Assembly: GCA_004431415.1 (NCBI GenBank)
Contig: QPMI01000190.1
Span: 1 to 64,000 of the forward strand
Direction of reading: 5' to 3'
From: Cyanophora paradoxa CCMP329
Lineage: Eukaryota > Plantae > Glaucophyta
Length of the DNA stretch: 64,000 nucleotides
Shown: piece after piece, positions 1 through 64,000 of the stretch
Layout: each line of letters begins with the position of its first letter
Position numbering within the stretch: the stretch's first letter is position 1
Translations under genes and position numbers: made by a program
Notes under the pieces: generated by a model
Told to the model about the DNA's origin: nothing
The model's input: only the letters and a program-made list of their open reading frames with translations
Database searches by the model: none

Positions 1-1837
1 GGGCTCGGTGGGGTGGGCGGGGCCTCACGCGGGGGCGCGCAGGTGGACGTGCCCGACAACTTCGGCGCACGCCCCTCTCCTACGCCGCCAGCGCGGCGCC
101 ACCGTCCGCCCCGCCGCCGCCCCTCCCCCGCCGCCCCCGCGCGACGCCCGCGCAGGCGTGCGCGCTGCACCTGCTCGCGCGGCGGCCGCGGGGCGCGGCG
201 ATCGACTCGGCGGACCGGTTCGGGAACACGCCGCTGGGGTACGCGCTGCTCGCCGGCCACGCGCAGTTCGCCGTCACGCTCCTCTCGGCGCACGCCCCCG
301 TCGTCACCTCCACCATCTTCCCCCTCGAGGCCCGCCCCCTCGCCCCCCGGCCGGCCCCGCGTGCGAGCGCGGGGCGGGGCGCCGCTGAGGGCGCTCCTCC
401 CGCAGGTGCTGCACGTCAAGGACCGCAAGGCCCCCGGGGCCGAGGGCGACGACGAGGAGGGGGCCCTCGCGGTCCCGGCGCCCGGAGCCGAGGAGGAGGA
501 GGAGGAGGAGGAGGGGTCGGAGGACGGGGGCGGGTTCGGGGGCTTTGGGACGAAGGCGGGGGAGGAGAGGGCGGTGGCGGTCAAGGAGCGGGCGCGGGGG
601 ACGCGGGTGGAGGTGCGGGCGCTCGAGGGGACGAGCGCCTACTTCCAGGCCGTCCAGCGCGGCGCCGCAGGCGTATCCCACTTTCTCCTCTCGCGCGGCT
701 TTCCCGCCGCGCGCGCCCTGCGCGACTGCTGCGAGGCCGGCAAGTTCGCCGCCTTCGCGAGCCTCGTGGAGGAGACGGCGGAGGGGGCGGAGGGCGGGGC
801 GGACCCCGTGGCGGAGGTCCACGAGGGCCTCACCCTCCTCCACCAGCTCGCCCGCCACGGCGGGCCCCCCGAGGCCCTGCCCCTCGTCGCCGCCCGCGGC
901 GTGCCCCCCGCGCACACCGACAAGCGCGGCCGCACGGCGCTGCACTACGCCGCCGCCGGCCTGCGGGGCGGCCTCGTTGCTGCCCTCCTCGAGCTCGGCT
1001 GCCCCGCCGCGGCGCTGGACGCGGAGGGCGGGTCTGCCCTCCAGTACGCCCTCCTCTCCGACGCCGGCGCCCCGCCCCGGAGGCGGGCACGCCCCGCCCG
1101 CTGGCGGGCGCCCCGCCCGCGCCGGGGCGTGCACGAGGCCGAGACGAAGCGCGGGGCGCGGCTGCGGGAGGTGGAAGCGTGGCTGCCGGTGGCGAAGGCG
1201 CTGGCGGGGGCCGGGGCGCCGCTGGACGCGGCGTGGCGGTCGGAGACGGCGCTGGGGCGCGCCCTCGAGCTCGGCTGCGAGCGCGCGGCCACAGAGTCCT
1301 CGCCTCGGCGCCTCCCCGCTCGCCCCGACGGCACCGGCATGACCCGCTCATGCGCGCCGTGCGGAGCGGAGCCCGCCCTCGTCGACGCCGTCTCGAGGCC
1401 CTCGCAGCCACGACGCCGCCCGCCGCCTCCGAAGAAAGCCCGCCCGAGGCCCGCCCGGCGCCCTGGGGCGCGCGGGGCGGCGGTGAAGGAGGCGGTGACG
1501 GGGCGGACGGGCGGGGCCGGACGGTGCTGCACCACGTCGTCGCCCCCCTCGACTTCGCCTCCTTCGAGGACGTCGAGGCGCGGCCCCGAGCAGCGCGACC
1601 GCCGGCCGCCGCCGCAGCCGCTGCTCGTGCCGGCGCCTGACGCTGGGGCGCAGCTGCTGGAGCGGCTGGTGGCGCTGGGCGCCGACGTGAACGCGCGGGA
1701 CGGGGAGGGCGGGCCCCATCGAGCTCGCCCCGCGCAGCGCTCCCGCCCTCCGCGAGGCCTCCTCCGCCTCGGGGCGCCCCGCGCGCCCGTCGGCCATCGC
1801 CCCGCCCCCGCGAGCTCGCCTACGTGCGCGCCAGCCG

Positions 1838-1871
<34 letters not shown>

Positions 1872-4434
1872 TCGCACTCCCCTCGCTCCCCCCAGGCCCG
1901 CTCACGGGGGCGGGCAGGCGGGGGAGGGCGTGGACTTGCACGGGGACGGGGAGCGGGCGCTGGCGGGGGAGCGGGCGGTGGTGAAGCCGCTGGAGCCGGC
2001 CGTGGACCCCGTCTCCAAGCTCGAGGGCGACGTCCTCCGCATGCCCGACTACGCCCCCGCCCCCGCGCGACGGCACCGCCCCGCCCCCGCCCTCCCACGC
2101 CACCCCGCTCCCCCGCGCCTACGACGTCACCCTCATGAAGGCCGACGTCGAGAAGATGGGCTACGCGTGCGCCCACGGCGCCCAGCGCCCCGCATGCGCG
2201 CGGCCCGACACGGGCGGGGCACGCAGGGCGCTGGTCTTCTACCGGATGCAGATCGTGCACAACGCCTTCCAGGGCCTGCACGTCCTCTTCACCCGCTGGG
2301 GGCCCCTGGGGCAGCAGGGCCAGCACCAGCGCACCCCCTTCCCCTCCCGCGCCGACGCCGTCGCCGAGTTCGAGAAGATCTTCCGGCGCGCCCCCTCCGA
2401 TCCCTCCGCACCGCCACACCGCCCGCTCACGCGCGCCCCTGGCCCGCCCGCCCCGCAGGCAGAAGACGGGGAACACGTGGGCGTCTGCGGTGGCGGAGCC
2501 GCCGACGTTCGAGAAGAAGCCGCGGCGGTACCAGCTCGTGCGGCGGCCCCTCTACTCGGTCGACTACCGCGAGAGCCTCAAGCCCTCGCTCCTCCTCGCC
2601 GGCAAGGCGGCCGGCCTCGCGCCGGCCCTGCGGCGCACGCTGCGGCACCTCTCGAGCGTGCAGATGCTGCGGGAGGCGCAGAAGGCCGGCACGGGGGTGA
2701 ACCCACACGTGATGCCCCTGGGGCGGCTGGCGCCGGAGAGCGTGGAGAAGGCCTTCGGGAAGCTCGCGGAGATCGAGGCGGCCGTCAAGGAGCGCACCGC
2801 CCTCTCCAAGGCCGGCAAGACCAGGGAGACCGTCGACAAGCTCGAGGAGGCGCGCCCTCGCGCACGCGCCCCGGCTGCGGGGGCTGATGGGCGTGGGGCG
2901 GGGGCAGCTGGGGCGGCTGACGAGCGAGTTCTACGAGCTGATCCCCCCCGCCACCAACTCGCTCGACCCGCCCCGCCACATCATCGACCAGAACGCGCGC
3001 CCCCTCCCCCATCCTCCCCGCCCGCCCCCCCTGCCGCCGAAGCCACCGCCCGCGGGCTCGCTGGGGCTGAAGGGGAGGGCAGGGGGTGAACGCGGCGCGG
3101 GAGCTGCTGCAGACGCTGCGCGACGTCGCCGTCACCGCCAAGCTCCTCCTCGCCGCCCAGGCCCGCCCCCGCCCCGCCCCGTCCAGCGCACGGCGGCCCT
3201 CGATGGCGACGCTGTGGGCAGGCGGGGGCGACGGCACTGCACCCGCTGGAGTACGTGTACCGGGCGCTGGAGTGCCGCCTCGAGCGGGTCGACCCGCGCG
3301 GCGACCCCCGCGACGCCGCCGAGCTCCGCCTCCTCGCCCAATACGCCGCGTCCGCCGCCCCCCGCCCCGCCTCGCGCCCGGCTCGAGAGGGGGCGCGGCA
3401 GGCACACGGGCGGGGAGGGCGTGCGCATCCTCTCCGCCTTCCGCGTCGCCCGCCGCGGCGAGCACGAGCGGTTCGCCAGTGCGCACCACGCCCCGCCCCC
3501 CCAATTGCGCGGCGCGAATTTTGCGGCGCGAGAGCGGGCCGGGGCTGCAACGAGCAGAGCACGCGGACAAGGAGCGGCGGCTGCTGTGGCACGGGACGCG
3601 GACGCAGAACGTGCTCGGCATCCTGCGGCAGGGCCTCCGCATCGCCCCCGCCAACGCCGACTGCAGCGGCGCCAGTGCGCCTTCCCCCCCCCCCCCCCCC
3701 CCCCTCACCCACCCACCCGCCCCCACCACTCCGTCGACGCCTCCTCCTCCTCGTGCGCTGCGCAGTGTTCGGGGCGGGCCTCTACTTCGCGGACCTGCTC
3801 GACAAGAGCATGGGCTACTCGAGCGGGGGCGGCTTCACGCGCGTGCAGCCGGCGCGCGCCGGCGGGGCCGGCGGGGCGACGTACTTCTACGACGAGGACG
3901 ACCCGAGCGACGGGGAGGGGGCCGACGAGACGGTGCTCGCGGGGCCCCGCAAGGGCGCGGCGGCGGCCGGCGGCGGTCTCCCCGTCCCCGCGTACGTCTT
4001 CCTGTGCGACGTGGCGGTCGGGCGCATGTGCGAGCTCTTCGAGGCCGACAACGCCATGACCGCCCCCAAGGAGGGCTACGACTCCACCCTCGCCCCGGGC
4101 AAGGAAGCCGGTGCGGCCCTCTCCCGCCTCGCCCCGTCGGAGGGCGCCTCTGCTGAGGCCGGGGGGCAGCGGACTGGTCGCGGACGGCGACGCTGCCGTC
4201 GGGGGCGAAGGTGCCGTTCGGGCGGCGGGTGAAGACGGGCGCCAAGGGCCCCAACGGCAACGAGCCCGCCCTCCGCGCCAGCGAGTACATCGTCTACGAC
4301 GTCGAGCAGGCCCGCCCCGCCCGCACCCTCCCCCTCGCCCTTCCTCGCCCTCGCCTCCCCTCCCCTCCCCCTCACTCGTTGCCGCGCAGGTCAAGATCGC
4401 CTACATGCTCGAGATCGTGAATTCGAAGGAGTAG
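1..4434 (+). CDS. Poly(ADP-ribose) polymerase with N-terminal ankyrin repeats, WGR, regulatory and catalytic domains (5' end outside window; multi-exon)
   Basis: Ankyrin motifs (GNTPLGYA, GRTALHYAAA, GRTVLHHVV); WGR domain (FYRMQIV..LFTRWG..F..FEKIFRQKTGNTW); regulatory domain (LTSEFYELIP, HPLEYVYRALEC); catalytic LLWHGTR..NVLGILRQGLRIAP, GAMFGAGLYFAD..KSMGY, SEYIVYDVEQVKIAYMLEI; stop TAG 4432-4434. Apparent frameshift errors at about 1.3-2.1 kb. Confidence 0.9.
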
Positions 4435-5278
4435 GCACAGCCCTGAGGCGGCGCTAGCGCTTGCCCTTCTGATTTCGCGCCCGGCCTCCTTTTTGAATTC
4501 GAAAATTTCTGCTTGTGCCCCTAGATCTCTCTGTCCGATTTAATTTGTGTAAGATCAAGAGCTCCGGACCGGTTCTATCTTGCATAAACGGTTCTAATCA
4601 TTGGGGAAGGACCCCCTTCCCCTTCCCCCACTTAGGGGTGTTCGGGTGCCCACCCTAGGCCAAAATGAAATGTCCCGATCTCCCAAAACCCGGGTTTTCT
4701 CGCCGGATCCTAGCAAGGCATGTCCCTAGGAGTCCGAAAACGTGTGCCGGAAGTTCTGGGTCCTATCCGGTGAACCAGGAATGGGCAATAACACGTTTTC
4801 AAAAAATGCAACCTAGCGCCTCACCAGGTGGCGGTATATCTGCCTGACCAAGTGCGCCTGAATGCGCCTGATACGCCCGATGATTCATGTCATACATGCC
4901 GAGAGCAGAGGGGCACAGGGTGGCCCGCTAGACCGCCTCAAGTACCTGTTGTACCGAGCGCCGAAAAAAATTGCTCCTGCGAGTTGGATTTTTTCGAGAC
5001 TCGAGCAGGGGGGGAATGGAGCCAATTGCTGGGTGTTGCACCTCTAATACATGTACTCCCGTGCCACGTAGCAGAAAGAGGTTGCGGAGTTCTAATTCAT
5101 GATCGGCTCGGGCCGTGTCCCAGTCCCCCCTCGGACACGGGGGCGCGGGCCGGGCGTCTGGACACGGGAAGGATGGCCTCGGGCACGGCAGCGTTAGAGC
5201 CTGTTCCCAGGAGAAGCGTTAGATCTTTTGGCGGGATCTTTCGGTCGCGATCTTTGCAGCACGCCGTGACGAGCAAAG

Positions 5279-6180
5279 ATGTCTCGTTGCGCGTACTGCA
5301 GCGCAGAGCAAGATGTCTTCATGCGGCTCGCCAGTAAGACCTGGTGCGGGGCATGCGAGCAGGGTCGGCAGGTGCAGCAGACGTACACTAGCTGCCAGTG
5401 CGATCCGCGCAACGCCCATCGCGGGCACTGTCCTGGTACCAGCGGAAGCGGCGCCGCAGCTGCGGCGTCCCGCAGCGCTAGCGCTAGCGCGAGCGGGCCT
5501 CTGCCTGGCGCCTATGTCGTCCCGCCGGCAGAGCGCCGGCACCTCCGGCGCCATCGAATGCGACTCAGCCAGCAGCAAACGCAGCCGATGAAGAGGAGGG
5601 CAGCGAATTCGTAGCCGGGCCGGGGCGCCCGTCGCGATATGGGGCCGCTCCCGATCGCACGTCGACTACCAGCAAGCGGTACACGATGCGCCTGACGTAC
5701 GACGCGTTCGTGAACGACCTCAGCGTCGTGCATGCGTGCAACATCGAGGAGGAGCTCGACCAGACCGACATATACGCAGTGCTGATGTGGGATCGCGAGA
5801 GGAAGGCGGCGGTCGCGGCGAAGAACAAGGAGAAGATGAAGGAGCTGGACGCAAACAAGCCGGAGTGTAAGGCGCGCGGCCACGCGAAGCTGAAGGGGAA
5901 GCCCCCGAAGGAGAAGCGCAAGCAGCGTCCGGATCCAGCGGCAGCCGAAGCTGCAGCTGGCGAGGACGCGGACGCGGCTGAAGCTGCTGAAGAGGACGCG
6001 GCTGCAGCCCGGCGGCTGCGGAAGAGGGACGACGGGCGCCGCGCCCGGCGTCTGGAGAAGTACACGCTGGCGGAGCACCCCAACCCGGACGGCGAAGGGC
6101 ACGTGCTCGTGATGCAGGAGACGAAGGTCCCCGCGAAGCGTGCCAAGAACAAGTCTGGTGGAGACGCTGCCACTGCACCG
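5279..6180 (+). pseudogene. Element-borne ORF fragment(s): Cys-rich N-terminus and Lys/Glu-rich region, possibly the N-terminal part of an integrase/transposase
   Basis: ORF 5279-5614 (CAYC..CGAC..CQC) and ORF 5686 onward (YDAFVND...RRARRLEKYTLAEHPNPDGEGHVLV) look protein-like; coding character ends near 6170; no DDE motif seen. Confidence 0.4.
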
Positions 6181-7021
6181 AAAGACGTGCGCATCCTTCC
6201 GAGGAACGCCCAGGAGGTCTTCGAAATTATCTCCGTGCGCACTCGTGTCCCTACCGTTTCCACCACCTTGTCGACGGGCATCCCCTGGAAGATGCCTTTC
6301 TTGTCCAGCACCGTGAGCATGCGCTTGTAGGGTTCATCCGGCTTGCGCCGCTTTCCAGTTCCCTCCTCCTCCGACTCCTCTGCTGGCGACGCTGCAGCTG
6401 GCGCCGCCGGTGCCGCCGGCGCTGCTGGCTGGGGCGCTATCGCGATAGGCCTGGGGGCCTCCTGCGCGAAGCCGGTCGCGGGCAGTTTGAGAACGGGCGC
6501 GCGCTCGCATGCGCACCTCTTTTGGAAGGCCGAAGTAGTCCAGGTCCGGGCTCGGCGCATCGGCGCCGTTAGGCGTGCAGACGACGCTGAGCCTGTAGTA
6601 CTCGGGCAGCCTTGGATCGCCGGTCGCAAGCCATCTCGGACGCTGCGGATGCGCAGCGCAGCCTCAACTGCTGGCGAGCGCGCAGCGCGAAGCGCGCGCG
6701 GGCAGGATTCCGACGCACATTGAAGGGGAGCCTGTGAAATGGCGGCTGCCCGTGCTTTGGCGGCAGCGCCTGGTAGAATCGTATGCCCGATTCATCCTTC
6801 ACGTCCGCTGCTAGAGCTTTGATGTCCTTCAGCTCGTCTAGCACAGGCTGCATGGTGTCCGGCAGGCAGCCGTGGAAGGGCATCACGCTGCAGGGAATCT
6901 TCGGATCGCCGCCGAATTCGTCTACGTTTTGGATGCTGGTGTGCACAAACAAGTTAAGTGTCCACACTACAAGCGGCTGTTCCGGCGCCGGCGCAGGCGG
7001 AGGCTCCGGCGCTCCCGCCAT
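6180..7021 (-). pseudogene. Second element-borne ORF fragment, convergent with the first
   Basis: MAGAPEPP..VVWTLNLFVH..IRFYQALPP and ..KRRKPDEPYKRMLTVLDKKGIFQGMPVDKVVETVG..; protein-like; ends where the + strand fragment ends. Confidence 0.4.
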
Positions 7022-7659
7022 CGGACACGGCTACTGGACACGGAGCAACAGGTTCAGTCTCTAACTATTGTGGGACACGAGCTCCGCCCTCGCCCCCGTG
7101 TCCGGAGGGGGGACTGGGACACGGCCCGAGCCGATCATGAATTAGAACTCCGCAACCTCTTTCTGCTACGTGGCACGGGAGTACATGTATTAGAGGTGCA
7201 ACACTGGGTACGAGCGCACGATTTAGCCGGCAAGCTGGGCAACTAGCTGAGCTCCGGCTGTCGGCTTGCTGCAGCTGGACTTCATGATCAGCCGCGCGAA
7301 GTTCAGCGCGTGGCGTCCGTCGGCCGCGCTCGCCCGGGCCGGGCCGCTCGAGCCTCACTCCTCGCTCGTGCGCTCGCCGCGCGCGGCGCTGCCGTCGGCG
7401 CTGCCACGCTTCACGCTCCGCCGATTCCGGCCGCACCAGGTACGAACCCGTCCTCCTCCGCCGCGCCGCCCTCTCACTTCCCGCGACCGCGGCCGCGAGA
7501 CGCAGCAGCGAACGTCGCAGCTGCAGCTGGGCATCAAACTCGCATCTGTTCCATCGGTGCGCATGCTGCACAGCTGTGCTCGTCGCTCCCTCGAGCTCTG
7601 CCGCGGCCGCGGGGGGAAGGTCTGCCGCTGCGCCTAGCCTCCCGGGTCCGCCCGCGCCG

Positions 7660-8117
7660 ACGCCGGCCAACGCCGGCGCGGCGGCGCGGCCGCCGGGATC
7701 CTCCCGCTCCTCGGGGGCGAAGGCGTAGCGGGCGGCGGCGCGGCTCGCCGGGCAGGGCGGAGGCGCGGCGGGCGGCGGCGCCGGCGCGGCTCGCCGGGCG
7801 GGACGGAGGCGCGGCGGGCGGTGGCGGCGGCGCGGCGCGCCGGCCAGGGCGGAGGCGCGGCGGGCGGCGGCGCCGGTGCGGCTCGCCGGGCGGGACGGAG
7901 GCGCAGCGGGCGGCGGCGCCCGGCGGCCGGCGCGGCTCGCCGGGCGGGGCGGAGGCGCGGCGTGCGGCGGCGCAGCTCGCCGGGCGGGGCGGGAGGCGCT
8001 GCGGGCGGCGGAGCGGCTCGACGGGCGCGTCTCGACGGTCAGGGCGGAGGCGCGTTCGGGGGCGGCGCGGCTCGCAGGGCGGGGCGCCGCGGCGGAGGCG
8101 CGGCGGGCGGCGGCGCT
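7660..8117 (+). repeat. GC-rich minisatellite, about 40-45-bp unit (GCGCGGCTCGCCGGGCGGGRCGGAGGCGCGGCGGGCGGC)
   Basis: About 9-10 degenerate tandem units; the same core occurs in reverse orientation at 41630-41880 and 43130-44190. Confidence 0.85.
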
Positions 8118-8529
8118 TCTCAAGATCTAGCTATAGTCCTCCGCTGAGCTAGATCTCGTCCTCCCCCACCCCTCCCCTTCCTCCCCCATGATCGAGCTGC
8201 TATCAGAGTCCACACTATATATATCTCGGCTCAAAGATAACGTGATCATGACCAGCCGCAGGGGTTAATAACTTTCAGAACTTAAGAGGTCCTTCCCCTT
8301 CAACAGGGGCAGTGCAACTGCAGTGTCCCTGTTCCGTTCATTAATGGTTCGATGATTCAATGATTCAACGGTTTAGAGGTTCAGAAACAAGGGTAAAGCC
8401 TCGACGTGCAGCTACTGCAGCTACGACGTCGTCTATACTCGGTTAGCTATAGGGCCACTTTTTCAGGAGTCATTTGGTCCGGGGCACGCCGTGACGCGTC
8501 CACTGGCCATAGGTGACGGTTGCTGGCAC

Positions 8530-11402
8530 TCACGTGGCGGGTGCGGTAGGAGCGCGGGGGGCGGGGGATGCGGAGGGCGGATCGCGAGGTCCCCCGTGGG
8601 CGGGGGGCCACGGGGAGGCGTTGGACGGGGGGGATGCCGAGGCGAAGGCGGAGGCGGAGAGGAGGGAGGGGGACCAGGAGAGCTCGGCGAGGCTGAGGGG
8701 CAGGGAGCCGCGCGCCGAGCCGGAGCCCGAGCCGGCGTCGGCGTCCACGGCGCTCACGTCCAGCTCGCCCTCCCACCCCGCGCCCTCGAGGCCTAGGCCT
8801 AGGCCCCTCTGCTCCTCGCGCGCACCCGCCGCCCTCGCCTCGAGCTCCTCGCTCTCCAGCGGCCCATAGCCATAGCTGGGCCTGCGCGGCATACAACAAG
8901 CACGAACGTTAACTGGTGATCGATTCGCCGTGTCTCTTTTCTCAAGTCTCAAGCTTAAGAAGGCGCAGGAGATAGTTTAAAAATTTTGCGGCGTCTCTGT
9001 ACATGTCTTAAGCTTGCGCATTCGATGCACTTTTGTCGCGAGAGATTTAATTTCAAGTTTACGGGTCTTATGACGTCGACCATGATCACGAGGAGGCGCG
9101 AGTGTCGGGGCATACTCACCCGCGTCCCGGGGAGCCGAGGCCCGATCGCGAGCAGCGGCCGGCAGCGGGGGCGGGGGATCCGGAGCGGAGGTGGAGGTCG
9201 TGGTGGGAGGCGCGGACCCAGTCGGGGCGGGCGCCGAGGCCCCCCGAGGCCTCCGGATCCTCCATCGGCCCGCACGCCCCCTCCTCCCCCTCCGGCTCCA
9301 GCCTGCCCCCCGGCCCAAAACTTAGGCCGATCGATATCGCGAGGTCCAGCTGCAGATCTCGATCTAAATTTTGATCTAGATCTAGAGCCAAGATGTAGCG
9401 GGCCGGGCCGGGGAGCTCGAGCTGATCATGATGGGGAGGGGGAGCGGACGCGGAGGTGTCGGCGCTGTCCGGGAGGCTCTCGTCGAGGAGGCCGCGCAGC
9501 TGCGCCTCGCTCTCCTGCGCGAGCCGCACGGCCGCCCGCCCCGCCGAGTCCGCCTCCTCCCGCACCCGCCGCCACCCGCGCGCCGTCTCCTTCCGCCAGC
9601 GCCGCAGCATCTGCGCCCCGAGCCGGATCGACGCGAAGCGGAAGCCGGGGCGCGCTTCGTGCGGGCCTTCATGGCGCGGTCGCGCTCGCGCTGCGCCGAG
9701 GCGAGCCGCCCCGCCATCTCCTTCTCCACCTCCTCCCGCCGCTCCCGCTCCCCCCGCGCCTCCTCCCGCGCCCCCTTCGCCTGCTCCTCCCAGTCCCCCG
9801 CCGCCCGCCGCTGCGCCGGCCGCGGGGCGGCAGATTAGCACGTGCACCGATCGCCATCGCGAGCACCGCGAGAGGAGAGGGGGGGGGGGGGGGGGGGGGG
9901 GGGGGGCGGGGGGGGGGGGCGGGACGGGGCCGGCCATGCTGTCGATGTACTCCTCGAGCCTGGCGACGTCCTCCTCCGCCGCCGTCTTCGCCCGCGCCTT
10001 CCATTCCCGCACCCCCGGCTGCGCACGCCATCGATATACACCCGTACCCTAGGCCTCATAATTCGCGAGGGCGCCTAAGCCTCGCGCGCCTCGCTTAAAA
10101 CTATATAGCTAGCTATAGCCGCAGCGCGAAATTTCAAATTAAAGGCACGAACCTGGAGCTGCGTCGCAATCTCGCCCAGCTGCTGCGCCACCATCTTCAT
10201 CACGTTCTGCACCGCTCCGGATCCGCCCGCGGGTACTGCAGCCCGCGCCCGCGACTCCGGTTTCGCAGGCGGAGCCTCCGGATCCGCCCGCGAATTTGAA
10301 ACAGCGAATTTCGCCGGAGGCGGCTGCCCATGGCCAATTGCAACACCATCGATATCGCCGGCGTCGGCGGCGGCCGCGGCGGCACTGCCGCCGCCGGATC
10401 CGGATCCGGAGCGGCGGGCGCTGGATTGCGAGGCTTGCTTCTTGAGCAGGTGGACGCTCGCGAGGATCTTGCGGAGCTCCTCAAGGTGCCCCTCGCGCTC
10501 CCGCACGAGCCGCGCGCCGCGCTGCGCGTCCCGCAGCTTCTCCAGCCACGAGAAAAGGCGAATCAGCTCGTCCGCGATGTCTAGGTGCGTGCACGTGCTC
10601 CCCGCCGGCGCCACGGGACGCTTTGAATCTTGCGCCTGCTCTAGATCTACAGCTGCTGCACCGCGGCCGGTGATCGTGGAGCGGCCGATGTTGGCTGTGC
10701 CCATTGCGCTTGCCCTGGTCGATCGCGACCCGGACGTACGTATACGCGTCGCGCGCTCCGGATCCGCGTTGAGCTCGACGGCCACCGGTACCGGCCGCGG
10801 GGCAGCTTGCGAAACCTTGACACGGGAAGCGGCCGAATTGGCTTGCCGAACGGACAGGGGCTTCAAAGTCGATGCTGTGAAGATAGCGTGCGGCTGCAGC
10901 TGAGAGCCTGCAGCTGAGCCGAGACCGCTGCTTCGGAGCGTCTTCTTCCATTCCGCACTGGAGACAGAGCCAGATTGCCCGCCGGCGGACGCCACTGGGC
11001 GCTGGAAAGGGGCGACTGCAGGCCTTCCCGAGAGCGGCTTTGACATACGCTGCAGCTGATCATGAAGAGCATCGTTCTTGGCGGTCGCCGCGAGCTCGTC
11101 GAAAAGGGACCGATTCTGTGAGCGGGCCCCGGCCCCGGCGGCCCGGAAGCGCGAAAATTTCAGACAACTTGAAATCCACGCCTTGAGCCCGCGAAAGGAG
11201 CTACGTATACCTTGGAAACGTTTGACTTCTGGCGTAGTTCTTCGAGCGTGGGCGACAACTGGAGGCGGCGCGAAACGGGGATCCGGAGACGATTTTCCTT
11301 GTCCTCGACGGGGCTCCCCATGGCCATTCGCGCTCTGGAGAACTGCGAATCCGCGCGTTCGATAATTCGTCGCCGCGGCCGCGGCGACGCACGCTCACCA
11401 TG
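8530..11402 (-). CDS. Hypothetical coiled-coil protein with an N-terminal KEN motif (multi-exon)
   Basis: Spliced path M|FSRARMAMGSPVEDKENRLR..SK|NRSLFDELAATAK..LEELRKILAS..LQ|PGVREWKARAK..EKEMAGRLASAQRERD..; low-complexity tail to the stop at 8530. Confidence 0.55.
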
Positions 11403-11484
11403 ATGCTCGATCCAGCCGGCACGACCTCGCGTGCTGTTCCGAGCGCCAATTCCGGCACGTTGCAGCGCCGCTGGCTGCGATCAA

Positions 11485-13456
11485 ATGTTTGTGTCGACCG
11501 GGGTAGAGCGATCTCCGTCCATGTTCGCCCCAGCGCTAGCGAGCTTCCCGGCACCTCCGGCGACGCGATGGCTCATCAATCTTAGTCCACTTGCAGCGCC
11601 TGCCGCCCGGGATCAGCGCCCGCAGCCGGCCCGACGATTACGAGCTGCAGGCGGAGGTCCGGCGGGAGCACGGTTCGAAAGCAGCTATGGGTCTGCGTGC
11701 AGCCGATTCGTTGGCAGGCCCGTGCGCCCTCCAGCGGCGCCGCGTCCGGCGATCACCTCCTCGGCCGAGCTGCGCTGCGAGAGCGCATCGAGTGCGTACG
11801 CGGCGCTCAGAGCTCGTGTACGCGCACTGCGTACTCAACGCTTTGCAGCGTGGACGTTCGTGGAGCTCGAGTGCGCGGAGGGCGTGGACGTGCGCGCTCT
11901 GTGCGACCTCGTGCTCGAGTTGGGCCTCGGGGCGTCTGCGGTGGTCGTCGCCGGCGGAGAGGAGGAGATTTTCCATGAACGGGAGGTTTCCGGCAACGTG
12001 TGGACGGGAGAGGGCGTGAACGCGCCGCCGCCGCCGAAGCTCTGGGAACGGAGCGTCGTGCGCGTCATGCTCTTCCCGCCCCTCGAAGGCACGCCTCCGC
12101 GGCCTCACTCGAGCTCTCCCGCCTTGCTCTCCCGATCCCCGCCTCGGGGGCACTGGGCGGAGGCCCACGCGGGGTGCGCGCGCAGGGGCGCCGGGGGTCC
12201 CGGTGGAGGAGCAGGTGGCGAACATGCTGGAGGCCGTGCAGCTGGGGATGGGCCTCGCCGCCCCGCCCCCGCACCGCGTCGTCGAGGAGCCCGCCATCGA
12301 CTGGGCCCGCCCCGCCCCGCCCGCCCCTCCCCTCCACTCGCCCGGGGCCCAGCGATCGCGAGGCTGATGGGGGCGGCGGGCGCGGGCAGGTGACGGCGGT
12401 GGCGCGGGCGACGTTCGAGCCGATCTGCGTGGACGGCGGCCGCCTGTGGGTCCTCCCTGAGTGGTGGGAGGGGGACGAGCCCCAGGGCGCCCAGCACGTC
12501 ATCCGCCTCGACCCCGGTACCCCCCTCCCCCCCCCCCCCCCCCCCTCTCCCCCTGGCCGACGTGTTGGGCAGGGGCGGCGTTCGGGGACGGGCAGCACCA
12601 GACGACGCGGCTCTGCCTGGAGTGGGCGGTGCGCTCGTACCCCCAGCCCTCGGATTTCTAGGAGGCCCAGGCCTCGTCCTAGGCCTCGTCTTCGAAGCCG
12701 ATTGAAGAGGGGCGGGGGCAGGTGCGGAACGTGCGGGCGGGGGACCGGGTGCTGGACTTCGGCTGCGGGACGGGCATCCTCGCGCTCGGCGCCATGCTCG
12801 CCGGCGCCCGCTCCGCCCACGGCGTCGACATCGAGCCCGAGGCGCGCCACTTTCCACCCGCCCGCCCCTGCCTCGCACTCGCCCCTTCCGACTCGAGCCG
12901 GCAGGCGCTGGAGGCGAGCCGGAGGAACGCGGCGGGGAACGGGTACGCGGATCAGGAGAACGGTCCCCTCCGCTTCTACTCGGGCCCGGCCTTCGACGAG
13001 GCGCGCGCCTCGGGCGCGGGCGCGGGGGAGAAATACGACGTCCTTCTCGGTGCCCTCGGCCCCGACGCGGGCCGAGACTCACGGAAGCTGATCTGCGCGG
13101 CGCGAAGCGAACATTCTCTTTGCTCCCCTCGTCGAGCTCGCCCCCAAGTTCGCCTCGCTCCTCCGCCCCGGCGGCCAGGCCCGCCCCGCCCCGCGCTGGC
13201 GAGCTCGCGTGGGGCGGCGGGTGAGGGCGGGGCGGGCAGATCTGCGTGTCGGGCTTCGTGGTGGCCTCGGCGGAGAAGATCAGCGAGGTGTACGCCGCAA
13301 ACGGCTTCGAGATCACCGAGGCCCGCACCCTCGACGACTGGGTCCGCGCCCCCCCCCGCGCGGCCCCCGCGCGGCCCCGGCGTGTGCGCCAGCCCACGTG
13401 CGCCTCGCGGCCGCCCGCAGGTCTGCCTCGCGGCGACCCGCCGCTCCGATGACTGA
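11485..13456 (+). CDS. prmA: Ribosomal protein L11 methyltransferase, organelle (probably plastid) targeted
   Basis: IRLDPG|[64 protein letters not shown]; long Ala/Ser/Arg-rich N-terminal extension beginning MFV/MFA. Confidence 0.9.
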
Positions 13457-13716
13457 GCCCGAGGCCCTCCCTGCCCCTCTTCGCCCCCGCTTCAAGTTCT
13501 CCTCCCGGCACACTGGTGCTGCTCCCACCGCACACCAGTGCTGCTCCCACGCCCTTGGCCCGCTGCCCGAGGCCAGCTCATGTCTCATCCATCGCTTCGC
13601 AATCGATGTCCAAGGCGAACAGAACTCGGGGTGGCCGAGCTCGGGGCCCGCAGCGCATATTTACAGGGGCGGCGCCCGCCAGCTCCGGCCGAGCGAGTGA
13701 GCTCGAGGGGCGGCAC

Positions 13717-14739
13717 TCAGGCCTTGAGCTGCGGGGCGGCGGGCTTGTCCTTGATGGCGATCTTCTGCTTCTTGGGGACGGCCTGCTGCGGCTTGGCGAC
13801 CTCGATCGTCAGGACGCCGTTGTCGTACTCCGCGTCCACCTTGTCGGGGTTCTCCCGCAGGCCGGGCTGCACGCGCGCAAAAGAGGCCGGAGGCTTCAGC
13901 GCCGCGCTTCCTGCTTGAGCTCGGCGGCCGTGTGCGCACCAGGACGAACTGGCGCATGAAGGTGCCGGCGCGGCGCTCGCGGCGGACATAGTTGCCCTCG
14001 CGCTTCTCCTCCTCCTTGCGCGTCTCCCCGCTGAGCGTGAGCGTGTCCCCGTCCACGTCGATCTTGATCTTGTCCTTGTCCACCTGTCGCGCGGCGTAAG
14101 CTGCAGGCGCCGGCGCGGCGCGGCCCGCGCGTCGACCGCGGAGCTACCCCTGCGCCCCCTCGTCGGACGCGGCTCGTGGCGCGCTGCGGGCGCTGTACGT
14201 ATACCTGGGAGTTCGGCGTGGACGATGTACTTGTTGTCAGTCTGCAAGCGGTGGGCTTGAGGAAGAGATCGAGCGCAGCTCTTGCAAATTGCAGCTGCGC
14301 ACCTCGCGGAGGTCGGCGCGCGGGTGCCAGTCCACGAGGGGTCCGACTGGCGTTGGCATGGTGAGCTCGCGGTTGAAGTCCGAGAAACCTGCGCGCGCGC
14401 ACGCGCGCGCGCGTAAGCGAAGTCGACGTCGACGCGTTGAGCTCGAGAGGCGCTTACCGGGAAGTCCCAGGGCGCGATTCTGGTTGAGGACGCCGCTGAC
14501 TCGATTCCAAAGATCGTTGATGCCGCGGCGCCTGCGAAGTCGAGCCATCAAATTCTTCGAAGTTTCGAATTTAACTTCGATGCTTTGAGGGCGCGCGTGT
14601 CGGCGCGAGGGGAGAGCGGGTGGCGGAGCGAACGAATGCGATATGCGACGCGCGCGGACGACAATTGCAATTACGTAAACGACGGACGACAGTTCGAAGG
14701 GCGCGCACGGATCGCTGATGTCGCCACCGAGGACATCAT
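13717..14739 (-). CDS. Small heat-shock protein (Hsp20/alpha-crystallin), probably mitochondrial
   Basis: WHPRADLRE|TDNKYIVHAELPG|VDKDKIKIDVDGDTLTLSGE..RRERRAGTFMRQFVLP..KVDAEYDNGVLTIEVAK; predicted exon 1 MMSSVATSAIRARPSNCRPSFT|RRG looks like a presequence (alternative ATG at 14548). Confidence 0.9.
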
Positions 14740-15048
14740 CAAACACGCGATCGACATCCCTCTGAATCCTGGATTCGAAGGTGATCCGAAGTCAGTTCGA
14801 ATTCCGGCCAAACGGGACAATAATCGGGCGTACGCACATCGCGAACGGGTCGCGCGAATACTGCTGCATGGCCATGGTGCGATCGGCGAGGATCGAAGCT
14901 GGATCACCGGTACCTCAGCTGGTTTTAGGGGGGGGGGGGTCGGGAGGGGTGCAGCATTTCCAACCCTTCGACCTGCAGAACCGCCCAGCGACGCAACGGG
15001 CAGCCAAGAGCGCAGAGATTTAGACTCAGCACCCGCTGCTTGAGGGTC

Positions 15049-16084
15049 ATGGGAAACGCGGCCGGGCTCGCGCGGACGGGCAGCCGCCCCGCTTACGGGC
15101 AGCCGGCCTACGACATAGCGGAGAACATCGTTAACTACATTAAGACAGAGTTCAACCGAGTGCGCTCCGGAGACAACAGCTACGTGGTGAGCCCGCCGCT
15201 CGCTTTTGCTGGCCCCATCAGCCCACCGCCCCGCCGCCGCAGGTGTTAGAAGAGTTGCTGCGGATGAAGCCTCTGCGTGAGATTCCAATTGAGTTCACCC
15301 ACCTGGGAACGCTGTTCGTGCTGGACAGGTCTGCCGCCTGGTCAGCGCTGCCCGCCGGCTCTGACGCAGTCGCGGCTCGCAGCAATCGTGACGGCAGGAT
15401 AACTCTGGACGAGCTCTTTGCCTTCGCCGAGATCTTCGGCAAGCGCCAGCGGCTCTACAAAGCGCACGAGTACGAGGCGTGTGAGGCGTAGCCTGGCCTG
15501 CTCTGGCGCGTGCCTCTGGCGCGCCCCTGAGCGCCCCCACAGATGCAAATGCGGGCCTACTGCACGCTGCGCATGTGGAGTGTGGTCTCCGCACCGGGGG
15601 GGATCGACTCCTTCGTCGACTGGTGCGCACGCCCTGCCCCCGCGGCCGCAGCACTGGCCCGGGGCCGAGGGGCGGGGGCGGGCAGGATGTGCAACCTGTT
15701 CAGCGAGAGCATGCCGGTGCAGCACTTCGAGCGGCACCCGGACGAGGTCTTCCTGAACCGGGACGTGGTGAAGACGATGCACGAGATCCTCACCGTCAAG
15801 GCCTCCTACGGCATCGAGTTCCAGGACTTCTTCGACCTCATGCAGCGCGTCGCCGAGGAGATGGTGCCCCGCTCCCCCCACGCCCCGTGCCCCGCGCATC
15901 CCCCGCCCCCTCGCCGGCCGACAGGCGCCTGGGGCACGGCCAGGGGGCGATGAACCTGGAGGAGGACGAGCTGGACGACGTGGTCCCCGTCTCCGTGCTG
16001 CGCCTCTTCTGCGCCGACTTCGCCCGCGGCTTCGTCCGCCTCATGGCCGAGCTCGGCTTCCCCGACAAGTTCGAGTTCGAGTAG
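15049..16084 (+). CDS. EF-hand protein with an N-myristoylation-type start
   Basis: MGNAA start; EF loop LD|SNRDGRITLDEL; six exons join in frame; stop TAG at 16082-16084. Confidence 0.8.
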
Positions 16085-16517
16085 CCCCCCACCAGTCCCC
16101 CCCGCGAACAAAGGACTCCACGCCGCCGGCAGGCCCCATCTCTGGTGCGCCCGCTCCCGCTCCATCCCTTCCCGAAACCACTCGTACAACGCTCATCCCT
16201 GGGGCGGCGCAGGTGGCGACCGATGCAGGCGGCGATAGCCGGCGAGCGTCGCCCTGCAGCCTTCGCGAAGAGGCGGCCCCTCGCCCTCGGACCACGAGCG
16301 ACAGCCCATACGCAGCATCGTCGACGGCGCTGCGCGATCGAGCGAGCCGAACCAGCCAGAAACCCAGCGCATCGCCTCTCCCTCGTGGCGTGCGGTTTCG
16401 CCGCACCGTGGCAGCCGGCCGGCGCTGGGCTCGGCCGTGTAGTGCGGTGCAGCACCTGTACGATTACGGAGAGCTTCTATCGATAGCCTACCCTACAACA
16501 ATAGTGGAAAAAGCGAG

Positions 16518-17775
16518 TTATATGAGCTGCAGGGGGCGGGGGAGGGAGGGAGGGGGGGGGGGGGGGGGTGCGAGTGAGCGCTGGAGAAAGTGCGAAGGAG
16601 CGGGGAGGGGCGGGGCGGACCTTCTTCGCCATGAAGAACTTGCGCATGTAGAAGCTCTGCGGGGGCGCACGGGCGAGGAGGCTCGGCGGCAGGGGTGGCG
16701 GGAGGGCGGGGCAATGGCGGAAGGAGAACCTGGTAGACGCCGAGGCCGATGAGGACGCAGATGGAGAAGACCGAGAACCAGGCGACGCGCGCGTTTGTCG
16801 ACTCTGCGGCGCCCCGGGGCGTCAGCGGGCGGCAGCGAGGGCGCGGCGCGGCGCGGGGGCGGGCTGCGGGCGCGCCGTTGGTGTCGCGGAGGTAGGCCTC
16901 GCGCTCCTTCATGTACTCCATCTCGCGCTGGATCTCGTTCACAACGTCCTCCATCCGCCGCAGGTGCACCTCCAGCGCTGCCCGCAGTCACGCCCCGCGC
17001 CGCTGCAGAGGAACGGCAGGCGGTGCGGCCGGGCGGCGGCGCACGCTTGAGGTTCTCCTTGCGCGCGATCTCGGCGTAGTCCTTCGCCGCCAGGCCGGTC
17101 TTGAAGATGACTCCGATGCGGGCCGACCCGGACGGGTGCTGGTCTGCACGCCGCTCAGCGCGCGCTTTCAAAGCAGCGCAGGAGACTGGGCCGCACTGTG
17201 GGCGGCCTTGTTGTAGAAGCTGCGTGCCGGCGTCAGGTTTTGAGTTTGACTTGGGCGCGGAACGCGAAGCGGGGCGCACCAGAACTTGTGGTCGCCGGCG
17301 TAGCTCGTCTCAAACGTGAAACGGCCCTCGTCCGCCTTGTCTCGCCGGTGCTTGATGCTGCGCGGTGCGATGACAGTTTGAGGCGGCTAATGTGGTCGGC
17401 CCTGCTTGGCGCAAGGAACGGCGACGCGCGCGCACCCATTCGAGGGATCAGTCACGCTGCACATGCAGAGCGGAAATGAGCGACGGGCGGCGGGCGGCGA
17501 ACAGGCCCAACGGGCGAATGACAGCCACCAGCTCGCACCTGACCTCGATCTCCATTCCAGGGCCCGGCTGCGTGAAGTACTCACCGAAGACAAACGTGTT
17601 CGCCTGCCGCACGGCTCAGAGCGCGCTGGCGCCGGGCGGCCGGCCAGCGGACCGGGATCTCCTCGTGCAGACATTTGAACGAGTGCACAGGCACATCAAA
17701 CTGCATCGGGTTGCTGGCGAGCGCCAGCTGGAGCGCCACGAGGGCCAGGAGGCCGACAAGGACGCGGCGCTCCAT
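16518..17775 (-). CDS. p24/emp24 GOLD-domain cargo receptor (p24delta/TMED10-like)
   Basis: Signal peptide; GOLD-domain Cys pair (KCLHEEI..HKFCF); KENLKPLEVHLRRMED..MKEREAYLRDTNESTNARVAWFS; transmembrane segment; C-terminal FFMAKK|LI* (KKxx). Confidence 0.92.
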
Positions 17776-17939
17776 CTTGTTTCTCGTCTACCCCCCTGGC
17801 CTGAAACTTCGAAACGCAACGCGCGACTCAGCGACTTGCGCAGTGTCTTGATTTCCAGCTCTTCCCAAAGTTTGACCAATAAGCAAATGCCTATCTAAAG
17901 CCGCCCCTGGCTGGGGGCGGGGCGGGGCGGGGGCGCTGC

Positions 17940-19710
17940 TCAGGCGTCCTTCTTGGTCTCGCCGCCGGCGGCCATGCGGGCCTTCTTGCGGAGGGCCAGG
18001 CCGCTGCGCCGGGAGGGGGCGTCAGGCAGACGGGGCGGGCGGCGGGACGGGGTGGAGCGGGCGGGTTCACAAGGAGGTGAGGTGGCTCAGGGGGCGGCGG
18101 AGGCGAGCATGGGCGCGGTCGCCGACTCGGAGGCGAGGCGGGCCTTGCGCTTAAGGGCGAGCCCCCTATCGGACGGGCTGGTCTGCTGGGGCGGCGCGGG
18201 GCGCGGGGCCGGCGCACCGGAGCTTCTTGTGCAGGCCGAGCACGTGCCAGTCGAGGAGGAACTTGGGCACGGAGCCCGTGACGCCGCTGCGCGCGGCCCG
18301 TCAGCGCGGCCCCCTGGAAGGCGTCAGCCAAGGCGGGGGCGGGCGGGGCGGACTCCATGAGGGCGTGGGCCCAGTAGGGGTTGAACTCGATGGCGTAGCC
18401 GAGCTTGTTGAGGGTGCCGGCAGCGACGGCGGCCGGCTGGGGCACGGTCAGCGACGCCCGCTTGATCTTCGACATCGCCGACACGACGTAGTACGGCTTG
18501 ATGTACACGCAGTCCACCTCGCCCTTGTACCTGCGCGGCGCCGTCAGCGAAGGGCAGCCCCGGCCGTGCGGAGGGCGGGGTGAGAGGGGGGGGGGGGGGG
18601 GAGGGGGGGTAGGGGGGGGCGGACTCGGCGGCGAGGGCCTCGGTCATGGTGCGGAGGTAGGCCTTGGAGCCGGCGTACGAGGCGAGCAGCGGGGCGCCCA
18701 CCGTGGCGGAGCCGGAGCCGACGTTCACGATCAGGCCCTTGAAGTTCCTGGCCCCGCCCCCGCCCCCGTCGGCGGTGGCGTGTTGGGCGGCGGCGCTGGG
18801 TGCGGGGGCGCGGGCGGACGACTTGCGGATGATGGGGAGGCAGCGGCGGGTCATCTCGGTGGCGGCGAAGACGTTGAGGTTGACCACGTTGCTGATCGTG
18901 TCCCGCGGCACCTCGTGCAGGAACATGTGGTGCTCGTAGTTCGTCCCCGCGTTGTTCACTGCCCCGCCCCCCCGTCGGACCACGCGCACCGGGCGCCAGC
19001 GCCGCGCCGCGGAGCGCGGGCCGGCGCACCGAGGCAGGTGATGCCGAGCTTCTCAATCTCGGGCTGGACGCGGTTCTCCCACAGCGAGTTGTCCGGGTTG
19101 CACAGGTCCGCCGCAAGGACCTTGACCTGCACCTTGTACTTCTTCTCTGCGGCGCCGCTCGCACCGGGCGCGCGCAAGGCGCGAGTTGGAGCTAATGGCG
19201 AGCGCACCGATGTCGGCCTTGACCTCGTTCAGGCGCGACTCCGTGCGCGAAATGATCAGAAGGTTGAAGCCCTTCTTGGCGAGCTGGCTCGCGAAGGCCT
19301 TGCCGATGCCGTCCGAAGCGCCAGTCACGACTGGGCGGTGGTCGGTCGCAGGTGGCGGTGCGGCGGCAGGGATCAACGCCCGCACCGGCCCATGCGCCCT
19401 TGCGCGCGCCGTACTTGCCGAGGCCGCTCAGGAAGCTCGGGCGGAAGCACTGGAGCCAGAAGAAGGAAAGAATCGAGAGGGCAAACTTGCCGACGACAAT
19501 GCCGCCAACGATGGCGAAGGCCTTCGTGGCGTTCTGCGCAGCGGCGGAGGGCGTGCGGTTAGCGCGCGTTGGAGGTCCAATCAGGCGCCAAACTGCCGGC
19601 ACGGCGAGGGCGCGCACGAAGTCGGTGAACCAGTTGACCACCTCGCGTTGAACATCCTCCGGGCGAACAGACAGCAGCTGGCGCTTAGCCGACGCCACGA
19701 ACGCCTCCAT
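17940..19710 (-). CDS. SDR, very-long-chain 3-oxoacyl-CoA reductase (KCR/17beta-HSD12-like)
   Basis: N-terminal transmembrane segment; [48 protein letters not shown]; C-terminal KKDA* ER-retrieval signal. Confidence 0.9.
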
Positions 19711-19878
19711 TTTTTTCCGACACGAACGCCTCTACCCAGATGCGCTAACTTGGAAGCAGGGCAGACAGCACGGAGCAGCCTCGAAGGCACATCTTCTCGA
19801 CACTCATCGACTGCAAAGGAAGCAGGAAGCAGCGCGAAAGCAGGAAGCAGTCGGAAAGCAGGTAGCAGCTAGAGAGCG

Positions 19879-22800
19879 ATGGCGGCAGTAGCCACCGCGT
19901 CTCTGCCGTCCGTATCTCTAGCAGAGAGCGTGCAGAGCGCGTTGGGACACGCTATGGCGCCAGCACCGCCGCCCCCGCCACCCAAGCCCGGCGCGACAAT
20001 GCACGGCACGCAGACAGGCAGCCCCGGGCAGAGTCAGTCCTTTAAAGGCGTGGACTTCGCGAAGATCCTGGACATCTTCACAAACAAGCACTCGGCGGAG
20101 CTGCACGACCGGCAGGTGGCAGCGCTGGAGAAGATCTGGAGGCGGTGCCAGTCCGGAATCATATCCTTGAGCCTAGCTACGAAGCCTCTGTGCCGCCTCG
20201 CGCCCCCGCTGCTGGCCCTGACCCGCGCGCACGTCGTAAAGGACCTGCCGCAGCTTCAGGAGGTCATGCGGCTCTCGGCGGCGCGCATCTCGGCGGGGCA
20301 CGCGCAGTTCGTGGAGCCATTCTGCAGGATACTCCTCCTCTGCGCCGTGCCCTTCGTCAAGGAGTTCGCGCACGAGGAGCTGACGGGCGTCGAGGACGTC
20401 TGCTCGACGATAGCCACTGTCGGGCGCATGCTCTCGTGCCCCGAGCCGCAGGTCCAGATGCAGGCAGCCAACGTGCGCGCCCCGCCCCGCCCCGCCCCGC
20501 CCCGCCCCGCCCGGCGGCGGCCCCAGCGGCGGCCCTGGCGGGCCCGCGGCCCCCGCGCGCCGGCCGGGGCTGACGAGGGCGGGGCGCGGGGCGCAGACGC
20601 TGATCGCGGTGGCGTCGCTGATGCGGCGGAAGCCGACGGTGGAGACGGACGGGGAGCTGGTGCGGCAGGCGCTGCTCGTGACGCCGCGCATGGTCCTGGA
20701 GAGCGGCGTCGTGGAGGCCGTCGTCGCCGCGCTGCGGGCCGAGCAGCACGCTGGCGTCCAGCTCGCCATCGTCCGCTGCCTCCGCGAGTTCTCCTACGCC
20801 GACGACCTCTGCCCCCAGATCACCCAGGGCGCGCCCCCGCTGCCCCCGCCCCCCCTCCCCTCCCTGCCGGGGCGGGCGGGGGTGCTGAGGGGACTGGGCG
20901 GGGGTAGCGGGGGCGCTGGAGCTGGTGGTGAACTTCCTGCAGCTGGACTTCGAGCACGAGGGCATCCCCGTCGTCGTCGAGCTGCTCTGGAACGTCCTCG
21001 AGTCCGACCCGGAGTCCCGCGCCGTCCTCGGCTCCTGGCACGCCGTCAACACCCTCAAGGAGCTCGCCGCCCGCGTCTTCTGCGACGGCTACCGCACCAA
21101 GCACAAGGAGCTCCGCAACGAGCTCCTCATCGTGCGGCCCCCCCCTCCCCCTCCCCCGCGCGCGTCCGGGCGGGAGCGACGGCGGCGTGATGCCGGCGGC
21201 CTGCAGATCGCGACGCTGCTGGCGTACCACGGGGAGAACCGGAAGTACTTCCTCGAGACGGGCTTCCTCGAGCTCCTCCTCGTCTTCTCCACGGCCGCCG
21301 AGCTCGAGCTGCGGCACGAGGCCGTCCGCCCGCACTTCCTCGCGACGGGCGCGGCGGAGCTGGAGACGCGGAAGTGGATGTGGGGCCTGCTCTCGATGCT
21401 GAGCACGCACGGGGCGTCGCTGGAGGGGATCGTGCGGGGCGAGCTCCTCCGCGTCCTCCTCCTCTACCTCGAGGGCCCCGAGGCGCAGGCCGCGAGCGCC
21501 CTCCCCAAGTGGACCCCCGCCCAGCTCCGCGACCTCCAGGCCACCGCCCTCTCCGTCCTCTTCGCCCTCGTGCCCCTCTGCGGGGAGGAGTTCCAGCGCC
21601 TCGGGGGCCCCCGCCTGCTCCTCGCCTTCCTCGCCGCCCAGGCCCGCCCCGACGGCGACGCCCGCCTCCGGCAGCGCGCCCTCGCCCTCCTCGTCAACGT
21701 CGCGCCGCTGCCGGGCTTCGGGCTGGAGCTGGGGCGGCTGGGGGCGCTGCCCCTCATGCTGGGGCTGGCGGGGGACCCCTCGCAGGCCTACGTCGCCCGC
21801 CAGGACGCCGTCTCCGTGGTCGCCCTGCTCTGCGACGGCTGCGACGAGAACAAGTACGCGCTCGGCAAGGAGGGCGGCGTCCCCCTCCTCTCCTCCCACC
21901 TCCGCTGGGGGCCCGGCGAGGGCGGCCAGCGGGAGCAGCTCGTCACCGCCGTCGTCGACTGCGTGTGGCGCGCCGTCGTCGGGCACCCGCGCAACGAGGC
22001 CCGCTTCCTCAACGCCAACGGCGCGCCCCCGCCCGCCCTCGCTCGCTCGCTGGCTGGCGGGGCGGGGGTCTGAGGGGGCGGGACAGGGCTGGCGGCGCTG
22101 CTGGACCTGCTGGACGACTGCCCGGAGCTGATGCGCTTCCAGGTGATGGGCTGCCTCGCCGACCTCCTCGAGAACCCCGAGGCCCGCGACCTCTTCTTCC
22201 ACTGGCGCTCCCGCCGCTCCGCCCGCACCGCCGTCCGCCTGCTCCTCGCCTTCTGGGAGGAGGAGGAGGCCAAGTTCGGCATCGCCGACGACCGCGGCCT
22301 CCTCGCCAACAGCGAGGCGCCCCTCGAGGGCACCCGCGTCCCCCTCGAGGTCCCCGGCGGCACCGGCGCCGCCCTCCCCTCCGCCACCCTCCGCTCCCTC
22401 GCCCGCGCCCCCTCCGGCGCCTCCCTCCGCTCCTCCGCCCCCGCCCCCGCCCCCGCCCCCGCCCTCGGCGCCGCGGCGGCGGCGGGGCCCTCGGGCTACG
22501 CGGGCGGCGACGCGGGGGCTGCTGCGGGGGGCGGGAGCGGGTCGGCGTCGGCGCGGAGCGGGGCGGGGAGCGACAGCGTGGAGCGGCTGTACAGCCAGGA
22601 CATCAAGACGAAGATCTACTGCATCTTCCGGCGGGTCGGCTTCGAGCGGACGGAGGGCCTGGAGGCGCGGCAGCGGATGACGCTCGCCCTCGTGGAGCGC
22701 TACCTCGAGTTCCGGGAGGGGGAGGTCTGGCGCGAGATCCGCGCCGAGCTCGACGCCGAGGGGACGCGCCCCGTCTCCCCCGACGCCGCCCGCCTCGAGG

Positions 22801-23420
22801 CCGCCATCGCGCGGGACCTGGAGGCGGCGGGGCGGGTGCAGGCCGCCCAGGGCTCCCACCTGGAGGCGGTGACGGCGACGCGGCTCGCCGAGGAGCGCGA
22901 CTTCTACCGCGGCATCGTCGAGCGGGCGCGGGAGGGCGCCTCGGGGGGCCCCGCCGACTCCAAGGTCGCCTCCCGCCTCATCCCCGCCCTCACCTTCGCC
23001 GCCCGCCAGGAGGCCAAGGTCCGCCCCGAGCGCCGCCCCCGCCCGCGCCCTTGCTCGGCCCTCATCGGCGGCGCGCAGGCGAAGAAGGCCGAGATGCTGG
23101 CGCGCTCGCGCAAGGCGTACGTCGGCCCCCAGGAGGAGGCCGACGAGGGCCACGCGGCGCACGGCTCGGGGGCCCACTCGGCGCGCAGCCACTCCTCGCA
23201 GCGCGCCACGCAGCGCGCCTCGGGCGCCGGGCAGGGGCCCCGCGGCGACCTCGGCTCGGCGCGCTCGCAGCGCTCCAACGCGACGGCGACGCGCTCCTCG
23301 CGGGCCCCCGCGGGGGCCGGCACCGGCCGCACCGGCCGCCGCGACTCGCACGCCAGCAGCCGCAGCCCCAACCCCCGCAACGACTCCTCCTCCTCCCTCC
23401 TCCCCCGCAACCACGCCTAG
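19879..23420 (+). CDS. CFAP69: Cilia- and flagella-associated protein 69-like ARM-repeat protein
   Basis: VDFAKILDIFT..HSAELHDRQ..; LCAVPFVKE; VVELLWNVLE; GYRTKHKELRNELLI; VDCVWRAVVG..NEARFL..GL..LLDLL; YLEFREGEVW..I..EL. Family assigned from recalled motif pattern. Confidence 0.75.
20161..20232 (+). other. U12-type (minor spliceosome) AT-AC intron
   Basis: Begins ATATCCTTG, has CCCTGAC about 10 nt before the terminal AC, 72 nt long; removal gives SGI|VVKDLPQL. Confidence 0.8.
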
Positions 23421-23597
23421 CCCTCGATCCGCCACCGCCCACCCCTCTCGCTCCGCACGCCCGCCCCTCCCCCCCTTTCCCTTCCCTTCGTGCAGCATGT
23501 AGCCAGGCATGCGCACTGGAATAGAGCAGCGAGCTTTTTGAGTGGAGGAAGGGGATGCGCAGGGAGGGGGCTGGTGGGCTGAGGTGGGGATCTGCGG

Positions 23598-25017
23598 CTA
23601 GGCCTTGCGGACCCAGACGGTGCAGTGCGCGAAGGAGAGCTGGAACTTGCGACGGTGCTCGCGCTGCGGTTCCGGTTCCGGGCGCGCGCGTCGGGAGCTG
23701 GTGAAGGCGGCGGGGGCCGGGGGACGGGGCGCGTGCGCACGATGAGGAAGGGGAGCGTCGTGTCGTAGAGGGGGACGATGCCGAGGGGCTCGAGGGCCGC
23801 CCGGAGGCCCTCGTGCGTCCCCCGGCCGTCCTTGCCCCCGAGCCACGCCTCCTTCGGCGTGAAGCTGCCCCCGCGTCAGCGGCTGCCGGCTCTTGGAAGG
23901 GAGGGGGGGCGGCACTCGGTCATCCAGGTGTAGGGGGAGGTGAGGACGAGGAGGCCGCCGGGTTTGAGCAGGCGGGGCAGGGCCTCGAGGAAGGCCGATG
24001 GCGTGTGCAGCCGGTCGATCAGGTTCGCCCCCAGGACGATGTCCGCGGGGCCGCCCAGCGCCGCTGCGTCGAGCGCGCAGGCGTCGCCCTGCAGAAAGCG
24101 CGTCCGGGAGCGGTCGATGGCGGGGTCGACCTCGGCGCGCCGCTCGGAGGCGTTGGCGCCCTCCTCCACGCGCCGGTACGCCTCCTGGCCGCGCGCCTTC
24201 AGCCGGTCACAGCACTCCACGAACTTGTGCGAGTAGTCGAGGCCGACCGCCTCGCCGAACTCCCGCGCGAGCTCGAACGTGGAGCGGCCGACGGCGCAGC
24301 CGATGTCGAGCGCCCGCAGCTTCGAGAGGTCCGCCGCCGGCCCGTGCACCTTCCTCGCCGCCTTGACGCACTCGAGAGCGCAGCGCTTGGGGAAGTCGTA
24401 GGCAGCGCGCACGTCGATGCCCGCGTCCGGGAACTCGATCAGCTCCTCGCCCGGTGCGTAGTGAAACAAGATGTACTCGTGCAGAATCTTGTCGGTCTGC
24501 GGTATGATCAGGATCCCGGCCGCGCCACGTGCACGTGCAAAATTAAACCCAGAGCGATCCGCTGCGCACCTCGTACATCTGCGAAAAGTGAATTGGATAA
24601 AGATACATTCGAACAGAAGACCGAGAGGCAGGCGCTAGCGCTGGCTCCGGCATATTCGATCGCGCCGCATCGCTTTTGATCGATATCGTGGGTTCGGGCA
24701 GGATCGGGGAGGGTGAAAGACATGAGCGGTGGGCGCACGTTCGATTGTCCTGACATCGCGGTCTGAGGCGCTACAGCTTGCGGCGTGCGGTGTGCTGAGC
24801 TGAGCGCCAGGAACCGGACTGTACCCAGGAAGGCCCTCTCTTCGCGCGCCAAGCTTAAGGGGCCCCCGCGCGCTCCATTAGCCCTTCGAGAGGAGAAGCA
24901 GGTGGCCTGAAGGCCCTGAACCCGAGCACGCGCCGCATGCGCAGTACTAGTGAGAGCTGCGGCAGACTGCTGAGCTAGAGTCCAGCGAGCTACGGGAGCG
25001 AGCTGGAACGCCAGCAT
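23598..25017 (-). CDS. Stand-alone OvoA C-terminal-like SAM methyltransferase (putative mercaptohistidine N-methyltransferase) with transit peptide
   Basis: N|MYE|TDKILHEYILFHY, FPKRCA, RALDIGCAVGRSTFELAREF, GLDYSHKFV, GANLIDRL..P..FL, LVLTSPYTW, WLGG, LPFLI|REHRRKFQ; N-terminal extension of about 88 aa starting MLAF. Confidence 0.8.
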
Positions 25018-25125
25018 CTCTTCTTCAATACAGCAGATTAGCTTCTACCTTCGTTGCGACTCGTACCCTGTCGAGCGCTTGAATCCTCATCGGAGACGTT
25101 GCGCAGCAGGGAGCTGCCCCTTGAG

Positions 25126-27172
25126 ATGCCGCCCTCGAGCGGGGCGGAGGAGGACCACGCGGAAGTGGACAAGCTGCTGCGGGACGCGCGGGCCGAGCGG
25201 AAGAATGCGAAGCACCACAATGGCCCCGTCGGTTTGATCAAGGCGGTGGCGATTCTCACTCAGGGGCTGGCGCGCTTTCCGCGCAGCCACGAGCTCTGGT
25301 TCGAGCGTACGCACGGTGCCGCGGCACGGCCCTACGCCTCTCCCCACGCGCATGCGCAGGGGCGCAGTGCCACCTGCAGCTGAAAAAGAGCGGGGAGGCG
25401 CTGGGGGACGCGAAGCAGGCGATCCTTCAGAGGCCGGCGAGCCACCTCGGCTACCTGGCGGAGGGCGAGGCGTACGCGCTGATGGACGACTACGCGCGCG
25501 CCATCGAATCCTTCAAGAAGCGCGCCGACCCCGTCCCGCGCACCTCCCCGCTCGCCCCCCTCCCTGCTAAAGAGATAGCGCGCGCCGGGCGCGAGCGCAG
25601 GGGCCTGGCGTTCGCGGCGAACGTCGAGCGCCTGCGCAAGGGCCTCCTCGAGGCGGAGGCGGAGCTCTCCCGCCGCCGCGCCGTCGTCCGTGCCGCCGGA
25701 CGCGGCCCGCCCGCTCGCCCCAACGCGCGCGACTCACGGGCCGGGTCGGCCAGGTCGTGCGGACGGAGGCAGCGGGGCATGGGTCGGCCGCCGGGGGCTC
25801 CCAACCCGCCTCCGAGCAGGGCCCTCCGAAGACGCAGGCCGTCCGCTGCCGCACCTGCTACCCCGAGGCGCCTTAACCCTTCCCCCTCCCCTCCTCGTCT
25901 TCAGCTGATCCGCCCCTCACATCGTTCAGGTGAACTACGACGGGGGCGGGCGCGCGATGCGCAGGCGGTACGCGGGGGCGCCCGGGCGGTGGGCGGGCCG
26001 CCTTCACGCCTTCACAACGGCGGCGGCCGGGGGCAGGGAGGCGGAGCTGAACGCACGGGTACCCCTGGCTCCCGTCGTCAACGTGGCCCTGCAGCGGCTC
26101 GCCGAAGAGGGCGGGCGAGAGGCCCTCGAGGAATACATGGCCCCCGGGTACGCTGCCCAGCCCGCCCGGCGAGGGGCAGCCGCCTCGGCGCGTCCACCCG
26201 CCCGTCTCAACGGCGGCGCAGGGGCGAGTGGGAGCGCGAGGTGCAGCGGCTCGTGGCAGCCGCCCGGCGCGCCCTCGACAGGGTCCGCTAGTGGCCGGCG
26301 CGGTTTTGTACCCCTCCCGTGCGGGGCCAACAAGCAAGTGGGATGGGGCTGCAGGTGGAGCCGCGGGCGGACGGCACATCGTGCGTCGTGATCGCCGTGG
26401 ACGAGTGCGCGCTTTCGTCGTACCCCGACATGCGCGCCGTGCGTGCCCCGACGTACCCCGTACCCCGCACCCCTTGCGAACCCGGGCCGCCCGCGCAGGC
26501 GGACTTCCGCCGTGTGCTGCCCCTCGAGCGCGACTGGGTTGCCCGCGGCCGGTGCGTCCCGGCCCCCGCCCCCTCCCGTCAGCCCCCCCGCCCTCTGAGG
26601 CTCTGCAGCGGGGTGGCGTGCCCCGCGGTGGCGGCCCTCTACGACAGCGCCGTCGCCCGCGGCTTCGCCGTCGTCTTCAGCAGGTGCGCCGCGCCGCCCG
26701 CCCCCTGCAGCGCCCCCTGCACACGCGCCCAGCGCCCCGCGCCGCTGCCTCACCGCCGGCCGGCAGCGACCGGCAGCCGGCGGACCACGACGCCACGGGG
26801 AACAACCTCGCGGCGCAGGGGTACACGGAGTTTTACGGCATCCTCACGCGGCCGGCCGGTGCGGGAGGGGGGGAGTCGGGTGGGTGGAGGGAGAGGGCGG
26901 GCTCCGAGGGGGCGGGGGTGCGGGGGCAGACTGGGGCGCGACGGCGGGGGAGCACAAGGCGCTGCTCCGGCACCGCCTCGCCGCCGACGACGGCCTCCAC
27001 ATCGTCCTCACCCTCGCCTCCCAGGCCCGCCCCCGCCCCGCCTCCTCTTCCCGCCCCTCCCTCCCCTCCTCGACCCCGCGCGGGGCCGGCGGGGCGGCAG
27101 GACTCGGACGTGGACGGCGGTCACACGGGGATACCCGTCGTCCTCCCCAACCCCCTCTACGTCGTCTTCTGA
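25126..27172 (+). CDS. TPR-repeat protein fused to a HAD class IIIB (VSP/acid phosphatase B)-like domain with degenerate catalytic motifs
   Basis: TPR (AQCHLQLKK..ALGDAKQAI..P..HLGYLAEGEAY..A..F.KGL); HAD-like VIAVDECALSS, SDR..ATGNNLAAQGY, K..R, ASQ|DSDVDGG, VLPNPLY. Confidence 0.75.
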
Positions 27173-27360
27173 CGCCGCCGGGGCTATGCATTTGTACAAC
27201 ACGGCGCCTACCCTGCCTACGGCCGTGAAAAAGGAGCTTTATAATTAGCGTACCCTGCCTGCCCTGCCTATTTACAGTGGGCCGTGCCCACAGAGGAAAG
27301 GTGAAAAAGACGGCCGAGGGCTGGGTCCCTCGCCGAGAAGCCGGGCCCGCTGCGCCGCGC

Positions 27361-28151
27361 TCAGTCGGCGTTCTTCTGCTTGTCGAAGAAGTGCTGGAGC
27401 TTGGAGGCGAGGTCGCGGTAGCTCTTGAGCTGCTGCGCCCGCGCGTGGTCGACCTCGTCCTGCAGGTTGCCCGTCTCGAGCGGCGTCGTCTTCGCCACGC
27501 CCGACTCGAGCACCGACGGCCGCGGGATCGGCTCGAAGAGCGGGTCTGCGCGGGCCCGAGTCAGCTGCATGCGCTAGCGGGGATGGCAAGGGGCGAACGC
27601 ACAGTTCCGATAGCTGCAGCGCACGCCGTCGTCGTCGTGGTTGTAGAAGAAGTGGTGCAGCTTTTCCGCGAGCTCCTCGTAGGCCGCGTGGTTTGGGTGC
27701 GCATCCAGCTTCTGCCCGTGCTTCGCTTGACCCTTCCCGGGCGTTACGGAGCGCGTGCACGGGCGTGACGGGCGTGACGACACCTCATAGAATTCTTCCA
27801 GCGCGGCGGCCAGTTCCTTCAAATGCAGGAGGCCCACTGTGCGAAATCGGCGCCCGATCGGTGCGAGAAAGCACTGCAGAATGCAAAGTTCTGCATGCGG
27901 GGAGGGCTGCGCGGCGCGCCCGCGCACCGTCATCTTGCGACCGAGCCTTGTGATCTAAAGCCTGCTGCAGTGCGGGCGGAAGACGGCTGAAGCGGAACTC
28001 CTCCTTGTCACCAGCCTTCTCAGTGCGCGGACGCTTGATGTAGAATCTACGAGGTATGAGAACGAATCACCGCCAGTTGCCGATCAGCGATGACGCACTG
28101 TTCCAGTGCCGCCCGCAGAGCGTCGACCGCCTCCGTTGGACGCTTCGCCAT
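27361..28151 (-). CDS. Small hypothetical protein with three short helical repeats
   Basis: Spliced MAKRPTEAVDALR..|FYIKRPR..|VGLLHLKELAAALEEFYE|..YEELAEKLHHFFY..|..YRDLASKLQHFFDKQKNAD*. Confidence 0.55.
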
Positions 28152-28322
28152 GTTTTCTCGCGCGTACGCTTCTCGATTTAAGCTTTTCTCGTGTGTGTGC
28201 TTCGGGGAACTGTCGCGATCCGGTACCCGTCTGCGGACGACTCGCAGTTTGCTCCGCAAGCGAGCGGTGAGGCCGTCAGCGCTCTCGTGGACAGGAACAG
28301 AACGATCGAGACCTCTGCCGAG

Positions 28323-29875
28323 ATGCTCTTCGCGAGCGCCGGCCTCTCAGCTCCCTCGCACGCGTCCTGGCGATGCGGCGCGGCGATCGCTCACGCGGGG
28401 AGCGGCACGTTGCTTCGACCCGCCAGCTCCGTCGCGCCGGTCGGCCGATCCAGCTGCAGGCCGCGCTTCTGGTGGACGCTGGGCCTGAGGAGCGCGTGGG
28501 TCGGAAGCCGCGAGCTTGCCGGCAGCGCAAGGAGCATGTGGAGCGACGCGGCTCGCGGCATGCTTCGCCTGCGGCGGCCGGGCGCGGCGCCCGCACGCTT
28601 CGGCCTCGATCTGCGGCGGGGCCTCCGCGGGCCGTCCGCGGAGTACGCCTCGGTCTGCCGCGACCTGTGCGTGACGGAGGGAGACATACAGAGGGCGGAG
28701 GCGCTCGCGGCGGAGCTGCAGATCCCCGTCCAGCTGAAAGCCGACCTGGGGCTCGACACGCCCTGGAAGGCGGCGGCGCGGGGTAAGGGCCGGCGGCGGA
28801 GGAAGGACGAGCCAGAGGAGGAGCCGGCGGAGACAAAGTTTGTGCTGTGGTACGCGAACGACAAGCTGAAGGTGAAGCGGCTCGGGGCGAACCCGCTGGG
28901 CCCCTACCACGCCGACTTCCTGGGCGGCTCCAACGTCGTCCGCTCGAGGCGCGCGCGCTCGCGCTGCGCCGGCGGCGGGCACGCCGGCCTCCATATTTCT
29001 GAGCCGGCCGCTGATCCCCGCGGCAGGCAGTTCGACCGGAGGTCGCCGATCCTGCGGGCGTGCACGGTGCCGGGGCAGGCGCCCGGGGCGACGCGGGTGC
29101 TGGACTGCACGGCGGGGCTCGGCAAGGACGCCTTTGTGCTGGCGACCTTCGGCTTCCGCATGACGCTGCTCGAGCGCAACCCGATCATGCACGCCATCCT
29201 CCGCGACGCCCTCCGCCGCGCCGCCTTCGTCCGCCCCGCCCCGGCCCCGCCCCCCCCCGCCCTGGCCCTTGCGCCCTCCTGCGTTGCCGACGCGCGGGCT
29301 GACGGGACGCGCGGCGGCAGGAGCCGCGCGTTGGGGGGATGCGGCTGGTGCCGGAGCCGGCGGAGTCGCGGGAGTACCTGCAGGCGCTTGCGGGGGCCCC
29401 CGAGGAGGAGCGGCCCCACGTCGTCTTCGTCGGCGCGCCCCCCGCCCCCTGCCCTTCCACCCCGCCTCGCCCGGGCTGACCCCGCTCCCCGGCAGACCCG
29501 ATGTACCCGCAGAAGAAGGCGATCCCGGCGTCGCTGCCGAAGATGGACATGAGCATCGCGCGGGGCGTCGTGGGGAGCGACCGGGACTGGGAGGAGCTGC
29601 TGCGCCCCGCCCTCGCCGCCGCCCTCCGCCGCGTCGTCGTCAAGAAGCCCAAGGACGCCCCGCCCACGACCGTCGGCGAGCGGCCCCCCGACGTCTCCTT
29701 CCGCATGGTCCACACCCGCTTCGACGTCTTCCTCGCCGGCGCCCCCTCCCCCGCCGACGCCGCCGCCGCCCGCGCCGCCGCCGCCGAGGCCGCCGACGGG
29801 GCCGCCGCCGAGGAGGAGGAGGAGGAGGAGGAGGAGGAGGAGGAGGAGCAGGCGCAGGCAGAGAGGCAGGCGTAG
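28323..29875 (+). CDS. rsmJ: 16S rRNA m2G1516 methyltransferase RsmJ-like, organelle-targeted
   Basis: VLDCTAGLGKDAFVLA..LLERNP..L.DALRRA, VVFV|DPMYP, VGSDRD.EELL..AL..A.RRVVVKKP, RFDVF; long N-terminal presequence; poly-Glu tail. Confidence 0.88.
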
Positions 29876-30077
29876 CGCGGCTTCAAAACCAGCATATCTC
29901 TGTTGAAAGTGCATTGAAAGAAGCAAAGTGCGGAGGCACAAGCAAAAATAGAAGGACGCGATCGGAGTGGGCGGGATAGGGACGGAGGGCCCCTAAACTA
30001 GCGGAGCGCGGGGTGGGCAGGGGGAAGGGGCACAAGGCGAAGCGAGAACGGGGCGGGGTTGGGGGCCACGCGCGGGC

Positions 30078-31931
30078 TCACTGGGAGGCGGGGGCGGGGG
30101 CGGGGGTGCGGGAGGCGGCGAGGATGCTCTGGGCGCGAAGGCGGGCGGGGCCGAGGGTCGGGGCGACGGAGCTGCCCTCCTTGGCGAGGCGGAGGACGGC
30201 CTCGACCTCCTCCGCCGTGCAGAAGCGCTGCAGGATCCCCCGCGCGTCCAGCGACCGCTCCCACTCCCGGTACCCCTCCGCGTCCCCGCCCATCACCTGG
30301 CCCCGCCGACAGTGAGCGAGGCGGGGGGAGGGGAGGGGCTGGTGAGGGGAGAGGGGAGGGGCGGGCCCTCGCGGCGAACTGGGCGTCGGTGGAGGAGAGC
30401 ATGGCGGAGAGGGAGAGGTCGGGGGGCCCGTGGAGGCGGCAGTACTCGCCGCGCGGCAGGATCCGCCGCACCAGCGACCGCTGGAAGAAGGTCGGCCTGC
30501 GCGCCAGCCCCCCGCCCGCTCGCCCCAGCCTGCCCCGCGCAGAGAGGGGCCGGCGGCGCGCGCGCACATCTTGCAGATCGACTCCGGGCCGGGCCGCTGG
30601 AGCTCCTGCGTCAGGTACTTGTACTTGGGCTTGATGTTGTACTCCAGGTTCAGCTTCAGGAACGTCGACTGCGGGGGCCGTGGGCAGGGGCGGGGGGCGG
30701 GGCGGGGCGGGGCGGGGGGCGCCTGGGTGATGATCTTGGTGACGGACTCCTTGTCGAGGCCGAGGGAGCGGAGCCAGTCGATCTTGGGCATGAAGCCGTG
30801 CTCGAGGTTCATGCCGAGCAGGGTGGGGACCTCCCCCAGCAGCTCCACCAGCTCCTCCCACGAGAGCAGGTCCCGGAAGAACTGGATCTTCCCCGCCAGC
30901 GTCTCGGGCAGCATCCCCAGCGTCTCCGGCTGCCGCCTGAAGAGCAGCTCCACCACCGCCTCCGGCAGCTCCAGCTTCAGGATGTACTCCGCCGTCTCCC
31001 GCAGCTTCTCCGGCCGGTACTGCTCCCCGCCCCGCCCCGCCTCGCCACCCCGCCCCCGCGCCCCCCGAAGCACGCCCCGCCACGCGCACCTTGAACAGGA
31101 AGGGGCTCCGCCGGATGGGGACGATCAAACTGAGGTGGCGGGCGGACGGGCGGCGCTGAGCACGGGGCGCGCAGGGCGGCAAGGCTGCGGCGCGGCGCGC
31201 GAGGCGCACTCATCCTCGACGACGCCGCCCATGCGGAGGACGTCGCAGATTCCCTCCATGCTCTTCACGTCGCAGTCCAGAAGGTACGGGAACTTGATTG
31301 CCATCTTGAAGATTTCCTGCTTCTCCAGGCCCATCCCCTCCAGGAAGCAGATCACGGATTCTGTCTTCTCTATGCTGATGCGGCTGCGGGCGCGCAGGCG
31401 TGAGCGCCAGATCAGGCCAGACCGAAGGTACGGGGCGCGCGGTCCGCACTTGACGAGCCGCGGGACCTGCACGCAGAGCGCTTCTACTTCGGTGCACGAT
31501 AACGCTAGACGATCTTCCAAGTACTTGAGCACTTCCGGGGACGCGTGCTCGAGGAAACGGGCCGTGTCTTGGGCACTCGTCTTGGCTCTGGCGCCTGCTC
31601 TCCCAGCGTGAGCTGTGCATCTGCAGGGGTCGTACGCGATCAATCGCAAGTCCGGAGGCACGGGCGAGGGGCGAGGCGCGCACAGCCAGCCCTTTGATGC
31701 TGATCGAAGGCCCTGCGGGCTCCGGGCAAGGGCCTGGAAGATGCGCTTTGGTAGTTTACCACCGGTCCATCGCGAGCGGAGAAGCGGCCTGTGCGGCGCG
31801 GCCGTGTGGCGCGCTCGCGCGACTGCATCGCTCCTGATGCATTCGGATGGCTCGTATTGGACGCCCACGCGCTCTCGCAAAGACGTCGGAGCTGCGCTGG
31901 CGATATAGCTAGCTCCCTCGCCCCGCGGCAT
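30078..31931 (-). CDS. mTERF-family protein, organelle-targeted
   Basis: Repeated mTERF motifs (FLEGMGL..I..FPYLL, PTLLGMNLEHGFMPKIDWLRSLGL, LKLNLEYNIKPKYKYL, PTFFQRSLVRRILPR); start approximate. Confidence 0.85.
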
Positions 31932-32089
31932 CAGCTAGATCGCTTCTTTTTTTCACGACGGGTACGCAAGCAAGCCAAAGAACAAAGCGCGCAGCTAGCG
32001 GCCACGGTCTCGACGTGCGGGAGATACGCAGTCACTAATCCGCGCACCGCTCAATCTTTGTATACGCCTTGCGCGCCTACGACGACGCC

Positions 32090-33143
32090 ATGTCGAAGCC
32101 GGTCCTCTACAGCTACTGGCGATCCAGCAGCGCTTGGCGTGTACGCATCGCGCTGGCCGTCAAGGTCGGTGGGTCGTCCCAGGTCTCGCTCGCTCTCCTC
32201 GGCGCTCATCGCAGGCCTCGCGCAGGGCATCGAGTACGAGTACCGGGCGGTGCATCTCGTCAAGGGCGGGCAGCGCGATGCTGACTTCGTGGCCCTGAAC
32301 CCAATGAAGCAGGTTCGTCTGCCCGGCCGCGTTGCATACGCAGCTGCACGGCAGCTCAGACCACTCCCCGTAGTGTGCCGTTTTGACTTTGCATAGGTCC
32401 CGGCTCTGCTGATTGACGGGCGAGCTCCGATCCGCCCGCGTGGCCCGCGTGCCGCATGCGAAGCCCAACCGAGCCTCGCTGGTGCAGATTGACTCTGACC
32501 CAATCTGCGGCGATCTGCGAGTACCTGGAAGAGACGCGCCCAGGCAGGCTCTCCGCTCCGTCTCTTGCACTCCTGCATCGCTCAGCTGTTATGCCGCGCG
32601 CAGAGATTCCGCTTCTGCCGGCGTCGCCCGCGGACCGGGCGGCGGTGCGGCAGGTGGTGAACATCGTCGCGTCGGGGATACAGCCGCTGCAGAACCTTGT
32701 CGTGCTCCAGCGCGTGGAGGAGGCGCAGGGCGAGGCCGCCAAGAAGGAGTGGGCCCGCAGCTTCATCGCCGCCGGATTCGACGGTCCGCGCCGCGCCGCC
32801 CGCCCGTGCCCGCGCTGGCAGCGGGCCGCGCCCGCTCTGAACGCGCAGGGGCGCCGGCGCGGGCAGCGCTGGAGGTTCTCCTGAGGCGGACGGCGGGCGT
32901 GTGCTGCGTCGGGGACGCGCTCACGCTCGCGGACGCCTTCCTCGTCCCGCAGGTGCTTCTCGCACCCGCCCTGTTCGCGGGACGAGCTCGAGCTCGAGAC
33001 GGACGGGGCGGCAGGTGTACAACGCGCGGCGGTGGGGCGTGGAGATGGCCCCCTACCCGACGATCGCCCGGCTGGAGGCGGCCCTCGCCGAGCTCCCCGC
33101 CTTCAAGGCCGCGCACCCCTCCGCCCAGCCCGACGCCGAGTAG
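32090..33143 (+). CDS. GSTZ1: Glutathione S-transferase zeta / maleylacetoacetate isomerase
   Basis: LYSYWRSSSAWRVRIAL, NPMKQVPAL.IDG.TLTQS.AI.EYLEE, ASGIQPLQNL, TLADAFLVPQVYNARR, AHPSAQPDAE*. Confidence 0.93.
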
Positions 33144-33507
33144 TGCACGCGTACGTGGGCGCCTGCGCCTGCCGGGATTCGGATCCCGGCCCCAAATGAA
33201 CTTCGCTATGCTGCGCTATATATATATGCGCGCGAAGCGCAAGATTCGAATCATGATCATGCGCAGGTGTAGAGGTGCGCATGCACCTGTACCCTGCTGA
33301 TTCGAATGCTGTACCCTCAACGTGGGGTACACAGTTCGAGAGGTTCCAAACCTGTTGGCTTGTGCAGTCGCAGCCGCTAGCTTTAGCTACAGAGACTGCT
33401 GCCATGTTGGTTGATCGCAAATGAAGCCTCGGCCGCCCTAGCTAGCAGAGGGGGCTCTTCGTTAACTGAGGCAGCCACAGGGCGAGTCGCTTGGGGCAGC
33501 AGCGGCC

Positions 33508-36500
33508 ATGACGCAGTCTATGCGCCTCTCGCTAGATAGCGCCGTTGCGCGCACGGCGTTGCCAGGCGAGGAGGTGGAGCCGTCTGATGTCGAGCTCCTG
33601 GCCGGCTTTCTGAATGGAGGCAAGGTGGACGGTCTCAGCAAGTTCACGCAGGATGCCAACAAGAGAGTATGCTCGTTGCGCCGCCCCCCCAGGCGCTTGG
33701 GTGCTGAGCGGCGTTCTGCCCGCAGGCTTCCGTGGCCTACGAGGAGCTAACGGGGCTGCGGGGGCGCGTGGAGAGGAGATCCACAAGAAGACAGTCGATC
33801 ATGGGAAACGCCCGAGCTATCGCGGCTATGGCGGCCGGCCGCCGGCAATCTATTGTCGGGGCCTTCATTCCGTCCCGGAAGTCGAGGTGCGGGGGCCGCC
33901 AGGGCTCCGCGCTGCGGCGCGGCGCGCGTCTGACAGTATGCAATGCTCAGCTACGTGAAGATGCAGCAGGAACGCTTCCGAAAGTTCGACACCGTCTGGG
34001 GCGACATCCGCTCCATGCTGTACCGCAACCAGAAGTGGGAGTCCGAGCACGAGAGTGCGCCCATTTCTTTCTATCAGACCATGCGCTCCTTTAACAGCGC
34101 GCTCCGGTCCGCGCCGCGCTGATATTCGCGCGCCCAGTTCTCCAGCCGAACGTGTGGACGCCCGGGAACGTGGAGAAGGAAAAGTGGGTCCCGCCGCGAG
34201 TCCCTGGCGGCGCAGGGCTTGCAGCTGATGGGGCAACAGGACGAAGTACTACGTGGTGGACATCGCGGAGCACGGGAAGGTGAAGATCGACCTGCAGGCC
34301 ATCGACGGCGACTCGGACCTCTAGTGCGCCCGCCCCGCCCCTCCCCGCTACCCCGGCCCGACTCGTCCGCAGCGTCTCGAACAAGTTCGAGTACCCCGGG
34401 AAGGAGGAGTACACGTGGAAGTCCGCGGGCGAGGGCAGCGATTTCGTGGAGGTCGACTTCTCGGACACCAGCATGCCCCTGGGGCCCCTCTTCATCGGTA
34501 CCCCCCTGCCCTGCTCCCACCACCTCCCCCCCTGCCCTGCCCCTGCCCCCGGGGCTTCCCCGCCGATCCGGGGGGGGGGCGGCAGGGGTGTACGGCTTCT
34601 CGGACTCGGAGTTCAAGATCTGCGTGAAGGCGCGGAACCACACCGTGCTGCCCCTCAACAAGTGCGCGCCCCGGGCGGGGGACGGGGGCGGGGGCCGGGG
34701 GCGAGGCGGGGCGGGGGCCGGGCAGGCCGATCCAGGGGACGGTGGCGGAGAACCAGGCCAAGTTCTACCGCTTCCTCTTTCCCCCGCGGGAGGAGAGCGT
34801 CACCATCACCCTCAAGGTGCCCCGCCCCGCCTCCCCCGCCTCCGCCCCGACGCCCCTCCCTCTCTCCCCCCATCTACCTCCCTCTCTCCGGGCCGCGCCG
34901 GTCGGCGTGGCGGGGGCTGTTGGCGACGGGCGCCGCCCTGCCCTCCTCCTCTCTCGCCGCCGCCGGCGGCGTGGCCTGGCGGGGCGTGGGCTGAGGGCGG
35001 GGCGGCAGGTGCTCGACGGGGACGCCGACCTCGCCGTCGACAACAAGCTCAAGTACCCCACCAAGAGTGCCCCCGCACCCCCGCCCCGCCCCGCCCCGCC
35101 CGCCGCCCCGCCCGCCGCGCGGGGCGTGTTTGCGAGGCGGGGGGGGCGGGGGCGCAGCGGGGGCGAAGTGGATCTCGGCGGCGGACGGGGACGACGAGAT
35201 CACGGTGTCGACGAAGGACCGGGGCTTCACGCAGGGCGCCTACTACGTCGGCGTCTGGGGCTTCTGCGAGTCCCAGTTCGTCATCCGCATGCGCGTCAAC
35301 CCCCGCAGTCCGCCCCCGCCCCCGCCGCCCCGCACCGTCCCCTCCCCGGCCCTCACCGCCCCCGGCAGCGGACGAGCGGCGCGGGGCGAACCGCGTGTAC
35401 CGGTACCTGCAGGACGACGAGGCGGAGGGGGAGGGCGCCGAGGAGGAGGCGGGGGAGGAGGACAAGGACCTCAAGGCGGCGCTCGTGCAGGGCGGGCGCG
35501 CCGCCGAGCGCGAGATCGACGCCGCCATCGCCAGCGGCCAGATCGCCCTCCCGGGCTTCACCCCCAGCGGCGCCGACGCCCCCGAGAGCCGCGCCCCGCA
35601 CGGGCTCTTCCGGCCGAGCGCCGGCAACGTGATGCGGCGGCCGCTGACGGGGCAGGCGAACGCGCTGGCGCTGCGGCTGCGGAGCGAGCTGCAGAGCGCG
35701 CGGGCCTCGGGGGAGGCCCCCGCCGGCCTCCAGGAGCTCGTCACGCCGCGGGCCCCGAGGGGGCGCTGCGGGGGACGCCGCGCGGGCGCACCTGCGGCTC
35801 GCCGGCGAGGTCTCCGCCTCGGCGACCCTCCGCGCCGTCCTCCAGGAGACGCGCGCCGCCGCCGCCCTCGCCGCCGCCGAGCGCCCCCGCGGCCCAGCCC
35901 CCACGCCACCGACTCCCCGCGCCCCGCCTCCGCCGCCCCGGCCCCGGCCCCGCCCTCCCGGCCCCCGCCCTCGCCGTCTCGGTCGGAAGCCGCCGCTGGG
36001 GCCCTCGCCGCGCACCTCCCCCGCGCCGCGCCCCGCCGTACCCCCGCTGCCCTTTCCGGGGCCTCCACCCCGCCCCCGGCGCCGCCGCCTCCCCTCGACG
36101 ACCCCGCGCCGCCGGCGACGCCGGCGCCGGGAGGCGGCGCCGGGACGCCGGCGCGGGCGGTGGTGGCGGCGGGCCCGGCGGAGGGCGGCAGCAGCAGCTG
36201 ATGACCGAGGCGCGGGACACGGCGGCCTACTTTCTCCCCTCGCGCCGCGCCTCCAGCGCCTCCGTCACGCGCGCCCGCCGCACCTCGAACGCCAGCGCCG
36301 TGGGCGTGCGGGCCGGCAGCGAGAGCCCCGTGCGGACCGCCCTGCGCCCCGACACGGCCCCGCGGCCCGAGACGGCGTCCCCCTCGCCCCTCCCCGCCGG
36401 CCTCGCGCCCTCCTCGACTCCAGGGTCCGCCCCGCCCCGCCCCGCCCCGCCCCGCCGCCCTTCGCGCCCTCGAACGCGGGCGGGGCGGGCGCAGGCGGGG

Positions 36501-37523
36501 CGGTGCCGCTGCACCTGCAGGCCCTCCACAACCTCGCCGCCAGCCTCGGCGCCCGGGCCCCGTCGCCCCCACGCCGCCCCGTACCCCTACCCCGCCTTTC
36601 CCGACCCGCAGGCCCCCGTCTCGCCCGCGTGCGCCCCTCCCGCCCTCGGCCCCGCGCCGGGCGCTGAGGCGGGGCGGGGGCTGGCAGGGGACGCGGCAGC
36701 CGAGCGGGGCGTGGGTGCGGGGGGCGGGCGGGGCGCGGAGCGCGGCGGAGGGATGGCGACGCTGGGCGACATCATGGTCGCCTCCCTCGCCGGCCGCCCC
36801 GCCTCCTCCCCCGCCGCCCCCGCCGCCCGCTCCCGCTCGGCCCCCTTCCCCTCAAGCCCGGCGGCGGCGGCGGCGGCGGGGCGGGGACGCCGCCGTCGGA
36901 GGGGGAGGGCGGGGGCGGGGCGGGGGTCACCCCGAGGAGCTGGACGCCCTCTACCGCCACTACTACGCCTCGGACGGGAGCCGCCGCGCCAGCGCCTCCG
37001 CCCGCCCCCGCGCCGCCTCGCCGCCTCCGCCAAGGCCCCCGCCCCGCCGACGTCGCCGCCGCCCGCCTGCGGGCGCAGCTCGCGCAGACGGCCCCCGACC
37101 TCGAGCCGACCACGGCGCGCCGCGCGCACTCGGCCTCCCCCTCGCCGCGCCCGCCGCCCGGCCCGCCGCCGGCAGCCGCCGCTCCGGCCTCGTACGGCAT
37201 GCGCGCCACCGTCAAGACCTCCCCCGCTACGTCACTGCCACGCCCCGGCCGCCCCCTCCCCGCGCCCCGCCTCGGGGGCCCCACCCGCACCGCCGGCCCC
37301 GGCCCGCGGCGACCGCCGGCCGGTGGCGCCGACGCCGCCGCCCGTGAGGCCTGGGACGGCGCCGGCTGGCTTCCCGCGGGCGCCGCGGCCGCCCGCTGCG
37401 CCGCGGGCGACGGGGGCGCAGACGGTGGCCGAGGTGGCGGCGAGCCTGCAGCGCATCCAGGGCGAGATCGGCAGCCTCCTCACCTCCCGCATCGCCCCCG
37501 CCGCCGCCCCCGCCCCGGCCTAG
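33508..37523 (+). CDS. Hypothetical protein with two PPC-like beta-sandwich domains and a long Pro/Ala-rich tail
   Basis: Two repeats: GDSDLYVSNKFEYP..YTWKS..G.D..IGVYGFSDSEF and GDADLAVDNKLKYP..WIS..GDD..YYVGVWGFCESQF. Confidence 0.65.
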
Positions 37524-38127
37524 GCCCCGCCCCGCTCGGGGGGGCCCAGCCCAGGGCCCCACACTTTCATGCATACTGTATTATTCACAGGCAGGTCTTC
37601 TCCCGGCCACGCGCCTGCGAGGAATGTACCTAAGCAGCTACAGCGAGGGCTAGCCTAGCTACGTACTACGGTAAGAGATTCAGCTGTACATGTGTGCAGC
37701 GAAAGCAGTGCAGACTCTGAGGAAGAGTAGTACTGCGTTCGAATGCACACTAATCGAATCATGAACGGCATTATGAAAAGCAAAACTGGCGTTCTGTTAC
37801 ATTCTGATGCATGATCAGCGAGCTCTCATGGCAGCAGCGAGCTCTCATATGCATCGATCAGCCCGGCAGCGAGCTCTCAGCCTGGCAGCCTGGCAGAGTC
37901 TGGAACTTCGGAAGGATAATCGCATCTCAGCTGCAGAAAGTCTCAGAGCCTAAGCTTCATGTCAGTAGTTGAAAAGTGTTGAAAGAGGCCGAGTAGGATC
38001 GGATCATGAAAAACAAAAACACGACTATAAAAGAAATCCTTCCGCAAATCAAAAGCATCTCAATACCGAGACGAAGCATCCGAGTATTGTCCTGGGCCTC
38101 TGAGGCTCCGACAGGAAAGTCCTGTGC

Positions 38128-39675
38128 GAGAATCGAGGGCGAGGCCTGAGGGCGCACACAGGAAGAGCCCCGGGCCCCGCCCTCGCGCGAGCAGAGGCTC
38201 GAGAGGGGCGTCAGGCCGGGGCGGCAGCGCAGGCAGGGGGCGCGGGGCCGAGGGCGGGGCGGGGCCGCGCGGCGAGGGCGGCCCGCGCGGCGGCAGTGGC
38301 CTCCGGGTGGGCAGGTGGAGGGCCGCGGGGGCGAGGGCGGGGCAGGCGGCGGGGAGGAGGCGGGCGAGCTCCTCCCAGGCGGCCGCCTCCTCGCGGGACC
38401 GGGCGACCTCGCCGGCCGGGGCGGGGGCCTCGGGGCGAAGGAGAGGGCGCGGAGGCGGGGCAGGGCGGCGAGGCGGCGAGCAGGGGCCCGGGCCCCCCGC
38501 GAGGAGTGCCCCTCGCCGAGCCGCAGCCGCTCGAGGCTCGCCGCGTGCGCCCCGCCTGCCGGCCGCCTCGCAATCAGCGGCGGCGGGCGAAAGGAGGTCG
38601 CTTTGAGGAGGCTGGGGCGGGGGCGCGCACGGGCGAGCCAGTCGAGGAGGGCGGCGGCGCGCTCGGGGCGGGCGCGGCGCGGCGTGACGAGGGCCGCGTC
38701 GAGCTCGAGGGCCCCCGCGAGGGCGTCCCCAGGCACTCGGCGGCCGCCGCGCAGGCCGGCCAGAGGGCGACGGCGCGGCAGCCGGCGGCGGCGAGGCGGG
38801 CGAGGGCGCGTCGGCGGCGCACGCCTCGTCGTGCACGCGGTGCAGCACGAGGCGCTCGGGGACGAGGCCGGCCTCGAGCAGCGCCCGCAGCGGGCCGGGG
38901 CCGCCCCAGGAGACGCACGCGGCGCGTAGGGTTCGGAGGGCGGGGAAGGCGGCGCGGAGGGGGGCGAAGGGGGCCCCCTCGCCGACGGCGACGAGGGGCG
39001 CGTCGAGGGCGAGCTCCTCGAGGCGGGGCGCCGGCCCAGCCGCCGCCAGCGCCTCCGCCGCGTACACGAAGCGCGCCTCCCCGGGCGGCGAGCCGGGGTC
39101 CAGGAAGCGCAGTGAGAGGGCGCGCAGGGCCGGCAGCGCCCGCAGTGACACTCCTTCCAGGTCCAGCGCGCCGGGCCCCGGCCCGCCGGGCTGCTGCGAG
39201 GCCGCCGGACTCGGTTCCACGCTCTCCAAATAGCTGATCTTCAGGCGCTCCACGCTGGGCGGCGCCGCCGCGAGGAGCGAGGCGAGCTTGACGCCGCGGC
39301 CGACCGCGACGATCGAAAGCTCCTGCAGCTGCGAGAAGCGCGGCTGTTGCAGCAGCGCCGGAGCATTCTCCGGGGTGACGACCGGGAGCTCGTTTGCGCG
39401 CACGTGCGTGTAGCCGACGTGTAGCCTGCGGTGGACGGTCAGCACTCAACCGCGCGCGCGAGGCGGCGGTTGCATCGGCTCGGCGGCGTGGCGCACTGCA
39501 AAGACTTCCAGCAGTTCGGGCTATACGATGCCACAGCAAACCGCCGGCTGACGGCGGCGGCCAGGTAGCGGTCACGCTGGCCCAAAAAGAGCAGGACGGC
39601 CTCCAGCAGCTCGTCCGGCAGATCGGCTATGCACGCTGGCGTTGTCGATCTAGACCAAGCCAACGCGACGCTCAT
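38128..39675 (-). CDS. F-box/LRR-like protein (3' end uncertain)
   Basis: IADLPDELLEAVLLFL..R..AAAVSRRF..W; LRR-like LQELSI, LRALSL, LEELAL, FPALRTL. Confidence 0.75.
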
Positions 39676-40582
39676 AGCTGATGTGGCCGGCTGCAGCTGC
39701 GCGCAGCCTTCGAGAAGGTTTTCCAGTACGTACTAGCTAGTACTAGTGGTTGCAAATTGCAGAAGCTGAGGTTTGACGGACGAAAGTTTGGACGAAAGCT
39801 GAGGTTTGACGGACGAAAGTTGGACGAAAGGAAAGCTCACAGTTGCAGTACCCCTTCACGCCCGCAGAACGGACAGCTGCAGGGCCCTGCAGTGCACCCG
39901 CGATGCGTTGCGCAGCTCCTTCCCCGACAGAGGCCGCGCTCAGGTACGCGCATGCGCAGCGCGCGCGCACGCGATCGAGCTTGTTTAAATTCAAGCTTGC
40001 CTCTTTTTAAAGCTTCGGGCGCTCGCGGTCGAGCGCCGACGTCGCGCGCGCAGGGGTTCCGTATGGATCTACACGCGCCCCGCTCTGGCAGGCCACCCAA
40101 TCCCTCTGTGCGCTCTTCGGCGAGCAGCACTCACATTGGGCACCAGTGCGCCCCCTTCGTCTTCGATTTCGTATGTTTTCTATAATTAATTTGATCTCGC
40201 GCGCGGCGTCGCGCAGGCGATCCGCACGGATTGCGATGGCCCCAGTACCCCAGCTTCGATCCGACGCGGCGCGATGCGGCTCCACCTTACGCACCTTCGG
40301 GAGCGGGGGAGGCCCGGTACCGGTCTCCCGGTCCGGGGCAGTATTCCTCTCCCTTAGCGGCCAGTCCGTGGCGGGAACGGGCGAGCCTCCGGGCACGGCC
40401 CGCACCTCTGATCTTCCGATCTTAAGCACGTAGGGCAAGTAGACCTAGGGTTTCGATCTCGAGCTTCGGTATTCGATTTCGATTTTCGACGTCGCTTGCC
40501 CATCTGTCTGAGCCCTTACGATTCGACCGGCGGCCCACTGCTAGCCAAACAGCTGCTACGGCTAGTCCAGATGTCGTTGGTC

Positions 40583-43500
40583 CACAGCGGAACGCTTGTA
40601 TGGGGAAAAAAGTATCCGAGTTTAAAAAAAATCGTTAGGTAAATTCTTATGTAAATTCCGAGCGGGGGTAGACCAGCCGAGGCGGCTGTTATACCGGTTC
40701 CCGTTGGCAAAAAAACTCCGCCGGACTAACCGCAAAAAAACCGCCGGCCTGGCTCTACCCCGCCCGTCTGACCGTCTTGTAGAGCAGCTGCAGCGTGCTA
40801 AGCGTTCCGGCTGCGGGAATGAGTTCAGCTGCGGTGTGTGCGCTAGCGAGAATGCCTCCGTCAAGCTCGGCGGCCGCTAGGTGCATTTTGGTGGAAGATG
40901 CCTCCCGGTCCACTCGTTTGACAGCGCGCAGGCCGCAGGCAGATGCCAGGAGATGTGAGAGATGATGACGCTTGCAGTTGGAGGACAGGTGCCCTCGTTT
41001 GGCCGACCTTGCTGCTAACGGTCGCATTGGACCAAGCAGATTCCCGCAGAGCTAAGCGATCTAGCCTCTCTTTTCTGCTCTGTTGGCTGATGTACGACCT
41101 CTTTGCAGGTCCCAGGCGCCCTCCGACACTGCTCAGGTGCATTTCGTCGTGTTGTTGCTCCCCAGTGAGTCCCCACCCGTTTGACACGATGCAGATCCAG
41201 ACTGCAGGAGCATGGCATTACCATAAAGCACCGTGCAGAACCATCGGTACAGGTGCGATTGTACTCGTTCTGCCGACTTCCATCTGCGAGCCGCTTCCGC
41301 GATGCTGCGCTTCCACCCGCTAGATACGGCGGCATGGCGGCGCCTACGAAGTAGCATGTCGTTAGCAGAATGTCGATGAAACATCTAGGTCCCTCTCCCT
41401 TCGCGTCCTGCTCACGTTTGTCCGATCGCAGCACATCTTGTCACGGCAACACTGGGGATGTTGCGCGGAAGCTCATTGAATCATACATAGATCCACTACT
41501 GGTTAGCGTTACTTCCTCTTTCGCTCTTCTTTTGCTCTGCCGCCGCCGCTCATTTCGGACCTTCAGGTTCTTTTCCGCCCGATCATCACTCGGCGTGTTG
41601 CTCCACGACGCTGTTCGGCCGGCTGCGGCGCAAGCGCGGTCCGGCGAGCCGCGCCGCCGCCCGCCGCGCCCCCGCCTCGCCGCCCGCGGGCTCCGGCTCC
41701 AGCGCCAACGCGGTCCGGCGAGCCGCGTCGCCGCTCGTCCGCCCCGTCAGGCGAGCCGCCCCGTCTCGCCGGGCCGCCCCGAGCCCGGCCGCCGCTCGCG
41801 GCGCCCGGTGAGCCAGCTTGGGCGCCACGCGGTGCGCCCGCCATGCTGCCATCGTCGGCTCCGGCGGTCCCGCCGCGTACGGTAGCTGATAGGTGTTGTC
41901 CGGCGGTCCGGCCGCGCGCCGTAGCTGTTAGGTGTTGTCCCAGGCCCGTCCATCCTTGCCCGAGCTTGAGCTGATGTATGACTTCTCACGTAAAAGGTTA
42001 TCTTTTCATTGTTTGGCCGGGCTCGCGCATGCGCGGTTGTGGGCGGCGCCGGAACTTGAAAATGCACTAGTAGCTATAGTACTGCACTCCCCAGCGGCCG
42101 GCAGCGACTCGGCGATGCGGGGCCGGAACATGTACATCGCGCGCGGCAACTGTCACACTTGCCAAGATGTCACACGCACACTCGGGTGCGCACTGCGCTC
42201 GCCGAGTCGGTCAGCGTCTTAAGCTTGCAATTGGCGCGCGCCGGCCGCGGGCCCGGCCCGGCAGCCGCGGCGCTCAGCGGCTCGAGCTCACTGCCGGCGC
42301 GCGACTTCAGCTGCTGGGCTTCCCCGAGGCTTTCGCCGCTTGCAGTCGCATGTTCATCTTCTCTAGAACGTATACGAGCCCGCAGGGCGCGCCCCGCTTC
42401 GAGCTGCACCCGCGGCACGCGGCGGAGCACGGGCAGGTGCCCTCGGGTTATCACGGCGTACCGCCGCGGCGGTCGCGCCGCGGGTCCTGTTAAGGCTTCC
42501 GGCCGCGGGTTAACCCGCACTAGCATTGGTTTTTCACTCAAGCGCACTAGGCCGGGCCCACGCGCGCGAGGGGGAGCCCTGCGGCTCGAGCATGCGTGGC
42601 GGCACAAAGACGCAGTACTCCCCGCGACTTCTCGCTTTGGGATCAAGATGTACATAGTCTAAATATCTCATGAAAACTCAAATATCATGTCTCGACGAAC
42701 GTTCCGGACGATGAGCAGGGTTTCTCGATGATGAAGTAGAAATGAAGATGAACTTAGTGAAGTTAAGTCTAGTACTCTGGTCTAAAGACTCATGATACCG
42801 AGGATCGTCCGGAACGTTCGCGCTCGCGGCGAAAATCGGTGCACACACTCTTAAGACATTATTCTTTTAGATTGTCACTCGTTTATATCGAGATGGCGCG
42901 CTGGTGGTTCAATATTTTGTCGGCGTGACCGTCGAATGAGGGAAAGCGGTTAAGGAACGGCACCCAGGCACGGTACAGGCTCTGCTGGGGCCAGTGAAGC
43001 GGCAAACGAAAGCCATTTGAGTGCCATACACGTTCTCCAAGGCAGCGGGTGCAAGAACAGGGCACAGGGCAGGTGGGGTAGGGCAGGGATGGGCTCCCGC
43101 CGCCCCTTCCCCCCCCGTGCCGCCCCCCGCCGCGCCGCCCCGGCCCCCGCCACGCCCGGCCGAGCCGCGCCGCCACCCACCGCGCCCTCGCCACGCGGCG
43201 AGCCGCGCCACCGCCCGCCGCGCCCCCGCCTCGCCGGCGAGCTGCGCCGCCGCACCTGCGCCCCGCCACGCCCGGCGAGCCGCGCCGCCGCCCGCCGCGC
43301 CCCCGCCACGCCCGGCCAAGCCGCGCCGCCCCCGGGGCGGCCACCCACCGCGCCTCGCCACGCGGCGAGCCGCGCCACCGCCCGCCGCGCCCCCGCCTCG
43401 CCCGGCGAGCTGCGCCGCCGCCACCTGCGCCCCGCCACGCCCGGCGAGCCGCGCCGCCGCCCGCCGCGCCCCGCCACGCCCGGCCGAGTCGCGCCGCCCC

Positions 43501-45019
43501 CGGGGCGGCCACCCACCGCGCCCTCGCCACGCGGCGAGCCGCGCCACCGCCCGCCGCGCCCCCGCCTCGCCCGGCGAGCTGCGCCGCCGCCACCTGCGCC
43601 CCGCCACGCCCGGCGAGCCGCGCCGCCGCCCGCCGCGCCCCCGCCACGCCCGGCCGAGCCGCGCCGCCCCCGGGGCGGCCACCCACCGCGCCCTCGCCAC
43701 GCGGCGAGCCGCGCCACCGCCCGCCGCGCCACCGTCACGCCCGGCGAGCCGCGCCACCGCCCGCCGCGCCCCCGTCCCGTGCGGCGAGCCGCGCCGCCGC
43801 CCGCCGCGCTCCTGCTCCGTGCTGCAAGCCGCGCCGCCGCCCGCCGCGCCCCCGTCCCGTGCGGCGAGCCGGGCCGCCGCCCTCCACGCGCCCGCCCCGT
43901 GCGGCGAGCCGCGCCGCCGCCCGCCGCACTCTTGCTCCGTGCTGCGAGCCGCGCCGCCGCCCGCCGCGCCCCCGCCCGGGCGGCGAGCCGCGCCGCCGCC
44001 CGCCGCGCTCCTGCTCCGTGCTGCAAGCCGCGCCGCCGCCCGCCGCGCCCCCGCTACGCCCGGCGAGCCGTGCCGCCGCCCGCCGCGTCCCCGCCCCGCC
44101 GGCGAGCCGCGCCGCCGCCCGCGCGCCGCGCCCCCGTCCGACGGTCCCGCCCGGCGAGCCGCGCCGCCGCCCGGCGGTCCCGCCGCGTACGGTAGGTGAT
44201 AGGTGTTGTCCGGTGGGTCCGCCGCCGCCGCGCTTCCACGCCGCCGCCGCCCGCGGCCGGCGACGGTGAGCCGCGACGCATCTGCGTGACCGGAGGCCCA
44301 GGGCCCGAGCATGAGCAGCATGCGCAGTTCAGCGAGCGCTCTCGCGCTCTATATAGCTGCCTGCTGATGCTCACGGTCCTGCCATGTCTCCGTAAAGCGC
44401 GCCGCGCCTTGGTGGCCTCCGCGGCTGAGGCTCCGCCAGTGCTGCAGCTGGCGGCGTTCTCTGTGCTAGTCGGGTTCTGCATACTGCGTGGATGCTCGCT
44501 GGCAGCTGGCGGCCCAGGCCGACTTGCACTGCGCCATCGATCCTGCGCCCGTGCGCGTTCTCACGGCGCTAGCGCCAAGTCCCACCAATGCTCCGATTTG
44601 CGCCCCCCAGCGGGAGCATTTCAAAGCTGGGTACGTCACCTAAGCGCCTGAGTCGCGGATTGGTGGCTTCGCGATCGAAAAAAACAGCGACAGCCGCCGC
44701 CGCCTTGCGAAAAAAAGGGCGTGGCGATCGATGCCGTAGATCGGGATTTCCTCCCGTGCAATCCGAGTGCTCAACGAGAGCTCCCCAGTGAGCCAAACCG
44801 CGCGGCCCGCGCATCGCAGGGCGCGGAGCTGCATCGACGGGAAGCTCGCACCAAGTTTGCAACAAAACCAAAAAAACCGAGGGGGTACTACGCGGTTTTG
44901 AAAAACAAACTATTGGTGCCGGTTCAGAAAACCTTTAATCCAACCGAGTCATATGTAGGTTGTATATACAGCGCTGCGTGACTCGGTTACTTTTTTCCCC
45001 ATACAAGCGTTCCGCTGTG
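40583..45019. mobile_element. Non-autonomous CMC/EnSpm-like DNA transposon
   Basis: 39-bp TIR CACAGCGGAACGCTTGTATGGGGAAAAAAGTAWCCGAGT (one mismatch; 40583-40621 and 44981-45019); 3-bp TSD GTC; empty site present at 53811-53840; no transposase ORF. Confidence 0.9.
43130..44190. repeat. GC minisatellite with higher-order structure (about 40-bp monomers, about 169-bp multimer)
   Basis: Marker CCACCCACCGCG recurs at 43173, 43341, 43509 and 43679. Confidence 0.9.
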
Positions 45020-45261
45020 GTCGTGTCTGAAATGCAAATTGCCCAGGCCAACTATCTACCCCCTGTCCGCTGTGGATCAAATTTGATGGTTTGGTCACAT
45101 TCTCGATCCTCGGTAATGCGAGCTCTATGTATATATGACAGCAGTGCGGGTTAAGTGCAGGTATAACAGGCCGCGGGCCCTAGTTCTACGCAGAAAAAGC
45201 GAGGCGGGAGCTGTCCGGCTCTAACGCGGCAGCCATGAAACAGCATGGAGGCTGGTGGCGC

Positions 45262-47100
45262 TCAGGCCTTGAGGGACTCCTCGACGCGGCGGGCGGTTGG
45301 GAGGGCGGCGCTGGCGAAGCGCGGGGAGACGGGGGCCGGGGCCGGCGAGGCCTCGGCGTCGTCGTCGGACGAGGCGGAGGCGGAGGACGCCGCGAAGTCG
45401 AAGTCGACGACGGACTCGAGGGGGGGCATCTCGAGGAGCTCGGGCTCGGCCTCCTGCAGCTGGAGCAGCGCGTTGGTCTCGGCGACGGCGAGCCGCGCCT
45501 CGGCGACCACGCGCCCGTGCTCCTGCACGGCGGCCCCGAGCTGCTGCTCCCGGGGCGCCTTGGGCGACGCGCACGACGACGAGGGCGCCGGCGAGCACGC
45601 CCCGCTCGCCCCGCCCCCCTGCACGTGGCTCCGCAGCATCGCCCCCACTGCCCGAGCCTCAGCGCGGGTCCCCGGGCGGGCGGGCGGGAGGGGCGGGGCG
45701 GACGGTGGCGGAGGAGCTCCTCGCGCTCGCGGCGGCCGGAGCGGAGCTCGGCGGTGGCGCGCTGCAGCTCCCGCTGCGCCTCGGCCAGCTGCCGCCGCAG
45801 CTCCGCCGCCTCCTCCCCCGCCCCCGGGCCCGCCGCCTGCTCGCGCTCGGCGCCGGGGCGGGGGCGCGGGGCCTCGTCGAGGAGGCGCTCGGCCTCCTCC
45901 TTCTGCGCCTTCCAGTAGGTCGCCTCCTGCGCCAGCAGGTCCCGCTCCTTGGCCGACGCGAGCAGCTCGGCGGCGAGCAGGCCCAGCTCCTCGTCCCGCG
46001 CCGCCAGCGCCCCCCGCCACTCCACGTTCTCCTGCTCCAGCAGCTCCGCCAGCTCCAGCACCTTCCGGCTCTCCTCCTCCTGCGCCGCCCGCTGCGCCTC
46101 CATGCCCGCCCGCAGCTCCTCGATCCGCAGCCGCTCCCGCTCCGTCAGGGCCCGCTCCCGCTCGTGCAGCCGGGCCAGCTCGCCCACTGCGCGCTCGGGC
46201 TCGCCTCGGGCGGCTCGGAGGGGGCGGGGGCGGCGGGGAGGGCGCACGGGCGAGGAGGAGGTCGCGCTCGCGGCAGAGGAGGGCCCAGAGGCAGCCCGCC
46301 ACGCACTCGACCGCGCCCTTGGCGCCCCCGTGCCGCCCCGCACCCGCGCTGGCCTCCGAGCAGGCGCAGGCGCAGGCGTAGGAGGCGAGGTGCCGCGCGC
46401 TGGAATCCGCCCACTCCCGCATCTTCATGAAGCGCTCCCGGAGCAGCGGCCCCGCCGCCTGCACGCCGCCGCGCCCCGTCAGCGCTTCGCCGCGCCCCCT
46501 AAGCGGAGCGGAGCGCCGCGCACCGAGTCGACGCCGAAGAAGCCGAGGATGCCGCCCTGGGCGGGGCGCGGCGCCTCGGGGGCCGGCAGCGCCGCGGCGA
46601 GCTCGCAGGCCGCCCCCGCCATGAGCCGCCGCACCCGCTCGAAGATCGGCTCCACCAGCTCCGCCCCTGACGGACGCCCCGCGCCCCGTCAGCCGGCTTC
46701 GGGGGCGCGGGGGTCAACTCAGAGGGGTCGGACAGTGGTAGTATTTGGCGAGGACGGCGCCCATGCGCTCCTCGGCGGTGGAGGGCGGGCCGTCGTCGCT
46801 GGCGGAGGAGGAGCGCGCCGTCCCCTCGTCCGTGAAGAGCGCAGCGCCCCCGGGCGACGCAGGCGTCCCCGCCCCGTTCCGGCTCCTCCGGAGCCGCGCC
46901 GCCGACTCCAGCCAAGGAGGCGGCTGCAGGAAGACTATTACTGTTGCGTGCATGAATGGCTAGAAGCCGCGCACTCGTAGATGTTCATTCTCAGCTCATG
47001 GAGCGACACCTGCAACTTCTCCTTACTCAGGCACCCCAGCAGGCGGATCAGCAAATCATCTTGGTCCTGAAGATGCAGGTAGATTTGCAGATCGGGCTTG
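45262..47100 (-). CDS. Hypothetical coiled-coil protein (start unresolved)
   Basis: ELARLHERERALTERERLRIEELR..LLEQENVEWRGALAARDEEL..; several exons; stop at about 45262. Confidence 0.6.
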
Positions 47101-47418
47101 TCACCGCTAGACAGGAGCAGCCTGCGATGAAGAGGTCAGTGCCGCCTGCGGATGCCCAGAACCAGATCGCGGCCCGGGGGAATGGATGATATAAAGAGAT
47201 TGCAGCGGTTTGTGGCAGCCGCGCAGATCCCGGAGAGGTTCCGACTTGCAACGTGCTCGCCCCCAAGCGGTGCAAGCCGCGCCGGCTGGCGTTTATCCCC
47301 GGGCCCGATCGCGCATGACGCACTGCAGACTGTTGTCCATCTGGATCGAACGATGGGGTCGATGCGGAGCTTGACCGTCGGACCCGACGCGCTGGTCGAC
47401 GCCAGCAGTAGCTCCTGA

Positions 47419-49699
47419 GTGCGGCTGCTGCACCAGGAACGCTCTCAAAAGAGGCCGCGCCGCTCTGAACGCGTTCTCGGCCGGGCCGCCGCCTCGGAGC
47501 TCGACCCTGCTACCAAGACGAACTTCGTTCGCAATCAGCAAAACAACCGGCAGCAACTAAAGCAGGCTTTAAGCAATGAGCGCGTGCGAACGGTGTCGCA
47601 AGCGGAGCGCTAGCGTACCGGCCTTCACGGGGCCATGCGCGCCGGTATGCTCCGCTGGGCCGCGCAGCTTCTACGGCGCGCAGCTTCGTTCGGTGGCCAG
47701 CGCGTTCGATTCGGCCGTGAGGAGACGGCGTGAGCGCGGGGAGTGCGCGAGGTTGCAGGCAGCTCCAGCCGCGCACCTTCCGGTGCATGAGCGGCAGCCG
47801 ATCGATCATCAGCTCGCTGACCAGCGATCTGCAGGTAACGAAGGAGCTTCTTGAAGCTGAGGCGCGCGACGAGGAGGACAAGAAGGCGCTGTTCCAGTTC
47901 GGTCTGTGCCCGGCCCCGCGCCCCGCCCACACAAAGATCTAGCTACTAGGCGGATGCCAAACGAGCCGAAAACGCGAACTTGAGCTTACTCTCAGTGCGC
48001 AGGGCTCGAAAAGGGCCTGCTGCGGCCGGAGCATGAGGAGATTTGGCAGACCCTCACGAGCAACAAAGGTGAGGGCCGAGCGGGGACCCCCTCCCCCCCG
48101 CGCGCTTGGGACGAGCCGGCCGGGAGCGCAGGCAAGAAGATGTTCGAGGCGCTGGAGCAGCGGACGAGGCACGTGGTCACCCTCGTGGAGAACGTTCGTT
48201 CGCCCCCGAACCGGCCCCTCCCGCCCCGCGCCCCTCCCGCCGCGAGCTCGCTCGAGCGCGCCGCGGGGGCTGATGGCGCGCGGCAGCCGAACAACCCGAC
48301 GATCAACTGCGCGGGGATGATCCGCACCTGCGACGCCCTCGGCCTCCAGGTATGCCTCTCCGCCCCCGCTTTCTGCTTCACTTTACCCTGCCGTGCCTCG
48401 CGCGCTCTGGGGCAGGAGTTCCACATCGTGCAGCCGAAGTTGCTGATGAAGCGGCGCAAGTACCGCCGCACGGCCTTCGTGCAGATCGAAGACCTCACCG
48501 ACGACATCTCCTTCGGGCGGTCCGCCTCAGGGCCCCCGCCCCATCGCCCCCCTGCGCGCATGCACGGCTCACCCCCCCCCCCCCCCCCCCCCCCCTCTTC
48601 TCCTCTGGGGCAGGGTGACGAAGGGGGCGCACCAGTGGCTGGACATCCCGTTCCACGGGACGGTGGCGGAGGCGGCGGGGCAGCTGCACGGGCGGGGCTA
48701 CCGCATAGTGGCCGCCGCGGTGGACCCCGAGGCGCGGCCCCTCTCCGAGCTCGCCGGCTTCGAGCGCCCCACCGCCTTCTTCTTCGGTGCGACGCGCTGC
48801 CGGACCCAGCCGCAGCGCCAACAAGCGCGCCCTCTCCTATCTGCCACCCTGCACCATCCCTCGCCGCCCCGCCACCCTTTTCCTAGGCCTTCGAATTCTT
48901 CAGTGCCGCCCGGGCGGGCCGCGCTGCAGCCGGGCAGGCTTTAAGGCGCGCTCCGGCGCCTAAGACTCGGGGCGCAGGGAACGAGAGCAAGGGGCTCACC
49001 CCCGAGGCACTCGCCCTCTGCGACGAGAAGTTCTACATACCCCAGGTACCCCCCCCCCCCGCTCCCCCCTCCCCTCCCCCTTCACCCACCCACCCACCTT
49101 TCTTCAAATTCCCCCCCACCCCCCACCCCCCACCCCCCACCCTGAATCTTCTGCCGCAGTTCGGATTCGTTGAATGTGCGCGTGGGCTTTGACCCTATCC
49201 CGCCCGACGCCCCCGCCGCCGCCGCCGCCGCCGCCGGGGCCGCCGACCACCGACGCTGCGCAGCGATGAACGTGTCTGTCGCCTGCGGCATCGCCCTCGC
49301 GGTCCGCATCCCCGGCCCGCCGCCCACGGGGCCCGGCCGTCGCCCACGCGAGGCGCGCCGCGCTGACGCTGGCGGGGGAGCAGCACGGGCAGACGGAGGC
49401 GCGCCGGGCCGCCGGCGATGCCTACTTCCTCTCCCACGACGACAAGGCCGCCCTGTGCGCCCCGGCCCGAGCTCCGCGGGGGGGCGTGTGCACATCTCAC
49501 TTGTTCACTGAGCCACGCGGGGCGGGCCCCGGGCCGCCTCAGGATGGACGAGTGGCTGCGGCGCCTCTGGGCGAAGCGCACGACCCGCGGCATGCGCCAC
49601 GCGCACGCCGCCGCAGCAGCGGCGGCGGAGGCCGCCGGGGCGGCAGCCGCGGAGGAGGAGGAGGAGGAGCTTGAGCTCGAGCTCGAGGCGCAGTCCTAG
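47419..49699 (+). CDS. trmH: SpoU/TrmH-family tRNA (Gm18) 2'-O-methyltransferase (start unresolved)
   Basis: RTRHVVTLVEN..NCAGMIRTCDALGLQ, VTKGAHQWL, FFFG|NESKGLT..A..CDEKFYIPQ|FGFVES|MNVSVACGIAL. Confidence 0.85.
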
Positions 49700-52507
49700 T
49701 CCGCTGCAGCCGGCGGCCTGCCGCGCGCGGTGCCGCACTGATCTTGAGTTAACGTTGTCACTGTGTCCGAATTCCGACTCGGCGGCGAGTTTCAAGTTTG
49801 AATTACAAATGCGCACTCGCTGCTGGCCGGCATGGGCTAATGTCCTCCGGCCCGAGCCCGTTTGACTTAGTAACGCGTACTGTTGTACATGTGCCGCTTC
49901 GCAAATGACCTTCAAGGCTTGCCTAGTTGCATGCGCACTTGCCAAGTTGGAGCACACACTTAAGCTTTAATTTCAAACTCGGAATTCACTGAGTCATCCT
50001 CAGTCGAGTACTACTATCATAGTATAGCTATAGCTAGGCCATGCAATCGAGTCAATTAACTTGCTGGCCCAGTGGCAACGGGTTGGGGAATTCGAATTCG
50101 AATTCGAAATGTTGAAACTCGGAGAAAAGCCTTGAAGCGCGAGCTTCGGATGGTGCTCGAAGAAAAATTTGCAAAAGACCGTACTACTAGGCTACGGTGC
50201 GCATCACGGCGTGGACGGGATCCGGAGAGGCCGGGGTAGCGGATGGAGAGGGGGCCGGGGCCCCCGGCCACAACTTGCAAGTTCAACATAGGGCGACACA
50301 TGCGCGGAAGCGCGCACGCTGCGGGGCTTGAAATACCGTAGTACATGCGCGCACTGACTGGCTTTACACTTCAGTGCACAGCGACCTGACTGGAACTCTA
50401 TGATCATGAGCTGGACAACTGCAAAAATACGTCAAGTGCTTGACCTATTAGCTATAGGCTACTGAATTGCACAGTCCCTACGTAGTCTTAATTATAAGCC
50501 TCCTACGTAGTCACGCTGTGGAAAAGCATTGGGGAAGAATGAGCGGCGCGCGGTTGCCCGCCGCTCGCAAAATTACACGGGACCGCCCCCCGGGCCCGCG
50601 GCCGGCGCCAGCGTCGGCGCCGGAGTTGGGCGGCCTTTGATCACGGGCTGCGCTCGAGGGAGGGGCGGCGGGCCGGGATGGGGATCGGCACGGCCACGCC
50701 GCGTCCGGGCGGGGGCGAGAGGCGGGGCGGGCTGGGCGCGACGGCGGGGGCCGCCGCCGCCGGCCGCTGGAAGCGGAGGGCGGGCTTGTGCATGCGGGCG
50801 GCGGGGGCGGCGGGGGTGAGACCCTGGGCGGGCGGGGGCGAGGGGGAGGCGGCCTCCTCGTCGTCGTCGGGCTCGGCGTCGCCCGCGGCCTCGCCGCCCT
50901 CCTCCTCGAGGTCGCCCTCGTCCGAGGCCCGCGGCGACGCCAGCCGCGCCCCCGCCAGGAAGCCCCAGTCCGGCGTCCCCGCCAGCGGGAGCGGCGTCAC
51001 CACCGCCCCCGCCCCCTCCTCCAGGTCCATCCGGAAGACGCCGGCCGCTGCCCCCGCCTCAGCGCGCGCCCCAGGCGCGGGACGGAGAAAGCGCGGACCG
51101 ACTGAGGCGCTGTATAGGTCGCCGGGGGCGGCGGGGGCGGCCGGCGGAAGGGAGAGGGCGGGGAGCGAAGTCCTCCGCAGGCTCGCCTCCTGCCGCGGGT
51201 TCGGCGAGACCGCCGGGCACGACGCCCGCCGCGCGCCTCCCGGCAGACACTGCCGGCGGTGTGCATGTCAGCGCATGGAAGAAGGGGGGAGGGGGGGAGG
51301 AGATGTCGCACGGGGGACGCGGGGGGTGCGGCGCCGGAGGCAAGCGAGGCGATGGGCCCGAGGCGGGGGGCGGGGGGAGGGGAGCGGCTGAGGCCGCGCG
51401 GGCGGCGCTCGGCGTCGTCGACTTCGCGCCCGCTCAGCTCGACGGAGTAGCGCCGGCACGCGTGCGGCGAGAAGCCGCCCGCCAGCGACTGGCACGCGCA
51501 GTCGCACACCTGCGAGAACCACCAGAAGATTAGACTGGAGCAGACTATCGGCGACTAGAGCAGGTGGGTTGGAGCGTATGAGAGCAGAAAGTACCCAGTG
51601 CCTGGTGCAAAAGCGAGCGAGGGGGCGGAGGAGGAGGCCCAGCGATTCCTCCCCGTCGTCGAGCCCCTCGCAGTACCTCTCCACGAGGCCGAATATCGCG
51701 ACCGCGGTGAAGCGGTTCAGGCCGAGGGTCGGCGAGCAGAGGATTCGATGGAGAAGTGGCACTGGTAACCACGAGAAATCCTCCTCTTTCGCGAGGGCTC
51801 CCAGGTTGGCTGCCGAACACACGCAAATCAGCCACAGCAAAAAACACGTAGTTCTCATAGCAGGTGAACCTCCCACGCCTAAACAAGTTCCCCTCGACGA
51901 ACTGCAGCTGCGAGATCTAGACCCGGACCGCGCGCGCGCACCGGCAATGACGCCGATTTCAGAAGTGACGCATCGGCAGATGTTGAGGGAGAGGTCGGAG
52001 GGCCGGTGCGCCTCGTGATAAAGTTTCAGCAACAAAAACGCTCTTTGTGGCCGGCGTGGGTCGAGGAAGCTCACGGCACCCCAGCGCTCGCATCCCGCGC
52101 ATTGAGATCCCGTCGGCACAGAGAGATGAGGGGCAACCATCTCTTGATGTTGTTCCGCGGCTGCGGTGACACAATTGCAAGCGCTTGCTCGGGCGCCCTC
52201 TCCGCAGGCCTCCCCGTCACCGGCCCGCACTCCCGTGGTGCAAAGTCGTGCAAATATGCCGCTATGCGTTCTCTGGAAGCGCCCGGAGGACAGGGAAAGT
52301 CTTTTTGCGTTGCAAGCTGCGTGTGCCAGCCGGGTGCGCTCGGAATATAATGCGCTTGCGTGCGAGCCGGCCCCGTGAACAAGTGTCGTTCAATCTGAGG
52401 GCCGGCACCGTGCCAGCTGTCCGGGCCAATCCGCGTACCCGGGGGCGATTGGGGCCATTGGGCCCTATGCCGCAGTGCGCGTTGCTAGCTATAGCTGCTA
52501 TAGCTGC

Positions 52508-53840
52508 TGTGCGCGTAGGGTAAGTAGGCCTAGGTTTCGATCTCGAGCTTCGGTATTCGATTTCGATTTTCGACGTCACTTGCCTATCTGATCGAGAACC
52601 AGGACCCGAGATGCTCTCGGCGGGGGCTGTTTGGAGGCAAGTTATAGGGGTATAAGGGGGGGATTAACCCGGAGTCAGGTGGCGCGCCGAACTTTCCCGG
52701 AGTCAGGCATGGGGAGCAGTAATAGTGTTACATGGTGTGAGCCTCGAAGGCAGTGGGCATCTCATAATATAATGCATCGCAGAATGTACATATATAGCAG
52801 AAAGTACGTGCAAATTGGACTTGAAAATTGGACGCCCTGCCCTGCGGACTGCGGGCGCGCGCTACGGAGGCCATCTGCGGACGTACACTTCAGAGACCGT
52901 TGCGAGAGCCTTCCGGCCGCGCCGCCAGCTCACCTGGCCCAAAGAGCGAGGCCCGCCAGACGTCGACGGGCCGCGAGCAATCGATGCGCTTGGGCGCCCT
53001 GCGGACTGCGGGCGCGCGCGACGGAGGACATCTGCGGGCGGATAGCTCAGAGACCGTTGCGAGAGCCTTCCGGCCGCGCCGCCGGCTCACCTGGCCCAAA
53101 GAGCGAGGCCCGCCGGACGGGCCTCGAGCAATCGATGCGCTTGTGCGCCCTGCGGACTGCGGGCGCGCGCGACGGAGGACATCTGCGTGCGGATAGCTCA
53201 GAGACCGTTGCGAGAGCCTTCCGGCCGCGCCGCCGGCTCACCTGGCCCAAAGAGCGAGGCCCGCCGGACGGGCCCCAAGCATTTGATACGTTTGGCGCGT
53301 TCGATTGCGCGCCTCGACGTGCGCGCGCGCGACGCTGCTGTCTGGAAAGCTGTTTTGGCCCTTGGTGGGGGGTACGCTTGAGTCTTTCCGGCCTTTTTTT
53401 GGCCGCGCAAACGGGCGAGGGCGATCTCAGCTGCTGCCGCTCGTTAAGGACCACCGCTCGAGAATTCACTTCGTATAGTGCTCATCGTCATTTTCGGCGC
53501 CCAGGCCGCGCTCCGCGACCGCCCGGAAGCGAGTGTATGTCGATATGCAATCCCGAGGTCGCTTAGGACGCGTCTTTCAGCGGCGCTGGTCGGGGCTATG
53601 AGGTCCTTAGACTTGGGGCTATCCGGAAACTGGCGCCGTTACGCGGGCGTTGATGTCTCCGTCTCAGGAAGTTGGGTTCCGTTAGAAAAAAAAACCGAGA
53701 ACCCAGCGAAAACTAGAAAAAGTTATCGGATCCGAGACTATTACTATGTATTGAGCCCTTACGATTCGACCGGCGGCCCACTGCTAGCCAGACAGCTGCT
53801 AGGGCTAGTCCAGATGTCGTTGGTCGTGTCTGAAATGCAA
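52508..53840 (+). mobile_element. Short (5'-truncated?) copy of the SINE-like repeat carrying a second insertion (about 52591-53750)
   Basis: 11-bp direct repeat GCTATAGCTGC at 52497-52507 and 53841-53851; both arms match 40428-40582 and 45023-45037. Confidence 0.75.
52839..53297. repeat. Three tandem copies of a 151-157-bp unit
   Basis: GCCCTGCGGACTGCGGG starts at 52839, 52996 and 53147; units are near-identical. Confidence 0.92.
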
Positions 53841-54017
53841 GCTATAGCTGCCCAATTCGAGCGCGCGAGCGACTGGGCGACACGTTCTAGCTCCATGAAT
53901 AGGCTGGCGCGCGCCCATGGCCACGGCGCGCCGGAGCCGGCACCTTCACTCGGGTGAAGGAGCGCGCTTCGGGAGGCGGACTCGGAAGGGCAAGAGGGCT
54001 CGATGGCGTTGATAGCA

Positions 54018-57000
54018 TTACTTAGATAGGGGGGAGGGGATGGACTCGAGAGGGGGCCGGCCGGGCTCAGCCGGCGACGGGGACGAGAGCGAGGGGGCGG
54101 GCGAGGGCGGTGGGGCGGGGGCCTCGGGCGGGGCGTCCCGGAGGATCGGCGAGTCCTGGAACTTGGAGCGGAACGCCGCCAGCTGCGCACCGCGCGAGCT
54201 CAGCGTTGGCGCAAGCGGCGGGGCGGGGCGGGGCGGGGCGGGGCGGGGCGGGGGTGCCTTGCGGGCGAGGCGCTCGAAGGCGCGGGCCTGGGCGCGCATC
54301 TGGCGGGAGAGGCGGTCGCGCTCCTGCAGGAGGCGCTCCTCGTCCGCCCCCGTCGCCCCGGAGGCCACCGAGGGCGCCGGCGTCCCCGCCCGGCTCGCCG
54401 CCCCGGCCCGCCCTGCGGCGCGTCACCCCGGCCGGCCGCGGGGGTCGCCCCCGGGGGCACGGGGCGCACGGCGAGGAGCTCCAGGCGCTGCCGGAGGCTC
54501 CCGAGCTCCTCCTGCAGCCGCTCCTCCCTCCTCGCCTGCCCCCCAGCGTTTACCGGCGGCGCACGGCGGGGCGGCGGGGCGGGACGGGGCGGGGGCGGAC
54601 CTGGACGGCGAGGGCCGTCATCAGGCGCGATCGCTCCGCCCGGAGCTCCTCCGCCTCCGCCGCCGCCCTGCGCGCCCCGCCGCCCCGCGCTCGGCCCGCG
54701 CGGGCGAGGAAGAAGCGGGGGGCGGGGCGCCGGCACCGGTCGCGCTCCTCGGCGAGCTCGCCGATGCAGGACTCCTCGCGGGCGAGGGACTGCTGCAGCG
54801 CCGCGTTGTGGCTCCGCTGCTTCGCCAGCGCCGCCGCCGCCTCCGCCAGCTCCGCCTCGAGCTGCCGCACCCGCGCCGCGAGCTCCTCGCCGCGGCGCCG
54901 CTGCGCGGAGAGCTCGCGCCGCGTCTCCCGCGCCTCCTCCTCGGCGGCCGCGAGCGCCTCCTGCAGCTGCCCGTTGCGCGCGAGCAGCGCCTCGTCCGCG
55001 ATCGCCTCCACCTGCCCTCCCCGTCAGCGCGCCGCCGGCAGCGGCGGGGGCAGCTCGGGGGGCGGGGCGCCTCGCGGGCGGCGGCCTCCTCGTGGGCGCG
55101 GAGGAGGACGGCGAGCTCGTAGTTGCGCTCCTCGAGGGCGCGCTCGAGCTCCCCGTTGCGCGCCTTCAGCTCCGCCACCCGCGCCGCGAGCCCTGCCAGC
55201 TCCTCCCGCCGGCCCCGCGGCGTCACCGGCGGCGGCTGCGGCTGCGGCTGCACCGCGCGCGCCGCCGAGCCCGGGACGTGCCCGTGGGAGTGGGGGTGCG
55301 AGTGGGCGGCCTTGGGGGCGAGAGGGGCCCCGAGGGGCCTCGAGGGCGGCGGCGCGGGCCTCGAGGGCGGCGGCGAGGTCGGCGAGGCGAACGTTCTCCT
55401 CGGCGAGGCGGTCGACCTCGAGGAGGAGGCGGTCGCGCTCGCCGGAGACGGCGCGGAGGCGGGCGAGGGCAGCGAGGCCCGCCTCCGCCTCCCCGGGGGC
55501 CCCCTCCCACTGCACCCCGGCCTCCGCCCGCTCCGCCCCCGCCTGGCTCCACGCGTCCACGAACTCGCGCAGGAGGCCCGCCGCCGGCCGCCCCGCGGCG
55601 CCGGCGTCGCCGTGGCGGAGGTCCTCGAGCTCGGCGAGCTCGGAGAGGAGGGCGCTGCGGGCCTCGCCGGCGGCGCGCAGCTCCTGCTCCAGCCGGTAGA
55701 CCGCCGCCGCCGCCTCCTCGTGCCGCTGGCGCCACTGGAAGCCCTCCTCCATTGCCTTGGCCGAGGCCCGCGACTGCGCCCGCCGGCAGGTGAGGCGGGG
55801 AAGCGGGTGGGAGGGGGGCTGGGGCGGGGCGGGGCGGCGGGGCGCGTGCCTGCTCGGCGGCCTGGGTCATCATCTCGGCGTTCTCGTCGGTGAGCTGCCC
55901 GATCAGCCGCCGCGCCCGCGCCAGCTCCCCCTCCACCCACGCCTTCTCCTCCCCCAGCCGCTCGCTCTCCCGCAGCTCCCTCTGCAGCCAGCTCGCCAGG
56001 TCCTCCCCGTCCTCCTCCTCCTCCTCCTCCTCGCGGCCCCGCCGCCCGCCCCGCCGGCCCTTCCCAGCCGCCGGCGAGGGCGGCGGGGGCGGGTGCGCGG
56101 CTGCTGCGTGCGCGGCGGGGGCGGCGACGGGGCTGCCGGACCCTCCTGGAGCTTGCGGTGGGCTTCGGCGAGGGCGGCGCGGGCGCGCTGGAGCTCGGCG
56201 GAGAGGGCCTGCGCCTCGGAGGCCTTGCCCTGCAGCCGCCCCTCGAGCTCCTGGCGCTCGTGCAGCGCCTTCATGAGCGCCTCGCCCTGCTTGCGGGAGG
56301 CGGCGCCGGCGGCCGCGCGCTCGGCCTCGAGCTCGGCGATCGCGCGGTCGCGGGCGCCGAGGGCCTCCGTGAGGAGCGCCTTCTCCTCGAGCAGCTCCCC
56401 GATCATCGCCTCCTGTTGCGCCACCCGCCGCTCCATGCCCGCCCGCTCCTCCCCCGCCCGCTCCACCTCCCGCCCCGCCTCCCGCGCCTCTGCCCGCGCT
56501 CGGTTCCGCGCCTGCTCCGCCCGCTCGCAGGCCGCGCGCAGCTCCGACAGCGCTTCCGCGTCCTTCGCCCCGCGCAGCGCCGCCTGCCGGCCCGACTCCT
56601 CCAGCTCCGCGCAGCGCCGCTCCAGAGCCGCGCAGCGCTCACGCAGGTCCGCCGCCGCCGAGTCGCGCGTGGCCGCCAGCTCCCCCTCGAGCGCCGCCGT
56701 CCGCGCCGCCGCCTCCGCCACGCGCGCCTCCAGCGTGCCCCGTTCCCCCTTGCCCGGGATAAGGAGGGAAAAGGAAAGGAAAGAAAAGGGGCGGGGCGGC
56801 GGAGGCACCTGCAGGCGCTCGATGGTTGCCTGGCGGGAACGCAGCTCGCCCAGCAGTCGATCGATCTCCCGGTTCCGAATGTCGGTTTGCCTGCGTGGGG
56901 CGTTGGTGGGCGGGGCGGCGTGGGCGTTGGGCGTTCGGGGGGCGCACCGGCGGGATTCCTGCGCGATAATCTCCGCTTTCTCTCGCTCCCGCAGGACCGC

Positions 57001-57923
57001 GACGTCCAGGTCCCGCGGTCCGGGGCGCCCGCCCGCGGGTGGGCCTGCACCCGCCAGCCCGCTCGCAGATCGCGGGGACGCAGCGCCGGCAGTGCTCGCG
57101 GGTGGGGAGGGGAGAGGGGCGTCGGACTTCCGGGGGCTGGAGAGGCGCGGAACAGAGGGCGCGTGGGGTCGCAGGGGGTCGAATGGGGAGGGGGCTGGCG
57201 CGGGAGGGGCCCGCCAAGATGGCGACGAGGAGGAGGCGGGAGACGGCGGCGGACGGGCAGAGGGAGAGAGGCCGCTCCGCGACCCGGGAGGGGAAGCGAC
57301 GGGCGATGGCGTGGCTACGCGGGCGGCGGCCGGTTGGGGGGTGAGCACCCGGCCGCTGGAGCTGCCCGGCGGGGACGGGCCAGAGGTACTTGGGCGGCCA
57401 TCGTGCGAGGAGGAGGGTGATTGCGGGTGCCGCGCGTCGGGCGCGGAGACGCGTGCGGCTCCGGCGGAGGAGGACTGGAAGGGGTTGAGCGCTTGTGCGG
57501 AGGAGGCAGCGCCCGACGACGAAGGCGGGTGCAGAGGCGGAGTTGGTGCGCGAGCAATCTCCACGATGGAGGGAAGTGGTCCAGCGTCAGCGGCTCCGCT
57601 CCTTCGAGCGGCGGCTGGTTCGTCGGGAGAAGCTGACGCGGCGCGCTGCTTCGCTCGCTTCTGCCTGTACTCCTCAAGCTGCGCGGAATGTGGTGATTAA
57701 GGATCCGATGCGCCCGCTTCAAAGCTAGCCGCCCCAGGACGCGCCGGCGTGGACTCAGACATCGGGTCGGCCAAGGAAATAGCTCTAAATCATGCGGCGC
57801 GATGCGGGACCCTAAAGGACACGCTTATCGGGCGCGTACCTTCCGCCGCCCGACGCTCAGCAGCTCGGCCTTCTTCTCCGGAGTTCGCGCGACGCCCGCC
57901 CGGGCGGGAGAGCGACCGAGCAT
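54018..57923 (-). CDS. Long coiled-coil protein with a GM130/pericentrin/BLISTER-type N-terminal motif
   Basis: MLGRSP..KKAELLSVGRRK|LEEYRQKRAK, a Ser/Pro-rich linker, then extended heptad repeats. Confidence 0.65.
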
Positions 57924-58054
57924 TCTGGCACAGGCGCGATCTTCTAAGCGGCTCCGCGATGCATTCTGGGGCTTCGCGTCGAAAGTCGACTACTTTCGGG
58001 GGTACCGGAATACCCTGAAGTGCAGCGGCAAATGCTCCGCTGGAGGGGCCCGTC

Positions 58055-60695
58055 ATGATGGAAGGCATGGACACCCCGAAAGCGCTCCCGGAGCCTTATT
58101 GGCCTCTGGAAGAGGCGTCGTTCGTGGCCCAGCCACAGCAGGCCAAGCGAGGTGCCCGAGCAGACGCTGGAATTGCGAAAGCTTTCAGTGCTGGGCACGT
58201 CCACTCGGGGAAAGCAGGGAGCGACGCTTCCCAGCGGCAACCCGAGCGTTTCGCTGAAGGTGCGGCCCAACCTTGCGACGTCTAACTCGCCCGTCGCGCT
58301 TGCTTGGCTAGATATTTCCTTGCTTCTTTCGCGATGTAACGCTTCCCGCGCAGCCTACGGCCGGAAAGACAACGCACTTGCACACCGGGGCACGGTCGCC
58401 ACGGCGTGCGCCTGGCCCTTCCGCGTTTCTCGCGCCGATATTGTTTACATGTCCGACGCAGGGTCAAGACCAAGCCGAATCCAGCGGGGCGGCGCCCAGC
58501 TTATCCTGAGGTGGAGGAGCACCTCATCTCGTGGATCAGGCAGCAGCACCCAGCCCCGTCCAAGCATGCGATTTTCGGAAAGGCGATGGAGATATCATTA
58601 GATCCGGCCTTGCGCAGCGCGAACGTGAACCTGGAGGGCTTCAAAGCAAGCCCTGCATGGCTCAGTCGCTTCCTCAAGCGCCACGGCATTTCGGAAGCGG
58701 ACTTGCAGGCGGCGGGCAGCGGCGGCAGCAGCCAACAAGGCGGCAGCTTCAGCGCGGGAAGCCCGCCGGGGCCGGCCGACGATTTGGAAGGGCTGGAGGA
58801 GCCGAGGACGGTGGACTCGGATTGGAGCGGGAGCGGCGGGGCCGCCGAGACCTCGAGCAGCGGCACCTCTTCTGGCCTGCAGCCGGGCGACGGGCACACC
58901 ATCGTCCTCGAGACGTCCGCCCCCGCGCGGCCGCACGCCGCCCCGCAGCCGGCCCGCAAGCGCGCTCGCCTCGCCGCGCCAGCCGCCGCCGCGTCTCTGC
59001 CGCCCGTCCCCGCCGGCTCCTCCTCCCGCGCGCCCCAGGCGAGCTCGGATCCGTACGGGAGAGCGGGCCTGCAGCGGAGCGGGAGTGGGAGCGCGGGAGG
59101 CAGCAGCGGCGGGGAGGCGGGCGGGGGCCGGGGCCGGCGCTGGCCGCGGGGGGCGGCGGGATGCTGGAGCGGGCGAGCAGCGGCTCGTCGGTCTCGCGGA
59201 CCAGGACCCCGACGCTGGACCACGGCGGCGAGGCCCTCGGGCCCGGCCCGCCCCCCGCCGAGCATGCCCCCGGCCCCCGCCCCGCGCCCCGGAGCATGCC
59301 GGCGCACATCGAGCGGATCTGCGACCACTGCCAGTCCGTCGTCCCCGCAGCATCCTTCGAGGTGCGGCGGCGGCGCCCTCGCGCGCCCTCGCGCCGCGCC
59401 CCGCGCAGCTGACGCGGACGGGCGGGGGCAGGAGCACGTGGAGGTGGCGTGCGGGGAGGTCCCCGTGGAGTGCCCGTGGCACTGCGGGGAGCGCCCCAAG
59501 CGGCACGCGCGGGACGCCCACATCGTCCGCGAGTGCCGTTTCGCCCCGGTCCCCTGCGACTTCCGCGCCTACGGGTGCACCACGGTGGTGCGCCCCCGTC
59601 GTCCCCGCCTGCGCTCCGCTGGCCGGCCTCAAGCGGGGCCGGCGCGCAGGCGTCGCGCATGGAGCTTGAGGTGCACATGCGGGAGCCGGGGGCGGCTGCG
59701 CGGCACGTGGCGGGTCTGCGGGCGGCCCTCGCGAGGCAGGAGCAGGGGATGGCGGAGGAGCGGGCGGCGGCGCGGCGGGCGGCGGCGCGGCTCGAGGAGG
59801 AGCTCGCGGAGACGCGCGCCGTCCTCGCCGAGGTCTCTCGCCTCTGCGGCGTCCTGCGGGTGCCCGCCCCGCCCAGCGCCCAGCGCCCACTGCCCAGGCC
59901 CCCGCGCCGCTGACCCTGCCGCCAGTTCGAGGTGCGGCTGCCCGACGGGGGCGGAGTGGTGGCGGTGCGGGGCCGGCGGGACGAGAGCGTGCGGCGCCTG
60001 CTCGAGCGGGTCTATGGGGCGTGCCCGGGCCTGGAGGCCGCCCCCTCGGCGCCGCACGCCCTCGCCGCGCCGGGGCGGCCGGCGGCCCTCCCCGCCGACC
60101 TCGACCTCGACTCGTGCGGGCTCACGGACGGCTGCACCCTCTCAGTCGTGCCGGCGCTCCAGCGGCCCACATCGTTCCCCGTCACCGGCACCCCGCCCCC
60201 GCCCTCCCTCGCTTCCGCCTCGGGCCCCTCTTCGCAGCAGGCCCCGCCGCAGGCCTCCAACCCGCCGCCGCGGCAGAGCACGCCGGCGCAGGACGGCATG
60301 CGGCGGGTCGGCTCCCACTCCACCTTCCCCGCTGCGCCCCCTGGCAGCGGGCCGGCATCCACGGGCCGCCTGACGCCGACCGTCCCCGCCGGGCATCCGG
60401 CATCTGTCTCCTCGCCCTTCCAGCGGCAGGGCGCTCCCACACAACCGCCCCCGCTGCCGCCCTCGCCTGCCGTGCTGCCCCAGCGCGGTCCCTCCCCCAC
60501 GCCGGCAGCCTTCCAGCAGATCTCCTCCCCGCCCCAGATCGTCGCCCCGTCCATGTACTCCCAGCCGGCCTGCCCGTCGCACGCGCCTGCGTCCCAGCTC
60601 CAGCAGCCGCAGCCACAACAGCAGCATCAACAACAGCAGCAGCTGCAGCAGCTGCAGCAGCAACTGCAGCAGCAGCTGCAGCAGCAGCTGCTGCG

Positions 60696-60789
<94 letters not shown>

Positions 60790-62150
60790 CAAGAACAGCA
60801 GCTGCAGCAGCAGCAGCAGCAGCAGGAGATGCTACAGCAAGCGTACCAGGAGCAGCTCGCGCTGTTGCAGCAGCAGGCGCAGGCGCAGGCGCAAGCACAG
60901 GCGCAGGTGCAGGCCCAAGCGGCCCTAGTGCAAGCCCAGGCGCACGTCCAGGCGCTGGCACAGGCGCAGGCCCAAACACAGGCGCATGCACAAGCACAGG
61001 CACAGGCGCAGGCCCAAGCACAGGCGCAGGCACAGGCGCAAGCACAGGCACAGGCACAGGCGAGGCTGGAGCAGCAGGCGCAGGCGATGGTGCAGCAGCA
61101 GCTGCAACAGCAACAGCAACAGCAACAGGCACAGCAGCAGCAGCAGCAACAACAGCAGCAGCAGCAGAGCCTCCTCCAACAGGCCATCCGGCAGCTCCAA
61201 CAGCAGCAGCAGCATCAACAGCAGCAGCAGCAGCAGCAGCAGCAGGAGCTGCCGCAGCAGCAGCCCCTGCAGCACGCCGGCTCTGCTGGATCGTTGCAGC
61301 AGCTGCAGCACGCGGGGTCGAGCGGCTCGCTGCACCAGATGGTGCACGCCGGCTCGAGCGGCTCGCTTCAGGGGATGCCGCACGCCTCCTCGGCGGGCTC
61401 GCTGCAGGGGCTGCAGCGGGCCGGCCCCGGCGGCGCGACGGGCTCCAGCGGCTCCCTCCAGCAGCTCCCGCACTCTGGCCACGAAGCCACCCAGCAGGTG
61501 CCCCCCCGAGCCCCCTCCAAGCCCCCGGCCCCGCTCACTCCTCGCCCCTCCCCGCGCAGCCGCAGCGCCCTTCCTACCCCCCACCGCAGCCGCAGCGCTC
61601 CGTGCGGGCGCTGGGGCCGGGGGGGCAGCAGCAAGGGGCAGGGCAGGGGGTGGGCAACGGGGGGCAGCAGCAGCGGGCGGGGAGCAGCAGCAGCGCTCTG
61701 CAGCAGCAGCTGGACGAGGGCCTCGCGCTCGCCGCGGGAGGCCCCCTCGCCAGCCTCTCGCCCTTCACCCGCGGCCCCGCCGCCCTCGCCGACTCCTCCC
61801 CCCTCGCCCCCGTCCCCCGCACCGGCTCCCCCGGGGGCGAGCCGGCGCTCTCGCCGACCGTCTCCTCGGTGCTCTCGCCGGGGCAGGGGGCGACGGGGTC
61901 GCAGGGGGCGACCCCGATGGGGCCGGGCGGGGTGCTGGGCCTGGGGTCGGGGGGCCTGCCGATGGCGGTGATGGTGGCCCCGGACCTCGTGCGCCTCACC
62001 GAGCCCGACGGCACGGTCAAGGTCTACCACATCACCGAGGGCCCCGAGGAGGCCGACCCCGCCGCCCCCGACGACCCCTTCCTCTTCCCCGACTGCGCCG
62101 ACTCGCCCCGGCCCCCGCCCCACGACCCCTTCCTCCCCCTCCCCTCTTGA
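58055..62150 (+). CDS. CENP-B/Tc5 HTH + TRAF-type zinc finger + coiled coil + ubiquitin-like + polyQ protein
   Basis: [34 protein letters not shown]; CDHC..|[29 protein letters not shown]; [32 protein letters not shown]; Q and QA tracts. Confidence 0.8.
60601..61263 (+). repeat. Coding (CAG/CAA)n polyglutamine and (QA)n tracts
   Basis: Direct reading of the sequence. Confidence 0.95.
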
Positions 62151-62744
62151 CACCCTCCTCAGCCTGCCCTCTTCGGACCCCGCTCTCTTTGAGCCTGCCC
62201 TCTTCGGACCCCGCTCTGCCAGCCCTCTTTGAACTTGCGCCCTCTCTTTTAGCCTGACCTTCTCTTTGCTCGTTCGCTCTCCAAAGTCCCTTTCCCTTCT
62301 CCTCACAGCACAGGCCCCGGGGTCTCCAGTTTTGTATGCAGCGCAGCATATTTACGTTTGGGTTTAGGAACAGACATGCAGCGGTCAGGGTTCATACCGG
62401 ACCTATAGATAATGCTTCTCATATTTGCTTTCTGTACCATATGCGTCGTGGGCCTCCGTTGTCGCGGGCGCCTTGCAATTGATGTCGATTTCGGATTCAC
62501 ATGAACTGCCGGAGGACCGCATTGTGCTTCGTGGCACTCCTCCTCAGGGGCTCAAGGGCCTAGGCCCGAGGCACTGCAACGGCGTGGGGCCCCGGGGCGC
62601 CGGCGTGCACGTGGACGTTGCGAGTTGGGGCGAGGTCCAACTACAGGCGAGCTCGAGAGTGATCAGAAAGGCTCGCCCCCGTGGGGTCCTACCGGGCTAT
62701 GGGGAATTAAATAATGTGTGAATTAGCGGCTACGCCGTGACGGG

Positions 62745-64000
62745 CTACCAGCGCATCCAGAGGCGGACGGAGGTGTCCTCGCTGGCGGACACGAGGAAGG
62801 CGCCGGAGACCGCCACGGCGTACACCGGGCCCCCGTGGCCCGCGTACCGCGACTCGTCGTGCCCCGCACCCGCCCACCGCCGCATCCGCGCCCCGGTCCG
62901 CAGGTCCCACTGCGCGCGGCCCGCGTCAACGAACCGAAGCTCGAGATTCGGAGGCCTGGGGGCGAGCGCGCGCCTCGAGGATCTCGTTGCCGCCGGCGGA
63001 GTACAGGCTCTCGCCAACCGCGGCGAGGCCCCGGCAGTAGTAGTCGTGCCCTGGACCGGACCCCCCCGCGTCGGCCACGCGACGGCCGGGAGAACGGCGA
63101 GCGGGGGAAACACTCTCACAAATACGGCGTACCCTCGAAGGTGCGGGCGACGTCGCCCCTGGCGAGGTCCCATTCCTGGACGAGGGGCCCCGAGGTGGAG
63201 TAGAGGCGCCCGCCGTGCACCAGCAGGCCCGCCACGCTCGCCCCGCGCCGCGGCAGCGCCCGCACCTTCTGCCCCGTCTCCAGATCCCACTCCTGAGAGC
63301 CAGTCGGGTCGGCGGAAGCGAAGCTGCGGCCCGGGCACGCACGATGATCGTCTTGTCGAGGGAGCCGCTGAAGAGGCGCGCGGCGCCGTCCCAGGCGAGG
63401 GCGCGTACGTACGCGTAGTGCGCCTTGAGCGCGTGCAGCTGCTCTCCGCTCCGGCGGTCCCACACGCGGACGGCGTTGTCGTCCCCTGCGGAGACGAGCC
63501 GCCCGCCGGCCACCAGCAGCGCCCCCACCGCCTTGGTGTGGCCGGCGAGGACGCGCAGGGGCCCCGCGGCGCCCTCGGCCTCCAAATCGTACTCCTGCGA
63601 ACGGGCGCGGCGCGCGTCAGGGGGCGGCCGGCGGCGGCGATCGGCGCTGCGTGCCTGAATTTCGCCGCTGCCGAGCCCGATGTACAGGCGCGTCTCGACG
63701 GAGGCCGCGCTCTTGCAGCCGACCTCGGGGCTGGCCGCCGTCCAAGTGCGGAGCCGCCGGCTGCGCGTCGTACCGACCTCCCACTCCACAGCGGTCCCGT
63801 CGTCCGAAGCCGTGTATGCGCGATCGAGCGCCTCGTTCACGCACACGGTCCAGACGCGAGCCCCGTGCCGGCCGAGGACGCGACCTGCCCTTGGTCAGCA
63901 TCGAGGATCGCGAGCATAGCACAGCGGACTCACAGATCATGCTGGCGACCGCGGACAGTTCGCGGCAAACGAGTCGCACGGGGCAAAGCTCATGGGGCCG
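62745..64000 (-). CDS. WD40-repeat protein, probably F-box/WD40 (5' end outside window)
   Basis: GHTKAV..LVSAGDDNAVRVWD, AHYAYV..LFSGSLDKTII, GHGGPVY..LVSASEDTSVRLW; RLVCREL near the window end resembles the end of an F-box. Confidence 0.85.

Follow-up and report, generated by a model that had tools for sequence, protein, structure and literature searches.

Within the window, that is, the whole stretch of 64,000 nucleotides of Cyanophora paradoxa DNA analysed here, the minus strand between positions 14548 and 13717 carries what is best explained as a gene of six exons that encodes a small heat-shock protein (sHSP) with an alpha-crystallin domain. Its exons and introns, including those that are proposed, are arranged as follows.

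14458..14548, minus strand: exon 1, with the ATG at 14548-14546 and a phase-1 end (...CTT CCC G); its N-terminus is the same as that of the public model P0001
14389..14457, minus strand: intron A, 69 nt, GTAAGC...GCGCAG, with GCTTAC 25 nt before the acceptor; implied by P0001
14303..14388, minus strand: exon 2, ..FSDFNRELTMPTPVGPLVDWHPRADLRE, whose W-P-R-x-D-x-x-E pattern aligns with relatives
14242..14302, minus strand: intron B, 61 nt, GTGCGC...TTGCAG; a contig of RNA run X1 enters it for 8 nt and then stops
14205..14241, minus strand: exon 3, TDNKYIVHAELP plus the first G of a Gly codon, aligning with ...Y-V-V-H-A-E-L-P-G of the relatives
14150..14204, minus strand: proposed intron 1, 55 nt, donor GTATAC, TCCGAC 13 nt before the acceptor, G-rich tail, GCGCAG
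14148..14149, minus strand: proposed 2-nt exon GG, which would complete G|GG, the Gly of ELPG
14084..14147, minus strand: proposed intron 2, 64 nt, donor GTAGCT, GCTTAC 13 nt before the acceptor, GCGACAG
14101..14106, minus strand: rival acceptor CTGCAG, at which the 104-nt intron of P0001 (14101-14204) ends
13940..14083, minus strand: exon 5, VDKDKIKIDVDGDTLTLSGETRKEEEKREGNYVRRERRAGTFMRQFVL, matching Pfam HSP20 profile positions 18-63 (E 1e-7)
13867..13939, minus strand: last intron, 73 nt, GTGCGC...GTGCAG, whose splicing is shown by RNA contigs
13717..13866, minus strand: last exon, PGLRENPDKVDAEYDNGVLTIEVAKP...LKA, with the stop TGA at 13719-13717, matching Pfam HSP20 profile positions 68-102

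The gene is represented in EukProt by the BRAKER1/Augustus model tig00000821_g4465.t1 (P0001, 174 aa), which was reached by a word search with exon 5 only and is 100% identical to that exon; an exact look-up found no exact copy of P0001 in assemblies. P0001 matches the Pfam HSP20 profile (PF00011) over positions 2-101 with 71.3 bits (cut-off 20.8; 7.7e-20), and exon 5 (32.5 bits) and the last exon (28 bits) are each above the cut-off when taken singly. The last exon contains NGVLTIE and ends in ...NGVLTIEVAKP...LKA*. Of the L-P-G turn that precedes strand beta-4 in this family the L-P is present, and its Gly hinges on the splice route taken between exon 3 and exon 5.

These two exons are separated by a block of 121 nt. 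On the minus strand exon 3 ends at 14205 with ...GAA CTC CCA G and exon 5 begins at 14083 with GTG GAC AAG; the flanks translate to TDNKYIVHAELP and to VDKDKIKIDVDG... / VDKDKIKIDVDGDTL..., and both match Pfam HSP20. The layout described in the original prediction is borne out in every detail, with GT at 14204-14203, AG at 14151-14150, GG at 14149-14148, GT at 14147-14146 and AG at 14085-14084. A direct join of the outer sites had been said to cause a frameshift, and this is so, because joining 14205 to 14083 takes out 121 nt, and only a length of 2 mod 3 keeps the frame. By keeping the GG that lies between the inner AG and the following GT, both the frame and the conserved residue are restored; an AG followed after 1-3 nt by a GT is thus present at the place where frame and homology call for it. 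The other in-frame route named at the outset, via an acceptor near 14101, was reproduced as well: it gives ELP-AYAARQ-VD without the conserved Gly, and it is the route that P0001 takes, joining the donor at 14204 to the CTGCAG acceptor at 14101 (HAELP-AYAARQ-VDK; sequence around the joint HAELPAYAARQVDK, longer context ...HAELPAYAARQVDKDK...). The expectation that gene predictors would miss a 2-nt exon therefore describes what the public model does.

Comparison with related proteins points to the Gly. All 24 nearest relatives that were reached by word search (24/24) read PG and then run straight into the next strand, whereas AYAARQ of P0001 replaces the Gly and fills five alignment columns that are gapped in every other sequence. 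The same five-residue gap lies opposite AYAARQ in the closest sHSPs of solved structure (5J7N, 3GT6/3GLA), with wheat Hsp16.9 further down the list, and exon 5 begins at HSP20 profile position 18, directly after the l-P-G positions. With bacterial-type sHSPs (Xanthomonas HspA, 3GLA and 3GT6; 5J7N) and wheat Hsp16.9 (1GME) the Cyanophora gene shares an alpha-crystallin domain that aligns over about 100 residues, including W-P-R-V-D, L-P-G (its Gly subject to the splice route), RRERR and GVL. It differs from them in that identity is just about 30-40% and in being split by five introns, and the public Cyanophora model additionally has L-P-AYAARQ where the L-P-G turn belongs.

The relatives from the word search are 29-42% identical and prokaryote-like; no other glaucophyte sequence or close orthologue was among them, and a scan of metagenome contigs did not find an orthologue either. 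Likewise, the protein word search and the metagenome contigs yielded no orthologue with a comparable intron structure. Thus, the nearest relatives of a gene with five introns (13717-14548) are prokaryote-type sHSPs, with no eukaryotic orthologue reached by either search, and the gene may be an old bacterial acquisition whose introns were gained later.

Splice routes across the block were enumerated as sets of GT-AG introns of at least 30 nt that lead in frame and without a stop from CCA to GTG. Nine such routes exist. Just one of them, 14204-14150 plus GG plus 14147-14084, adds no more than one residue, which is Gly. The remaining eight insert GIR, GGAG, AYAARQ, GIPYAARQ or 18-25 residues. If GC donors are allowed, insertions such as GG, GV and GIRT are added, by way of donors with the lowest scores. 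ELPGVDK would also result from a single AT-AG intron of 119 nt (CCA GGT|AT...AG|GTG), with non-canonical ends. Without recourse to homology, a crude model that sums donor, acceptor, length and codon terms places the GG route first (-1.5 nats), ahead of the annotated route (-3.9) and the GIR route (-4.4), which favours it about 10-fold over the annotation. The routes can be told apart by their products: the GG route predicts the junction CCAG-GG-GTGGAC and the tryptic peptide YIVHAELPGVDK; the annotated route predicts CCAG-CTTACGCC, the tryptic peptide YIVHAELPAYAAR and the transcript CCAGCTTACGCC instead of CCAGGGGTGGAC; the AT-AG intron and the GIR route predict CCAGGT-GTGGAC and CCAGGTATAC-GG-GTGGAC, respectively.

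How well the individual sites conform to the habits of this genome was judged from introns that a rough, self-trained ab initio parser, not RNA, had harvested from both strands of the window, so that all percentiles are approximate. The parser drifted, over-called GC donors and mis-parsed the Hsp20 gene itself (e.g. with a donor at 14223), and it was used for the intron harvest only. Seventy-three introns with a consensus donor (GT[GCA]CG[CGT]) and a CAG end were kept. Their median length is 69 nt (5-95% range 50-96 nt); the two introns of 55 and 64 nt, which had been called typical in length, are indeed central in this distribution, whereas 104 nt falls in its tail. Introns of the window share an unusual build, with a GT[GC]CG[CG] donor (C at +4), a C-rich first half, a tail that is G-rich rather than pyrimidine-rich, and GCAG at the end. 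A branch-like motif, GCTGA[CG], occurs 12-23 nt from the intron end and is enriched near the 3' end (25 vs 0 occurrences). In the two proposed introns the branch-like TCCGAC and GCTTAC are each located 13 nt upstream of the acceptor, and both introns thus have a size and 3' signals that are workable for this organism. As read from the sequence, the heptamer context of GCTTAC in proposed intron 2 recurs in intron A.

The strongest single signal is the acceptor at 14150 (GTCCGACGAGGGGGCGCAG|GG, with TCCGAC, a G-run and GCAG|G). With the two Hsp20 introns excluded from acceptor training, it reached the 97th percentile of 71 window acceptors. Among the 2,457 CAGs of the entire window it was at the 98th percentile, and each of the 69 decoy AGs inside the training introns scored lower. 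The acceptors at 14101 and 14084 are average (48th and 39th percentiles). By a post hoc figure, AG-NN-GT would be expected 0.10 times in the approximately 42 admissible positions, and 0.003 times with an acceptor this strong. The two donors are weak. GTATAC, which the GG route and the annotated route have in common, lies at the 5th percentile; its T at +4 recurs in one window donor of 103 and in none of another set of 29. GTAGCT lies at the 13th percentile of this roughly derived donor set. Both are above the donor of intron A (GTAAGC, 2nd percentile); that of the last intron, the only one seen spliced, is the strongest of the gene (75th percentile). The block has no stabilising RNA fold and is less stable than shuffled sequences (z +2.3), which argues against a hairpin bridging it. 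An origin from introners or repeats was also considered and dropped, as neither intron is similar to anything else within the window. The unreliable parser further proposed exons of 5-15 nt at 7509-7513, 19352-19357, 19936-19940, 57010-57017, 62210-62215 and other places.

Eleven sequencing runs contain the stretch or part of it, eight of which are RNA-like with sampled-word shares that never exceed 0.49. Contigs were inspected from three RNA runs of two studies (X1, X3 and X5) and from a DNA run of 2012 (X9). The original prediction had named an assembly indel among the findings that would count against it; the X9 contig and the three RNA contigs match the window over the block without a differing letter or an indel, which speaks strongly against such an error. 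All three RNA contigs contain the joint 13866-13940 and hence lack the last intron, and a bin wholly inside this intron has zero depth. They represent sense transcripts, because the skipped 13867-13939 reads CT..AC on the plus strand and GT..AG on the minus strand. From 13940 they run unbroken to 14249 (X1), 14211 and 14199, and thus retain the 121-nt block. The 2-nt exon is partly supported: it belongs to the only all-GT-AG route to ELPG-VDK, in line with relatives that uniformly read PG, but in the transcript check that had been suggested its predicted junction is in no RNA contig, just as the annotated, the AT-donor or any other junction in the block was seen in none of the contigs of these three RNA runs. 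Contigs drop minority forms and hence show presence, not absence, so that a spliced minority is possible; depth is about 5 in two of the three runs, and the samples are probably unstressed cultures, whereas the gene is of the heat-shock type.

The word shares of 0.49, 0.45 and 0.43 equal the prediction for the retained form alone, and X2 and X4 share those of X1 and X3. This form cannot encode the protein, because the frame of exon 3 is shifted and the frame of exon 5 meets a TAG at 14146-14144. In the region of exons 1 and 2 (14250-14560) no contig of an RNA run covers these exons, though five runs cover the gene's 3' half. Contig ends between 14199 and 14249 fit an internal start, 3' bias at low depth or decay fragments alike.

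Two further observations were made at the borders of the gene. At its 3' end, a more abundant transcript (approximately 12500-13631) abuts or overlaps Hsp20; the two are fused in one X1 contig of 1,675 nt, and X3 has a contig of depth 27.8 that shares 13618-13631 with another of depth 5.8. Overlapping UTRs have been reported for the C. paradoxa genome (PMC6704402), and the arrangement fits this. A G>A change at 13691 in the 3' UTR, present only in the X5 contig from the second study (depth 4.6), may reflect strain or allelic variation, or else an error. On the upstream side, five of the 19 TTCGAA palindromes of the window lie within 246 nt (14556-14801) just upstream of the Hsp20 ATG at 14548, and the total of 19 exceeds that of all 100 shuffles. 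Judged by its sequence, this cluster may be a promoter cluster resembling heat-shock elements; strict heat-shock element trimers (nGAAnnTTCnnGAAn) were not found upstream of Hsp20.

We consider a 2-nt exon GG between two short GT-AG introns the best single reading of the block, though we hold it tentatively and put it slightly below an even chance. It is supported by homology, by a top-tier acceptor located exactly 2 nt before a GT, by typical intron sizes and by the ranking of signals. The GIR variant contains the same GG exon, and with it included the chance that GG serves as an exon is about even. One rival explanation is that the public annotation is right, with one 104-nt GT-AG intron (14204 to 14101), a lineage-specific loop insert in ELP-AYAARQ-VDK and loss of the Gly. 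A single canonical intron suffices for this published model, its acceptor is of average strength with TCGAC 31 nt upstream, it comes second on signals alone, and a length of 104 nt is not extreme for the 2019 C. paradoxa assembly (67.6% GC, 9.2 introns per gene, mean intron 86 bp; PMC6704402). On the other hand, it requires an insert and a lost Gly for which neither the solved structures nor any of the 24 relatives has a parallel. Within its intron, a top-tier acceptor with GG|GT directly behind it would go unused, and the branch-like GCTTAC would become coding. Its junction, too, is in no RNA contig, and the authors of the genome state that Augustus models of C. paradoxa require manual curation (PMC6704402). 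We therefore regard the annotation as unlikely to be correct here. Of comparable, low probability, and if anything a little less unlikely, is that no productive splicing of the block takes place, the locus being a recently disabled copy or the source of a mainly 5'-truncated non-coding RNA in which GG is a relic. Such a locus would account for the finding that each RNA assembly holding the gene retains the block and lacks exons 1 and 2, for the exact fit of the word shares (0.43-0.49), for the out-of-frame retained form with its TAG and for the weakness of three of the five donors. It sits less well with the other exons, which keep open frames and conserved residues (W-P-R-x-D, RRERR, NGVLTIE), and the RNA evidence for it comes from samples that were probably unstressed and from contigs, at low depth in two of three runs, that lose minority forms.

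Other routes through the block are improbable to a still greater degree. They comprise a donor GTACAG at 14198 combined with GG (ELPG-IR-VDK), the 119-nt AT-AG intron (ELPGVDK), a GT-AC or U12-like intron (ELPEVDK) and a GC-AG intron from 14193 to 14084 (ELPG-IRT-VDK). GTACAG has the usual C at +4 and lies at the 25th percentile as compared to the 5th for GTATAC, which places the GIR route third, and a minor intron would not be out of place in an organism with 77 of them (PMC10639083), the more so as GTATAC shares GTAT with the minor donor. However, these routes add residues that are absent from all relatives or require non-canonical ends, and the GC donors are among the poorest scored. A U12-type intron was examined specifically and rejected: the donor GTATACGTA matches the [AG]TATCCTT-type consensus GTATCCTTT at 6 of 9 positions with the key C at +5 missing, the best branch match to TCCTTAAC 10-15 nt from the 3' end is 4 of 8, and removal of 121 nt as a GT-AG intron still leaves a frameshift. 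That the true genome has a single in-frame intron disguised by an assembly or sequencing indel is conceivable given the high GC content and a long-read assembly, but the 2012 DNA run and three RNA runs of two later studies agree at every base of the block without gaps, and we consider this explanation extremely improbable.

For the GG exon we propose that the 55- and the 64-nt intron would be removed around the two nucleotides, which would complete the nearly invariant Gly codon and lead to ELPGVDK. Removal would be consecutive, because two spliceosomes cannot sit 2 nt apart, and either order would lead to the same product. Given donors that are off consensus, removal is probably slow or conditional, perhaps dependent on stress, and this would explain why the block is still present in the available RNA. 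Use of the GG route, the sequential order and the slow or stress-dependent splicing are what we infer from these data. In plants, introns beside microexons are more often detained and are removed consecutively (PMC8831610). It is tempting to speculate that the Cyanophora spliceosome routinely handles exons of 1-2 nt, and that abutting introns with weak donors constitute a detained-intron gate. Unstressed cells would then contain an unspliced, non-coding transcript, and only heat shock would lead to its completion to the ELPGVDK mRNA; we would give this far-reaching model a rather poor chance.

If confirmed, the GG exon would be among the shortest exons known and, as far as we found, the first of at most 2 nt outside land plants, in a lineage with very short, GC-rich introns in which intron definition should be purest. 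It would further imply that public Cyanophora models mis-join such sites, in the present case turning the Gly of L-P-G into a six-residue insert, and that annotation pipelines would require a micro-exon step. The retained block would offer a simple test case for late intron removal beside micro-exons, and for the question of whether such delay acts as regulation in a stress gene.

The original prediction further proposed a spliceosome that would work by strict intron definition and could retain exons shorter than a codon. As a principle this is not new, since 1-nt exons have been validated in plants (PMC4674806, PMC8831610). Like the candidate described here, the 1-nt exons of plant APC11 and VPS55 are sub-codon exons between ordinary spliceosomal introns that annotation misses, with a wrong protein as a consequence, and in Selaginella VPS55 intron-retention forms exist alongside (PMC4674806, PMC8831610). 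The plant exons, however, have been confirmed by RT-PCR as well as with reporter constructs, and land plants conserve them, whereas the Cyanophora candidate is 2 nt long, belongs to a glaucophyte, is flanked by very short GC-rich introns with weak donors and is predicted from the sequence.

Two other arrangements resemble the block in part. In recursive splicing with zero-length exons, as in Drosophila Ubx, very long introns are removed by way of juxtaposed AG|GT sites that leave no nucleotide in the mRNA. The block resembles this in that a donor follows an acceptor almost immediately, within a longer stretch that would be removed in steps. We nevertheless rejected a recursive splice site as an explanation: in the Cyanophora block AG and GT are separated by 2 nt that must be kept for the frame, and its introns measure about 60 nt each. 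In the spliceosomal twin introns (stwintrons) of fungi, the inner intron lies within a splice signal of the outer intron and so disrupts it. These likewise consist of two introns in immediate contact that are excised consecutively. A stwintron reading was rejected as well, as neither Cyanophora intron interrupts the splice signals of the other; both sets of signals are left intact, and excision in either order would result in the same mRNA.
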